Source: Eubacteriales bacterium (GTDB lineage: Bacteria; Bacillota; Clostridia; Oscillospirales; CAG-272). From it: 49,088 bases of DNA. Where the stretch lies: the NCBI GenBank assembly GCA_045133915.1, contig JBGUUX010000049.1:1-49088 (forward strand), given 5' to 3'. Shown piece after piece: positions 1-49,088 of this stretch (position 1 is the stretch's first letter; every line of letters starts with the position of its first letter). The position numbers and the translations under genes are program-made. The notes under the pieces were generated by a model, which had not been told where the DNA came from, did not search any database, and saw nothing but the letters and a program-made list of their open reading frames with translations.

Positions 1-1
1 C

Positions 2-877
2 GGCGAGGTTGTCGGTGTTTGGGAGGACAACCGCGAATGGCAGGATGAGTTCTGCCGTAAGCATAATTTGTATGCTTATTCTTCCCTTGAAGAAATGCTC
101 TCATCCGACGTTGAGGGAGTTATAGTCTGCACCGAGACCTCAAGACATAAAGAGGTCATCTTGAAGCTTATTGAAGCGGGCAAGCATATCTTTACCGAAA
201 AGGTACTTGCTATAACCGATGAGGATGCACAGGAGATTGCAGAGGCGGTAAAGAAAAGCGGACTGCTCTTTGCTATATGCTTCCCTAACATTGCCTACGG
301 CTTTACCCAGACTATCAAGGCAGAGATACTTGACAAGAATCTCCTCGGTAAGGTGAACTCGGTGAGATTCCGCTATTCCCACACTGCTGCAAGTGAGGAC
401 GAGCTTCCCCCGCACTTCTATGACAGAGAGACTGCCGGCGGCGGCTCGGTCATAGACCACGGTGTGCATGGGCTATCGGTTATATATCACCTCTTTGGTC
501 TGCCCACAAGATATAAGTCGATGCTTTCTGTCTCTACAACAAACAAGGGCTCTCTTGAAAAGAACAAGGATATGGTGGAGGACAACTCGATTGCTGTCAT
601 GGCATACGATGACGGAATGATAGCGGTAAACGAATGTTCATCTGTAACCTCGGGACCGCTGACCATCGAGATATGCGGTGAGGTAGGTCGCTGTCTCTTT
701 ACCTGCGATAAGCTGACCATGAAGCTTGAAGGTCAGGACGAGGTGGTAGTTGAAGAAAGTGTCCGTATGTTCCATCCCTTGAAGCAGTTTATGCTTGAGG
801 ATATAGACCCTGCCTTCTCGGTTGATACAGGCGTTGCGGTCACATATATGGTAAATCAGCTATATAAAAATCAGTAA
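2..877 (+). CDS. Gfo/Idh/MocA family NAD(P)-dependent oxidoreductase, 5'-truncated by the window edge
   Basis: Frame is open from base 2 (GEVVGVWEDNREW...), upstream of the TTG used by the ORF track. Contains GKHIFTEK (EKP-like motif) and GGGSVIDHGVH (DxxxH motif). Confidence 0.85.
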   Translation, partial: GEVVGVWEDNREWQDEFCRKHNLYAYSSLEEMLSSDVEGVIVCTETSRHKEVILKLIEAGKHIFTEKVLAITDEDAQEIAEAVKKSGLLFAICFPNIAYGFTQTIKAEILDKNLLGKVNSVRFRYSHTAASEDELPPHFYDRETAGGGSVIDHGVHGLSVIYHLFGLPTRYKSMLSVSTTNKGSLEKNKDMVEDNSIAVMAYDDGMIAVNECSSVTSGPLTIEICGEVGRCLFTCDKLTMKLEGQDEVVVEESVRMFHPLKQFMLEDIDPAFSVDTGVAVTYMVNQLYKNQ

Positions 878-901
878 GGCTAATGCCTTACTGATTTCTT
901 T
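868..901. terminator. Bidirectional intrinsic terminator between convergent genes
   Basis: AAATCAGTAAGGC-TAAT-GCCTTACTGATTT, 13-bp perfect stem with A and T tracts on the flanks. Confidence 0.8.
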
Positions 902-1933
902 TTATTTATACATAACTCCCATACACCATACTACCGCAAGTGCCGTCAGGGTTACAAGTGTATCTATGGTAACACCGTAGAACATAGGTTTGAGTCCCGC
1001 TTTCTTAAAGTCGGTTAGACTGGTGGACAAACCTATCGCCGCAAGTGCGGTGACCATTAAAAATTTACTTGTGTTTTTAATAACCGTAGCTACAGCAACC
1101 GGAATACATCCCACGCTGTTAAGGATGGCAAGTGCCAGAAATCCGCATATAAACCAAGGGATTATCTTTGTGAGTTTAACCTTCTGTCCATTGTTTTCGG
1201 CACTTAACTGCTTACGCTTGATACGCATACTGATATAAGCAAACACCAGAACGGTGGGGATAATTGCAACGGTACGGGTGAGCTTGACCATAGTGGCAAA
1301 GTCACCTGCCGCCTCAGAAAAAGCATATCCCGATGCTACAACACTTGCGGTATCGTTCACCGATGTACCTGCCCATATGCCGTAACCCATATCACCCATA
1401 CCAAGAAGCTTACCCATAATAGGATAAACCGCTACCATTATCATATCAAAGATAAAGGTAGAGGACATAGCAAATGCAACGTCCTTGTCATCTGCTTCGA
1501 TAACAGGAGCAAGCGCCGCTACAGCCGAGCCGCCGCAAATTCCCGTACCGGCAGATATAAGGTTGGAGAGCTTCCAGTTAAGACCGAACAGCTTACGTAT
1601 AAAATATCCTCCGCCAAAACACATGGCAAATGTAAACAACATTACAAAAAAGGTCATCCTACCTACGTTCATAACAGTACCAATAGAAAGGGATGCTCCC
1701 AAAAGTATGATGGCTAACTTTAATATCTTTTTGGATGTAAATTTAAGTGCGGGCTTTATCCATACCGGATGAAAAAAGCTGTTGATTATCGTACCCATAA
1801 AAAGAGCTATTATAGATGCTCCCAGCATTCCTCCCGGAATGAGCTCCTCTAATATAACCGATACGCCTGCAACAGCGAAGCATATTATAATACCCAGCAT
1901 AAACAGAAGGTTGTCTTTAACTTTTGATGTCAT
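902..1933 (-). CDS. YeiH/UPF0324 family putative sulfate exporter membrane protein
   Basis: About 10 hydrophobic segments; family motifs GTGICGGSAVAA, GIWAGTSVNDTASV, TMVKLTR; divergent LysR partner as in yeiE/yeiH. Confidence 0.88.
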   Translation of the reverse strand: MTSKVKDNLLFMLGIIICFAVAGVSVILEELIPGGMLGASIIALFMGTIINSFFHPVWIKPALKFTSKKILKLAIILLGASLSIGTVMNVGRMTFFVMLFTFAMCFGGGYFIRKLFGLNWKLSNLISAGTGICGGSAVAALAPVIEADDKDVAFAMSSTFIFDMIMVAVYPIMGKLLGMGDMGYGIWAGTSVNDTASVVASGYAFSEAAGDFATMVKLTRTVAIIPTVLVFAYISMRIKRKQLSAENNGQKVKLTKIIPWFICGFLALAILNSVGCIPVAVATVIKNTSKFLMVTALAAIGLSTSLTDFKKAGLKPMFYGVTIDTLVTLTALAVVWCMGVMYK

Positions 1934-2041
1934 AATTTTCTCCTTTTTTGTTTTTTACCTATTTATTTTATCATAGTTTTGTGATAAAATAAAGTTATTA
2001 TATGGAATGACCTCATTCCTTTTATTTATTGAAGGTGTAAT

Positions 2042-2905
2042 ATGGATCAAAAGCTTCGTACCTTTCTGACGCTGTGTCAGACTATGAATTACCGTATAGC
2101 CGCAGAAAAACTGCATCTGTCCCAACCTGCGGTTACAAAGCAGATACAATCATTAGAAAACGCATTGCAGACAAAATTGTTTGTTTATGACGGACACTCA
2201 CTGCATAAGACCGAAAAGTGCTTGATGTTGGAGCGTTATGCCATATCTATGCAATATCAGTTTGAGGAGATGCAGTTGGCTATCACAGGCAGAGAACGTT
2301 TAAAACTGAGGGTTGGAGCAACCAAAACTATAGGTGATTACGTTCTTATAGATGCTATCAAGGACTATCTGTCTTCCTCCGATCACGAGTTGTCCCTTGT
2401 AGTTGATAATACCAAGAATCTGTTACAGATGCTTGACGAAAACCGTCTTGACTTTGCGGTTATCGAAGGTAGATTCAGCAAAACTAAATACGATCATTAT
2501 CTTATGCGTATGGAGCCATTTGTAGGTATATGTGCAAAGGACAACCCCTTATGCGGTAAAAACGTAACTGTAGAAGAACTTCTTTGTGAGACTATTATCG
2601 TCCGTGAGGAAGGATCGGGTACCAGACGGATATCTGAGGAAAGATTGGCTGAAGCGGGCTATGAACTAAGCGATTTTTCAAGACAAGTATCTATCAGCAG
2701 CTTTGTATCTATAAAAGCGTTAGTTCAAAGCGGTATAGGAATAAGTTTTTTATATCAATCGGTGGTTATAGGTGATCCCTTGATAGGAACGTTTAAGGTT
2801 GAGCCCGTGACCAATCCTCACCCATTCCACGTAGTGTATACCAGAAACACTAATGCCAAGAGCTATTCTGAGCAATTTCTTTCAAGCACGTTCGATAAAG
2901 ATTGA
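2042..2905 (+). CDS. LysR family transcriptional regulator (YeiE/CysL-like)
   Basis: N-terminal [23 protein letters not shown]; GATKTIG and REEGSGTR motifs; RBS GAAGGTG. Confidence 0.92.
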
Positions 2906-2930
2906 AATATGGGAAAAGCTATGGTATAAT
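2902..2930 (+). promoter_or_regulatory. sigma-A promoter of uvrB
   Basis: TTGAAA-17 nt-TATAAT with extended -10 TG. Confidence 0.7.
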
Positions 2931-2963
2931 GATATAATAGAAAATTATTTCACGAGGAAAGCT

Positions 2964-4937
2964 ATGCAGGATAATAAGTTTAAGTTAGTTTCTCCATATT
3001 CTCCAACCGGTGATCAGCCACAAGCCATAGACAAGCTCTCGGCAGGTGTTGAAGCCGGTCTTGACAAGCAGGTGCTTCTTGGTGTTACAGGCTCGGGTAA
3101 AACCTTTACTATGGCAAATATCATTGCCAACGTAAACAAGCCTACCCTTGTTTTGGCTCATAACAAGACCCTTGCGGCTCAGCTATGTGCTGAGTTTAAA
3201 GAGTTCTTCCCCGAGAATGCAGTTGAATATTTTGTTTCCTACTACGATTATTATCAGCCCGAGGCCTATATCCCCGGCAAGGATACCTATATCGAAAAGG
3301 ATTCCTCTGTCAATGACGAGATAGACAAGCTCCGTCATTCTGCTACCTCGGCTCTCTTTGAGCGCCGTGACGTTATTGTTGTTTCCTCGGTTTCCTGCAT
3401 ATATACTCTCGGTGACCCCAATGAATACAACAGCCTTCTTATAGGCATCCGTGTAGGCGGCATTATGGACCGCGATGAGTTTATCCGTCGTCTTATCGCT
3501 ATCAAATACGACCGAAACGATATCAACTTTACCCGTAACAAATTTAGGGTAAGAGGCGACGTGGTAGAGGTGTTCCCTGCCTCGTCGGATAATGTGGGCG
3601 TAAGAGTAGAATTTTTTGACGATGAGATAACCCGTATTTCTGAATTCAATATCGTAACCGGCAAGGTCATACAGGACGTCAGCTATACCGCAATCTTCCC
3701 CGCTACCCACTATGCCGTATCCGATGAGCGCCGTGAGAAGGCTCTTGAGGAGATCGAGGCGGAAATGGAGGAGCGTGTTGAGTACTTTAAGGCTAACAAC
3801 AAGCTTATCGAGGCACAGCGTATCGAGGAGCGTACCCTCTACGACCTTGAGATGATGCGTGAAATCGGCTACTGTTCGGGTGTTGAGAACTACTCGAGAG
3901 TTCTCTCAGGCAGAGAGCCCGGCTCTGTGCCCTATACTCTGCTTGACTATTTTCCCAAGGACTTTCTGCTGTTTGTAGATGAAAGTCATGTTACATTACC
4001 TCAGGTAAGAGGTATGAGCGGCGGCGACCACGCAAGAAAGAAAAATCTCGTAGACTACGGTTTCAGACTTCCCTCGGCTTATGACAACAGACCCCTTGTA
4101 TTCGAGGAGTTTGAGGATAAATTAAATCAAACCATATATGTAAGCGCCACCCCCGGTCCCTATGAAAAGGAAAACACCAAGCAGACGGTTGAACAGATAA
4201 TCCGACCTACGGGACTTCTGGACCCTGAGGTTGAGGTAAGAGGTGTAGAAGGACAGATAGACGACCTTATCGGTGAGATAAGAGAGCGTACCGAAAAGGG
4301 TGAACGTGTGCTCGTTACCACTCTTACAAAGAAGATGGCAGAGGATCTGACAGAGTTCCTTGAGCTTAATCTCATTAAGGTAAAGTACATCCACCACAAC
4401 GTTGAGACCATGGAGCGTACCGAGATAATAAGAGATCTCAGACTCGGCGTGTTTGACGTGCTTGTGGGTATCAACCTCTTAAGAGAGGGTCTTGACATCC
4501 CCGAGGTGTCCCTTGTGGCTATACTTGATGCGGACAAGGAAGGACTGCTGCGTAGTGAGACCGCCCTTATACAGACCATAGGCCGTGCGGCACGTAACGT
4601 AAACGGCAAGGTTATCATGTATGCGGACAAGATAACAAATGCTATGCAGACCGCAATAGATGAGACCAACCGCCGTAGAGGTATTCAGGAGGCTTACAAC
4701 CGTGAAAACGGCATCGAGCCCAAGAGCGTACAAAAGACGGTACGTGATCTTATACAGATCGGTGTTAAGGATAAGGGCAAACGTAAGGAAAGCAACCGCA
4801 AGCTCTCGCCCAAGCAGAAAGCGGCTCTCATCGAGCAGCTTAATACCGAGATGCGTGAAGCTGCAGCAGCTCTTGACTTTGAAAAAGCGGCAATTATACG
4901 AGATCAGATTGCTGCACTTAAAGACGAAGACAAATAA
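2964..4937 (+). CDS. uvrB: Excinuclease ABC subunit B
   Basis: PTGDQPQAI, Walker [19 protein letters not shown] beta-hairpin, DESH, C-terminal UVR domain. Start placed at ATG 2964 behind RBS GAGGA rather than at 2853. Confidence 0.97.
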
Positions 4938-4949
4938 TGCAAAATTAAG

Positions 4950-4983
4950 AAAGACTTTTGGCTAATGCCAAAAGTCTTTTTTT
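4950..4983 (+). terminator. Intrinsic terminator after uvrB
   Basis: AAAGACTTTTGGC-TAAT-GCCAAAAGTCTTT followed by a T run. Confidence 0.8.
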
Positions 4984-4991
4984 ATTATATC

Positions 4992-5020
4992 TTTACTTAT
5001 TTTTTTATGTATGGTATAAT
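4992..5020 (+). promoter_or_regulatory. sigma-A promoter of uvrA
   Basis: TTTACT-17 nt-TATAAT with extended -10 TG. Confidence 0.65.
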
Positions 5021-5066
5021 AATATGATAGAAATGAAATTTTCAATTTTTCATATGGAGTTACTGT

Positions 5067-7904
5067 ATGTCAAACAAAAATCTTACTATTACAGGAGCAA
5101 GGGTACACAATCTGAAAAACGTGGATATCTCTATTCCCCGTGATAAACTGGTTGTCTTTACCGGTCTTTCGGGATCGGGTAAAAGTTCCCTTGCATTTGA
5201 TACAATATACGCCGAGGGACACAGACGCTTTGTAGAGTCTCTGTCCTCTTATGCCCGTATGTTCTTGGGTCAGCTGGACAAACCTGACGTAGACTCGATA
5301 GAGGGACTTTCTCCCGCTATATCCATAGATCAGAAGACCACCTCCAAGAACCCCCGTTCTACCGTAGGTACCGTTACCGAGATATACGATTATCTGCGTC
5401 TTTTGTATGCCCGTGTGGGTATTCCTCATTGTCCCATATGCGGACGTGAGATAAGACAGCAGACTGTAGACCAGATCATAGATAAGATCATGTCTCTGCC
5501 TGAAGGAACCCGATTTATGGTGCTTGCCCCCGTAGTCAAGGCAAAGAAGGGTATGCACGAAAAGGTCTTTGAAAAGGCCCGTAAAAGCGGTTACGTACGT
5601 GTACGTGTAGATGGGATAATGTATGATCTCAGCGAGGAGATAAGCCTTGACAAAAACATCAAGCATACCGTTGAGATAGTTATAGACCGTCTTGTAATGC
5701 GTGAGACGATACGCTCACGTCTTTCTGACTCTCTGGAAAGTGCCCTTGCGCTCACCGAGGGTATCTGCGCTATAGCAATAGTTACCCGAGAGGGTGAAGA
5801 ATACGAGGGCGAAAAAGAGCTTTCTTTCTCACTTAACTATGCCTGTGAGGAGCACGGTATCAGTATAGGTGAACTTTCTCCCCGTATGTTTTCGTTCAAC
5901 AATCCCCTGGGAGCTTGTCCTACCTGTCTTGGTATAGGTGAGCTTCCCCGTGTTTCCTACGAGCGTGTCATCCCCGACAAGACCCTGTCACTGCGTGAAG
6001 GTGCGATACAGGTAAACGGCTTTAAGACTATGGATGAGTTCACCTGGACAGGCCCCGTTATACTTGAGGTTGGTAAGAAATACGGTTTTGACCTTGATAC
6101 CAAGATATGCGACTATTCTCCCGAGGCTCTTGAGGTAATGCTCTACGGTTGCGATGAAAAGATCAACGTAGTACGTTATTTTGACGGTGTGGCTCACCCT
6201 GCAAAGGATGTAAAATACGACGGTATAATCAACATCATTCAGCAGAGATACGAGCAGTCTAACAACGAATATTATCAGGAGTTTATAGACGAGGTTCCCT
6301 GTCCCAAGTGTAAGGGTATGCGTCTGTCAAAGGAGATACTCAGCGTTACGGTAGGCGGTAAGAATATACACGAGTTCTGCGTTCAGTCGGTGGCAGAAGC
6401 AATTAAGTTCGTAGACGAACTTCAGTTTACCGAGACAGAAATGCAGATCGCCCGTGAGATAATCAAGGAAATACGATCAAGGCTTGAGTTTATGATGAAC
6501 GTGGGTCTTGACTATCTTACCCTCAACCGTAAGGCAGGAACTCTCTCCGGTGGTGAAGCTCAGCGTATCAGACTTGCCACACAGATAGGTTCTTCCCTTA
6601 TGGGCGTTCTCTACATCCTTGACGAGCCCAGTATAGGTCTGCATCAGCGTGATAACTCTAAGCTCATAGACACCCTCAAAAAGCTCCGTGACGTTGGTAA
6701 TAGCCTTATTGTTGTTGAGCATGACGAGGAGACCATGCTTGAGTCCGACTACATCGTTGATATAGGTCCCGGTGCAGGTATACACGGCGGTCATATCGTT
6801 TCTCAGGGTACTCCCGCTGAGGTTATGGCTGATGAAAACTCTATTACCGGCAGATTCCTCTCCGGTAAAGAAAAGATAGACGTGCCCAAAACAAGAAGAA
6901 GCGGCAACGGCAAAACTATAAAGATAGTGGGTGCTAAGGAAAACAACCTTAAAAACGTTGACGTTGAGATCCCCTTAGGCGAGTTTGTATGCGTAACAGG
7001 CGTTTCAGGCTCGGGTAAGTCCTCACTTATAAATGCAATACTCAAGCGTTCACTCTCTCATACCCTTAACCGTGCCATAACCTTCCCCGGCAAGCATGAC
7101 CGCATTGAGGGAACAGAAAATCTGGACAAGGTAATAGATATTGACCAGGCTCCCATAGGCAGAACTCCCAGATCCAACCCTGCCACATATACAGGTGTGT
7201 TCACAGATCTAAGAGAGCTTTTTGCTGCTACCCCCGATGCAAAGCAGAGAGGCTATAAGGCAAACCGCTTCTCATTTAACCTTAAGGGCGGACGTTGCGA
7301 GGCCTGCGAGGGAGACGGCGTAAAAAAGATAGAAATGCACTTTTTACCCGACGTATACGTTACCTGCGACGTATGTAAGGGACAGAGATATAACCGCGAC
7401 ACCCTCGAGGTAAAATACAAGGGCAAGAGCATATATGACGTCCTTGATATGAGTGTTGAGGAGGCTCTTGAGTTCTTCTCCAGCTTACCCAAGATCAAGC
7501 GTAAGCTCCAGACCCTCTTTGACGTGGGCTTGGGTTATATTAAGCTCGGTCAGTCCTCCACACAGCTCTCGGGCGGTGAGGCACAGCGAGTTAAGTTAGC
7601 TACAGAGCTCTCCAAGCGCTCTACAGGCAGAACCATATATATCCTTGACGAGCCTACCACAGGACTTCATTCAGCCGACGTAAAGAAGCTGATAGAGGTA
7701 TTACAGCGTCTTGTTGATACCGGAAACACCGTGGTGGTTATAGAGCATAATCTTGATATGATAAAAACTGCCGACTATATAATAGACCTCGGTCCCGAGG
7801 GTGGTGACAAGGGCGGTACTATAGTTGCCACCGGAACACCCGAAGAAGTGGCAAAGTGTAAGAAATCCTATACGGGACAGTATCTCAAAAAGATATTGAA
7901 ATAA
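5067..7904 (+). CDS. uvrA: Excinuclease ABC subunit A
   Basis: Two ABC ATPase modules ([16 protein letters not shown]; two LSGGEAQR), CxxC zinc modules, 945 aa. Confidence 0.98.
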
Positions 7905-7927
7905 GGCGGTAAATTACCGCCTTATTT
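7899..7927. terminator. Bidirectional terminator containing both convergent stop codons
   Basis: AAATAAGGCGGT-AAATT-ACCGCCTTATTT. Confidence 0.8.
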
Positions 7928-8857
7928 TAATATCTCTCTGATTATATATCTGGGCCTATGCTTGGTCTCGCCGTATATCTTACCGATATACTCCCCTATA
8001 ACACCGAGACATAATATTTGTAATCCGCTGAGAATACCGATTGCAGACATCATTATCCCATATGAACCCTCACAAATAAACGATACTATCAATGATACGG
8101 TGCATATCAGAAAAATTACCGTTCCAAGAAAGGTTATAAATCTCAAGGGTTTAACGCTACATGAAGTTATGCCGTCTACAGCAAAGGAAAGCATTTTTCT
8201 TAACGGATATTTTGACTCGCCCATACAACGCTCATTGCGCTCATAATAGGATATATCTGTTTTATATCCGAGTTGCGGAACTATACCTCTAAGAAAAACA
8301 TTGATCTCCTTATATTCGCTTAAAGCGTCAAGCGTTCTGCGGTTCATCAAACGGCAGTCTGCGTGATTGAATACTATCTCAACTCCCATTATGTTCATAA
8401 ACTTATAAAAACCCTCTGCCGTAGCTCTCTTAAAGAAACTGTCCTTGGCTCTTGAACTGCGGACTCCATATACGATATCTGCACCTTTACCATACTTTAT
8501 CAGCATATCGTCTATAACATTTATATCATCTTGCAGATCTGCATCCATACTTACAGTGATATCACAATATTCCTTGGCATACATTAATCCTGCCAACAGC
8601 GCGTTTTGATGCCCTCTGTTTCTTGACAGATCTATCCCTGTAAAGATAGGGTCTGATTTATGTAACTCGGTTATTAACGTCCACGTCCTGTCCCGTGAGC
8701 CGTCGTTTACAAAGACAACCCTGCTGTCACTGCTTATACTTCCTTTTTCTATCAGTATATACAGCTTATCCCTCACACACTCTGCCGTTAGGGGTAATAT
8801 CTCCTCCTCGTTGTAACAAGGGATAACTAAATATAATACGGGAATACCGTTATTCAT
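7922..8857 (-). CDS. GT2 family polyprenol-phosphate glycosyltransferase (GtrB/YkoT/CsbB-like)
   Basis: VIPCYNEE, VNDGSRDRT, RNRGHQNALLAG, DADLQD, two C-terminal TM helices, GVIGEYIGKIY..KHRPRY. Confidence 0.92.
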   Translation of the reverse strand: MNNGIPVLYLVIPCYNEEEILPLTAECVRDKLYILIEKGSISSDSRVVFVNDGSRDRTWTLITELHKSDPIFTGIDLSRNRGHQNALLAGLMYAKEYCDITVSMDADLQDDINVIDDMLIKYGKGADIVYGVRSSRAKDSFFKRATAEGFYKFMNIMGVEIVFNHADCRLMNRRTLDALSEYKEINVFLRGIVPQLGYKTDISYYERNERCMGESKYPLRKMLSFAVDGITSCSVKPLRFITFLGTVIFLICTVSLIVSFICEGSYGIMMSAIGILSGLQILCLGVIGEYIGKIYGETKHRPRYIIREILK

Positions 8858-10913
8858 TTTCTCTGCGCTCCTTCTTAAACAATACTAAATACTCAACACC
8901 GAGAACAGCTACGCATAATATGATATATCCTGCCATACTGTACAAAGACCTCGGCTCGGTATTTAACACTTCGAACATCATATCGCCCGTTTCTTTTTTA
9001 CCGTTTAGGTACAGCTCACCCTTGGGATAATAATCGAATCCTTCCTTGTACGATATATATATCTGTACGCCCTCATCAGTGTCGGTACTTAGTCTAATAC
9101 TGTACTTACCCTCGGTATAGGCATCATCGAATTTAATACTTGTATACTTACCGTCATTAAGCTCCGAAAATTTGATATCCTTTTCATAGACTATTTCGGA
9201 ACCGTCCCTGATAAGCTCTAATTTATATATACCGTTGGGAGAAGCATTCTCTGTTTTGAACTTTAATCTCAGCTCGTCAAAATCTCCGTATAGGTCAAGA
9301 GTCTGAGTCAACACGGTATCTTTGTCAAGAGAAATACATTTTACCTTCTTGACAGTATCCTTCGCTATTATATTGCTTCTGTCTTCTACCTTCATACAGG
9401 TAAAGATACCTATACAGAGAGCAACAGCCGTAACAGCCGCAACTGTGTATTTGATATAACGTATCGGCTTACTACTGAGATCATAGCTGTATTCGGGAGC
9501 ATAGGCACAAAGTATTATCATCCACGGCAAAAAGGACAATCCGTATCTGGGACATACCTCCCACGCCAGATAGAAGATTACTGCACCGAACATAGCAATG
9601 GCTATGACCGAATATCTGTTTTCCCTTAACAATCTCAGCAGAGCGGATATACAAAGAACTAATACACCTATCTTATTTACCTGCAGTATGTAGTTCAAGA
9701 CTATATTTTCATCCTCGATCAGATATCTGTATATTCTGTTGTAGTTTCCGCTAAGCTCCAGATATTTCTGATAGCTGTAATCACCCTTTGCCCACACAGC
9801 GTTTATCTTTCCCACCGCAAGCTTGAGAGTTCCGTCGAAGCCGAGTTCCTTCAGTCTGTTCCTTATCTCGTTGATATTCAGCTCCGTTCTTTCCTCCTTG
9901 TTTTCGGCACTGTAGCTCATATCATAATCCGATTGACTGTAATATCCTCCGCTTTTTTCGTTTACACCCATCATAATCCAATGAGTAATAGGAAATTCCT
10001 TCGACGGATCGTTTTCGGTAAAAAACTGCACTTCAAGCGAGTTTATCACCGTTAATGTCAGCACAGCTGACAGAAGTATAGGAACCATACATTGAACAAA
10101 AGCTCTGAACTTTTTCGACAATATCTGATATACGAAATATGCTATAAGTATAAATACCGATACCGCCCTTATCTTATATCCTATAACAGCTATCGCCCCT
10201 ATTATAAGGGAATAAAATATACTCGTGCCGAGTTTATTTTCTGTTTCATTTTTGATTATCAAATAAAACAGTAATGCCGCAAAAGGCAACATAAGTATGT
10301 CGGTATAATAATAAGGTGCGTAAAGATAAAAAATCGGGGATAGTACGCATATAAACAAACATACCAACGCTTTGTGTCTGTTCGTTATCAGCTTTACAGC
10401 CTTGTATGTTAAAAGACTCGTTATACTGACAGATATACTGCTTAAAAAACCGAAAACAATATCCGTATGTTCCGGAGATATTCTGCTGACCCAGTATAAA
10501 AACATCAGCAAAAACTTGTTGTTTGGATATACCGAATAATAGTTATCGTTCAATATTCTACCCGTTTCTCTCAAGCTGTTTATTTCGGTGAGTATATGTA
10601 TCAGATCCACCTGCGGTATACTGCTGACGACCTGCGTAACTAAAAACAGTAATAAAAACTGGCATATCAGTAGGATGGCTACAAGTATGTTCTGCCTTTT
10701 CTCATTAAGAGTAATGGCAAAACGGTAAAGCTTAATAACAAAAAATAAATATATCAGAGAACCCGTTATCAACAAAACAGGGTTCAAAGTATCATAACTT
10801 CTGTTAGTGTAGAAAAAGCAAGCCCCGATTAAAGCGATCGTAAATACTGCTATCGTGATTAAAAGTATTGTCTTATAAATATACTTAAATATATTGTTGA
10901 CGACCTTTTTCAT
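8850..10913 (-). CDS. Multi-TM membrane protein, probable GT-C fold lipid-linked glycosyltransferase with a C-terminal extracytoplasmic domain
   Basis: About 12-13 TM segments; YYSVYPNN, YYTD, HWIMMG and WEVCPRY motifs typical of GT39/PMT-like proteins; overlaps the GT2 gene by 8 nt. Start ATG 10913 follows GGGGAG (10925 is an alternative). Confidence 0.7.
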   Translation of the reverse strand: MKKVVNNIFKYIYKTILLITIAVFTIALIGACFFYTNRSYDTLNPVLLITGSLIYLFFVIKLYRFAITLNEKRQNILVAILLICQFLLLFLVTQVVSSIPQVDLIHILTEINSLRETGRILNDNYYSVYPNNKFLLMFLYWVSRISPEHTDIVFGFLSSISVSITSLLTYKAVKLITNRHKALVCLFICVLSPIFYLYAPYYYTDILMLPFAALLFYLIIKNETENKLGTSIFYSLIIGAIAVIGYKIRAVSVFILIAYFVYQILSKKFRAFVQCMVPILLSAVLTLTVINSLEVQFFTENDPSKEFPITHWIMMGVNEKSGGYYSQSDYDMSYSAENKEERTELNINEIRNRLKELGFDGTLKLAVGKINAVWAKGDYSYQKYLELSGNYNRIYRYLIEDENIVLNYILQVNKIGVLVLCISALLRLLRENRYSVIAIAMFGAVIFYLAWEVCPRYGLSFLPWMIILCAYAPEYSYDLSSKPIRYIKYTVAAVTAVALCIGIFTCMKVEDRSNIIAKDTVKKVKCISLDKDTVLTQTLDLYGDFDELRLKFKTENASPNGIYKLELIRDGSEIVYEKDIKFSELNDGKYTSIKFDDAYTEGKYSIRLSTDTDEGVQIYISYKEGFDYYPKGELYLNGKKETGDMMFEVLNTEPRSLYSMAGYIILCVAVLGVEYLVLFKKERRENE

Positions 10914-10934
10914 TTTCTCCCCCATTTCGATAAT

Positions 10935-11006
10935 ATAATATACTCACCGACAAGCCAAGTCAATCGATTTAACGCTATCTTAAGGTAACATTAAATAAAT
11001 CTTAAG
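10935..11006 (-). promoter_or_regulatory. Promoter of the GT pair with four phased TTAA repeats upstream of the -35
   Basis: Minus-strand TTGACT (10963-10958)-17 nt-TATTAT; TTAA at 10969, 10980, 10991 and 11002 (exact 11-bp period). Confidence 0.55.
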
Positions 11007-11106
11007 ATATGACAAACAATCACTCAAACGGTATAAGACATCATAGTTCATTTTGAAATAACCATTTTTGTATTTCTATGAGAGCAATAATATCAGTTAT
11101 TTGTTT

Positions 11107-11160
11107 AAATATCCCGTATCGGGATATTTTAATTATACCATTATGGGATAATTATGTCAA
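11107..11160 (-). promoter_or_regulatory. Consensus sigma-A promoter overlapped by two related palindromic operators
   Basis: Minus-strand TTGACA (11160-11155)-17 nt-TATAAT (11137-11132) with TG extension; palindromes AAATATCCCG-TAT-CGGGATATTT (11107-11129) and ATTATACCA-TTA-TGGGATAAT (11132-11152). Confidence 0.65.
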
Positions 11161-11171
11161 TGGGGGATTTG

Positions 11172-11378
11172 ATGAGATTGAAGGAACTAAGAAAAAAGAA
11201 AAATATATCTCAGCTTAAGTTAGCACTTGACCTTAACACAAATCAGAACACTATAAGCAGATACGAGACGGGAGAAAGAGAACCCGGAATAATGGAATTG
11301 ATAAAAATTGCAGATTATTTCAACGTATCGGTAGACTATCTTCTTGAACGTACCGACAAACCTGAAATGAACAAATAA
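11172..11378 (+). CDS. XRE/Cro-CI family helix-turn-helix regulator
   Basis: RLKELRKKKNISQLKLA..QNTISRYETGEREP..IADYFNVSVDYLL; ATG 11172 follows a GGGGGA RBS. Confidence 0.9.
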   Translation: MRLKELRKKKNISQLKLALDLNTNQNTISRYETGEREPGIMELIKIADYFNVSVDYLLERTDKPEMNK

Positions 11379-11388
11379 TATAAAGAAA

Positions 11389-11489
11389 CGAGCAAAAATT
11401 AATTTGCTCGCTTCAGACCACTGACAAACCCACCGATTTTTCGGTGGGCTTGTCAGTGGTCTATAAACGGTGGTTTTTAACCACCGTTT
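11389..11489. repeat. Three tandem inverted repeats, including a 22-bp-arm hairpin, between the convergent XRE and MATE genes
   Basis: CGAGCAAA/TTTGCTCG (11389-11410); AGACCACTGACAAACCCACCGA-TTTT-TCGGTGGGCTTGTCAGTGGTCT (11415-11462, 21/22 paired); AAACGGTGGTT/AACCACCGTTT (11465-11489). Confidence 0.8.
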
Positions 11490-12844
11490 TCTATATTGTT
11501 CATTGCTTTTCCGAACTGGAAGAAGAAAAGTATTGCCGTAAAGGTCACCGCTATTATATCCGCCACGGGCTCGGCTGTATATACGCCAAGGGTAGGATCG
11601 GGGATAATATGAGGCATTATATATATCAGAGGTAAAAGAAGAACGAACTTTCGCACCACCGCCACCGTTACCGAGGACAGAGCCTTGCCCATAGAAACAA
11701 AGGTCATCTGGCAGGCTATCTGTATGCCGAAAATTATCATACCGCCAAAGTAGATACGTATAACCCCCGCGGCAAAGTCTATAAGCGCCTTATCCGAGGT
11801 GAAAACTGCAGCAAAGGCTCCGGGTATAAGCATAACCAGCGCCCACAGTACCACCGAATAGCTAAGACAGGACACAAGCAGAAGCTTGAAAGTCTTTTTA
11901 ACGCGCAGGGCGTCCTTTGCTCCGTAGTTGTAACTGAGTATAGGCTGTGCGCCCTGAGCTATCCCCTGCATAGGAAGCATAGCAAACTGCATAACGCTTG
12001 TCAGTATGGTCATTGCTCCCACCGCTATATCTCCGCCGTAACCGAGAAGCGAGGAGTTAAAGCATACGGATATGACGCTTTCGCTTGCCTGCATAACGAA
12101 GGTTGCAAATCCAAGAGCTATACACGGCAGTATAAGTTTTGGAGATGTTATAAGATTTTTTACTCTTAAGCGCAGTATCGGCTTACGGGAACAAAGAAAG
12201 GATACGATCCAGATACAGGACACGCCCTGTGAAATGATGGTAGCAAGAGCGGCACCTCTGACACCCATGTCAAGGGTGTATATAAACAAAGGATCAAGTA
12301 TAATGTTTGTAACTGCTCCTATAGCCACCGAAACCATAGATATCTTAGTGAAACCTTGGGCACTGACAAAGGAGTTCATACCCAAAGTCAGCTGAACGAA
12401 AAGTGTTCCCAAAGCGTAAATATTCATATAGCTTGTCGCATACTCTATTGTGTTTTTGCTGGCACCGAAAGCAAGGAGAAGCTGTCGGTTGAATATAAGC
12501 AGAATTACGGTGAGCATTGCGGAAATGATTATCTGCAATCCAAAGCAACCGCCAAGAGTCTTTTCTGCCTTATCCATTTCCCTCTGCCCCATAAATATAG
12601 AAGCTCTGGGGGCTCCGCCCGATGCCACGAGAGCGGCAAAGGCGGATACTATCATAATGATAGGCATACATACGCCTACACCTGTGAGAGCCAGATCTCC
12701 TTTTTCGGGAATATGACCGATATAGATACGGTCAACTATATTATAGAGCATATTTATAAGCTGTGCCGCAACCGTAGGCACGGCTAACTTAAATAGCAGC
12801 TTTCCTATGGGAGCAGTCCCCAACATTTGTTTGTTATCAGTCAT
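11477..12844 (-). CDS. MATE family efflux transporter (MepA-like)
   Basis: LAVP...NMLYNIVDRIYIG, NIILDPLFI..MGVRGAALAT, GAQPILSYNYGA; 12 TM segments. Confidence 0.93.
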   Translation of the reverse strand: MTDNKQMLGTAPIGKLLFKLAVPTVAAQLINMLYNIVDRIYIGHIPEKGDLALTGVGVCMPIIMIVSAFAALVASGGAPRASIFMGQREMDKAEKTLGGCFGLQIIISAMLTVILLIFNRQLLLAFGASKNTIEYATSYMNIYALGTLFVQLTLGMNSFVSAQGFTKISMVSVAIGAVTNIILDPLFIYTLDMGVRGAALATIISQGVSCIWIVSFLCSRKPILRLRVKNLITSPKLILPCIALGFATFVMQASESVISVCFNSSLLGYGGDIAVGAMTILTSVMQFAMLPMQGIAQGAQPILSYNYGAKDALRVKKTFKLLLVSCLSYSVVLWALVMLIPGAFAAVFTSDKALIDFAAGVIRIYFGGMIIFGIQIACQMTFVSMGKALSSVTVAVVRKFVLLLPLIYIMPHIIPDPTLGVYTAEPVADIIAVTFTAILFFFQFGKAMNNIENGG

Positions 12845-13326
12845 TTTCTTATCCTATAGTCATTGATCTCGTTGTGAGATCGGAATATGATTATCTTTTT
12901 ATCCTTGTATCTTTCGGTCAATTCATAGATATGAGGCAACGCCCTGTTGGGAAAATCCAGTATCCACTCTCTGAATTCTTCATCAAACTCTTCCTCTATC
13001 CAAGGCATATCCTCCCGCTTACAGCCAATACGGTTACGTACCCCCTGTAAGCATAGCTCTGTGGGTAGATCAAGCAGAAATACAGTATCGCAATTCTTGA
13101 ATCTGACCTCAAGTGTGCGGTCATAGTTTCCGTCTATTATCCATTCGTCTTTTTCTAAAATTTCGGTCAACTTACGGTCAAATTCCTCACGGCTGATATT
13201 TGTTCTGTCAGGCTTATGCCATATCATATCAAGGTGGAATAAGGGCAAGCCGGTCTCCTCACGTAAGCGTCGGGCAAAGGTAGACTTACCTGCTCCCGGA
13301 CAGCCGATAACTAATACTTTTTTCAT
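12841..13326 (-). CDS. P-loop kinase of the adenylate kinase-like / FlaR (topology modulation) family
   Basis: VIGCPGAGKSTFAR, HLD..WH, WIIDGNY; ATGA overlap with the MATE gene. Confidence 0.85.
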   Translation of the reverse strand: MKKVLVIGCPGAGKSTFARRLREETGLPLFHLDMIWHKPDRTNISREEFDRKLTEILEKDEWIIDGNYDRTLEVRFKNCDTVFLLDLPTELCLQGVRNRIGCKREDMPWIEEEFDEEFREWILDFPNRALPHIYELTERYKDKKIIIFRSHNEINDYRIRK

Positions 13327-13338
13327 ATCATTATCTTA

Positions 13339-13366
13339 AAAGGACTATGAAATATCATAGTCCTTT
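13339..13366 (-). terminator. Intrinsic terminator downstream of lysS
   Basis: AAAGGACTATGA-AATA-TCATAGTCCTTT, 12-bp perfect stem; short U tract on the minus strand. Confidence 0.65.
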
Positions 13367-13384
13367 ATCTAAATATACAGTAAT

Positions 13385-13462
13385 TTCTCCAAATCGGGCA
13401 CCGCAAAAACAGTTTAATCTCAGTAAGAGTCCCGATTATCGCAGCGGTCCGGCGACCGCTTA
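13385..13462 (-). repeat. Dispersed structured intergenic element, copy 1 (after lysS stop)
   Basis: Minus strand: TAA-GCGGTC(GCCG)GACCGC-TGCGATAATCGGG...CCCGATTTGGAGAAAT; homologous to the copies at 31900-31972 and 34500-34569. Confidence 0.6.
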
Positions 13463-15388
13463 ATACAGCTTTGCGCCTGCGGGGATATGGTTATCTACCA
13501 TAAGGAGGTGGAGCTTTTCTTCGCCTTCCTCGGTATGGATAGCGGAGAGAAGCATACCGCAAGATTCGATACCCATCATAGGTCTGGGAGGCAGGTTGGT
13601 GATAGCGATAAGGGTCTTACCAACAAGCTCTTCGGGCTCGTAGAACGCATGAATACCGCTGAGGATGGTTCTATCCTCACCTGTACCGTCGTCAAGAGTG
13701 AACTGAAGAAGCTTCTTGGACTTCTTAACAGCCTCACAAGCCTTTACCTTAACTGCTCTGAAGTCGGACTTAGAGAAGGTCTCAAAGTCAACACAGTCAG
13801 CAAAGAGGGGCTCGATCTCTACCTTAGAGAAATCGATGATCTCGGGCTTAGATTCAACAACTGCAGCCTTTTCTTCCTTCTTTTCCTTCTTGGGAGCATC
13901 TGTAGGCTTCATTGTGGGGAAAAGGAGAACGTCACGAATGGAAGCGGAGTCGGTAAGGAGCATTACAAGTCTGTCGATACCAAAACCAAGACCGCCTGTA
14001 GGAGGCATACCGTACTCAAGAGCGTTGATGTAGTCATAGTCTACCTCTGCCTTGGTGTCGGGCTCAAGAGCCTTACGGTCTGCAACCTGCTTCTCGAAAC
14101 GCTGCTTCTGGTCGATGGGGTCGTTAAGCTCGGAGAATGCGTTACCGAACTCGGTAGCGTTGATAAAGTACTCAAAACGCTCGGTGAACATAGGATCCTC
14201 GGGCTTACGCTTTGCAAGAGGGCTGATCTCTACGGGGTAATCGTAGATAAATGTAGGCTGAATAAGGTTCTCTTCAACAAATGCATCAAAGAACTCTGCA
14301 ATGATAGCGCCCTTACTGGGAACCTCGGGAAGCTCAACGTGATGCTTCTTTGCAAGTTCAATTGCTTCTTCATCGGTCTTAACTTCGTTAAAGTCAACAC
14401 CACTATACTTCTTAACAGCATCAACCATAGTGAGCTTTTCCCACTTGGAGATATCAATAGTATGACCCTGATAGGGAATCTGGAGAGTGCCGCAAACCTT
14501 GAGAGTTACGGTCTTCATCATATCCTCAACGAGATCCATCAGACCGTGGTAGTCGGTATATGCCTGATAGAGCTCAATAGAGGTGAACTCGGGATTGTGC
14601 TTGGGGTCCATACCCTCGTTACGGAAGATACGGCCTACCTCGTATACACGGTCCATACCGCCTACGATAAGTCTCTTTAAGTAAAGCTCTGTCTCGATAC
14701 GGAGAACCATGTCCATATCAAGAGTATTGTGATGGGTATAGAAAGGTCTTGCGGACGCGCCTATCTCAAAAGGTGTGAGGATAGGGGTGTCAACCTCAAG
14801 AAATCCCTTAGCGTCAAGGAAGTGACGGAGCTCACGAAGGATAAGGCTACGCTTAACGAAGGTGTCCTTAACCTCGGGGTTAACGATAAGGTCAACGTAT
14901 CTCTGACGGTATCTGGTCTCACGGTCGGTTAAGCCGTGGAACTTTTCGGGCAGAGGAAGAAGGGACTTTGAAAGGAGAGTGATCTCCTGTGCGTGAACAG
15001 ACATCTCGCCTGTCTTGGTGGTAAACGCAAAGCCCTTGATACCGATAATATCGCCGATATCCCACTTCTTAAACTCGGGGTACATACCCTCGGGGATGTC
15101 GTCTCTCTTTACGTATACCTGGATTCTGCCGTCGTTGTCCTGAACATGACAGAAAGCAGCCTTACCCATGATACGGCGGCTCATCATACGTCCTGCGATC
15201 ATAACGGGAGTCTGACCCGCTTCAAGCTCTGCAAAGTTTTCCTTGATGGTCTTGCTGGTATGGGTAAAATCAAACTTGGTTATTTCAAAGGGATCGTTGC
15301 CTGCCTCGCGAAGAGCTGCAAGCTTGTCTCTTCTTATCTGCAGGATCTCGGAAAGGTCCTGAGTTTCAATATTGTTGTTCTGTTCCAT
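13460..15388 (-). CDS. lysS: Lysine--tRNA ligase (class II) with an extra C-terminal tRNA-binding OB domain
   Basis: R.MGKAAF, RYRQRYVDL, motif 2 FRNEG..HNPEFT, motif 3 GMPPTGGLGFGIDRL; then a Lys/Glu-rich linker and a MetRS-C/Trbp111-like domain. Confidence 0.97.
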   Translation of the reverse strand: MEQNNNIETQDLSEILQIRRDKLAALREAGNDPFEITKFDFTHTSKTIKENFAELEAGQTPVMIAGRMMSRRIMGKAAFCHVQDNDGRIQVYVKRDDIPEGMYPEFKKWDIGDIIGIKGFAFTTKTGEMSVHAQEITLLSKSLLPLPEKFHGLTDRETRYRQRYVDLIVNPEVKDTFVKRSLILRELRHFLDAKGFLEVDTPILTPFEIGASARPFYTHHNTLDMDMVLRIETELYLKRLIVGGMDRVYEVGRIFRNEGMDPKHNPEFTSIELYQAYTDYHGLMDLVEDMMKTVTLKVCGTLQIPYQGHTIDISKWEKLTMVDAVKKYSGVDFNEVKTDEEAIELAKKHHVELPEVPSKGAIIAEFFDAFVEENLIQPTFIYDYPVEISPLAKRKPEDPMFTERFEYFINATEFGNAFSELNDPIDQKQRFEKQVADRKALEPDTKAEVDYDYINALEYGMPPTGGLGFGIDRLVMLLTDSASIRDVLLFPTMKPTDAPKKEKKEEKAAVVESKPEIIDFSKVEIEPLFADCVDFETFSKSDFRAVKVKACEAVKKSKKLLQFTLDDGTGEDRTILSGIHAFYEPEELVGKTLIAITNLPPRPMMGIESCGMLLSAIHTEEGEEKLHLLMVDNHIPAGAKLY

Positions 15389-15409
15389 TGTTATTACCTT
15401 TTATACGTC

Positions 15410-15883
15410 TTACTTGGATATCTTGAGGATCTCAAGGTGTGCTACACCGCCGGGAGTAGTGAACTCAACGGTATCGCCTACCTTTGCGCCCATAAGAGCA
15501 CGGCCGATGGGAGAAAGGTCGGAAACCTTATTTTCAAGGGGATTAGCCTCTGTAGAACCTACGATAGCGTACTCAACGTCTTCGTCAAACTCTACGTCAT
15601 GTACGAGAACGGTGTTACCTACGTTAACAACATCTGTCTTGATGTCGGTATCGCTGATTACCTTAACGTGCTTGAGCATCTCCTCGAGCTCGATGATTCT
15701 GGACTCGGTCTTACCCTGCTCGGTCTTAGCCTCGTCGTACTCGCTGTTCTCGGAAAGGTCACCGAAGGAAAGAGCTACACGGATAGCCTCTACGTTGTCC
15801 TTACGCTTGACTGTCTTTAAGTATTCTAATTCATCCTGTAATTTCTTAAGACCTTCGGGGGTTACAATAATAGGTTCTGCCAT
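15410..15883 (-). CDS. greA: Transcription elongation factor GreA
   Basis: GDLSENSEY motif; SPIGRALMG. Confidence 0.97.
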   Translation of the reverse strand: MAEPIIVTPEGLKKLQDELEYLKTVKRKDNVEAIRVALSFGDLSENSEYDEAKTEQGKTESRIIELEEMLKHVKVISDTDIKTDVVNVGNTVLVHDVEFDEDVEYAIVGSTEANPLENKVSDLSPIGRALMGAKVGDTVEFTTPGGVAHLEILKISK

Positions 15884-15900
15884 TGTTATATCTCCTTTAA

Positions 15901-17097
15901 TTAATTATCATTTTCAAAGTTTTGTACAGCAGCAATGAGCTGTGTATCATTGTCGTCTGTAAGCTTGTACAGACTGATATCTCTGACATCTTCTGCCATG
16001 TCGATATCGATATGCGGTTTAATGCCCACGCCGTCGTAGTTGTCGGAGAAGGGCGGTTTGTACATACGGTAGGTTATACGAAGCGCAGAACCGTTAATAA
16101 GCGGTAATATCGTCTGCATACTTCCCTTTCCGTAAGACGTCTTGCCTACGAGAGTGGCAAGCTCATAATCGCTTAATGCCGAAGCAAAGAGCTCTGCGGC
16201 ACTGGCGGTGTTCTCATTTATCAATACAGCCATAGGAGCCTTAAAGCACTCGGCATCAGAGGTCCTTTGCTGCTCGGTTCCGTCTTTTGCACAGATACGT
16301 ATGATAGGACCCTCGGGGAGAAGAAAGTCCAGTATATCAACTACACTTTCAAGATCTCCGCCCGGATTGTTTCTTACGTCAAATACAAATCGGGTTGCTC
16401 CCTCCTTCTGCAATCTTGCAATCTCAGACTTAAACTGGGAAGGAGTGTTTATATCAAATTCTTCAAGTCGGATAACACCCGTAACACCGTCGGCATGCAT
16501 ACGTCCCTTGGCGTTCTGTTGTGTCACCTTTCGACGGGTAATGGAAAAATCGAGCGTTTTGTCTCCTCTTAAGACAGAAAACTCTGCTATGGTATCGGCC
16601 TTACCCGCCATAGCGTCAAGGGCTTCGGTATAGGTCATGTTGGAGGCGTCTTTTCCACCTATAACAGATATAAGATCACCTATCCTTACGTCTGCCTCCT
16701 CTGCCGGAGAATGAGGAACAACGTTTACGACCTCGAGCATCCGGTATTCGTCGTTATAGATTACAGAAACACCGATACCAACGCTTTCACCGTTGTTGTC
16801 AGCGGTAAATGACTCAACGCGCTGGGCATCCATATACTCGCCGTATCTGTCACCGGTTCCGTATATATAACCGGCTATAAGAGCCTCCTCGAGAGCTTTG
16901 TCGTCAAGCTCACCGTAATAATACTGACGGTAAGCGTGATCAAGTGCCTTGAGCATCTCCATGTTCTCTATATTACCCTCATAGCTATTCTGTCCACGGA
17001 CAAAATTGTAGGTAGCTCCAAAGGTAATAAGAACTGCGATAAGTGCCGATATCAGCATCGCTGATATCAGCACCAAGATCGAAAATCTTTTTTTCAT
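15901..17097 (-). CDS. S41 family C-terminal processing protease (CtpA-like, PDZ domain)
   Basis: N-terminal TM anchor, GIGV PDZ loop, DVRNNPGG, TASAAE catalytic Ser, YGKGSMQ catalytic Lys. Start placed at MKKRF (17097). Confidence 0.92.
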   Translation of the reverse strand: MKKRFSILVLISAMLISALIAVLITFGATYNFVRGQNSYEGNIENMEMLKALDHAYRQYYYGELDDKALEEALIAGYIYGTGDRYGEYMDAQRVESFTADNNGESVGIGVSVIYNDEYRMLEVVNVVPHSPAEEADVRIGDLISVIGGKDASNMTYTEALDAMAGKADTIAEFSVLRGDKTLDFSITRRKVTQQNAKGRMHADGVTGVIRLEEFDINTPSQFKSEIARLQKEGATRFVFDVRNNPGGDLESVVDILDFLLPEGPIIRICAKDGTEQQRTSDAECFKAPMAVLINENTASAAELFASALSDYELATLVGKTSYGKGSMQTILPLINGSALRITYRMYKPPFSDNYDGVGIKPHIDIDMAEDVRDISLYKLTDDNDTQLIAAVQNFENDN

Positions 17098-17163
17098 TAT
17101 AAATTGCCTTTTTATCTGTTTGTGGCGTATTGGAGCCAAAAGCTCCTATATACTACGAACCCC

Positions 17164-18372
17164 TTACGGAGAAACGTAGTTCTGAGGATTCTGCACCTGG
17201 CCGTTTACACGCACCTCAAAGTGGAGGTGGTTACCGCTGGATGAGCCTGTGGTACCCATCTCTGCAATATGCTGACCCTGTTTTACTATCTGTCCTGCCG
17301 AAACAAGGAGCTGACTGTTATGCGCATAAAGTGTAGCGTAACCGTCGCCGTGGTCGATAAGACAGTAGTAACCGTAGCTGTAATGATAAGTAGCTATCAG
17401 TACCTCGCCTGCGGCAGATGCATAGATGTTTGTGCCGGAGGGCGCAGGAATATCTATACCAAGATGATAGTCGTATCTGCCCCAAAGAGTTCTGGGACCA
17501 AAAGGTGAGGAAATTCTTGAATATCCGGGTACGGGCCAAATGAACTTGCCGCCGAATACAGGACGGTACTCGGTAGAGTTGTTCTTGTTTGCCGCCGCCT
17601 GCTCCTTAGCTCTCTGTGCAAGAAGGGCTGCGATATCCTTATTAGCCTTGTCCTCGGCTGCCTTAGCCTTTTTGTACTCGGCCTCAAGAGCCACCTGGTC
17701 GGACTGAAGCTTTTCTATATAAGCAAGAGTGTTGTCTATCTGCTTTTTAAGATCTGCTTCCTTGTTGATAAGAGAAGTTTTGGTCTCTTCCTGAGACTTT
17801 TTTGTCTCCTCAAGAACGTGCTTTTCTTCCTCAAGAGACTTAAGGGAATCCTGAAGATCCTGCATAAGCGAACGGTCAAAGTCGAGCATACTGCCCACAC
17901 GCTCAACCGTCATAAGGAAATCAGCAAAGCTCTTGGACTCAAATATCATCTCAAGATAGCTTGCGTTACCCTCCTCGTAGGTAAAGCGAAGACGCTCTAC
18001 CATTATATCGTATTTCTGAGCAATCTTTTCTTCGAGGGCGGTGATCTCTTTACCCTTATCATCGATCTTTACGGTATACTCCTCGATAAGGAGCTTTGTA
18101 GCGTCGATCTCGTTCTGGGTGGAGAGCACAAGAGAGTCAAGATATTCCTTCTGTCTTTCCTGCTCTGCTTCGTTATTCTTTGCAGCTTCAAGCTTTTTCT
18201 TGAGCTCAGCCTGCTCGTTCTGGAGAGAGTCTATCTTGTCCTCAAGAGCCTTCTCTGCTTCCTTGCTGGTATCCACCGCATAAACGTCGGTACCGTAAGG
18301 AATAGCAACGAACACCATAACAAACGCCATTAAAACAGCTGTTATAGCCTTGATTAAATTTGTTTTCTTCAT
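17164..18372 (-). CDS. Coiled-coil plus M23 peptidase murein hydrolase (EnvC/CwlO-like FtsEX partner)
   Basis: Signal peptide, long coiled coil, intact M23 zinc motifs HLGID and HLH; directly downstream of ftsX. Confidence 0.92.
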   Translation of the reverse strand: MKKTNLIKAITAVLMAFVMVFVAIPYGTDVYAVDTSKEAEKALEDKIDSLQNEQAELKKKLEAAKNNEAEQERQKEYLDSLVLSTQNEIDATKLLIEEYTVKIDDKGKEITALEEKIAQKYDIMVERLRFTYEEGNASYLEMIFESKSFADFLMTVERVGSMLDFDRSLMQDLQDSLKSLEEEKHVLEETKKSQEETKTSLINKEADLKKQIDNTLAYIEKLQSDQVALEAEYKKAKAAEDKANKDIAALLAQRAKEQAAANKNNSTEYRPVFGGKFIWPVPGYSRISSPFGPRTLWGRYDYHLGIDIPAPSGTNIYASAAGEVLIATYHYSYGYYCLIDHGDGYATLYAHNSQLLVSAGQIVKQGQHIAEMGTTGSSSGNHLHFEVRVNGQVQNPQNYVSP

Positions 18373-18384
18373 GTTTTGCCTCCT

Positions 18385-19299
18385 TTAAGCCTTAAGATGC
18401 TTGGAAAGCGAGATAGACGTACCTATGATACCTGTGATGATACCTACTGCAGCGAAGCCTATGAGAAGAACGTTCTGAAGCTCGGTGAAGGGTACTATGT
18501 CTATCATACCGTAATTAACGCTTACTGCATTATATACCGCACGGTATAAGAAATATTCTATACCGAAAGCAATAGCGGAAGAAACGACACCTATGATGAT
18601 ACCCTCCATAACGAAGGGAGTGGTAATAAACCATTTTGTTGCGCCTACGTAGCGCATAATGGAGATCTCCTGCTTGCGGGAATGTACCGCCAGCTTGATG
18701 GTGTTGATGATAACAAATACGCTGACAAGGAAAAGTATTGCCAAGAACCACATAAAGATAAATACTATGCTGTTCTTAAGACCCTCGATAGTCTCTGCAA
18801 GGTCGGCTCTGCACTGTACCTTGTGTACACCCTCTATCTGTTCAAGCTCCATCTGGAGAGAAGCTACCTTGTTGTTGTCCTCATACTGGATAACAAAGGT
18901 GTCGGGATAGGGGTTAATGCCGGTTTCGTCCATCTGATCAAAGAGGTCGGTAAAGTCGGAGTACTTCTGTCTCTCCTCGATAAGTACCTCTTCCTTGGTT
19001 ATAAGGGTTACAGCCTCTTCGTTTACGTTATCCATAAGACGGATACGTCTGCCGATAGAGTCTACATCCTCGTCGGTAAGGTCTGTATCACAGTAAGCTA
19101 CTATCTCGTTAAGAGATCCCAACTGATCAAGGTTGTGATCGATGTTATATACCAAGAGCGCAAAGCTACCCATTACGGTAAGACAGGACATGAGCACCGC
19201 TATAGATGCTACAGTCATCATTCCGTTACGGAAAAGGCTCTTGAATGCCTGGGAGATAAGATAGCCCAGACTGTATCTGCTTCTCTGCTTCTTACTCAT
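18385..19299 (-). CDS. ftsX: Cell division permease-like protein FtsX
   Basis: Four TM segments; IINTIKL...RKQEISIMRYVGAT..FI..PF..EG. Confidence 0.93.
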   Translation of the reverse strand: MSKKQRSRYSLGYLISQAFKSLFRNGMMTVASIAVLMSCLTVMGSFALLVYNIDHNLDQLGSLNEIVAYCDTDLTDEDVDSIGRRIRLMDNVNEEAVTLITKEEVLIEERQKYSDFTDLFDQMDETGINPYPDTFVIQYEDNNKVASLQMELEQIEGVHKVQCRADLAETIEGLKNSIVFIFMWFLAILFLVSVFVIINTIKLAVHSRKQEISIMRYVGATKWFITTPFVMEGIIIGVVSSAIAFGIEYFLYRAVYNAVSVNYGMIDIVPFTELQNVLLIGFAAVGIITGIIGTSISLSKHLKA

Positions 19300-19972
19300 C
19301 GAACATACCTCCTACCTTGTCATCAACAACGTGACCGTCCTTGATGGTAATAACTCGCTGCTGGAAGTAGTCAACGAAGTTCTTTTCGTGAGTAACCACG
19401 ATAACTGTTTTACCGTGCTTATGTATCTTAATAAGCAGGTTCATTATCTCAAGACTGAGCTTGGGGTCGATGTTACCTGTAGGCTCGTCTGCAATAATAA
19501 TGCTGGGGTTGTTGGCAAGCGCACGGGCAAGCGCAACACGCTGCTGCTCACCGCCTGAAAGCTCGCGGGGGAAGAACTTTGCCTTATCCTGAAGGTTTAC
19601 TATACTGAGGATAGTAGGTACACGGCGGTTGATGTCTCTTGTAGGAACACCGATAGCGCGCATAGCAAAGGCTACGTTCTCAAAAACAGTCTTATTGGGG
19701 AAAAGTCTGAAATCCTGGAACACGATGCCGAGATTTCGTCTGTAATAGGGGATCTTACGGTTAGGAGTCTTCTTAAGATCGTAACCGTCGACTATAAGAG
19801 TTCCCGAGGATATCTTTTCCTCTCGGAAAAGGGTCTTGAGCATGGTGGATTTACCTGCGCCCGACTCACCTACTATAAATACGAACTCTCCATCTTCAAT
19901 TTTAAGACTGACATCATCGAGAGCAAGTGTACCGTTGGGGTACTTCTTGCAGACGTTCTTGAATTCAATCAT
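19292..19972 (-). CDS. ftsE: Cell division ATP-binding protein FtsE
   Basis: [32 protein letters not shown]; overlaps ftsX. Confidence 0.95.
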
Positions 19973-19996
19973 ATTTTTGCCTCCTTTAGGCGTTTA

Positions 19997-21082
19997 TCAG
20001 AACTTGACGGGCTTGGATGTGAGATATTTCTTAACCATGAGCGCTACCTTGAAGGTGATAGCATGCTCAAACTCGCGAAGATCGAGTCCGGTAAGCTTGC
20101 GGATCTTTTCAAGTCTGTATACAAGGGTGTTTCTATGTACAAAAAGCTTACGGGAGGTCTCGGAAACGTTGAGGTTGTTTTCAAAGAAGCACTGGATAGT
20201 CATCAGTGTCTCGCTGTCAAGGGACTCAAGAGAACCTTTTTTGAATACTTCCTGCAAAAACATCTCACAAAGTGTGGTAGGCAGCTGATATATAAGTCTG
20301 CCGATACCAAGGTTTTCGTAGCTGATAATGTTCTTTTCGGTATCAAACACCTTGCCTACTTCAAGAGCAACCTGTGCTTCCTTGTAGGAACGGGCAAGAT
20401 CCTTGATGTTGTCTACCGCTGTACCTATACCGATAGCAACACGGGTATAGAACTCGGAAGAGAAGGTGTCTGCCATAGTATGAGCTATCTTCTCTACCTC
20501 GCGGGTATCATAGTTTGCCTTGACCTCACGGACAAGGACGATATCGTTCTCACCAACACTGATAACGTAGTCCTTACTTTTGTCAGGGAACATGTTCTGC
20601 ACCATATCAAAGGGAACAACGTCTACCTTACCGAAGAACTTAATAAGATAAACTATTCTTGAAACGTCGGTGCTGAAATGCAGTTCCTTGGACTTAATAT
20701 AGATATCACTGGGGAGAATGTTATCAAGAATGATATTCTTGATGAAAGAGCTCTTATCATACTTCTCGTCATAAAGGCTCTTTATGTTGTTGAGGGTAAT
20801 GGCAAGCACCAGAGAGTTCTTCTCTGCTACCTCGTCGGTGCCTTCAACAAATACGATATATTCCGACTTAACTGCGTTACCTATAGGACGGTAGGTGTAA
20901 CCCTCGTAACGGATCATATCACCTGCATAAGAGAGCTCTTCGCGAACACCCTGACGGGTCTCACCTATACCTGAAAGCTCGCTTGCGGCAATAACGATAC
21001 CATTTTCGTCTACAATGCCGATAACACGGTCAATGGCTTCCTTCATCTGCTGAATTATACCTTGAAACAGTCTGTTGGACAT
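19997..21082 (-). CDS. CdaR/PucR family transcriptional regulator
   Basis: N-terminal sugar-diacid-recognition-like segment (IGIVDENGIVIAAS), C-terminal HTH NLNVSETSRKLFVHRNTLVYRL; start at MSNRLF behind a GGAGG RBS. Confidence 0.9.
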   Translation of the reverse strand: MSNRLFQGIIQQMKEAIDRVIGIVDENGIVIAASELSGIGETRQGVREELSYAGDMIRYEGYTYRPIGNAVKSEYIVFVEGTDEVAEKNSLVLAITLNNIKSLYDEKYDKSSFIKNIILDNILPSDIYIKSKELHFSTDVSRIVYLIKFFGKVDVVPFDMVQNMFPDKSKDYVISVGENDIVLVREVKANYDTREVEKIAHTMADTFSSEFYTRVAIGIGTAVDNIKDLARSYKEAQVALEVGKVFDTEKNIISYENLGIGRLIYQLPTTLCEMFLQEVFKKGSLESLDSETLMTIQCFFENNLNVSETSRKLFVHRNTLVYRLEKIRKLTGLDLREFEHAITFKVALMVKKYLTSKPVKF

Positions 21083-21216
21083 ATAAAGACTTCCTCCGAA
21101 ATCATAATTTGTATACGTTGATTTGTGAAAAATCACAATACTCAAAAGCTAACTGAAGGCCATAGGGTCTATGCAGGTAGCCAACTTTCACAGTTTTAGC
21201 TTCGGAATACTGTACA

Positions 21217-21245
21217 ATTATACCACAAATTAGTCAATATGTCAA
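21217..21245 (-). promoter_or_regulatory. Consensus sigma-A promoter of the cdaR-ftsEX run
   Basis: Minus-strand TTGACA-17 nt-TATAAT with TG extension. Confidence 0.75.
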
Positions 21246-21332
21246 ACACACTTGCCACTTTTTATAGAATATTAACAATTCACAAATAACGGCAAATTAC
21301 ACAAAGGTTTTCAAACCGTTCTAAATAAAACC

Positions 21333-21359
21333 AAAGAAACCCGCTAAAAGCGGGTTTCT
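21333..21359 (-). terminator. Intrinsic terminator after the oxidoreductase pair
   Basis: AGAAACCCGCT-AAA-AGCGGGTTTCT. Confidence 0.75.
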
Positions 21360-21365
21360 GCTATA

Positions 21366-22349
21366 TTATTTAGCGGCACACTGGATAGTAAGAGTATCTC
21401 TCTGGCTCTTTATCACCTCTTCGGTACAGATGAGAAGGCCTGTCTTGCCGTCGATCTCGTCGATAAAGTCGGTGATATGGTTGTTTGCGGGAGTCTTGCC
21501 CTCGATAAACTCCATTGCAGGAGCATAATCAAGATATGCCTCAACACCGTTCTTGCCGTCCTCAGCAAAACGGATCATACCCTTAGTACCCCAGATAAGG
21601 AACTGCCAGTAGTAAGGAACACCGTACTCGATATGGCAGGGTGCGGCATAGCTTACGTCTGCCATAAGACCGCAACCGCCGTCAAGCTCTACCATAAACT
21701 GTGCGCAGTCCTTAAAGTTGGGCTGCTCGGTAGCAAAAGCGTTCCAGGTTCTTGCTGCAGTTACGTTCTTAAGGGTCTTGCCTGTAAGGTACTCAACAAG
21801 GTCAACACCGTGGATGGAGATATCGTTGATAACACCCTCGTGCTTGCCCTCTTCAAAGTACCACATAGGTCTGTTGCCATAGTCAAGGCCGTGCTGACCG
21901 TTAAAGGAGATTGCGTGGATCTCGCCAAGCTTACCTGAATCGATAAGCTCCTTTGCTATAGCGGTATAGGGGGAATAACGGAGGCTGAGCATACAACCTA
22001 CCTTTAAGTTCTTTTCCTTAGCTAATCTCTCGATCTCGTCAAGCTCTGTAAGGCTGGTACAGATAGGCTTATCCGCCATAACGTGCTTACCCGCCTTAAG
22101 AGCTGCGATAGCAAGTTCGCCTCTTCTGCCGTAGTAGTCGCCGATAGCAACGATATCAGCATCAGAGTTAAGTACATCCTCAAAAGAAGCGTAGTTAAAG
22201 TCTACACCGTGGTTATCGGTAGCAGCCTTACGTGCTGCCTCGTCCTCTTCCCAACAACCGGTAAGCTCGATTGCGTCGCACTCCTTAACCTGGTTGTAAA
22301 GCTGGAATATATGTCCGTGTCTAAATCCTGCAAAAGCTATTTTCTTCAT
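21366..22349 (-). CDS. Gfo/Idh/MocA family oxidoreductase
   Basis: Variant N-terminal loop AGFRHGH, GKHVMADKP, DISIHGVD. Confidence 0.88.
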   Translation of the reverse strand: MKKIAFAGFRHGHIFQLYNQVKECDAIELTGCWEEDEAARKAATDNHGVDFNYASFEDVLNSDADIVAIGDYYGRRGELAIAALKAGKHVMADKPICTSLTELDEIERLAKEKNLKVGCMLSLRYSPYTAIAKELIDSGKLGEIHAISFNGQHGLDYGNRPMWYFEEGKHEGVINDISIHGVDLVEYLTGKTLKNVTAARTWNAFATEQPNFKDCAQFMVELDGGCGLMADVSYAAPCHIEYGVPYYWQFLIWGTKGMIRFAEDGKNGVEAYLDYAPAMEFIEGKTPANNHITDFIDEIDGKTGLLICTEEVIKSQRDTLTIQCAAK

Positions 22350-23506
22350 TACTTAGTACCGCCTGTTACGTAGAATCTGTCCTCAACGCCTTCCTTGGGC
22401 TTGGATGTAGCTACACGCTCCATAAGCTCGTTATAGAACTCGTCGTGGGGGAAGTTATTAAGGTCTACCCACTTAGCACCGTTCCATGCGGAGTGATACA
22501 TAGCGTTAGACATAGTAAGCTCGTTGATAGCCTCATAGCCGGGAGAGAGAAGCTCGGTTCTGCCTGTAAGAAGCGCATCTGCAAAATCCTTGAATACGCC
22601 GGAATAATCATCTTCTACCTGAGGAACCTCTACCTCGATTCTCTTTCTGGGAGGCTCTTCGTCGTTGTGAGCGGCATTCCACTCACGCTCAGATACCTCA
22701 AGCTTGTCAAAGAAGATCTTGCCGTTCTCCATAACAACACGACCCATATCGCAGGAGATATCCATACGGTTTGTACCGGGAGTTTCGCCTGTACCGGTAA
22801 GGTAAACACCTGTGGTACCGTTGTTATACTTAAACATAGCAGAGATATCGTCGTCAACCTCGATATCATAGTACTTACCGAAGGATACGTCTGCCATAAG
22901 AGAGTCGGGAGTACCGAACAGCCACTGCCAGAGATCAAGCTGATGAGGACACTGATTGATAAGCGCACCGCCACCCTCTGTTGCCCAGGTGGAACGCCAT
23001 CCTGCGCTATCGTGGTATGCCTGAGGACGGTACCACTGAGTAGCAAGCCATGTGATACGCTTGATATGACCAAGCTCACCGGAAGCAACAAGCTTCTTTA
23101 AGGTCTGATATACAGGAAGACCTCTGAGACAGAAGTTAACTGCAAGGAGCTTGCCTGTTCTCTTCTGTGCATCAAGCATCTCGTTTACCTGCTTGGTATA
23201 AACGCCTGCAGGCTTTTCGCAAAGAACGTGGAGACCGTGCTCCATAGCACTGATAGCGAGTTCGGGATGTACGTAGTGAGGTGTTGCGATGGTTACCGCA
23301 TCACAGAGACCGCTCTTATAAAGATCCTCTGCCTTTTCGAACTGAGGAACACCGGGAAGCAGTTCAGCAGCAACCTCAAGCTTCTTGGGGTTGATATCGC
23401 ATACGGCGGTGATCTCCATACCGGGAACCTTGCCCTCGGTGATGAAGTTATAATGGGTATGACCCATGTTACCGAAACCAACAATACCAATTCTTATCTT
23501 TTCCAT
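22349..23506 (-). CDS. Gfo/Idh/MocA family oxidoreductase
   Basis: GIVGFGNMG, HVLCEKP, EGGGALINQCPHQLD; TAATG coupling to the next gene. Confidence 0.92.
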   Translation of the reverse strand: MEKIRIGIVGFGNMGHTHYNFITEGKVPGMEITAVCDINPKKLEVAAELLPGVPQFEKAEDLYKSGLCDAVTIATPHYVHPELAISAMEHGLHVLCEKPAGVYTKQVNEMLDAQKRTGKLLAVNFCLRGLPVYQTLKKLVASGELGHIKRITWLATQWYRPQAYHDSAGWRSTWATEGGGALINQCPHQLDLWQWLFGTPDSLMADVSFGKYYDIEVDDDISAMFKYNNGTTGVYLTGTGETPGTNRMDISCDMGRVVMENGKIFFDKLEVSEREWNAAHNDEEPPRKRIEVEVPQVEDDYSGVFKDFADALLTGRTELLSPGYEAINELTMSNAMYHSAWNGAKWVDLNNFPHDEFYNELMERVATSKPKEGVEDRFYVTGGTK

Positions 23507-23546
23507 TGTATATAGTTACCTTTCGTTTGTTTTCATAGATATAATA

Positions 23547-23575
23547 ATGATAGCACACAGCTATAAATTTGTCAA
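23547..23575 (-). promoter_or_regulatory. sigma-A promoter of the oxidoreductase pair
   Basis: Minus-strand TTGACA-17 nt-TATCAT with TG extension. Confidence 0.65.
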
Positions 23576-23943
23576 TCAAAAATCTTTAATTCCCTGCCGT
23601 CATAGCATACATTACTATGCCTTATCCCCCATTTTCGGATATAACAAAGTCTGCCCTTTGTCCTATCCCATACCAAAGAGCTTCTGTGGCGGCGCACACA
23701 TTCTGAATCCTTATACAATCTCGCCTCGGTTATGACCGACAGGGTCTCTTCATCCTCATAGCACACCGACGAGGATAGCATACCGACGAGCTTACTCTTC
23801 TCCGCCCTTTTTACAAAAATCTCGGATAATTTCTTATAGTATTTATCTATACGCTTGTTTTCGGTCACGGGGTATCGCACCGAGACGTAGCCGATACGTA
23901 GTTTGCCGTCTGTTATCTCGGTTCTTTCAAATATTTCATTCAT
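23572..23943 (-). CDS. Hypothetical protein (123 aa), weak resemblance to DUF4163-like domains
   Basis: AGGTGA RBS before ATG 23943; pattern YP..IDKYY..V.YEDEETLSV..WD..KG.L. Family resemblance is by eye only. Confidence 0.6.
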   Translation of the reverse strand: MNEIFERTEITDGKLRIGYVSVRYPVTENKRIDKYYKKLSEIFVKRAEKSKLVGMLSSSVCYEDEETLSVITEARLYKDSECVRRHRSSLVWDRTKGRLCYIRKWGIRHSNVCYDGRELKIFD

Positions 23944-24003
23944 TTTATCACCTATATATGATATGAATGAAATGATTGGTTTATATATTACAAGTAAAAA
24001 TAT

Positions 24004-24031
24004 AAGGCTTTTGTCCGAAGACAAAAGCCTT
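24004..24031 (-). terminator. Intrinsic terminator
   Basis: 12-bp stem AAGGCTTTTGTC/GACAAAAGCCTT with a C(UUCG)G tetraloop on the minus strand. Confidence 0.78.
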
Positions 24032-24037
24032 TAGTTA

Positions 24038-25090
24038 TTATTCTTCAAAAGCTACTACCTGACCGAGCTCGTCAGACTTAAATGCAGCCTCCATAACCTT
24101 CATTACACGCATAACCTCGTGAGGCTTAACGATAAGCTCAGCCTTGCCGTCGATAACATCACAGAAGTTACGGTAATAATCGTATACGTCAGCGGTAGGT
24201 CTATCTATCTCGTACTCGTCAACGGTGATAGAATCACGGGGTGCCATGGTCTTGGTAAGACCTGCGCCTGTCTGTACGGGAATAACGTCACTTTCGTGCC
24301 AGTGCTTACAAACGGTAACCTTTGCCTTCTCACGCCAGTCGGTAATAAGAGCAGTGCCCTTGTCGCCCTGCATATAAAGTCTGGGAAGCGCGATAAAGTT
24401 ATACGTACCTGTTTCGATATAAGCCTGTGCGCCGTCCTCAAAGTAAATGAAGAGCTTGTAGCCGTCGTCTACCTCAAAGTTGGTGGTATGGATAAACTTA
24501 CAGTAGATACCTGTGATCTTCTGCTTAAAGAGCTGAAGTGCCTGGTCGATAAGATGTACGCCCCAGTCAAGAAGCATACCGCCGCCGTGCTCCTTCTCGC
24601 CTCTCCAGTCGCTGGGAATACCGCGGGAACCGTGGATACGGGACTCGTAGTTAAATACCTTACCGATCTCGCCGGAGTTCCAGATCTGCTTCATACCGAG
24701 GAAGTCAACGTCCCAACGTCTGTTCTGATGAACGGAGAATACGCAATTATTCTTTTCTGCAGCCTCTACCATCTGTGCAAACTCATCGCTTGACATAGCA
24801 ACGGGCTTTTCACAGATAACGTGCTTGCCTGCGTTAAGAGCCTTTACAACGGTGCCGAGGTGGTCGTCGTTAGGAATAGCAACGGTGATTATATCAACTC
24901 TGTCGTCTGCTAAAACGGCATCAAGGGAATCGTATGCAAAGATACCTCTGGAGCGAGCAAGCTCGGACTTAGCGGGATCTATATCATAGATACCGAGAAG
25001 GTTAACAACACCCTTTTCTATAGCCTTTGCAACGTGATATCCGCCGCCCATTCCGCCGTAACCAACGACAACTAAATTCTTCTTTTCCAT
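24038..25090 (-). CDS. Gfo/Idh/MocA family oxidoreductase
   Basis: VVVGYGGMG, GKHVICEKP, HQNRRWD, GGGMLLDWGVHLID. Confidence 0.93.
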   Translation of the reverse strand: MEKKNLVVVGYGGMGGGYHVAKAIEKGVVNLLGIYDIDPAKSELARSRGIFAYDSLDAVLADDRVDIITVAIPNDDHLGTVVKALNAGKHVICEKPVAMSSDEFAQMVEAAEKNNCVFSVHQNRRWDVDFLGMKQIWNSGEIGKVFNYESRIHGSRGIPSDWRGEKEHGGGMLLDWGVHLIDQALQLFKQKITGIYCKFIHTTNFEVDDGYKLFIYFEDGAQAYIETGTYNFIALPRLYMQGDKGTALITDWREKAKVTVCKHWHESDVIPVQTGAGLTKTMAPRDSITVDEYEIDRPTADVYDYYRNFCDVIDGKAELIVKPHEVMRVMKVMEAAFKSDELGQVVAFEE

Positions 25091-25105
25091 AATAAATAAC
25101 CTTTC

Positions 25106-25158
25106 GTAAAAACGGTTTACAGTTGAGTTTATTATATCATATTCATAATGAATGTCAA
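25106..25158 (-). promoter_or_regulatory. sigma-A promoter with palindromic candidate operators
   Basis: Minus-strand TTGACA-16 nt-TATAAT with TG extension; ATTCAT-A-ATGAAT palindrome in the spacer; GTAAA..CG..TTTAC (LacI/cre-like) just downstream. Confidence 0.55.
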
Positions 25159-25166
25159 CCTTTTTG

Positions 25167-25202
25167 AAAAAAATAAACCGCAGTTTTCACTGCGGTTTAT
25201 TT
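25167..25202 (-). terminator. Intrinsic terminator of the pur-fhs operon
   Basis: 14-bp stem AAATAAACCGCAGT/ACTGCGGTTTATTT, GAAA tetraloop and U tract on the minus strand. Confidence 0.85.
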
Positions 25203-25208
25203 GCATTT

Positions 25209-26885
25209 TTAGAATAATCCACTGATTCTGCCGTTGTCATCAACGTCGATCTTTTCTGCTGCGGGAACCTTGGGAAGTCCGGGCATAGTCATAATGTCAC
25301 CTGTCAGAACTACCACAAAGCCTGCGCCTGCGCTGATCTTAACGTTCTTTACAGTTACGGTAAAGCCTGTAGGCGCGCCGAGCTTGGTCATATCGTCAGA
25401 GAAGGAGTACTGTGTCTTTGCCATACAAACAGGGCAAGAGCCAAAGCCAAGCTCAGTAAGCTTGTCAAGCTGTTTCTTTGCAGCAGGCATAATTGTGATG
25501 CCGTCACCGCCGTATACCTTCTTAACTACCTTCTCGATCTTCTCCTCAAGGGTATCAGCATCATCATAGCAGAAGGTAAAGTCACCCTTCTCTTCTTCGC
25601 AGAGACGTACAACCTCTTCTGCAAGAGCCTCGCCGCCCTTGCCGCCTTCTGCCCATACGGTAGAGAGAACTACGTTTACACCCAGTTCCTTACACTTCTC
25701 GATAACCAGATTTATCTCGGCATCGGTATCGGTGGGAAAACGGTTTACTGCGACTACAGAGGGGAGCTTGTAAACATCCTTGATGTTGGAAACGTGACGA
25801 AGAAGATTGGGAAGACCCTTTTCAAGAGCTTCAAGGTTCTCGGCGTTAAGCTCGGTCTTTGCAAGACCGCCGTGCATCTTGAGCGCACGAACTGTTGCAA
25901 CGATAACAACCGCAGAGGGTGTGAGACCTGCAAAACGGCACTTGATATCAAGGAACTTTTCGGCACCAAGATCAGCGCCAAAGCCTGCCTCGGTGATAGC
26001 ATAGTCAGAGAGCTTCATTGCCATACGGGTAGCGGTAACAGAGTTACAGCCGTGGGCAATGTTAGCAAAGGGACCGCCGTGCACAAATGCGGGAGTACCC
26101 TCAAGAGTCTGAACAAGGTTGGGCTTAAGAGCATCCTTAAGAAGAGCTGTCATAGCGCCCTCTGCCTTAAGCTGACCGCAGGTAACAGGCTTTTCGTCGT
26201 AGGTATAGCCTACGATGATCTTAGAGAGTCTTTCCTTCAAGTCGGAAATAGACTTGGAAAGGCAAAGAACTGCCATGATCTCACTTGCAACGGTGATGTC
26301 GTAACCGTCCTCACGGGGTACGCCGTTTACACGTCCGCCAAGACCGTCTGTTACAAAGCGAAGCTGACGGTCATTCATATCAACACAGCGTTTCCATGTG
26401 ATACGGCGGGGATCGATGTTAAGGGAGTTACCCTGATAGATGTGGTTATCAAGCATAGCGGCAAGCAGATTGTTTGCCGCGCCTATAGCGTGGAAGTCAC
26501 CTGTAAAGTGAAGGTTGATGTCTTCCATGGGCACTACCTGTGCCCAACCGCCGCCTGCGGCACCGCCCTTGACACCGAAAACAGGGCCGAGGGAGGGCTC
26601 GCGAAGAGCAACGGAAACGTTCTTGCCGATACGCTTAAGACCGTCTGCAAGACCGATTGTGGTTGTAGTCTTACCCTCACCTGCGGGAGTAGGGGTTATT
26701 GCGGTAACAAGGATAAGCTTACCGTCCTTCTTTGTTTCATCGTTAAGAAGAGAGAGATCAACCTTTGCCTTATACTTACCGTACTGCTCAAGATATTCGT
26801 CGGGTACACCTGCTACCTTTGCTATATCGGTAATAGGCTGCATTTCTACAGACTGGGCGATTTCTATATCAGACATGTAAGCCAT
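25209..26885 (-). CDS. fhs: Formate--tetrahydrofolate ligase
   Basis: [53 protein letters not shown]. Confidence 0.98.
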
Positions 26886-26897
26886 AGTATTTTCTCC

Positions 26898-29800
26898 TTA
26901 GTTATTGAAATATTTGAATGCGGAGTTGAAGAGGTTCATCTCGTATGTACCCTCTACGTTCTTGTAGAGACCTGTACCGATACGCTCGCTGTGACCCATC
27001 TTACCAAGAACACGGCCGTCGGGAGATGTGATACCCTCGATTGCGTGAGCGGAGTTGTTGGGGTTGAATGCAATGTCGTATGTAGCGTTACCATCAAGGT
27101 CACAGTACTGAGTAGCGATCTGACCGTTAGCAGCAAGCTTAGCGATAAGCTCGTCGGAGCCAAGGAATCTACCTTCACCGTGGGAGATCGGTACTGTGTA
27201 AACCTCGCCTGCCTTTGTACCCATGAGCCAAGGAGACTTGTTAGAAGCGATTGCTGTACGAACAAGCTTGGACTGGTGGCGTGCGATGGTGTTAAATGTA
27301 AGTGTGGGGCAGTTTTCATCGGTGTCGATGATCTCGCCGTAAGGTACAAGACCGAGCTTGATAAGAGCCTGGAAACCGTTACAGATACCAAGCATCAGAC
27401 CGTCACGGTTGCGAAGGAGCCCGTGAACTGCATCCTTAACAGCCTTGTTACGGAAGAATGCGGTAATGAACTTACCGGAGCCGTCGGGCTCGTCACCGCC
27501 GGAGAAACCGCCGGGGATAGCGATGATCTGTGCGTTCTCAGCCTGCTTTGCAAAGTAATCTACACTATCTGCAATGCCCTGAGCGGTAAGGTTCTTGATA
27601 ACGATGATCTCGGTGTCAAGACCTGCGCGCTGTGCAGCCTTTGCGGTATCAAACTCACAGTTAGTACCGGGGAATACGGGGATAAGTACCTTAGGCTTGG
27701 TAACCTTGGTACGAACCTGAGGATAGGACTCTGCGTTGAATCTGTAGTTCTCAGGCTTTTCGGTATTGAAATCAATATTGCAACGGTAAACGTCCTCAAG
27801 CTTACCTTCGTAGAGCTTATTGAGACCGCAGAGGCAAACCTTTTCGTCACCGAGGGAGATAACACCCTCCTCTACGGTGTAACCGAGAGTTTCGCCAACC
27901 TCTGTGCTGTCTACCATCTCAAGGATGAATGCGCCGTAGTTGTAACCGAAGATGTCAGCCACGGTCATAGCGTCATCGTACTTGAAGCCGATGCCGTTAC
28001 CGATAGCCATCTTGTATACAGCTTCTGCAATACCGCCGAGAGTAGGAGTATAAGCAGCTGCAACCTTACCTGCACGAACAAGCTCAGCAACCTTGTTGTA
28101 GTTTGCAATAAGGCTGTCAGTCTTGGGAAGGTGGTTTTCGTCATACTCGGTGCGAAGGATCGCAACTCTGTGACCTGCAGACTTAAACTCGGGAGAGATA
28201 ATATTCTTTATATCGTCTGTTGTAACAGCGAAGGAAACGAGGGTAGGAGGAACGTCCAGCTTCTCAAAGCTACCGGACATAGAGTCCTTACCGCCGATAG
28301 AACCGATGCCCATGTTCTTCTGAGCCTTGAATGCACCGAGAAGTGCAGCAAGAGGCTTGCCCCAACGCTTTGCGTCTGTACCGGGCTTTTCAAAGTATTC
28401 CTGGAAGGTGAGGTATACGTCCTCGTAGGAAGCACCTGTAGCGATAAGCTTGGAAACAGACTCAACTACCGCAAGGTATGCACCGTGGTAGGGAGACTTT
28501 TCGGTAATAAAAGGATTGTAACCCCAGGACATAAGAGATACTGTAGAGGTATCGCCTGTCTCTGTGGAGATCTTGTTAACCATTGCCTGGATGGGAGTAA
28601 GCTGATACTTACCGCCGAAGGGCATAAGAACTGTGCCTGCGCCAATGGTGGAGTCAAATCTTTCGGAAAGACCGCGCTTGGAGCAGGTGTTAAGGTCGGA
28701 AGCAACTGCCTTGTAGTTATCGGTGAAGCTGCCTTCAACCTTTTTGCAATAGCACTCAGGCTTTGCGGGAGCTATATCAATGTGCTTGGAAGCACCGTTA
28801 CTGTTAAGGAATTCACGGGAGAGGTCAACTATAGCCTTGCCGTTCCAGTGCATTACAAGACGGGCTTCCGCCTGAACCTTTGCTACAACTGTAGCCTCAA
28901 GGTTTTCGCTGTCAGCAAGCTCACAGAAACGCTCAACGTCCTTTGCCTCAACTACAACAGCCATTCTCTCCTGAGACTCGGAGATAGCAAGCTCGGTACC
29001 GTCAAGACCGTCGTACTTCTTGGGAACTGCATTGAGGTCGATCACAAGACCGTCAGCTAATTCTCCGATAGCAACGGATACACCGCCTGCGCCGAAGTCG
29101 TTACAACGCTTGATAAGCTGAGAAGCTTCTTTGTTTCTGAAGAGTCTCTGGAGCTTACGCTCTTCGGGAGCGTTACCCTTCTGAACCTCTGCACCGCAGG
29201 ATTCAAGAGACTGGAGATTGTGAGACTTGGAGGAACCTGTAGCGCCGCCACAGCCGTCACGGCCTGTTCTGCCGCCAAGGAGAACTACGATATCGCCGTC
29301 CTCGGGTCTCTCACGGCGTACGTTCTCAGCGGGAGCAGCTGCGATAACCGCACCGATCTCCATACGCTTAGCCGCATAGCCGTCGTGGTATATTTCGTCA
29401 ACCTGACCGGTTGCAAGACCGATCTGGTTACCGTAGGAGGAGTAACCTGCAGCTGCAGTTGTTACGAGCTTACGCTGAGGAAGCTTACCCTCCATGGTCT
29501 CGGAGATGGGCTTGGTGGGGTCAGCCGCACCTGTTACACGCATAGCTGCGTAAACGTAGCTACGTCCGGACAGGGGGTCACGGATAGCACCGCCGATACA
29601 GGTAGCAGCACCGCCGAAGGGCTCGATCTCGGTAGGATGGTTGTGTGTTTCGTTCTTGAAGAGTAAGAGCCACGGTTCACGCTTGCCGTCGTGCTCAACG
29701 TCGATCTTAACTGTACAAGCGTTGATCTCCTCAGACTCGTCGAGCTTTTCAAGCTTGCCTTCCTTCTTAAGGTATCTTACCGCAAGGGTAGCGATATCCA

Positions 29801-30590
29801 TAAGACATACGGGCTTTGTTCTGCCAAGCTCTTTACGTGTATTTATATAGTCGTTATATGCTTCCTCAAGCAGAGCGTCCTCAAACTTAACGTTATCGAT
29901 CTCGGTTAAGAATGTGGTGTGTCTGCAGTGGTCGGACCAGTATGTATCGATCATACGGATCTCGGTGATAGTGGGGTTACGACCTTCGGTACGGAAGTAG
30001 TCACGGCAGAAACGGATGTCGTCAAGGTCCATTGCAAGACCGAGGTCAGCCATAAGCCCAGAAAGAGACTTGTCGCACATATCGATAAAGCCGTCAACTG
30101 TTGCTACCTCTGTGGGGATTTCATAGTTTACCTTGAGGGTCTCGGGCATATCAAGGGTTGCCTCACGAGCCTCAACAGGGTTGATAACGTACTTCTTGAT
30201 CTTAGCTACGTCATCAGCGGTAAGTGTACCCTCAAGAGCGTAAACTCTTGCAGTACGGATAAGAGGTCTCTCGCCCTGAGAGATGATCTGGATACACTGA
30301 GCCGCAGAGTCTGCGCGCTGGTCATACTGACCGGGCAGATACTCGGTAGCAAATACTACACCGTCCATCTCGGGAAGAGTCTCAAAGGTATCGTCAAGCT
30401 GGGGCTCGGAGAATACGGTGTTAACCGCATAATCAAAGAGATCCTTTTCGATACCCTCGCAGTCATATCTGTTAAAAAGTCTTACCTTGGTAAGGCCCTC
30501 GATACCGAGCAGAGACTTTGCATCGGAGAGAAGGGCTCTTGCCTCGTTGTCAAGACCTGTTTTCTTTTCTACAAAAATTCTAAATACCAT
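26898..30590 (-). CDS. purL: Phosphoribosylformylglycinamidine synthase, large fused PurL+glutaminase form
   Basis: YWSDHCRH, KNETHNHP, DFGAGG, ESQERM, GGKDSMS; glutaminase GICNGFQ and MGHSER. Start ATG 30590 behind AGGTGA. Confidence 0.96.
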   Translation of the reverse strand: MVFRIFVEKKTGLDNEARALLSDAKSLLGIEGLTKVRLFNRYDCEGIEKDLFDYAVNTVFSEPQLDDTFETLPEMDGVVFATEYLPGQYDQRADSAAQCIQIISQGERPLIRTARVYALEGTLTADDVAKIKKYVINPVEAREATLDMPETLKVNYEIPTEVATVDGFIDMCDKSLSGLMADLGLAMDLDDIRFCRDYFRTEGRNPTITEIRMIDTYWSDHCRHTTFLTEIDNVKFEDALLEEAYNDYINTRKELGRTKPVCLMDIATLAVRYLKKEGKLEKLDESEEINACTVKIDVEHDGKREPWLLLFKNETHNHPTEIEPFGGAATCIGGAIRDPLSGRSYVYAAMRVTGAADPTKPISETMEGKLPQRKLVTTAAAGYSSYGNQIGLATGQVDEIYHDGYAAKRMEIGAVIAAAPAENVRRERPEDGDIVVLLGGRTGRDGCGGATGSSKSHNLQSLESCGAEVQKGNAPEERKLQRLFRNKEASQLIKRCNDFGAGGVSVAIGELADGLVIDLNAVPKKYDGLDGTELAISESQERMAVVVEAKDVERFCELADSENLEATVVAKVQAEARLVMHWNGKAIVDLSREFLNSNGASKHIDIAPAKPECYCKKVEGSFTDNYKAVASDLNTCSKRGLSERFDSTIGAGTVLMPFGGKYQLTPIQAMVNKISTETGDTSTVSLMSWGYNPFITEKSPYHGAYLAVVESVSKLIATGASYEDVYLTFQEYFEKPGTDAKRWGKPLAALLGAFKAQKNMGIGSIGGKDSMSGSFEKLDVPPTLVSFAVTTDDIKNIISPEFKSAGHRVAILRTEYDENHLPKTDSLIANYNKVAELVRAGKVAAAYTPTLGGIAEAVYKMAIGNGIGFKYDDAMTVADIFGYNYGAFILEMVDSTEVGETLGYTVEEGVISLGDEKVCLCGLNKLYEGKLEDVYRCNIDFNTEKPENYRFNAESYPQVRTKVTKPKVLIPVFPGTNCEFDTAKAAQRAGLDTEIIVIKNLTAQGIADSVDYFAKQAENAQIIAIPGGFSGGDEPDGSGKFITAFFRNKAVKDAVHGLLRNRDGLMLGICNGFQALIKLGLVPYGEIIDTDENCPTLTFNTIARHQSKLVRTAIASNKSPWLMGTKAGEVYTVPISHGEGRFLGSDELIAKLAANGQIATQYCDLDGNATYDIAFNPNNSAHAIEGITSPDGRVLGKMGHSERIGTGLYKNVEGTYEMNLFNSAFKYFNN

Positions 30591-30600
30591 AAATTTCACC

Positions 30601-31869
30601 TTATTTCAGCGCATCAAGTGCACGTTTTCCGATATCGCTTCTGCGATATGCGTTTTCAAAATGAACCTTGTCGGAATATGCGTAAGCTTCCTTAACTGCA
30701 GTCTCAAGTGTGTCGCCGATAGCAACTACACCGAGAACTCGTCCGCCGCCTGTAACAACCTTGCCGTCAGCAAACTTGGCGCCTGCTACGTAAACCTCGC
30801 GGTCAGCCTCTCTTTCGGGAAGTGTGATCTCAAAGCCTGTGTCATACTTACCGGGATAGCCGTTAGATGCTATAACAACACAGCAAGCAGAAGCGTCCTT
30901 GATCTTTATCATGTCGGAGGTAAGTGTACCCTCACGGCAAGCCTTCATAACAGAGAGAAGGTCGCAGTCAAGAAGAGGAAGAACTACCTGTGTTTCGGGA
31001 TCACCGAAGCGGCAGTTATACTCGATAACCTTAGGACCGTCCTTGGTCAGCATAAGACCGAAGTAGAGACAACCCTTAAATGCTCTGCCTTCCTTTGCCA
31101 TAGCATCAACAGTGGGAAGGAATATCTTTTCCATACACTCAGCCGCTACTGCATCTGTATAGTAGGGGTTGGGAGCGATAGTACCCATACCGCCTGTATT
31201 AAGACCCTGGTCGTTATCAAGGGCACGCTTGTGGTCCATAGAAGAAACCATGGGAACGCAGGTCTTGCCGTCAACGAAGGCAAGAACAGAAACCTCGGGA
31301 CCTTCGAGGAACTCTTCGATTACGATAGAGCTGCCGCTGTCGCCGAAAACCTTATCCTCCATTGCAGCCTTGATAGCATCAACTGCCTCCTCGCGGGTCA
31401 TTGCGATAACAACGCCCTTACCCAGAGCAAGACCGTCAGCCTTGATTACTGTGGGGATAGGAGCTGTCTTGATATACTCAAGAGCAGCCTCAGCATCGGT
31501 AAATACTTCATAAGTTGCGGTAGGAATACCGTACTTCTTCATAAGGTTCTTTGAGAATACCTTAGAGCCTTCGATGATAGCCGCTGCCTTGTTAGGACCA
31601 AAGCAAGGAACACCAACTGCCTCAAGGGCATCTACACAACCGAGCACCAGAGGATCATCGGGTGCTACAACTGCAAAGTCAATTTTGTTGTCAAGTGCAA
31701 ACTTAACGATGTTGTCTATATCCTTTGCTCCGATAGCTACAAGCTCGGCATCAGCTGCCATACCTGCGTTACCGGGAAGGGCATATATCTTCTCAATAGA
31801 AGAATTTTCTTTTAACTTTTTAATTATTGCGTGTTCACGGCCACCGCCGCCTACGACCATAATATTCAT
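30601..31869 (-). CDS. purD: Phosphoribosylamine--glycine ligase
   Basis: GGGGREHA, KADGLALGKGV, NTGGMG, EYNCRFGDPE, GGRVL. Confidence 0.97.
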   Translation of the reverse strand: MNIMVVGGGGREHAIIKKLKENSSIEKIYALPGNAGMAADAELVAIGAKDIDNIVKFALDNKIDFAVVAPDDPLVLGCVDALEAVGVPCFGPNKAAAIIEGSKVFSKNLMKKYGIPTATYEVFTDAEAALEYIKTAPIPTVIKADGLALGKGVVIAMTREEAVDAIKAAMEDKVFGDSGSSIVIEEFLEGPEVSVLAFVDGKTCVPMVSSMDHKRALDNDQGLNTGGMGTIAPNPYYTDAVAAECMEKIFLPTVDAMAKEGRAFKGCLYFGLMLTKDGPKVIEYNCRFGDPETQVVLPLLDCDLLSVMKACREGTLTSDMIKIKDASACCVVIASNGYPGKYDTGFEITLPEREADREVYVAGAKFADGKVVTGGGRVLGVVAIGDTLETAVKEAYAYSDKVHFENAYRRSDIGKRALDALK

Positions 31870-31899
31870 TAATTTATTACCTCTATTTACAGCAATGTC

Positions 31900-31972
31900 T
31901 TATTTCGGGCATCTAAAGAGCAGTTAACTGTGACTGCATGCCCGATTATTCGCTGCAGGCCGGGCCTGCTTA
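31900..31972 (-). repeat. Dispersed structured intergenic element, copy 2 (after purH stop)
   Basis: Minus strand: TAA-GCAGGC(CCG)GCCTGC-AGCGAATAATCGGGCAT...ATGCCCGAAAT. Confidence 0.6.
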
Positions 31973-33154
31973 ATGATGGAATAATCTCATTCCTGTGAAG
32001 GCTATTGCCATGCCGTACTTGTCGGCACACTCGATAACCACGTCGTCACGGATAGATCCGCCGGGCTCAGCAATGTACTTAACACCCGACTTCTTTGCGC
32101 GCTCGATATTGTCGCTGAAGGGGAAGAATGCATCAGAACCGAGAGCTACACCGTCGATAGAATCAAGGTATGCTCTGATCTCCTCGTCGGTAAGGGGAGC
32201 GGGCTGCTCGGTAAAGTACTTCTGCCAGTTGCCGTCTGCGCAAACGTCCTCTTCGTTACGGTTGATATAACCGTCGATTACGTTGTCACGGTCGGGACGG
32301 CCGAGAGTATCCTTGAATGGGAGGTTGAGAACCTTGTCATACTGACGAAGGAACCATGTATCTGCCTTAGAGCCTGCGAGACGTGTACAGTGAACACGGC
32401 TCTGCTGACCTGCACCTACACCGATAGCCTGTCCGTCTACTGCAAAGCATACGGAGTTGGACTGAGTGTACTTAAGGGTGATAAGGGAGATGATAAGGTC
32501 ACGCTTAGCGGACTCGGGAATATCCTTGTTAGCTGTTACAACGTTTGTAAGAAGCTCACGGTCGATCTTGAAGTTGTTTCTTCCCTGCTCAAAGGTGATA
32601 CCGTAAACCTGCTTGTGCTCGATCTCAGCGGGAACGTAGTTGGGATCGATCTCAACGATGTTGTAATTACCCTTACGCTTGGACTTGAGGATCTCAAGAG
32701 CTTCGGGCTCATAGCCGGGAGCGATAACACCGTCAGAAACCTCACGCTTGATCATAAGAGCGGTAGTAACGTCACATACATCAGAAAGCGCTACCCAGTC
32801 ACCGAAGGAACACATACGGTCTGTACCTCTTGCTCTTGCATAAGCGCAAGCGAGGGGGCTTTCGTCCAGACCTTCGATATCGTCAACGAAACAAGCCTTC
32901 TTGAGCTTGTCGGAGAGAGGAAGGCCTACTGCCGCAGAGGTGGGGGAAACGTGCTTAAAAGAAGTAACTGCAGGCAAGCCGAGAGCTTCTTTGAGCTCCT
33001 TTACAAGCTGCCAGGAGTTGAAAGCATCAAGAAAGTTGATGAAGCCGGGACGTCCGCAGAGGATCTTGATGGGAAGCTCTGTGCCGTCGTGCATAAAGAT
33101 CTTTGCAGGCTTCTGGTTGGGGTTACAACCGTATTTAAGTTCAAATTCTGTCAT
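31970..33154 (-). CDS. purH: AICAR transformylase, stand-alone (PurH lacking the N-terminal IMP cyclohydrolase domain)
   Basis: Begins at LKYGCNPNQ; SFKHVSP, KYTQSNSV, GAGQQSR, SDAFFPF, PGGSIRD; only 394 aa. Confidence 0.9.
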   Translation of the reverse strand: MTEFELKYGCNPNQKPAKIFMHDGTELPIKILCGRPGFINFLDAFNSWQLVKELKEALGLPAVTSFKHVSPTSAAVGLPLSDKLKKACFVDDIEGLDESPLACAYARARGTDRMCSFGDWVALSDVCDVTTALMIKREVSDGVIAPGYEPEALEILKSKRKGNYNIVEIDPNYVPAEIEHKQVYGITFEQGRNNFKIDRELLTNVVTANKDIPESAKRDLIISLITLKYTQSNSVCFAVDGQAIGVGAGQQSRVHCTRLAGSKADTWFLRQYDKVLNLPFKDTLGRPDRDNVIDGYINRNEEDVCADGNWQKYFTEQPAPLTDEEIRAYLDSIDGVALGSDAFFPFSDNIERAKKSGVKYIAEPGGSIRDDVVIECADKYGMAIAFTGMRLFHH

Positions 33155-33165
33155 TGATAATCTCC

Positions 33166-33879
33166 TTACACGTTCTTGTTAATAATAATTTCGGTAGGCT
33201 CACTGCCGTCAAGAGGAATCTGACGAACAAAGAGAGAAACCTTGTTATCTTCATTGAGGTTCTCCCAGCAGAGATCTGCAAGTTCCTTTGCGGTGTTGGG
33301 AAGAGTTACCTCTTCGGGCTCACCGTAGAAGGAAGGAATGGGATTACCGTCACACTTATATGTATGGATAAAGTGACCGATACCTGCTTCAGAAGCATAC
33401 TCATAGAAGAAACGCTGACAAACAGGACGTCCGTTTGCGCTCTTTAAGATAGAAAGCTTGTAGGTGAAGTCACCCTCGGCATAGTTTAAGATGCCGGAGA
33501 TACGGGGAGTAAAGTTGGGGTGGTCGGGCTCGTATTCACGAGTTCTAAGAGACTCCTCAAAGGTCTTACCCTCGTTTACAAAATCGAAAATTGTATTGGT
33601 CTGATCACCGTTGGTGATGATGTCGGTCTTACCCTCGTTTGCACTGAGGTAAGGATTGTAGATGATAAGGCTGGGATCAGAGAGCTTGGACTCGTCAAAA
33701 GCCTTGGTTCTCATACCGCCGTCAAAACGCTCAAAAATGCGGTTACGGCTGTTTTCGCTACGACCCATAATGAAATATGCAATCATAGCAGACTTGCCGT
33801 CAGCAGACTTACCTACAACGATACCTCTGCCGGGATAAGAGTTCTCGGAAAGTAAACTCTTTAAATCAAACATTGCCAT
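33166..33879 (-). CDS. IMP cyclohydrolase, archaeal PurO-like
   Basis: YPGRG, YFIMGRS..SRNR, IIYN, TNGDQT, YEPD.PNFTPRISG; sits next to the truncated purH. Confidence 0.88.
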   Translation of the reverse strand: MAMFDLKSLLSENSYPGRGIVVGKSADGKSAMIAYFIMGRSENSRNRIFERFDGGMRTKAFDESKLSDPSLIIYNPYLSANEGKTDIITNGDQTNTIFDFVNEGKTFEESLRTREYEPDHPNFTPRISGILNYAEGDFTYKLSILKSANGRPVCQRFFYEYASEAGIGHFIHTYKCDGNPIPSFYGEPEEVTLPNTAKELADLCWENLNEDNKVSLFVRQIPLDGSEPTEIIINKNV

Positions 33880-33883
33880 TATA

Positions 33884-34489
33884 TTATTCCTCCGAAATTA
33901 TCTTGTTGCTAACCTTTTCAACTGCGGCGGGCAGGATCTTCCACTCTGCCTCTTCCATAACACGCTTCTGCAGCACCTCGGGGGTGTCACCCTCCTCGAT
34001 ACAAACAGCCTTCTGCATGATTATCTCACCGCCGTCGGGTATCTCGTTTACAAAATGTACTGTAGCGCCTGTTACCTTGACACCGTAGCCCAGAGCCGCC
34101 TCGTGAACGCGAAGTCCGTAGAATCCCGCACCGCAGAAGGAGGGGATAAGCGAGGGGTGAACGTTTAATATACGCTTGGGATAACGGGAGGTAAAGTTTT
34201 CGCTAAGTATGCACATAAAGCCTGCAAGAACGATAAGCTGAATCTCATTTTCCTCTAAGAGAGAAATGATCTTAGCTTCAAACTCTTCCTGTGTTGTCTT
34301 CTTGACTACCGCAGTCTTTATATTTGCCTTTGCGGCACGCTCAAGGGCGTATGCGCCTTCCTTGTTGGATATAACAAGTGCGATCTCGCCGCTGTTTATA
34401 ATACCTGGGTTCTGTGCATCGATAAGCGCCTGAAGGTTTGTACCGCCTCCCGATACCAGAACCGCTATTTTACATTTGTTATTATTCAT
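33884..34489 (-). CDS. purN: Phosphoribosylglycinamide formyltransferase
   Basis: VSGGGTNLQA, LAGFM, NVHPSL, GATVHFV..DGG. Confidence 0.96.
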   Translation of the reverse strand: MNNNKCKIAVLVSGGGTNLQALIDAQNPGIINSGEIALVISNKEGAYALERAAKANIKTAVVKKTTQEEFEAKIISLLEENEIQLIVLAGFMCILSENFTSRYPKRILNVHPSLIPSFCGAGFYGLRVHEAALGYGVKVTGATVHFVNEIPDGGEIIMQKAVCIEEGDTPEVLQKRVMEEAEWKILPAAVEKVSNKIISEE

Positions 34490-34499
34490 TGTTACCGAT

Positions 34500-34569
34500 A
34501 TTCCTCCATTTCGTGTGATGTGTTCACACTAAACTTAGGGCGTTATTGGCCGCGGCAACTTGCCGCTTA
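34500..34569 (-). repeat. Dispersed structured intergenic element, copy 3 (after purM stop; more diverged)
   Basis: Minus strand: TAA-GCGGCA(AGT)TGCCGC-GGCCAATAACG...CGAAATGGAGGAAT. Confidence 0.45.
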
Positions 34570-35607
34570 GCAAATTACAACAGGCTCGTCACCCTTGAAG
34601 GTCTCGCCGATGATGTATGCATCCTCGCCGTTTGCACGGAGGATCTCGAGAGCCTTGTCAGCGTCTTCCTTAGCTACGACAACGCTCATACCAACGCCCA
34701 TGTTGAAGGTGTTGAACATATCTCTCTCGGGGATGTTGCCTGTCTTTGCAAGAAGATCGAAGATAGGAAGAACACGAACTGCAGACTTTTCGATCTTAGC
34801 ACCGAAGCCCTTGGGAAGAGATCTCGGAATATTTTCATAGAAGCCGCCGCCTGTGATGTGGGAAACAGCCTTAACCTTAACCTCATCAAAGAGAGCGAGC
34901 ATAGGCTTAACGTAGATCTTGGTAGGAGTGAGAAGGGTCTCGCCTACACTCTTGCCGCCAAGCTCTGCAACGGGAACCTTGATGTCGTTCTTCTCAACGT
35001 CAAATACCTTACGAACAAGGGAGAAGCCGTTGGAGTGAACACCGGAGGAAGGAAGAGCGATGATAACGTCACCCTCGGTAACGGTGGTCTTGTCTACGAT
35101 CTTAGAACGGTCAACCACGCCTACGGTAAAGCCTGCAAGGTCGTACTCGTCGATGGGGTAGAAACCGGGCATCTCTGCGGTCTCACCGCCGATAAGAGCC
35201 GCACCGGACTGAACACAACCCTCTGCAATACCGGATACGATGTTAGCGATCTTCTCGGGGAAGTTCTTGCCACATGCGATATAGTCGAGGAAGAAGAGGG
35301 GCTTTGCGCCAACGCAGATAACGTCGTTTACACACATAGCAACACAGTCGATACCAACTGTATCGTGCTTGTCCATAAGGAACGCCATCTTTAACTTAGT
35401 ACCAACGCCGTCGGTACCGGAAACAAGCACGGGTCTCTCCATGCCCTTTACGTCAAGCTCGAAAAGACCGCCGAAACCGCCGATGTCACTTACAACACCG
35501 CTGGTCATTGTCTTTGCGATATGACTCTTCATTAATTCTACTGCTTTATAGCCGGCGGTAATATCAACACCGGACGCCTTATAGCTTTCGCTGAAACTCT
35601 TTTCCAT
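34567..35607 (-). CDS. purM: Phosphoribosylformylglycinamidine cyclo-ligase (AIR synthetase)
   Basis: [41 protein letters not shown]; start at MEKSF. Confidence 0.97.
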
Positions 35608-35621
35608 TTTTATATTCTCCC

Positions 35622-36113
35622 TTAGTTGTATTTTTCGCAAACTTCTTTGTCTGCTGCGTAGATCTTTTCTGTATTAGCTCTTCTCTGTGCATCAAGCTTT
35701 GCTGCAAGGTCAGCGTCTGTGATGGCAAGCATCTGGATAGCAAGCAGAGCTGCGTTTGCCGCACCGTTTATTGCAACGGTTGCAACAGGCATACCTGTGG
35801 GCATCTGCACTGTAGAGAGCAGAGCGTCCATACCGTCAAAGGTAGAGCCCTTCACGGGAATACCGATTACGGGAAGTGTGGTGTTTGCCGCAAAAGCACC
35901 TGCAAGGTGAGCTGCCATACCCGCTGCGCAGATAATAGCACCGAAATCATTTTCACGAGCCTTAAGTGCATACTCTCTTGCAGCCTCGGGGGTGCGGTGA
36001 GCACTCATAACTCTTACCTCGTAAGGCACGCCGAAATCCTTTAAGGTATCAACTGCCTTCTCAACTACGGGCAGGTCGCTTGTGCTGCCCATGATGATCG
36101 CAACTTTTTTCAT
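35622..36113 (-). CDS. purE: N5-CAIR mutase (class I-type PurE)
   Basis: [31 protein letters not shown]. Confidence 0.96.
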
Positions 36114-36162
36114 TGATCTATCCTCACTTAAATTTTAATCTTTCAAAGCAACCGTCCTTTAG

Positions 36163-36272
36163 AAAAACAAAAAGGGCAGTCCTATCTTGTGAACAGGACT
36201 GCCCAGACGGTCGACATAATATCCACCTTGCTTCCTTGTGGTTTATTCCACTTTTCCGTCAGTTACAAGGTG
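36163..36272 (-). ncRNA. ZMP/ZTP (pfl) riboswitch with transcription-terminator expression platform
   Basis: Minus strand: P1 CACCUUG/CAAGGUG enclosing UAACUGACGG and P2 GUGG/CCAC; P3 GUCGACCGUCUGGGC whose CCGUC pairs with GACGG (pseudoknot); overlapping terminator GGGCAGUCCU/AGGACUGCCC plus U tract; upstream of pur genes and fhs. Confidence 0.92.
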
Positions 36273-36289
36273 CTTTTTACTACCCTTTA

Positions 36290-36318
36290 ATTCTATCATA
36301 AAGAGGCAGTTAAATCAA
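36290..36318 (-). promoter_or_regulatory. sigma-A promoter of the pur leader
   Basis: Minus-strand TTGATT-17 nt-TAGAAT with TG extension. Confidence 0.6.
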
Positions 36319-36354
36319 TGTCGCAAATGTAAACAAAGACAGTCCGTATAAGGA

Positions 36355-36777
36355 TTATTTCTGTTTAGCCACGGACTCACAGTAGATACAGCGGTAAACT
36401 CTGTTCTCACGGTCTGTGAGCTTGAACACGTGATCAAGCTCCTGCTCGCAGGAGGTGATACAACGGGGATTCTTGCATTTGATAACATTGGTTATGCTTT
36501 CAGGCAGCTCAAGGTGATGCTTGTCAACTATCTCGCCGTCCTTAATTACGTTAACGGTGATGCCGGGATCGATATAACCGAGAGCCTTAAGGTCGAGCTC
36601 GATGAGCTCGTCTATCTTGATAATGTCCTTCTTACCCATCTTTCCGCTTACCGCATTCTTGATGATGGCAAGGTGACAGTCAAGTCTGTCAAGCTTAAGT
36701 ACACGGTATATCTCCATAGCCATACCTGCCTTGATATGGTCGATAACGTATCCGTTCTTGATGGAATCTATATTCAT
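36355..36777 (-). CDS. pyrI: Aspartate carbamoyltransferase regulatory chain
   Basis: [17 protein letters not shown], zinc motifs CKNPRCIT and CIYCE; ATGA overlap with pyrB. Confidence 0.95.
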
Positions 36778-37691
36778 GCCTCTACCTCCAACAGCTTCAT
36801 AATAAGTGCCATACGGACGTATCTGCCGCAAGCAACCTGCTTAAAGTAACATGCTCTGGGATCATCGTCTATTTCAACCGAGATCTCGTTAACTCTGGGC
36901 AGGGGATGAAGAATGCACATATCCTTGTTTGCATATTCCATCTTATCCTTGGTGAGGATATAGCTGTCCTTAAGACGGATATAGTCAGCCTCGTTAAAGA
37001 AGCGCTCCTGCTGAACACGGGTCATATAAAGGACGTCAAGGTCCTTCATAGCTGCAGTAAGATCTGCAGTCTCTACGTATTCCATATTATTCTTGTCAAG
37101 AACGTCAGTCTTGATGTAAGCAGGAAGCTTAAGCTCATCAGGGGAGATAAGAACGATCTTGATGCCTGTGTGGCGAGAGAGGGCAGAAATAAGAGAGTGT
37201 ACTGTTCTGCCAAACTTAAGGTCGCCGCAGAAGCCGATGGTAAGGTCGTTGAGTCTTCCCTTCTCTCTTCTGATGGTAAGAAGGTCAGTGAGGGTCTGTG
37301 TGGGATGGAAATGACCGCCGTCACCTGCGTTGATTATCGGCACGTTGCTCTTGAAGGTAGCAACAAGGGGCGCACCCTCTTTAGGATGACGCATAGCGAT
37401 GATGTCAGAATAGCAGGAAACTACCTGTATAGTATCGGAAACGCTCTCGCCCTTGGAAGCTGAAGAACTCTTAGCCTCAGAGAAGCCAAGCACACTACCG
37501 CCCAGAGAAAGCATAGCAGACTCAAAGGAAAGACGGGTACGTGTGGAGGGCTCGAAGAAAAGGGTAGCAAGCTTCTTGTACTTACAAACGTCACGGTACT
37601 TATCGGGGTTAGCGATAATATCATCCGCACGGTCAAGAAGCTCTGTTATTTCCTCTGTTGTAAAATCTAAAATATCAATTAAATGTCTCAT
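36774..37691 (-). CDS. pyrB: Aspartate carbamoyltransferase catalytic chain
   Basis: [32 protein letters not shown]. Confidence 0.97.
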
Positions 37692-38320
37692 TTGTTTATC
37701 CAGCTTTCGTCAGAGGGATTAGCTCTGAATTTCTTAAGTCTTTCGATATCCTCAGCCTTGATGTAACCGATCTCAGCCGCAACCTCGCATACTGTATCAA
37801 AGTCGGTAAGGCTGGTGTTAACTACGTTAGCTGCAGCCATACGGTCGATACCCTTCTGCATACCGTATGTGAAGATGGAAACAACGCCAAGAACCTCAGC
37901 GCCTGCCTCACGGAGAACGTCAACTACTTCAAGAACAGAGCCGCCTGTGGAGATAAGGTCCTCGATTACAACTACCTTCTGACCGGGAAGAAGTTTACCC
38001 TCGATCTGGTTCTGTCTGCCGTGGTCCTTTGCGCCACTACGTACGTAACCCATAGGCATATCAAGCATATGAGCGGTGATAGCTGCGTGTGCAATACCTG
38101 CGGTGCTTGTACCCATAAGTACTTCACACTCGGGGTAAAGCTCCTTAACCTTCTGCGCAAGAGAAGACTCGATAAGAGTTCTTACCTCGGGAGCTGTAAG
38201 GGTGAGTCTGTTATCACAATAAATAGGGCTCTTGATGCCGCTTGCCCAGGTAAAGGGCTCGTCGGGACGAAGAAAAACTGCACCTATGGAAAGTAAACCT
38301 TTTGCTACTGCTTTATTCAT
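37688..38320 (-). CDS. pyrE: Orotate phosphoribosyltransferase
   Basis: [31 protein letters not shown]. Confidence 0.97.
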
Positions 38321-38352
38321 TTTTATATTCTCCTTAAATCAACTTATTGTTA

Positions 38353-39051
38353 TCAGTCGCAGAACTCAGCAACACATCTTCTGTATGCTGCAACGGGATC
38401 CCCTGCCGCTGTGATAGGTCTGCCCACAACGATGTAGTCGGAGCCGATCTCCTTAGCCTTAGCGGGAGTGGTTACACGAACCTGATCGCCGATGTCACCG
38501 TCAGCAAAACGTACACCGGGAGTAACGGTAAGAAATTCCTTGCCGCACTTTTCCTTAACCTTGCCTGCCTCAAGGGGAGAACAAACAACACCGTCAAGAC
38601 CTGCAAGCTTTGCATTGTGAGCGTAGTGCATAACTACCTCGTCGATAGGCTTTTCGATAAGCAGATCGTTTGTCATACGCTCCTGGCTTGTGGAGGTAAG
38701 CTGAGTTACAGCGATAAGAAGGGGTCTTGTACCGTCGGGACGGGTAAGGCCTTCAAGAGCAGCCTCCATCATAGCGATGGTACCGCTTGCGTGGAGGTTA
38801 CACATGTCTACGTTGAGGCTGGAAAGAACAGCCATAGACTTCTTAACTGTGTTGGGAATATCGTGGAGCTTGAGGTCAAGGAATATCTTGTGTCCTCTCT
38901 CCTTAAGCTTTCTTACCATATCGGCACCTGCCGCATAGTAGAGCTCCATACCGATCTTTACGTAGGGCTTTTCTTCCTTAAAATTATCAAGGAACTTTAA
39001 TGTTGCTTCCTCTGACGAAAAGTCACAGGCAATGATAACGTCGCGTCCCAT
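38353..39051 (-). CDS. pyrF: Orotidine-5'-phosphate decarboxylase
   Basis: IFLDLKLHDIPNT, VTQLTS, TPGVR, VVGRPIT. Confidence 0.97.
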   Translation of the reverse strand: MGRDVIIACDFSSEEATLKFLDNFKEEKPYVKIGMELYYAAGADMVRKLKERGHKIFLDLKLHDIPNTVKKSMAVLSSLNVDMCNLHASGTIAMMEAALEGLTRPDGTRPLLIAVTQLTSTSQERMTNDLLIEKPIDEVVMHYAHNAKLAGLDGVVCSPLEAGKVKEKCGKEFLTVTPGVRFADGDIGDQVRVTTPAKAKEIGSDYIVVGRPITAAGDPVAAYRRCVAEFCD

Positions 39052-39965
39052 CAGTGTGCGCCTCCTATTATATCTGTTAATTTATCAATTTTGTATTTTT
39101 CCATTACTCGGGGAAGATCCTCGATGATATCACGGCAAGCGTAGGGGTTGACAAGGTTTGCCGCGCCTACCTGAACTGCCGTTGCTCCGCAGAGCATCAT
39201 TTCTATTACGTCCTCGGCTGTGGTAACACCACCCATACCGATGATCGGGATGTTAACTGCCTCGTATACCTGATATACCATACGAAGGGCTACGGGAAGG
39301 ATAGCAGAGCCGGAGAAGCCGCCCATCTTGTTTGCTACAACAGGCTTCTTTGTACGAAGATCCACTCTCATACCGAGAAGGGTATTGATCATAGAAAGAC
39401 CGTCTGCACCTGCCTCTTCGCACGCCTTTGCGATAGAAACGATATCTGTTACGTTGGGGCTTAATTTAATGTATACAGGCTTTGTGGTAACCGCCTTTAC
39501 AGCCTTTGTTACGGCTGCCGCGTTCTCACAGCTTGTACCGAAAGCCATACCGCCGTTATGAACGTTGGGACAGCTTATATTTACTTCAATAATGCCTACG
39601 TCAGGCTCTTTGTCAATTTTCTCGCAGGTGTAAACGTACTCGTCGATAGAAAATCCGCTTACGTTTGCCACTACCTTTTTGTTAAATACCTTACGCATCT
39701 TGGGCAGCTCTTCTGCGATGACCTTTTCAACACCTGGGTTCTGAAGACCTACAGAGTTGATCATACCCATATTACATTCTGCAATTCTGGGTGTGGGGTT
39801 GCCGAAGCGTGGATCCTTGGTCGTTCCCTTAAAGGAGAAGGAACCAAGAACGTTAATATCATAAAGTTCAGCAAACTCATAGCCGAAGCCGAACGTGCCG
39901 CTGGCGGGGATAATGGGATTGTCAAGCTCCCATCCGGAGAGCGTTACTTTTAAATCTTTCATCAT
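39051..39965 (-). CDS. pyrD: Dihydroorotate dehydrogenase family 1B, catalytic subunit
   Basis: ASGTFG, GNPTPRIAE, NISCPNV, KLSPN, IIGMGG. Confidence 0.96.
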   Translation of the reverse strand: MMKDLKVTLSGWELDNPIIPASGTFGFGYEFAELYDINVLGSFSFKGTTKDPRFGNPTPRIAECNMGMINSVGLQNPGVEKVIAEELPKMRKVFNKKVVANVSGFSIDEYVYTCEKIDKEPDVGIIEVNISCPNVHNGGMAFGTSCENAAAVTKAVKAVTTKPVYIKLSPNVTDIVSIAKACEEAGADGLSMINTLLGMRVDLRTKKPVVANKMGGFSGSAILPVALRMVYQVYEAVNIPIIGMGGVTTAEDVIEMMLCGATAVQVGAANLVNPYACRDIIEDLPRVMEKYKIDKLTDIIGGAH

Positions 39966-40708
39966 TACGCCTCCTTATCCCAAAGAATTTCGTCACTTAC
40001 AAGGACAGGACCTTCCTTGCAGATACGCTTGTTGCCGTAGATCGTCTTGCAGCTGCAACCCATACAAGCGCCAAATCCGCAGCCCATTCTTTCTTCAAAG
40101 GAGAGCTGACCCTTCTTGTCACTTGTTTTATAGAGAGCCTTTAACATAGGCTCGGGACCGCAGGCAGAGTAATCTGTGTAATCTATATCACAGAGAGCGT
40201 TTGTTACAAAGCCCTTTGTGCCGAGAGAGCCGTCAACGGTGGTAACGATAACCTTTGCGCCGAGAGCCTCAAACTCTTCCTTATAAAATACTTCGGAAGC
40301 GGTATTAAAGCCGAGGATAGCGGTAACTTCCTTACCTTCTGCGATAAGAGCCTTGGCAAGACCGTACATAGGGGGAACACCAACGCCGCCGCCTACAACT
40401 ACGGGCTTGTCACCGCACTTTGCGGTATCAAAGCCGTTACCCAGACCGCAGAGAACGTCAAGGGTCTGACCCTCTGTCATGCCCTTCATCTTCTCAGTAC
40501 CCTTGCCCACCACCTTGTAGATAATGGTGATCTCCTTGTCGTTATAATCGCAAACAGAGATAGGACGGCGAAGATAAAGACCTTCAAGCGCTATGTTTAT
40601 AAACTGACCGGGATTGGTCAAGGCAGAGGTGTCTCCCGCGAGACGCATAAGATATACGTCCCGTGTGAGCGCTCTGTTTTCTAATATCGTATAAATACCT
40701 TTTGTCAT
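39965..40708 (-). CDS. pyrK: Dihydroorotate dehydrogenase electron-transfer subunit
   Basis: PGQF, RRPIS, GGGVG, ACGP, 2Fe-2S motif MGCGFGACMGC...CKEGP. Confidence 0.95.
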   Translation of the reverse strand: MTKGIYTILENRALTRDVYLMRLAGDTSALTNPGQFINIALEGLYLRRPISVCDYNDKEITIIYKVVGKGTEKMKGMTEGQTLDVLCGLGNGFDTAKCGDKPVVVGGGVGVPPMYGLAKALIAEGKEVTAILGFNTASEVFYKEEFEALGAKVIVTTVDGSLGTKGFVTNALCDIDYTDYSACGPEPMLKALYKTSDKKGQLSFEERMGCGFGACMGCSCKTIYGNKRICKEGPVLVSDEILWDKEA

Positions 40709-40709
40709 A

Positions 40710-43700
40710 TTAAGAATCTATTGTTGAGATGCAGAGAGTTGTCTCTTCAAGAACGTCGAGAAGAACTCTTACTGTATCAAGTGCGGTGAACATGGTTACG
40801 TTGTTTTCAGCAGCACAACGGCGGATCTCAAAGCCGTCGGAGCTGTGAGAATCACGGTTGATGTCGCGGGAAGAGATAACGTAGTTTACGTGACCCTGTC
40901 TGATAGAACGAAGTATCTCGTCGCTACCCTCGCTTATCTTCTTCATAACGTGGGTACGGATTCCGTTAGCCTTAAGGAAGTTTGCGGTACCCTGAGTAGC
41001 CTCGATATTGAAGCCAAGGTTATAGAAGCGGCGGATAAGAGGAAGTGCCTCTTCCTTATCGGAGTCTGCGATAGAAACGAAGATAGTACCGTAGTTTACT
41101 ACGTTCATACCGGAGGACTGAAGAGCCTTATAGAGCGCTCTTGTCAGCTTGTCGTCATAACCGATAGCCTCACCTGTGGACTTCATTTCGGGTGAGAGGT
41201 ATGCGTCAAGACCTCTGATCTTGGAGAAGGAGAATGCGGGAACCTTAACGTACCATCTCTTCTTCTCTTCGGGATATACTACTTCGATACCCTGATCCTT
41301 GAGAGTTTCGCCAAGCATTACCTTGGTACCGATATCAGCCAGAGACCAACCTGTAGCCTTAGAAAGGAAGGGTACGGTTCTGGAGGAACGGGGGTTAACC
41401 TCGATGATATATACGTCCTCGTTTGCATCAACTATGAACTGGATGTTGTAGAGACCTACGATGCCTATACCAAGACCGAGACGCTTGGTGTAGTCAAGGA
41501 TAGTATCCTTTACCTTCTGGCTTACGGAGAAGGTGGGGTATACGGAGATAGAGTCACCGGAGTGGATACCTGTACGCTCAACGTGCTCCATGATGCCGGG
41601 AACGAAAACGTCCTTGCCGTCGCAAACTGCGTCAACCTCAAGCTCCTTACCGAAGATATACTTGTCAACAAGTACGGGGTTGTCAGAGTCAAGCTTGATT
41701 GCTGTATTAAGGTAGGTTCTGAGAGCCTCTTCGTTTGCAACGATCTGCATTGCACGACCGCCAAGCACGTAGCTGGGACGAACAAGTACGGGATAGCCAA
41801 TCTCGGTAGCTGCTCTTACACCAGCCTCGATATCAGTTACTGCCTGACCCTTAGGCTGGGGAATGTCAAGCTCATGAAGGATCTTCTCAAAGGAGTCTCT
41901 GTTTTCTGCACGCTCGATAGCCTCAAAGTCTGTACCGATGAGCTTAACGCCGTGCTTCATAAGGGGCTGAGCAAGGTTGATAGCGGTCTGACCGCCGAGG
42001 GATGCAACAACACCAAGGGGCTTTTCCAGCTCGATAACGTTCATAACGTCCTCAACGGTAAGGGGCTCGAAGTAGAGCTTGTCACTTACGGTATAGTCTG
42101 TAGAAACGGTCTCGGGGTTGTTGTTTATGATGATCGCCTCATAGCCTGAATTCTTGATGGTCTGTACCGCATGAACGGTGGAGTAGTCAAACTCGACACC
42201 CTGACCGATACGGATAGGACCTGAACCGAGAACTATGATCTTCTTTCTGTCTGTAACAACAGATTCGTTTTCCTGCTCGTAGGTGGAGTACATATAAGAA
42301 ACGTAGCCGTCATACTCACCTGCGCAGGTGTCGATCATCTTGTATACGGGGAAGAGGTTGTTGTCCTTTCTGAACTTGTAAACCTCTGTTTCGGGACAGT
42401 TCCATACCTTAGCAATGAACTTGTCCGAAACGCCCATTCTCTTTGCCTCGTACATGGTGTCGTAGTCAAAGGGATTAGCGGTAAGTGTATGCTCGAAGTC
42501 GATGATGTTCTTATACTTTTCAAGGAAGAGCATATCGATCTGTGTCTTGTCGCAGATAACGCCAAGGTCAACACCGATACGGATAAGCTGAGCGATAGCA
42601 AAGATACGGTCGTCGGTACCGTCCTTGATGTAGTCAAGAAGCTCGTTGACGCTCATCTCGTCAAACTTTGCCATATGGAGATGGCATACGCCGATCTCAA
42701 GAGAACGAACTGCCTTGAGAAGACACTCTTCAAGGGTACGTCCGATACTCATTACCTCACCTGTAGCCTTCATCTGTGTGGAGAGCTTGTTGGAGGCGGT
42801 AGCAAACTTATCGAAGGGGAATCTTGCAACCTTGGCTACAACGTAGTCAAGCGCAGGTTCAAAACTTGCAGGAGTAGTGGAAAGCATGATCTCGTCAAGA
42901 GTGAGACCTACCGCTACCTTTGCGGTGATACGTGCGATAGGATATCCGCTTGCCTTAGAAGCAAGAGCGGAGGAACGGGATACACGGGGGTTAACCTCGA
43001 TGAGGTAGTAGTCAAAGGACTGAGGGTCAAGAGCAAACTGTACGTTACAGCCGCCTTCGATCTCAAGTGCGCGGATCAGCTTAAGAGCTGAGTCACGGAG
43101 GATGTGATATTCCTTGCTGGTAAGTGTCTGACAGGGAGCAACAACGATAGAGTCACCTGTGTGGATACCAACAGGGTCGATATTTTCCATAGAACATACG
43201 GTAATAGCGGTGTCGTTAGAGTCACGCATTACCTCGAACTCGATCTCCTTATAGCCCTTGATAGACTTTTCTACAAGAACCTGAGAAACGGGAGAGAGTG
43301 CAAGAGCGTTCTTCATTATATCAACAAGCTCGGTCTCGTTATCAGCAAAGCCGCCGCCTGTACCGCCCAGGGTAAATGCGGGACGAAGAACTACGGGATA
43401 ACCGATCTTTTCTGCAATAGCCTTACCCTCTTCAATGGTGTTTGCTACGTCGGAGGGAAGCACGGGCTCACCCAGGTCAAGACAAAGCTGCTTGAAGAGC
43501 TCACGGTCCTCTGCGCGCTCGATGGACTCGCACTTTGTACCGAGAAGCTTAACACGGCACTCGTCGAGAATACCCTTACGTGCAAGCTGCATAGCAAGGT
43601 TAAGACCTGTCTGACCGCCAAGGCCGGGGATGATAGCGTCGGGACGCTCGTAACGGAGGATCTTAGCAACGTATTCAAGGGTAAGAGGCTCCATGTATAC

Positions 43701-43889
43701 CTTATCTGCAATAGTGGTATCGGTCATGATGGTAGCGGGGTTGGAGTTACAGAGGATAACCTCATAGCCCTCTTCCTTAAGCGCAAGACAAGCCTGTGTG
43801 CCTGCGTAGTCAAACTCTGCCGCCTGACCGATAACTATAGGACCTGAACCTATAACCAGTATCTTCTTTATGTCGGTTCTCTTAGGCAT
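40710..43889 (-). CDS. carB: Carbamoyl-phosphate synthase large subunit
   Basis: MPKRTDI, GSGPIVIGQAAEFDY, two ATP-grasp units (RPAFTLGG, RPSYVLGG; IEVNPR twice), C-terminal MGS-like domain. Confidence 0.98.
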   Translation of the reverse strand: MPKRTDIKKILVIGSGPIVIGQAAEFDYAGTQACLALKEEGYEVILCNSNPATIMTDTTIADKVYMEPLTLEYVAKILRYERPDAIIPGLGGQTGLNLAMQLARKGILDECRVKLLGTKCESIERAEDRELFKQLCLDLGEPVLPSDVANTIEEGKAIAEKIGYPVVLRPAFTLGGTGGGFADNETELVDIMKNALALSPVSQVLVEKSIKGYKEIEFEVMRDSNDTAITVCSMENIDPVGIHTGDSIVVAPCQTLTSKEYHILRDSALKLIRALEIEGGCNVQFALDPQSFDYYLIEVNPRVSRSSALASKASGYPIARITAKVAVGLTLDEIMLSTTPASFEPALDYVVAKVARFPFDKFATASNKLSTQMKATGEVMSIGRTLEECLLKAVRSLEIGVCHLHMAKFDEMSVNELLDYIKDGTDDRIFAIAQLIRIGVDLGVICDKTQIDMLFLEKYKNIIDFEHTLTANPFDYDTMYEAKRMGVSDKFIAKVWNCPETEVYKFRKDNNLFPVYKMIDTCAGEYDGYVSYMYSTYEQENESVVTDRKKIIVLGSGPIRIGQGVEFDYSTVHAVQTIKNSGYEAIIINNNPETVSTDYTVSDKLYFEPLTVEDVMNVIELEKPLGVVASLGGQTAINLAQPLMKHGVKLIGTDFEAIERAENRDSFEKILHELDIPQPKGQAVTDIEAGVRAATEIGYPVLVRPSYVLGGRAMQIVANEEALRTYLNTAIKLDSDNPVLVDKYIFGKELEVDAVCDGKDVFVPGIMEHVERTGIHSGDSISVYPTFSVSQKVKDTILDYTKRLGLGIGIVGLYNIQFIVDANEDVYIIEVNPRSSRTVPFLSKATGWSLADIGTKVMLGETLKDQGIEVVYPEEKKRWYVKVPAFSFSKIRGLDAYLSPEMKSTGEAIGYDDKLTRALYKALQSSGMNVVNYGTIFVSIADSDKEEALPLIRRFYNLGFNIEATQGTANFLKANGIRTHVMKKISEGSDEILRSIRQGHVNYVISSRDINRDSHSSDGFEIRRCAAENNVTMFTALDTVRVLLDVLEETTLCISTIDS

Positions 43890-44982
43890 TCTCCTTTACC
43901 TCCTTCATCATGCTTACAAACTTATCATAGAGATTTTCGCAGTCCTTGGGTCTTACTGTGTTGTCAACCTCAAACTGAACGGCGAACATATTGTCTTCTT
44001 TGTTTTCTACACCTGCGATAGTGCCCTCAATAACGTTCTGGTGAGTAACTGTGAGAGCTGTGTTCTTAAGGCTCTCGGGCTCAACGGTGTAGGAGTGGAT
44101 CTGGTTTACCACGTCAACGCGGTTGTTGATGAGGTTTCTTACGGGATGGCTTCCGCCGCCGTGACCGAACTTCATCTTGTAGCAGGATGCACCGTATGCC
44201 ATACAGATGAGCTCAAAGCCAAGGGAGATACCGAACATGGGGTACTTGCCCTTTAATTCCTTGATAAGGTCAATAACCACGGGAACGTCTGCAGGATTGC
44301 CGGGGCCGTCGGAGATAAGGATTCCGTCGGGGTTCATACCCTCGATTATTCTTGCCTCGGTGTTGTAAGGAACAACTGTTACGTTACATCCGCGCGCGTT
44401 AAGCTCCTTGATAACGCTGAGCTTGGTGCCGCAGTCAACCACAACTACGTTGTACTTAGGCTTAAAGGTACGGCTGTACCATCTCTTCTTGCAACTTACT
44501 CTTGCAACTGCATCGGTGGGAAGCTCGTGGGTCTGCATATATTCGATAGCCTCTTCCTTAGGCTTGTCAGCATCGCAGATATAAACCTTGCAGCTGCCGT
44601 TATCTCTTATTTTACGGGTAAGCATACGGGTATCTATTCCCTCAATTGCGGGAATGTGGTTTTCCTCAAGGATCTCGGAGAGAGTCTTGGTATATCTGAA
44701 GTTACTGGGAGAGTCGTTATACTCTCTTACGATAAGACCGCCGATGGTGGGGACTTTAGTTTCAAAATCCTCCTCTGCGATACCGTAGTTACCGATAAGG
44801 GGATAGGTCATAAGCACCATATCGTCTGTATAACCGGGGTCGGAAATTACCTCTTGGTAGCCTACCATAGCGGTGTTCATAAGAAGCTCGCACATAGCTT
44901 CAACCTTGGTGTCACCAAAGCCGAAACCGTAATATTCCTGACCGTCCTCGGTCACTATCTTTCTGTCATACTTGATTGCCAT
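43882..44982 (-). CDS. carA: Carbamoyl-phosphate synthase small subunit, full length but lacking the glutaminase catalytic residues
   Basis: NTAMVGYQE, TYPLIGNYG, GIDTRMLT, GPG retained; catalytic motifs read GISLGFE and QFEVD. Confidence 0.93.
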   Translation of the reverse strand: MAIKYDRKIVTEDGQEYYGFGFGDTKVEAMCELLMNTAMVGYQEVISDPGYTDDMVLMTYPLIGNYGIAEEDFETKVPTIGGLIVREYNDSPSNFRYTKTLSEILEENHIPAIEGIDTRMLTRKIRDNGSCKVYICDADKPKEEAIEYMQTHELPTDAVARVSCKKRWYSRTFKPKYNVVVVDCGTKLSVIKELNARGCNVTVVPYNTEARIIEGMNPDGILISDGPGNPADVPVVIDLIKELKGKYPMFGISLGFELICMAYGASCYKMKFGHGGGSHPVRNLINNRVDVVNQIHSYTVEPESLKNTALTVTHQNVIEGTIAGVENKEDNMFAVQFEVDNTVRPKDCENLYDKFVSMMKEVKENA

Positions 44983-46202
44983 ACTATCCTCCTGTTAATT
45001 ACTGTCATTATACATTCACCGTAGACCTCTTTACCTGCAAAGGGTGTTATCTTACCCATTGAAAGAAAGTCGTTAGGATCAATTACATATTTTCTGTCGG
45101 TAGAAAGCACCGTGAAGCTATCCTCTGATGCCGGAATACCGAAACGTTTTCTGGGATTTGTTATCATAAGCTCAAGGAGCTTTTCCATACTGATCACACC
45201 CGGCTTTACAAGCTCGGTGTACATGATGGGGAACGCAGTCTCTATACCGGTTATTCCCATGGGGCTCTTTGCAAGACCGAGAGACTTTTCTTCGGTGGTG
45301 TGAGGAGCGTGGTCGGTTGCTATCATATCTATGGTACCGTCGATTATACCCTCACGAAGCGCCATCATATCTTCTCTGCTGCGAAGAGGCGGATTCATCT
45401 TGAATCTTGCGTCTTCCTGCAGATCTTCATCACAAAGTACTAAGTAATGAGGTCCTGTTTCGCAGGTGACCGGCAAGCCCTTTGCCTTAGCCTGTCTTAT
45501 CAGCTCCACGCTTTCCTTGGTTGAGATGTGGCATACGTGATATTCACATCCTGTCTCTTCGACCAATTTAAGGTCTCTTTCTATCTGCTTCCATTCGCTT
45601 TCGTTTGAAATGCCCTTGTGTCCGTGAGCTCTCTGATAAGCGCAGGAGTTTATATATCCGCCGAAGAGAAGCGAATTGTCCTCGCAGTGGGCTGCTATTA
45701 TTTTACCGAGGCTCTTTGCCTTCAGCATCGCCGCCCTCATCATATCGTCCGACTGGACTCCTCTGCCGTCGTCCGAGAAGCCGCAGACCTTGTCTGCCAT
45801 GCCCTCAAGGTCGGCAAGCTCCTGCCCTACTTCCATCATCGTGATAGAGCCGTAGGGATGAACGTTTATTACCGCATCCCTTTCGATGATATCCAACTGC
45901 TTTTGCAGGGTCTCGGGTGTATCAGGTACCGGGTTTAAGTTAGGCATACTGCATACGTCGGTATAACCGCCTCTTGCTGCCGCCTTTGTTCCCGTTGCCA
46001 CCCTTTCTTTCATAGAAAAGCCCGGCTCTCTCAGATGAACATGAACATCCAAGAAACCGGGTGAAAAAATACAATTATCAAATTCACAAAGAACCTCTTC
46101 GCCCATAGGAGCAAAAGAAGCTTTTCCTTCATTAATATATACGTCACGGGAAGAAATGTTACCGTCGATCAGACATAATGCGTTTTTTAACTTGATCTGC
46201 AT
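44955..46202 (-). CDS. pyrC: Dihydroorotase (type I)
   Basis: DVHVHLREPG, MPN..P..D, FSDDG, HCED, KMNPPLR, ATDHAPH. Confidence 0.96.
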   Translation of the reverse strand: MQIKLKNALCLIDGNISSRDVYINEGKASFAPMGEEVLCEFDNCIFSPGFLDVHVHLREPGFSMKERVATGTKAAARGGYTDVCSMPNLNPVPDTPETLQKQLDIIERDAVINVHPYGSITMMEVGQELADLEGMADKVCGFSDDGRGVQSDDMMRAAMLKAKSLGKIIAAHCEDNSLLFGGYINSCAYQRAHGHKGISNESEWKQIERDLKLVEETGCEYHVCHISTKESVELIRQAKAKGLPVTCETGPHYLVLCDEDLQEDARFKMNPPLRSREDMMALREGIIDGTIDMIATDHAPHTTEEKSLGLAKSPMGITGIETAFPIMYTELVKPGVISMEKLLELMITNPRKRFGIPASEDSFTVLSTDRKYVIDPNDFLSMGKITPFAGKEVYGECIMTVINRRIVWQSSMTER

Positions 46203-46296
46203 GGTTTATCCTCCTTAAGGTCAGGGGAATCGAGCCCCATATGGTTTTAGATGGCAGATATCCGCCATCTCATTGTCAGCGATTTAGTCTATATCT

Positions 46297-46417
46297 AAAA
46301 ACAAAAATATCTTGTCCTGCGACAAGATATAACTATACAACAAAACCGGCTCTTGCACAGCAAAAACCTATGTTATTCTATTACATCTTGTCGGCATCTC
46401 TGTACCGCTCTTAAAGA
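46297..46417 (-). ncRNA. PyrR-binding transcription attenuator
   Basis: Minus-strand binding loop UCUUUAAGAG-CGGUA-CAGAGA-UGCCG-ACAAGA (CNGNGA hexaloop, UUUAA bulge). Its 3' arm CGACAAGAUGU can instead pair with AUAUCUUGUCG (antiterminator). Terminator AUAUCUUGUC/GACAAGAUAU plus U tract. Confidence 0.85.
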
Positions 46418-46425
46418 CCTAAAAT

Positions 46426-46455
46426 AGTATATCACAATTTCGCACCTATTGTCAA
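46426..46455 (-). promoter_or_regulatory. sigma-A promoter of the pyr operon
   Basis: Minus-strand TTGACA-18 nt-TATACT with TG extension, just upstream of the PyrR loop. Confidence 0.7.
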
Positions 46456-46632
46456 TAGAAATAATATACATACATATTTATTTAACATTCTGTTTATTGT
46501 CATATTACCCAAAACACGAACGAAAAAATATATAAACTGAACAAATAGCAGGATAAAACCAATTTTCAAAATTCAGTTCTTACGTTTCAGCCCTTCCCTG
46601 TTTATATAACTTTGACAAGTAGGCCATATCTA

Positions 46633-46662
46633 TTGACATAATACTTAGTATAATGTTATAAT
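46633..46662 (+). promoter_or_regulatory. sigma-A promoter of the secreted repeat protein gene
   Basis: TTGACA-18 nt-TATAAT with TG extension; AAAGGAG RBS downstream. Confidence 0.65.
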
Positions 46663-46700
46663 GTGGTATCGAAAAATACTTTTAAAAGGAGAAATTTGCG

Positions 46701-49088
46701 ATGAATATCACAAAAAGAGTGCTTGCTGTCTTAATGATCCTTGCAATGCTGCTCCCTACAATTCCGACTATCATCGTTGCAGCGGATGCTTCTGCAACCG
46801 TCTTCTTTAACTCTAACGGCGGTTCAGGCGGCCCCGGTAAGGTTACCGCAACAGTTGGAACTAAATTAACGATCCCTACACCCAATCCCACCAAGTCCGG
46901 AATGGTATTCCGTGGTTGGGCTACAACTGCAGAAAAAGCAGCAATAGGCGATATCGCTTATTCTGCAGGAACTTCTGTTACTGTAAACGGAGATATGACT
47001 CTGTATGCAAGTTACGCATACACGGTTACTCTCAAATGCGGTAACGAAGGTGCAGGAACAGCTTCCAAGACCCTTTACAAGTTCCCTGCTAAGGAGTTAA
47101 CTCTTTATCACGACAAGGCTACCGTAAAAGCAAACTACGGTATGTATCCCAAGAATAATGACCAGCGTTCCTTTATCGAATGGAACACCAAGCAGGATTC
47201 CACCACCTCCAAGGGTACCGGTACATCCTATTATCTCAATTACACAAATAACGCTTCCGTAACCCTCTATGCTATCTGGGGTTATCCCATCCAGTATAAC
47301 GCTGACGGCGGATACTTTCCTCTCACAGGTGACAGCATATTCCTCAAGTACGTTTGCGGTTATGACGACAATAACTATCAGAACCCCAAGACACTTTACG
47401 GTAACTTTGATTTCCCTCAGGGATCCAACAAACCCGTAAAGGACGGCTGCCGTCTTTACACACAAAGCGGAACCGTGTTCTACGCTCTGCTTTATGCTGA
47501 CTTATCATTTTTCACCACAGAAACCGCACAGCAGAACCTTACCATTCCTCCTACGGGCGGAAAGCTTCCCTGGAACGTATTCCATACCGCTACCACCGAA
47601 AACGGTACCACCGCAGTTGAGTTCCCCGCTATCTGGGAGCCCTCTGTAACCTATAAGGCAAACGGCGGTTCCGGCAAAGACGTGGTAGAATGGATCTCAT
47701 GGGACTGGGACGGTCTCCATATGTACAAGTCCTATAAAGTAAGAAGTAACAGTTTTACCAAATCAGGCGCTTCTTTTAAGGGTTGGAACACCGAGCCTGA
47801 CGGTAGCGGAAAAGCTTATGCCGCAGGCGCAACCATATATCACGATTCTTCAGACCCCATCGTACTTTACGCACAGTGGTCTGACGGCACCAAGGGTGCG
47901 CGCGCTACCGAAAAGCACACAGTAAGATTTGATGCCAACGGCGGCAGCAATGCTCCCGCTTCTCAGACCAAGTATTGGGGAACCATCCTCACCTTAACCA
48001 CCCAGACACCGGTACGTCCCGGATATAAGTTTATGGGTTGGGGTCCCGGTAAGTTCTCAAATACCGTAACGTATAAGCCCGGCGCTCTCTACGGTGTAGA
48101 CGTAGATTCCAAGCTCTATGCGGTATGGGAAGAGTGCAAGACTCACTCTTACGCAAAGGTATCCTCCACCGCATCTACCTGCACAACACAGGGCAAGGTT
48201 ACTTATACTTGTTCAGTCTGCAAGCTGAGCTATGACGAATACCTTGATTATACTCACACCTGGGGCAGCTGGAAATCTAACGGCAACGGTACCGATTCCA
48301 GAAGCTGTACCGTATGCGGTACTACCGAAACCAGGGACGCGCTGTGCAACCACGTATACGATAACGGCAAGGTAACTCAAGACGCTACTTGTACCAAGAT
48401 AGGCGTTAAGACCTACACATGTACTCTCTGCGGCGAAAGCTACGAAGAAAGCATCGCTATGCTGAAGCATTCCTTTACAAACTACGTTTCCGATAACAAC
48501 GCAACCTGTAAGAATGATTCAACAGCAAGAGCATACTGTGATTACGGTTGCGGCAGATATTCGCTGACCGTTGAAAAAGGAACAAAGCTGGATCACGTAT
48601 TTACAACCTATACCTTTGACAACAATGCAACCTGTAATAGCTCTGGAACACAAACCGCGTACTGTGATTTCGGTTGTAATAACACCAACACCATACCTTA
48701 TGACGGCGATACCGTTGAACATAAGTATACCGTATACACATCCAACGCAGACGCTACCTGTACTACAGACGGCACAAAGACCGCTTACTGCGACTACGGT
48801 TGTAACAACAGTGTAACAGTACCCGACGAGGGCTCCAAGCTCGGTCATAATTTTGGCACCTGGATAATCACAACACCTCCCACAACCACGTCAAGCGGTG
48901 TTGAAACAAAATATTGCAGCCGTTGTGACGCTACCGAAACAAGATCGGTTCCTAAGATCGGTGCACCCGTCATTTCTATTGACAATTACACCGTAACCAT
49001 CACCAATGCGAACCTTATCAAAGATATAAGATACGCAGTAGGAACTTACTCTACCGGTACCGCAATCAAAGCAGCCGAGGGCAACGTA
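46701..49088 (+). CDS. Large secreted/surface protein with InlB B-type (Listeria-Bacteroides) repeats and Cys/His-rich repeats; 3'-truncated and absent from the ORF track
   Basis: Hand translation is open for 796 codons to the window end: signal peptide MNITKRVLAVLMILAMLL..; repeats F(N/D)xNGG..F.GW..LYAxW; then seven H..(A)TC..G..C-x2/3-C units. Confidence 0.9.
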   Translation, partial: MNITKRVLAVLMILAMLLPTIPTIIVAADASATVFFNSNGGSGGPGKVTATVGTKLTIPTPNPTKSGMVFRGWATTAEKAAIGDIAYSAGTSVTVNGDMTLYASYAYTVTLKCGNEGAGTASKTLYKFPAKELTLYHDKATVKANYGMYPKNNDQRSFIEWNTKQDSTTSKGTGTSYYLNYTNNASVTLYAIWGYPIQYNADGGYFPLTGDSIFLKYVCGYDDNNYQNPKTLYGNFDFPQGSNKPVKDGCRLYTQSGTVFYALLYADLSFFTTETAQQNLTIPPTGGKLPWNVFHTATTENGTTAVEFPAIWEPSVTYKANGGSGKDVVEWISWDWDGLHMYKSYKVRSNSFTKSGASFKGWNTEPDGSGKAYAAGATIYHDSSDPIVLYAQWSDGTKGARATEKHTVRFDANGGSNAPASQTKYWGTILTLTTQTPVRPGYKFMGWGPGKFSNTVTYKPGALYGVDVDSKLYAVWEECKTHSYAKVSSTASTCTTQGKVTYTCSVCKLSYDEYLDYTHTWGSWKSNGNGTDSRSCTVCGTTETRDALCNHVYDNGKVTQDATCTKIGVKTYTCTLCGESYEESIAMLKHSFTNYVSDNNATCKNDSTARAYCDYGCGRYSLTVEKGTKLDHVFTTYTFDNNATCNSSGTQTAYCDFGCNNTNTIPYDGDTVEHKYTVYTSNADATCTTDGTKTAYCDYGCNNSVTVPDEGSKLGHNFGTWIITTPPTTTSSGVETKYCSRCDATETRSVPKIGAPVISIDNYTVTITNANLIKDIRYAVGTYSTGTAIKAAEGNV

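Follow-up and report, generated by a model that had tools for sequence, protein, structure and literature searches.

In the carbamoyl-phosphate synthetase (CPS) of Escherichia coli, bound glutamine induces the activated state of the large subunit, CarB. The enzyme is glutamine-dependent, and in the account given in PMC6245113, Cys269 and His353 of its small subunit, CarA, are essential and CarB uses ammonia at high concentration, the concentrations needed being called 'likely physiologically irrelevant'. Animal CPS I (human CPS1, PDB 5DOU/5DOT; EC 6.3.4.16) has kept a glutaminase-like domain under selection in which the nucleophile Cys is changed to Ser. As described in PMC4655335, Ser294 of CPS1 occupies the nucleophile position, the triad is incomplete at Cys only, Gln318, the counterpart of E. 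coli Gly293, obstructs the ammonia tunnel of the ancestral enzyme, and external ammonia serves as the substrate. In bacteria, the only precedent found in a literature search is the orphan CarB2 of Bacteroides, and to our knowledge textbooks do not credit bacteria with a CPS that works on free ammonia. According to reviews and to a functional-genetics paper (PMC8121099), all bacterial CPSs found so far are glutamine-dependent; in that paper CarB2 (BT3866) of the gut bacterium Bacteroides thetaiotaomicron is an orphan large subunit, proposed to be an ammonium-dependent CPS and needed on plentiful ammonium.

The carA and carB genes described here lie in a window of 49,088 nucleotides from a clostridial genome and most probably encode a CPS that depends on ammonia, has kept its small subunit as a pseudo-glutaminase, resembles animal CPS I by convergence and feeds both pyrimidine and arginine synthesis. 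The enzyme shares with E. coli CarA-CarB (PDB 1JDB, 1C30) the two-subunit architecture, the same domains and identical gate residues in CarB, and the best PDB match of its CarA is the engineered C269S chain 1c30_B (229.5 bits, just above the wild type at 227.2). However, whereas the C269S mutant carries a single replacement, the natural CarA carries 25 in conserved columns. It shares with CPS1 a glutaminase domain that is kept under selection with Ser in place of the nucleophile Cys, but CPS1 is one fused polypeptide which needs N-acetylglutamate, while carA and carB are two overlapping genes with separate start codons. In addition, the replacements here extend to all three triad residues and to the glutamine contacts, and the equivalent of the CPS1 tunnel-blocking position is still glycine (Gly277), the Gly that has changed being instead that of E. 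coli Gly359 (Arg344). The likeness does not stem from common descent, as CarA scores 229 bits against E. coli CarA and 170 against CPS1 and nests among clostridial CarA proteins, which fits the convergence on a CPS1-like design suggested in the earlier note. Like CarB2, the enzyme would be a CPS of a gut bacterium without a working glutaminase; unlike CarB2, which has no small subunit and occurs alongside a normal CarAB, it has a conserved dead small subunit and no glutamine-dependent back-up.

The carA gene and its glutaminase site

The carA gene had been described in the earlier note as full length, uninterrupted and overlapping both of its neighbours, and the open reading frame bears this out (Table 1). 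It belongs to a pyrimidine operon, the remainder of which after carB spans 36355..40708 (minus strand). None of the nine genes of the operon is damaged, and each is recognised as a member of its family (NCBIfam/Pfam). CarA matches CPSase_sm_chain (PF00988, residues 10-135, E 5.7e-43) and GATase class I (PF00117, residues 180-357, E 3.1e-37), and exceeds the cut-offs of both TIGR01368 (375.4 bits against 307.35) and NF009475 (370.2 bits against 221). Its AF2 model has a two-domain fold with a mean pLDDT of 93.9 and a pTM of 0.92. CarB scores 1486 bits with NF003671 and 1452 bits with TIGR01369.

Table 1. Positions of the pyrimidine operon genes and of the altered CarA residues in the window
Feature	Position	Strand	Description
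carA	43882..44982	minus	366 aa full-length CPS small subunit, glutaminase site inactivated; uninterrupted ORF
Ser253 codon TCC	44224..44226	minus	replaces nucleophile Cys, E. coli C269
Phe256-Glu257	44212..44217	minus	replaces His-Gln of GICLGHQ motif, E. coli H272, Q273
Ile295	44098..44100	minus	replaces Asn of SQNHG motif, E. coli N311
Glu338-Val339-Asp340	43963..43971	minus	replaces His-Pro-Glu, E. coli H353, P354, E355
Arg344	43951..43953	minus	replaces invariant Gly, E. coli G359, in loop meeting CarB
DPGYTDD	44821..44835	minus	replaces DPSYxxQ, N-terminal domain; E. coli S47 is Gly50, Q51 is Asp54
AGGAGG ribosome-binding site	44988..44993	minus	5 nt upstream of carA ATG, within pyrC end; from sequence
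carB	40710..43889	minus	complete CPS large subunit, 1059 aa; start overlaps carA stop by 8 nt
pyrC (dihydroorotase)	44955..46202	minus	operon gene 1; overlaps carA by 28 nt
pyrK	39965-40708	minus	pyrimidine operon; NCBIfam scan
pyrD	39051-39965	minus	pyrimidine operon; NCBIfam scan
pyrF	38353-39051	minus	pyrimidine operon; NCBIfam scan
pyrE	37688-38320	minus	pyrimidine operon; NCBIfam scan
pyrB	36774-37691	minus	pyrimidine operon; NCBIfam scan
pyrI	36355-36831	minus	pyrimidine operon; NCBIfam scan

The motifs of the glutaminase site read FGISLGFE (residues 250-257), VNQIHSY (292-298) and VQFEVD (335-340). Aligned residue by residue to E. coli CarA, the whole triad is gone, with Cys269 replaced by Ser253, His353 by Glu338 and Glu355 by Asp340, as had been claimed from the TCC codon at 44226-44224 and the QFEVD stretch at 43977-43963; the same alignment pairs H272 with F256, Q273 with E257, N311 with I295, G313 with S297, P354 with V339, G359 with R344 and S47 with G50. 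The Cys, His and Glu of the triad are each present in 129 of 129 homologues with an intact triad, and these active homologues also share Q273, P354 and G359 (129/129 each), H272 and N311 (128/129 each) and both the Ser and the Gln of DPSYxxQ (129/129 each). Among the 111 columns conserved in at least 95% of them, 25 are replaced and fixed in the CarA of this genus, and these fall on 4 of 44 conserved columns in the N-terminal domain and 21 of 67 elsewhere, a pattern far beyond chance. The N-terminal docking motifs, which the earlier note took to be kept, are thus largely spared. E. coli S47, Q273 and N311, which we take from the Thoden/Raushel structures to be the glutamine-contact residues, correspond to Gly50, Glu257 and Ile295; the role of G359 is presumed on the same footing. 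PurL, put forward as an internal control in the same window (26898..30599, minus strand), does retain GICNGFQ at residue 1071 and HSE at residue 1203.

The product of carA would accordingly be a folded pseudo-glutaminase that docks on CarB and neither binds nor hydrolyses glutamine. Since Ser, Glu and Asp are chemically possible as a triad, complete catalytic death can only be inferred. A Thr267 to Cys change is also fixed in the genus, and in the AF2 model this residue sits after the helix that begins at the nucleophile elbow; as a candidate for a relocated nucleophile it was rejected, its position in the model being probably far from the pocket.

Fixation, selection and history of the loss

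The Ser/Glu/Asp state is fixed in all eight genomes of the genus that hold carA, and the motifs recur in 7 named MAG records. Synonymous turnover is seen at Ser253, Glu257, Ile295, Glu338, Val339, Asp340 and Arg344; Ser253 is encoded by TCC (n=7) or TCT (n=1), Glu257 by GAG or GAA, Ile295 by ATC, ATA or ATT, and Arg344 by AGA, CGC or CGT. Faulty sequencing, which the earlier note had thought unlikely, or faulty assembly as the source of the substitutions is refuted and has nothing in its favour, as the same residues occur in eight separately assembled species genomes as well as in the MAG records, and contigs from three further runs cover carA. A 1510-base contig from an independent run covers the gene with 13 differences, and among the 12 of these that are listed none falls on a triad codon. 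The source labels of near-identical DNA are bovine gut or gut metagenomes. In one metatranscriptome run, two short carA contigs match 43806-43925 (0 differences) and 43999-44149 (1 difference), which is a weak hint of expression, as the RNA run is represented by contigs only and DNA carry-over is possible; stretches that lack cover carry no weight either way.

Across 28 pairs from eight species of the genus, at a median dS of about 1, dN/dS (Nei-Gojobori) is 0.048 for the whole carA gene, 0.041 for the N-terminal domain and 0.046 for the GATase domain, compared with 0.026 for the first 500 codons of carB and 0.069 for pyrC, and no frameshift or internal stop occurs in carA in any of the eight species. 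Strong purifying selection therefore acts on the dead GATase domain and on the replacement residues themselves, and simple decay, for which a ratio near 1 had been named as the sign, is not what is seen. One pair of active comparators (L013/L014) gives a whole-gene dN/dS of 0.07 at a saturated dS of 1.9, while for another (L047/L049) saturation of dS makes the ratio incomputable, so that these pairs offer no clean comparison for an active domain. It might be argued that the operon is on its way out, with the cells using salvaged pyrimidines and arginine and the dead CarA being functionless; both carA and carB are missing from one genome of the genus (G004, 93% complete), and no CTP synthase was found in any of 10 genus genomes, so that some salvage is probably needed anyway. 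This is contradicted by the selection data on carA, by the nine intact operon genes and by the low dN/dS of carB, and is scarcely credible.

In a mixture-model tree the CarA of the genus lies on a long stem of 0.51 substitutions per site beside an active protein, P0002 (SH-aLRT 96). Mapping of the Cys/His/Glu states on homologues, as the earlier note had proposed, thus places a clade with fixed Ser/Glu/Asp next to an active homologue, and it follows from this position and the long stem that the loss is independent of other triad losses. Compared with its active sisters, CarA is 50-53% identical in the GATase domain and 62-69% in the N-terminal domain, and CarB is 77% identical, whereas the two active sisters are 84% and 82% identical to each other in the two CarA domains. 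CarA has thus evolved in a burst followed by stasis. A FastTree of 50%-identity representatives placed the query inside a group of 18 rows that are all 'lost'; this grouping is not trusted because active relatives at 60-65% identity are missing from the set, and the mixture-model tree, in which they are present, disagrees.

A lineage survey of 41 related genomes found CarA with Cys and His in 18, only a triad-less CarA in 9, and CarB without any CarA in 8 (G005, G010, G011, G016, G019, G026, G037 and G040), four of which (G005, G011, G037 and G040) have pyrC followed directly by carB. In total 17 of the 35 relatives that hold CarB have a dead CarA or none, and the arrangement of CarB2, a carB without carA, is therefore also that of 8 of the 41. 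The loss described here belongs to a broader pattern in the order, in which carA has in some cases disappeared altogether. The exact 33-nt pattern from the odd junction G009:C17 gave 0 matches in metagenome contigs.

Another possible interpretation of the conserved replacements is that the site has been rebuilt, with Ser253-Glu338-Asp340 forming an alternative triad, which we would liken to the serine-carboxyl type of the sedolisins, that takes ammonia from some non-glutamine donor and passes it to CarB. All three triad positions have changed to residues that might in principle make up a Ser/acid/acid triad, purifying selection maintains each of them while their codons change synonymously, and the whole pocket was remodelled and then frozen, as the dN/dS of its domain indicates. 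On the other hand, Arg344 has taken the place of an invariant Gly at the tunnel mouth, the subunit is dropped altogether in relatives, no candidate substrate is known, and the independent triad-less lineages carry G/Q/D, G/Y/A, G/D/V and G/Y/E at the triad positions, unrelated to Ser/Glu/Asp, as is expected of a dead site. Such a rebuilt catalytic site is improbable, and an inactive pseudo-glutaminase is the preferred reading.

The CarA-CarB complex

Docking of CarA on CarB is predicted with high confidence. The modelled complex has an ipSAE of 0.90 (0.91, 0.90 and 0.90 in separate runs) as against 0.00 for the best control, with a partner pLDDT of 92 and a contact agreement of at least 94%; 58 of 80 solved complexes attain the docking mark used, as do 2 of 110 mismatched pairs, and the pass seen here may reflect likeness to the solved E. 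coli CarAB. On the CarA side the predicted interface is formed by the N-terminal domain and by loops of the GATase domain, and on the CarB side by the carboxyphosphate and oligomerisation domains, both of which are also named for the E. coli enzyme (PMC6245113). Residues 342-343 and 345-346, which flank Arg344, are part of this interface. Within the genus 2 of 53 interface residues vary compared with 41 of 310 elsewhere, a difference that is not significant (Fisher p = 0.063). Together with the new acidic residues, Arg344 may close or fill the old site and the mouth of the tunnel, and the small subunit may have been kept for stabilising, activating or gating CarB. The relatives devoid of CarA, in which CarB gets by on its own, speak against a general need for a small subunit.

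The gate residues of CarB (C232, A251 and A313) are intact and identical to those of E. coli. In the N-terminal half of CarB, 5 of 192 conserved columns are changed (V45I, I78L, L87I, I325V and P355A), while 17 lineages whose CarB has an active partner show 2-7 changes each in the same columns; the two closest active sisters deviate at 16 and 18 columns, with changes shared between them. Co-adaptation of CarB to the dead CarA was considered and is not seen in this half of the protein, the number of changes being no higher than with active partners. The high ammonia concentrations that the E. coli enzyme needs, together with the lack of a compensating change in this half of CarB and the unaltered tunnel gate, count against the ammonia-dependent reading, which would call for a raised affinity for ammonia.

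Nitrogen supply and significance

The genome of the window (82% complete) and those of two sister species (G006, 98% complete, and G008, 97%) each contain one carA and one carB only, and the search for a second, intact carA suggested in the earlier note, extended to carB, found none in the two genomes that are 97-98% complete; it is on these two sister species that the claim of a sole CPS rests. A carbamate kinase was not found above the cut-off. Both pyrB and argF are present, and since argF is the anabolic form and lies within an arg cluster, the same CPS must also feed arginine. Judged from its sequence, the sole CPS of this ruminant-gut genus would be unable to use glutamine by any known chemistry, which would leave ammonia as the likely substrate. 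CarA-CarB would then draw on cytoplasmic free ammonia, in the manner of animal CPS I and of E. coli CarB in vitro, and would deliver carbamoyl phosphate to its own pyrimidine operon and to the arginine pathway; the ammonia-rich ruminant gut may make such a design workable.

Alternatively, a separate glutaminase or other ammonia-releasing enzyme might hand ammonia to CarB with the dead CarA as an adaptor, so that the CPS would effectively remain amide-dependent. This would give the conserved CarA a purpose, and glutamine should be available, given that each of three genomes has 3 matches to glutamine synthetase. However, hisH, inside the his operon, supplies the sole further class I amidotransferase domain in G000, G006 and G008, and the pyrimidine operon holds no extra gene. 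We know of no such partner arrangement for any CPS, and consider this explanation to have a very slim chance, slightly below that of a rebuilt triad. Direct use of free ammonia by the CarA-CarB complex is preferred.

The GMP synthase of the genus has no GATase domain, and no AmtB was found in the three genus genomes searched. A bolder proposal, which is doubtful but less so than any of the alternatives above, is that the rebuilt pocket (Ser253, Glu257, Glu338, Asp340, Asp54, Asp225 and Arg344, frozen by selection) is a new functional site and not a mere scaffold, which either holds CarB permanently in its glutamine-type activated state or captures and gates ammonium at the interface and so brings about a physiological affinity for ammonia. 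Taken with the GATase-less GMP synthase, the missing CTP synthase and AmtB and the relatives without carA, this would point to a large gut clostridial group in which free ammonia is the main nitrogen source for making nucleotides and arginine.

If the dependence on ammonia holds true, ammonia levels would exert direct control on the supply of pyrimidines and arginine, and the active, dead-but-kept and deleted small subunits within one order would form a natural series that could serve questions on the role of pseudo-enzyme subunits and on the possible origin of CPS I. For many gut and rumen Clostridia, both the nitrogen source and the EC number would then have to be corrected in metabolic models and automatic annotation; the name that databases at present give to this CarA protein is 'glutamine-hydrolyzing'.

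A CarA without its glutaminase triad

The carA product is an uninterrupted protein of 366 amino acids which contains both CarA domains (Pfam PF00988, residues 10-135, and PF00117, residues 180-357) and passes the NCBIfam CarA model TIGR01368 with 375.4 bits (cut-off 307.35). Its residue equivalences to E. coli CarA, taken from a HMMER alignment, are listed in the table, and the best-matching PDB chain is 1c30_B, from the engineered C269S mutant. An AGGAGG site lies upstream of the gene, which shares 28 nt with pyrC and 8 nt with carB; PurL in the same window retains GICNGFQ and HSE. The earlier note had described a CarA lacking the triad, and a recheck of the ORF, motifs, overlaps and PurL control found this description right in all details.

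Replaced residues of the carA product and coordinates of features in the window
Feature	Position	Strand	E. coli CarA residue
carA ORF	43882-44982	minus	
Ser253 (codon TCC)	44226-44224	minus	C269
Phe256/Glu257		minus	H272/Q273
Ile295		minus	N311
Ser297		minus	G313
Glu338/Val339/Asp340	43971-43963	minus	H353/P354/E355
Arg344		minus	G359
Gly50/Asp54 (N-terminal domain)		minus	S47/Q51
Large ORF running past the window end	46701-49088	plus	

Cys269 and His353 are reported to be essential in E. coli, whose enzyme requires high ammonia (Charlier et al. 2018, PMC6245113). The proposal of the earlier note that the window encodes a candidate ammonia-dependent, CPS1-like synthetase is the best-supported reading. 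Relative to the animal mitochondrial enzyme, for which Ser294, a blocked tunnel and another route for ammonia are described (de Cima et al. 2015, PMC4655335), it would be a convergent analogue with candidate ammonia use, but one built of two subunits. No published description of a bacterial CarA without the triad was found in the literature searched; from fitness data, Liu et al. (PMC8121099) propose that the orphan CarB2 of B. thetaiotaomicron is ammonium-dependent.

A search for a second, intact carA found a single carA, together with a single carB, in the window's genome (82% complete) and in two further genomes of the genus, G006 (98%) and G008 (97%). Apart from carA, these three genomes have a class I amidotransferase domain only in hisH, with GICLGMQ and QFHPE intact, and no carbamate kinase was found above the cut-off (best match 31 bits against 358). 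The operon runs pyrC-carA-carB-pyrK-pyrD-pyrF-pyrE-pyrB-pyrI and argF (TIGR00658, 427.7 bits, cut-off 280.85) lies elsewhere beside argD, and the synthetase must therefore supply both pathways.

Selection and timing of the change

Among 41 related genomes searched, the gene is present in eight of the ten of the genus (the window's own counted) at 90-98% identity. FGISLGFE, VNQIHSY and VQFEVD are found in all eight, which bears out the replaced state across close relatives, and also in seven named MAG records of the genus. Three independent DNA runs yielded contigs over the gene; the longest contig (43826-45335) shows 13 differences, and the 12 that are listed all lie outside the triad codons. 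Simple decay of the gene, weighed in the earlier note against purifying selection, is at odds with the pairwise dN/dS obtained with our own Nei-Gojobori script (28 pairs, non-independent through common ancestry; median dS about 1): the median is 0.048 for the whole of carA, 0.041 for its N-terminal domain and 0.046 for its GATase domain, with 0.026 for the first 500 codons of carB and 0.069 for pyrC. The replacement residues themselves are kept through synonymous codon change, with TCC/TCT at Ser253, GAG/GAA at Glu257 and Glu338, GAC/GAT at Asp340, AGA/CGC/CGT at Arg344, four Val codons at 339 and three Ile codons at 295. The triad-less carA is thus real and under selection.

The extent of the change was gauged from 129 homologues with an intact triad, which share 111 columns with a conservation of 95% or more. 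The genus has fixed a replacement in 25 of these columns, four of 44 in the N-terminal domain (two of them in the DPSY motif) and 21 of 67 in the remainder, the latter including the triad, the His-Gln of GICLGHQ, the Asn of SQNHG, Arg275 to Gly, Asn278 to Ser and Gly344 to Arg. Against G021 and G017, the nearest active relatives among the sampled genomes, identity is 50-53% in the GATase domain and 62-69% in the N-terminal domain, compared to 77% for CarB and 56-59% for PyrC; these two relatives are 84% and 82% identical to each other in the two CarA domains. An IQ-TREE mixture-model tree was built from 62 rows, namely four of nine genus rows, ten triad-less proteins, 18 active proteins from genomes and 30 of 111 active database proteins (16 hand-picked, 14 random). 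The genus forms a clade (support 100, stem of 0.51 substitutions per site) which is sister to the active protein P0002 (SH-aLRT 96) and nested among short-branched active proteins, and triad loss in the genus is therefore a separate event; the starred branches of the tree force at least five changes of state. In this event one domain changed in a burst and then entered stasis.

CarB and the loss of carA in relatives

Over roughly the first 500 residues of CarB, the genus departs from only five of 192 conserved columns, through P355A and four conservative substitutions, compared to two to seven departures in 17 lineages with an active partner. The two closest sisters have changes in common and depart at 16 and 18 columns. 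The gate residues of the E. coli enzyme (C232, A251 and A314) are retained. Complex prediction with CarB residues 1-553 and CarA gave ipSAE values of 0.91, 0.90 and 0.90 (best of three controls 0.00), a partner pLDDT of 92 and contact agreement of at least 94%; the mark passed is also met by 58 of 80 solved complexes and two of 110 mismatched pairs and, since E. coli CarAB has already been solved, it denotes likeness and not proof of binding. The predicted interface comprises CarA residues 35-127, 276-291, 317-318 and 342-346, which would place Arg344 within a CarB-facing loop; the domains contacted by the small subunit are given by Charlier et al. (2018, PMC6245113). CarA alone is predicted with a mean pLDDT of 93.9 and its least confident block is 341-350, at 76.

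The CarA N-terminal domain is present in 27 of the 41 genomes: the eight of the genus all carry Ser/Glu/Asp, 17 carry C/H/E, G029 C/H/D and G031 only G/Y/E. Neither CarA nor CarB was found in six (G004, G012, G013, G018, G022 and G023). A full CarB with no CarA domain occurs in the remaining eight, G005, G010, G011, G016, G019, G026, G037 and G040 (90, 72, 98, 94, 89, 97, 100 and 98% complete, respectively), and the lineage thus also shows a more radical route in which carA is lost altogether. In G005, G011, G037 and G040 carB directly follows pyrC. G005, labelled as the same genus, has no carA anywhere in its 90%-complete genome; its carB starts 26 nt after pyrC (L068:1-3251, contig G005:C7) and its CarB is 72% identical to that of the window. 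The other three, from three other families of the order (loci L069 in G037, L070 in G011 and L071 in G040; genomes 98-100% complete), have the operon pyrC-carB-pyrK-pyrD-pyrF without carA.

A second full-length carB lies away from carA in G031, G039 and G020. In the genus MAG G009, which also has pyrC-carA-carB, a second carB 5' piece (L066, G009:C17:1-1949) shares 97.8% protein identity with the window's CarB and has its own AGGAGG and 38 upstream bases unlike the carA 3' end; on so short a contig, the piece may stem from a carA-less strain variant or from a binning mixture. G025 (99% complete) carries beside its normal carA a very divergent CarA-like gene (L034, contig G025:C67) with 27% identity, a G/L/C triad and a branch length above 4. 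In a search of 5.8 billion proteins, nine of the top 120 matches lack C/H/E, as do 41 of 120 full-length 50%-identity representatives (mostly Cys to Gly), a share which is not a prevalence, since the degenerate query and the faster evolution of dead copies both skew it.

Habitat and other nitrogen and nucleotide traits

Near-identical DNA was found in 20 runs from 13 studies labelled bovine gut, gut or terrestrial metagenome, and related MAG records name the caecum of goat and water-buffalo. The AmtB ammonium transporter (PF00909) was found in none of G000 (the window's own genome), G006 and G008, each of which has three glutamine synthetase matches. In G008 and G006, one of the three matches is interrupted by an in-frame stop codon, TAA or TGA (G008:C5:8310-9224 and G006:C23:8986-9891), and may represent a disrupted copy or a pair of neighbouring genes. 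GMP synthase (GuaA) is a stand-alone ATP-pyrophosphatase of 333 amino acids (L065:781-1779 in G006; C1:3-791 in the window's genome); its match to the 512-position profile is confined to positions 195-512, so that the GATase domain is missing. No partner GATase gene was found in G006, where PF00117 matches only carA and hisH, and the GMP synthase reaction may be another amidotransfer step that runs on ammonia.

The CTP synthase N-terminal domain (PF06418) occurs in 16 of the 41 genomes (control positive in 14 of 14) and in none of the ten of the genus, the 98%- and 97%-complete ones included, and tblastn of the window's genome with PyrG from relatives gave no match. The UMP pathway is complete, and salvage is one possible source of CTP. 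The product of the large ORF at the window end (at least 796 amino acids) combines a signal-like N-terminus with Cys-rich and Thr-rich modules in many repeats and is probably a secreted or surface repeat protein.
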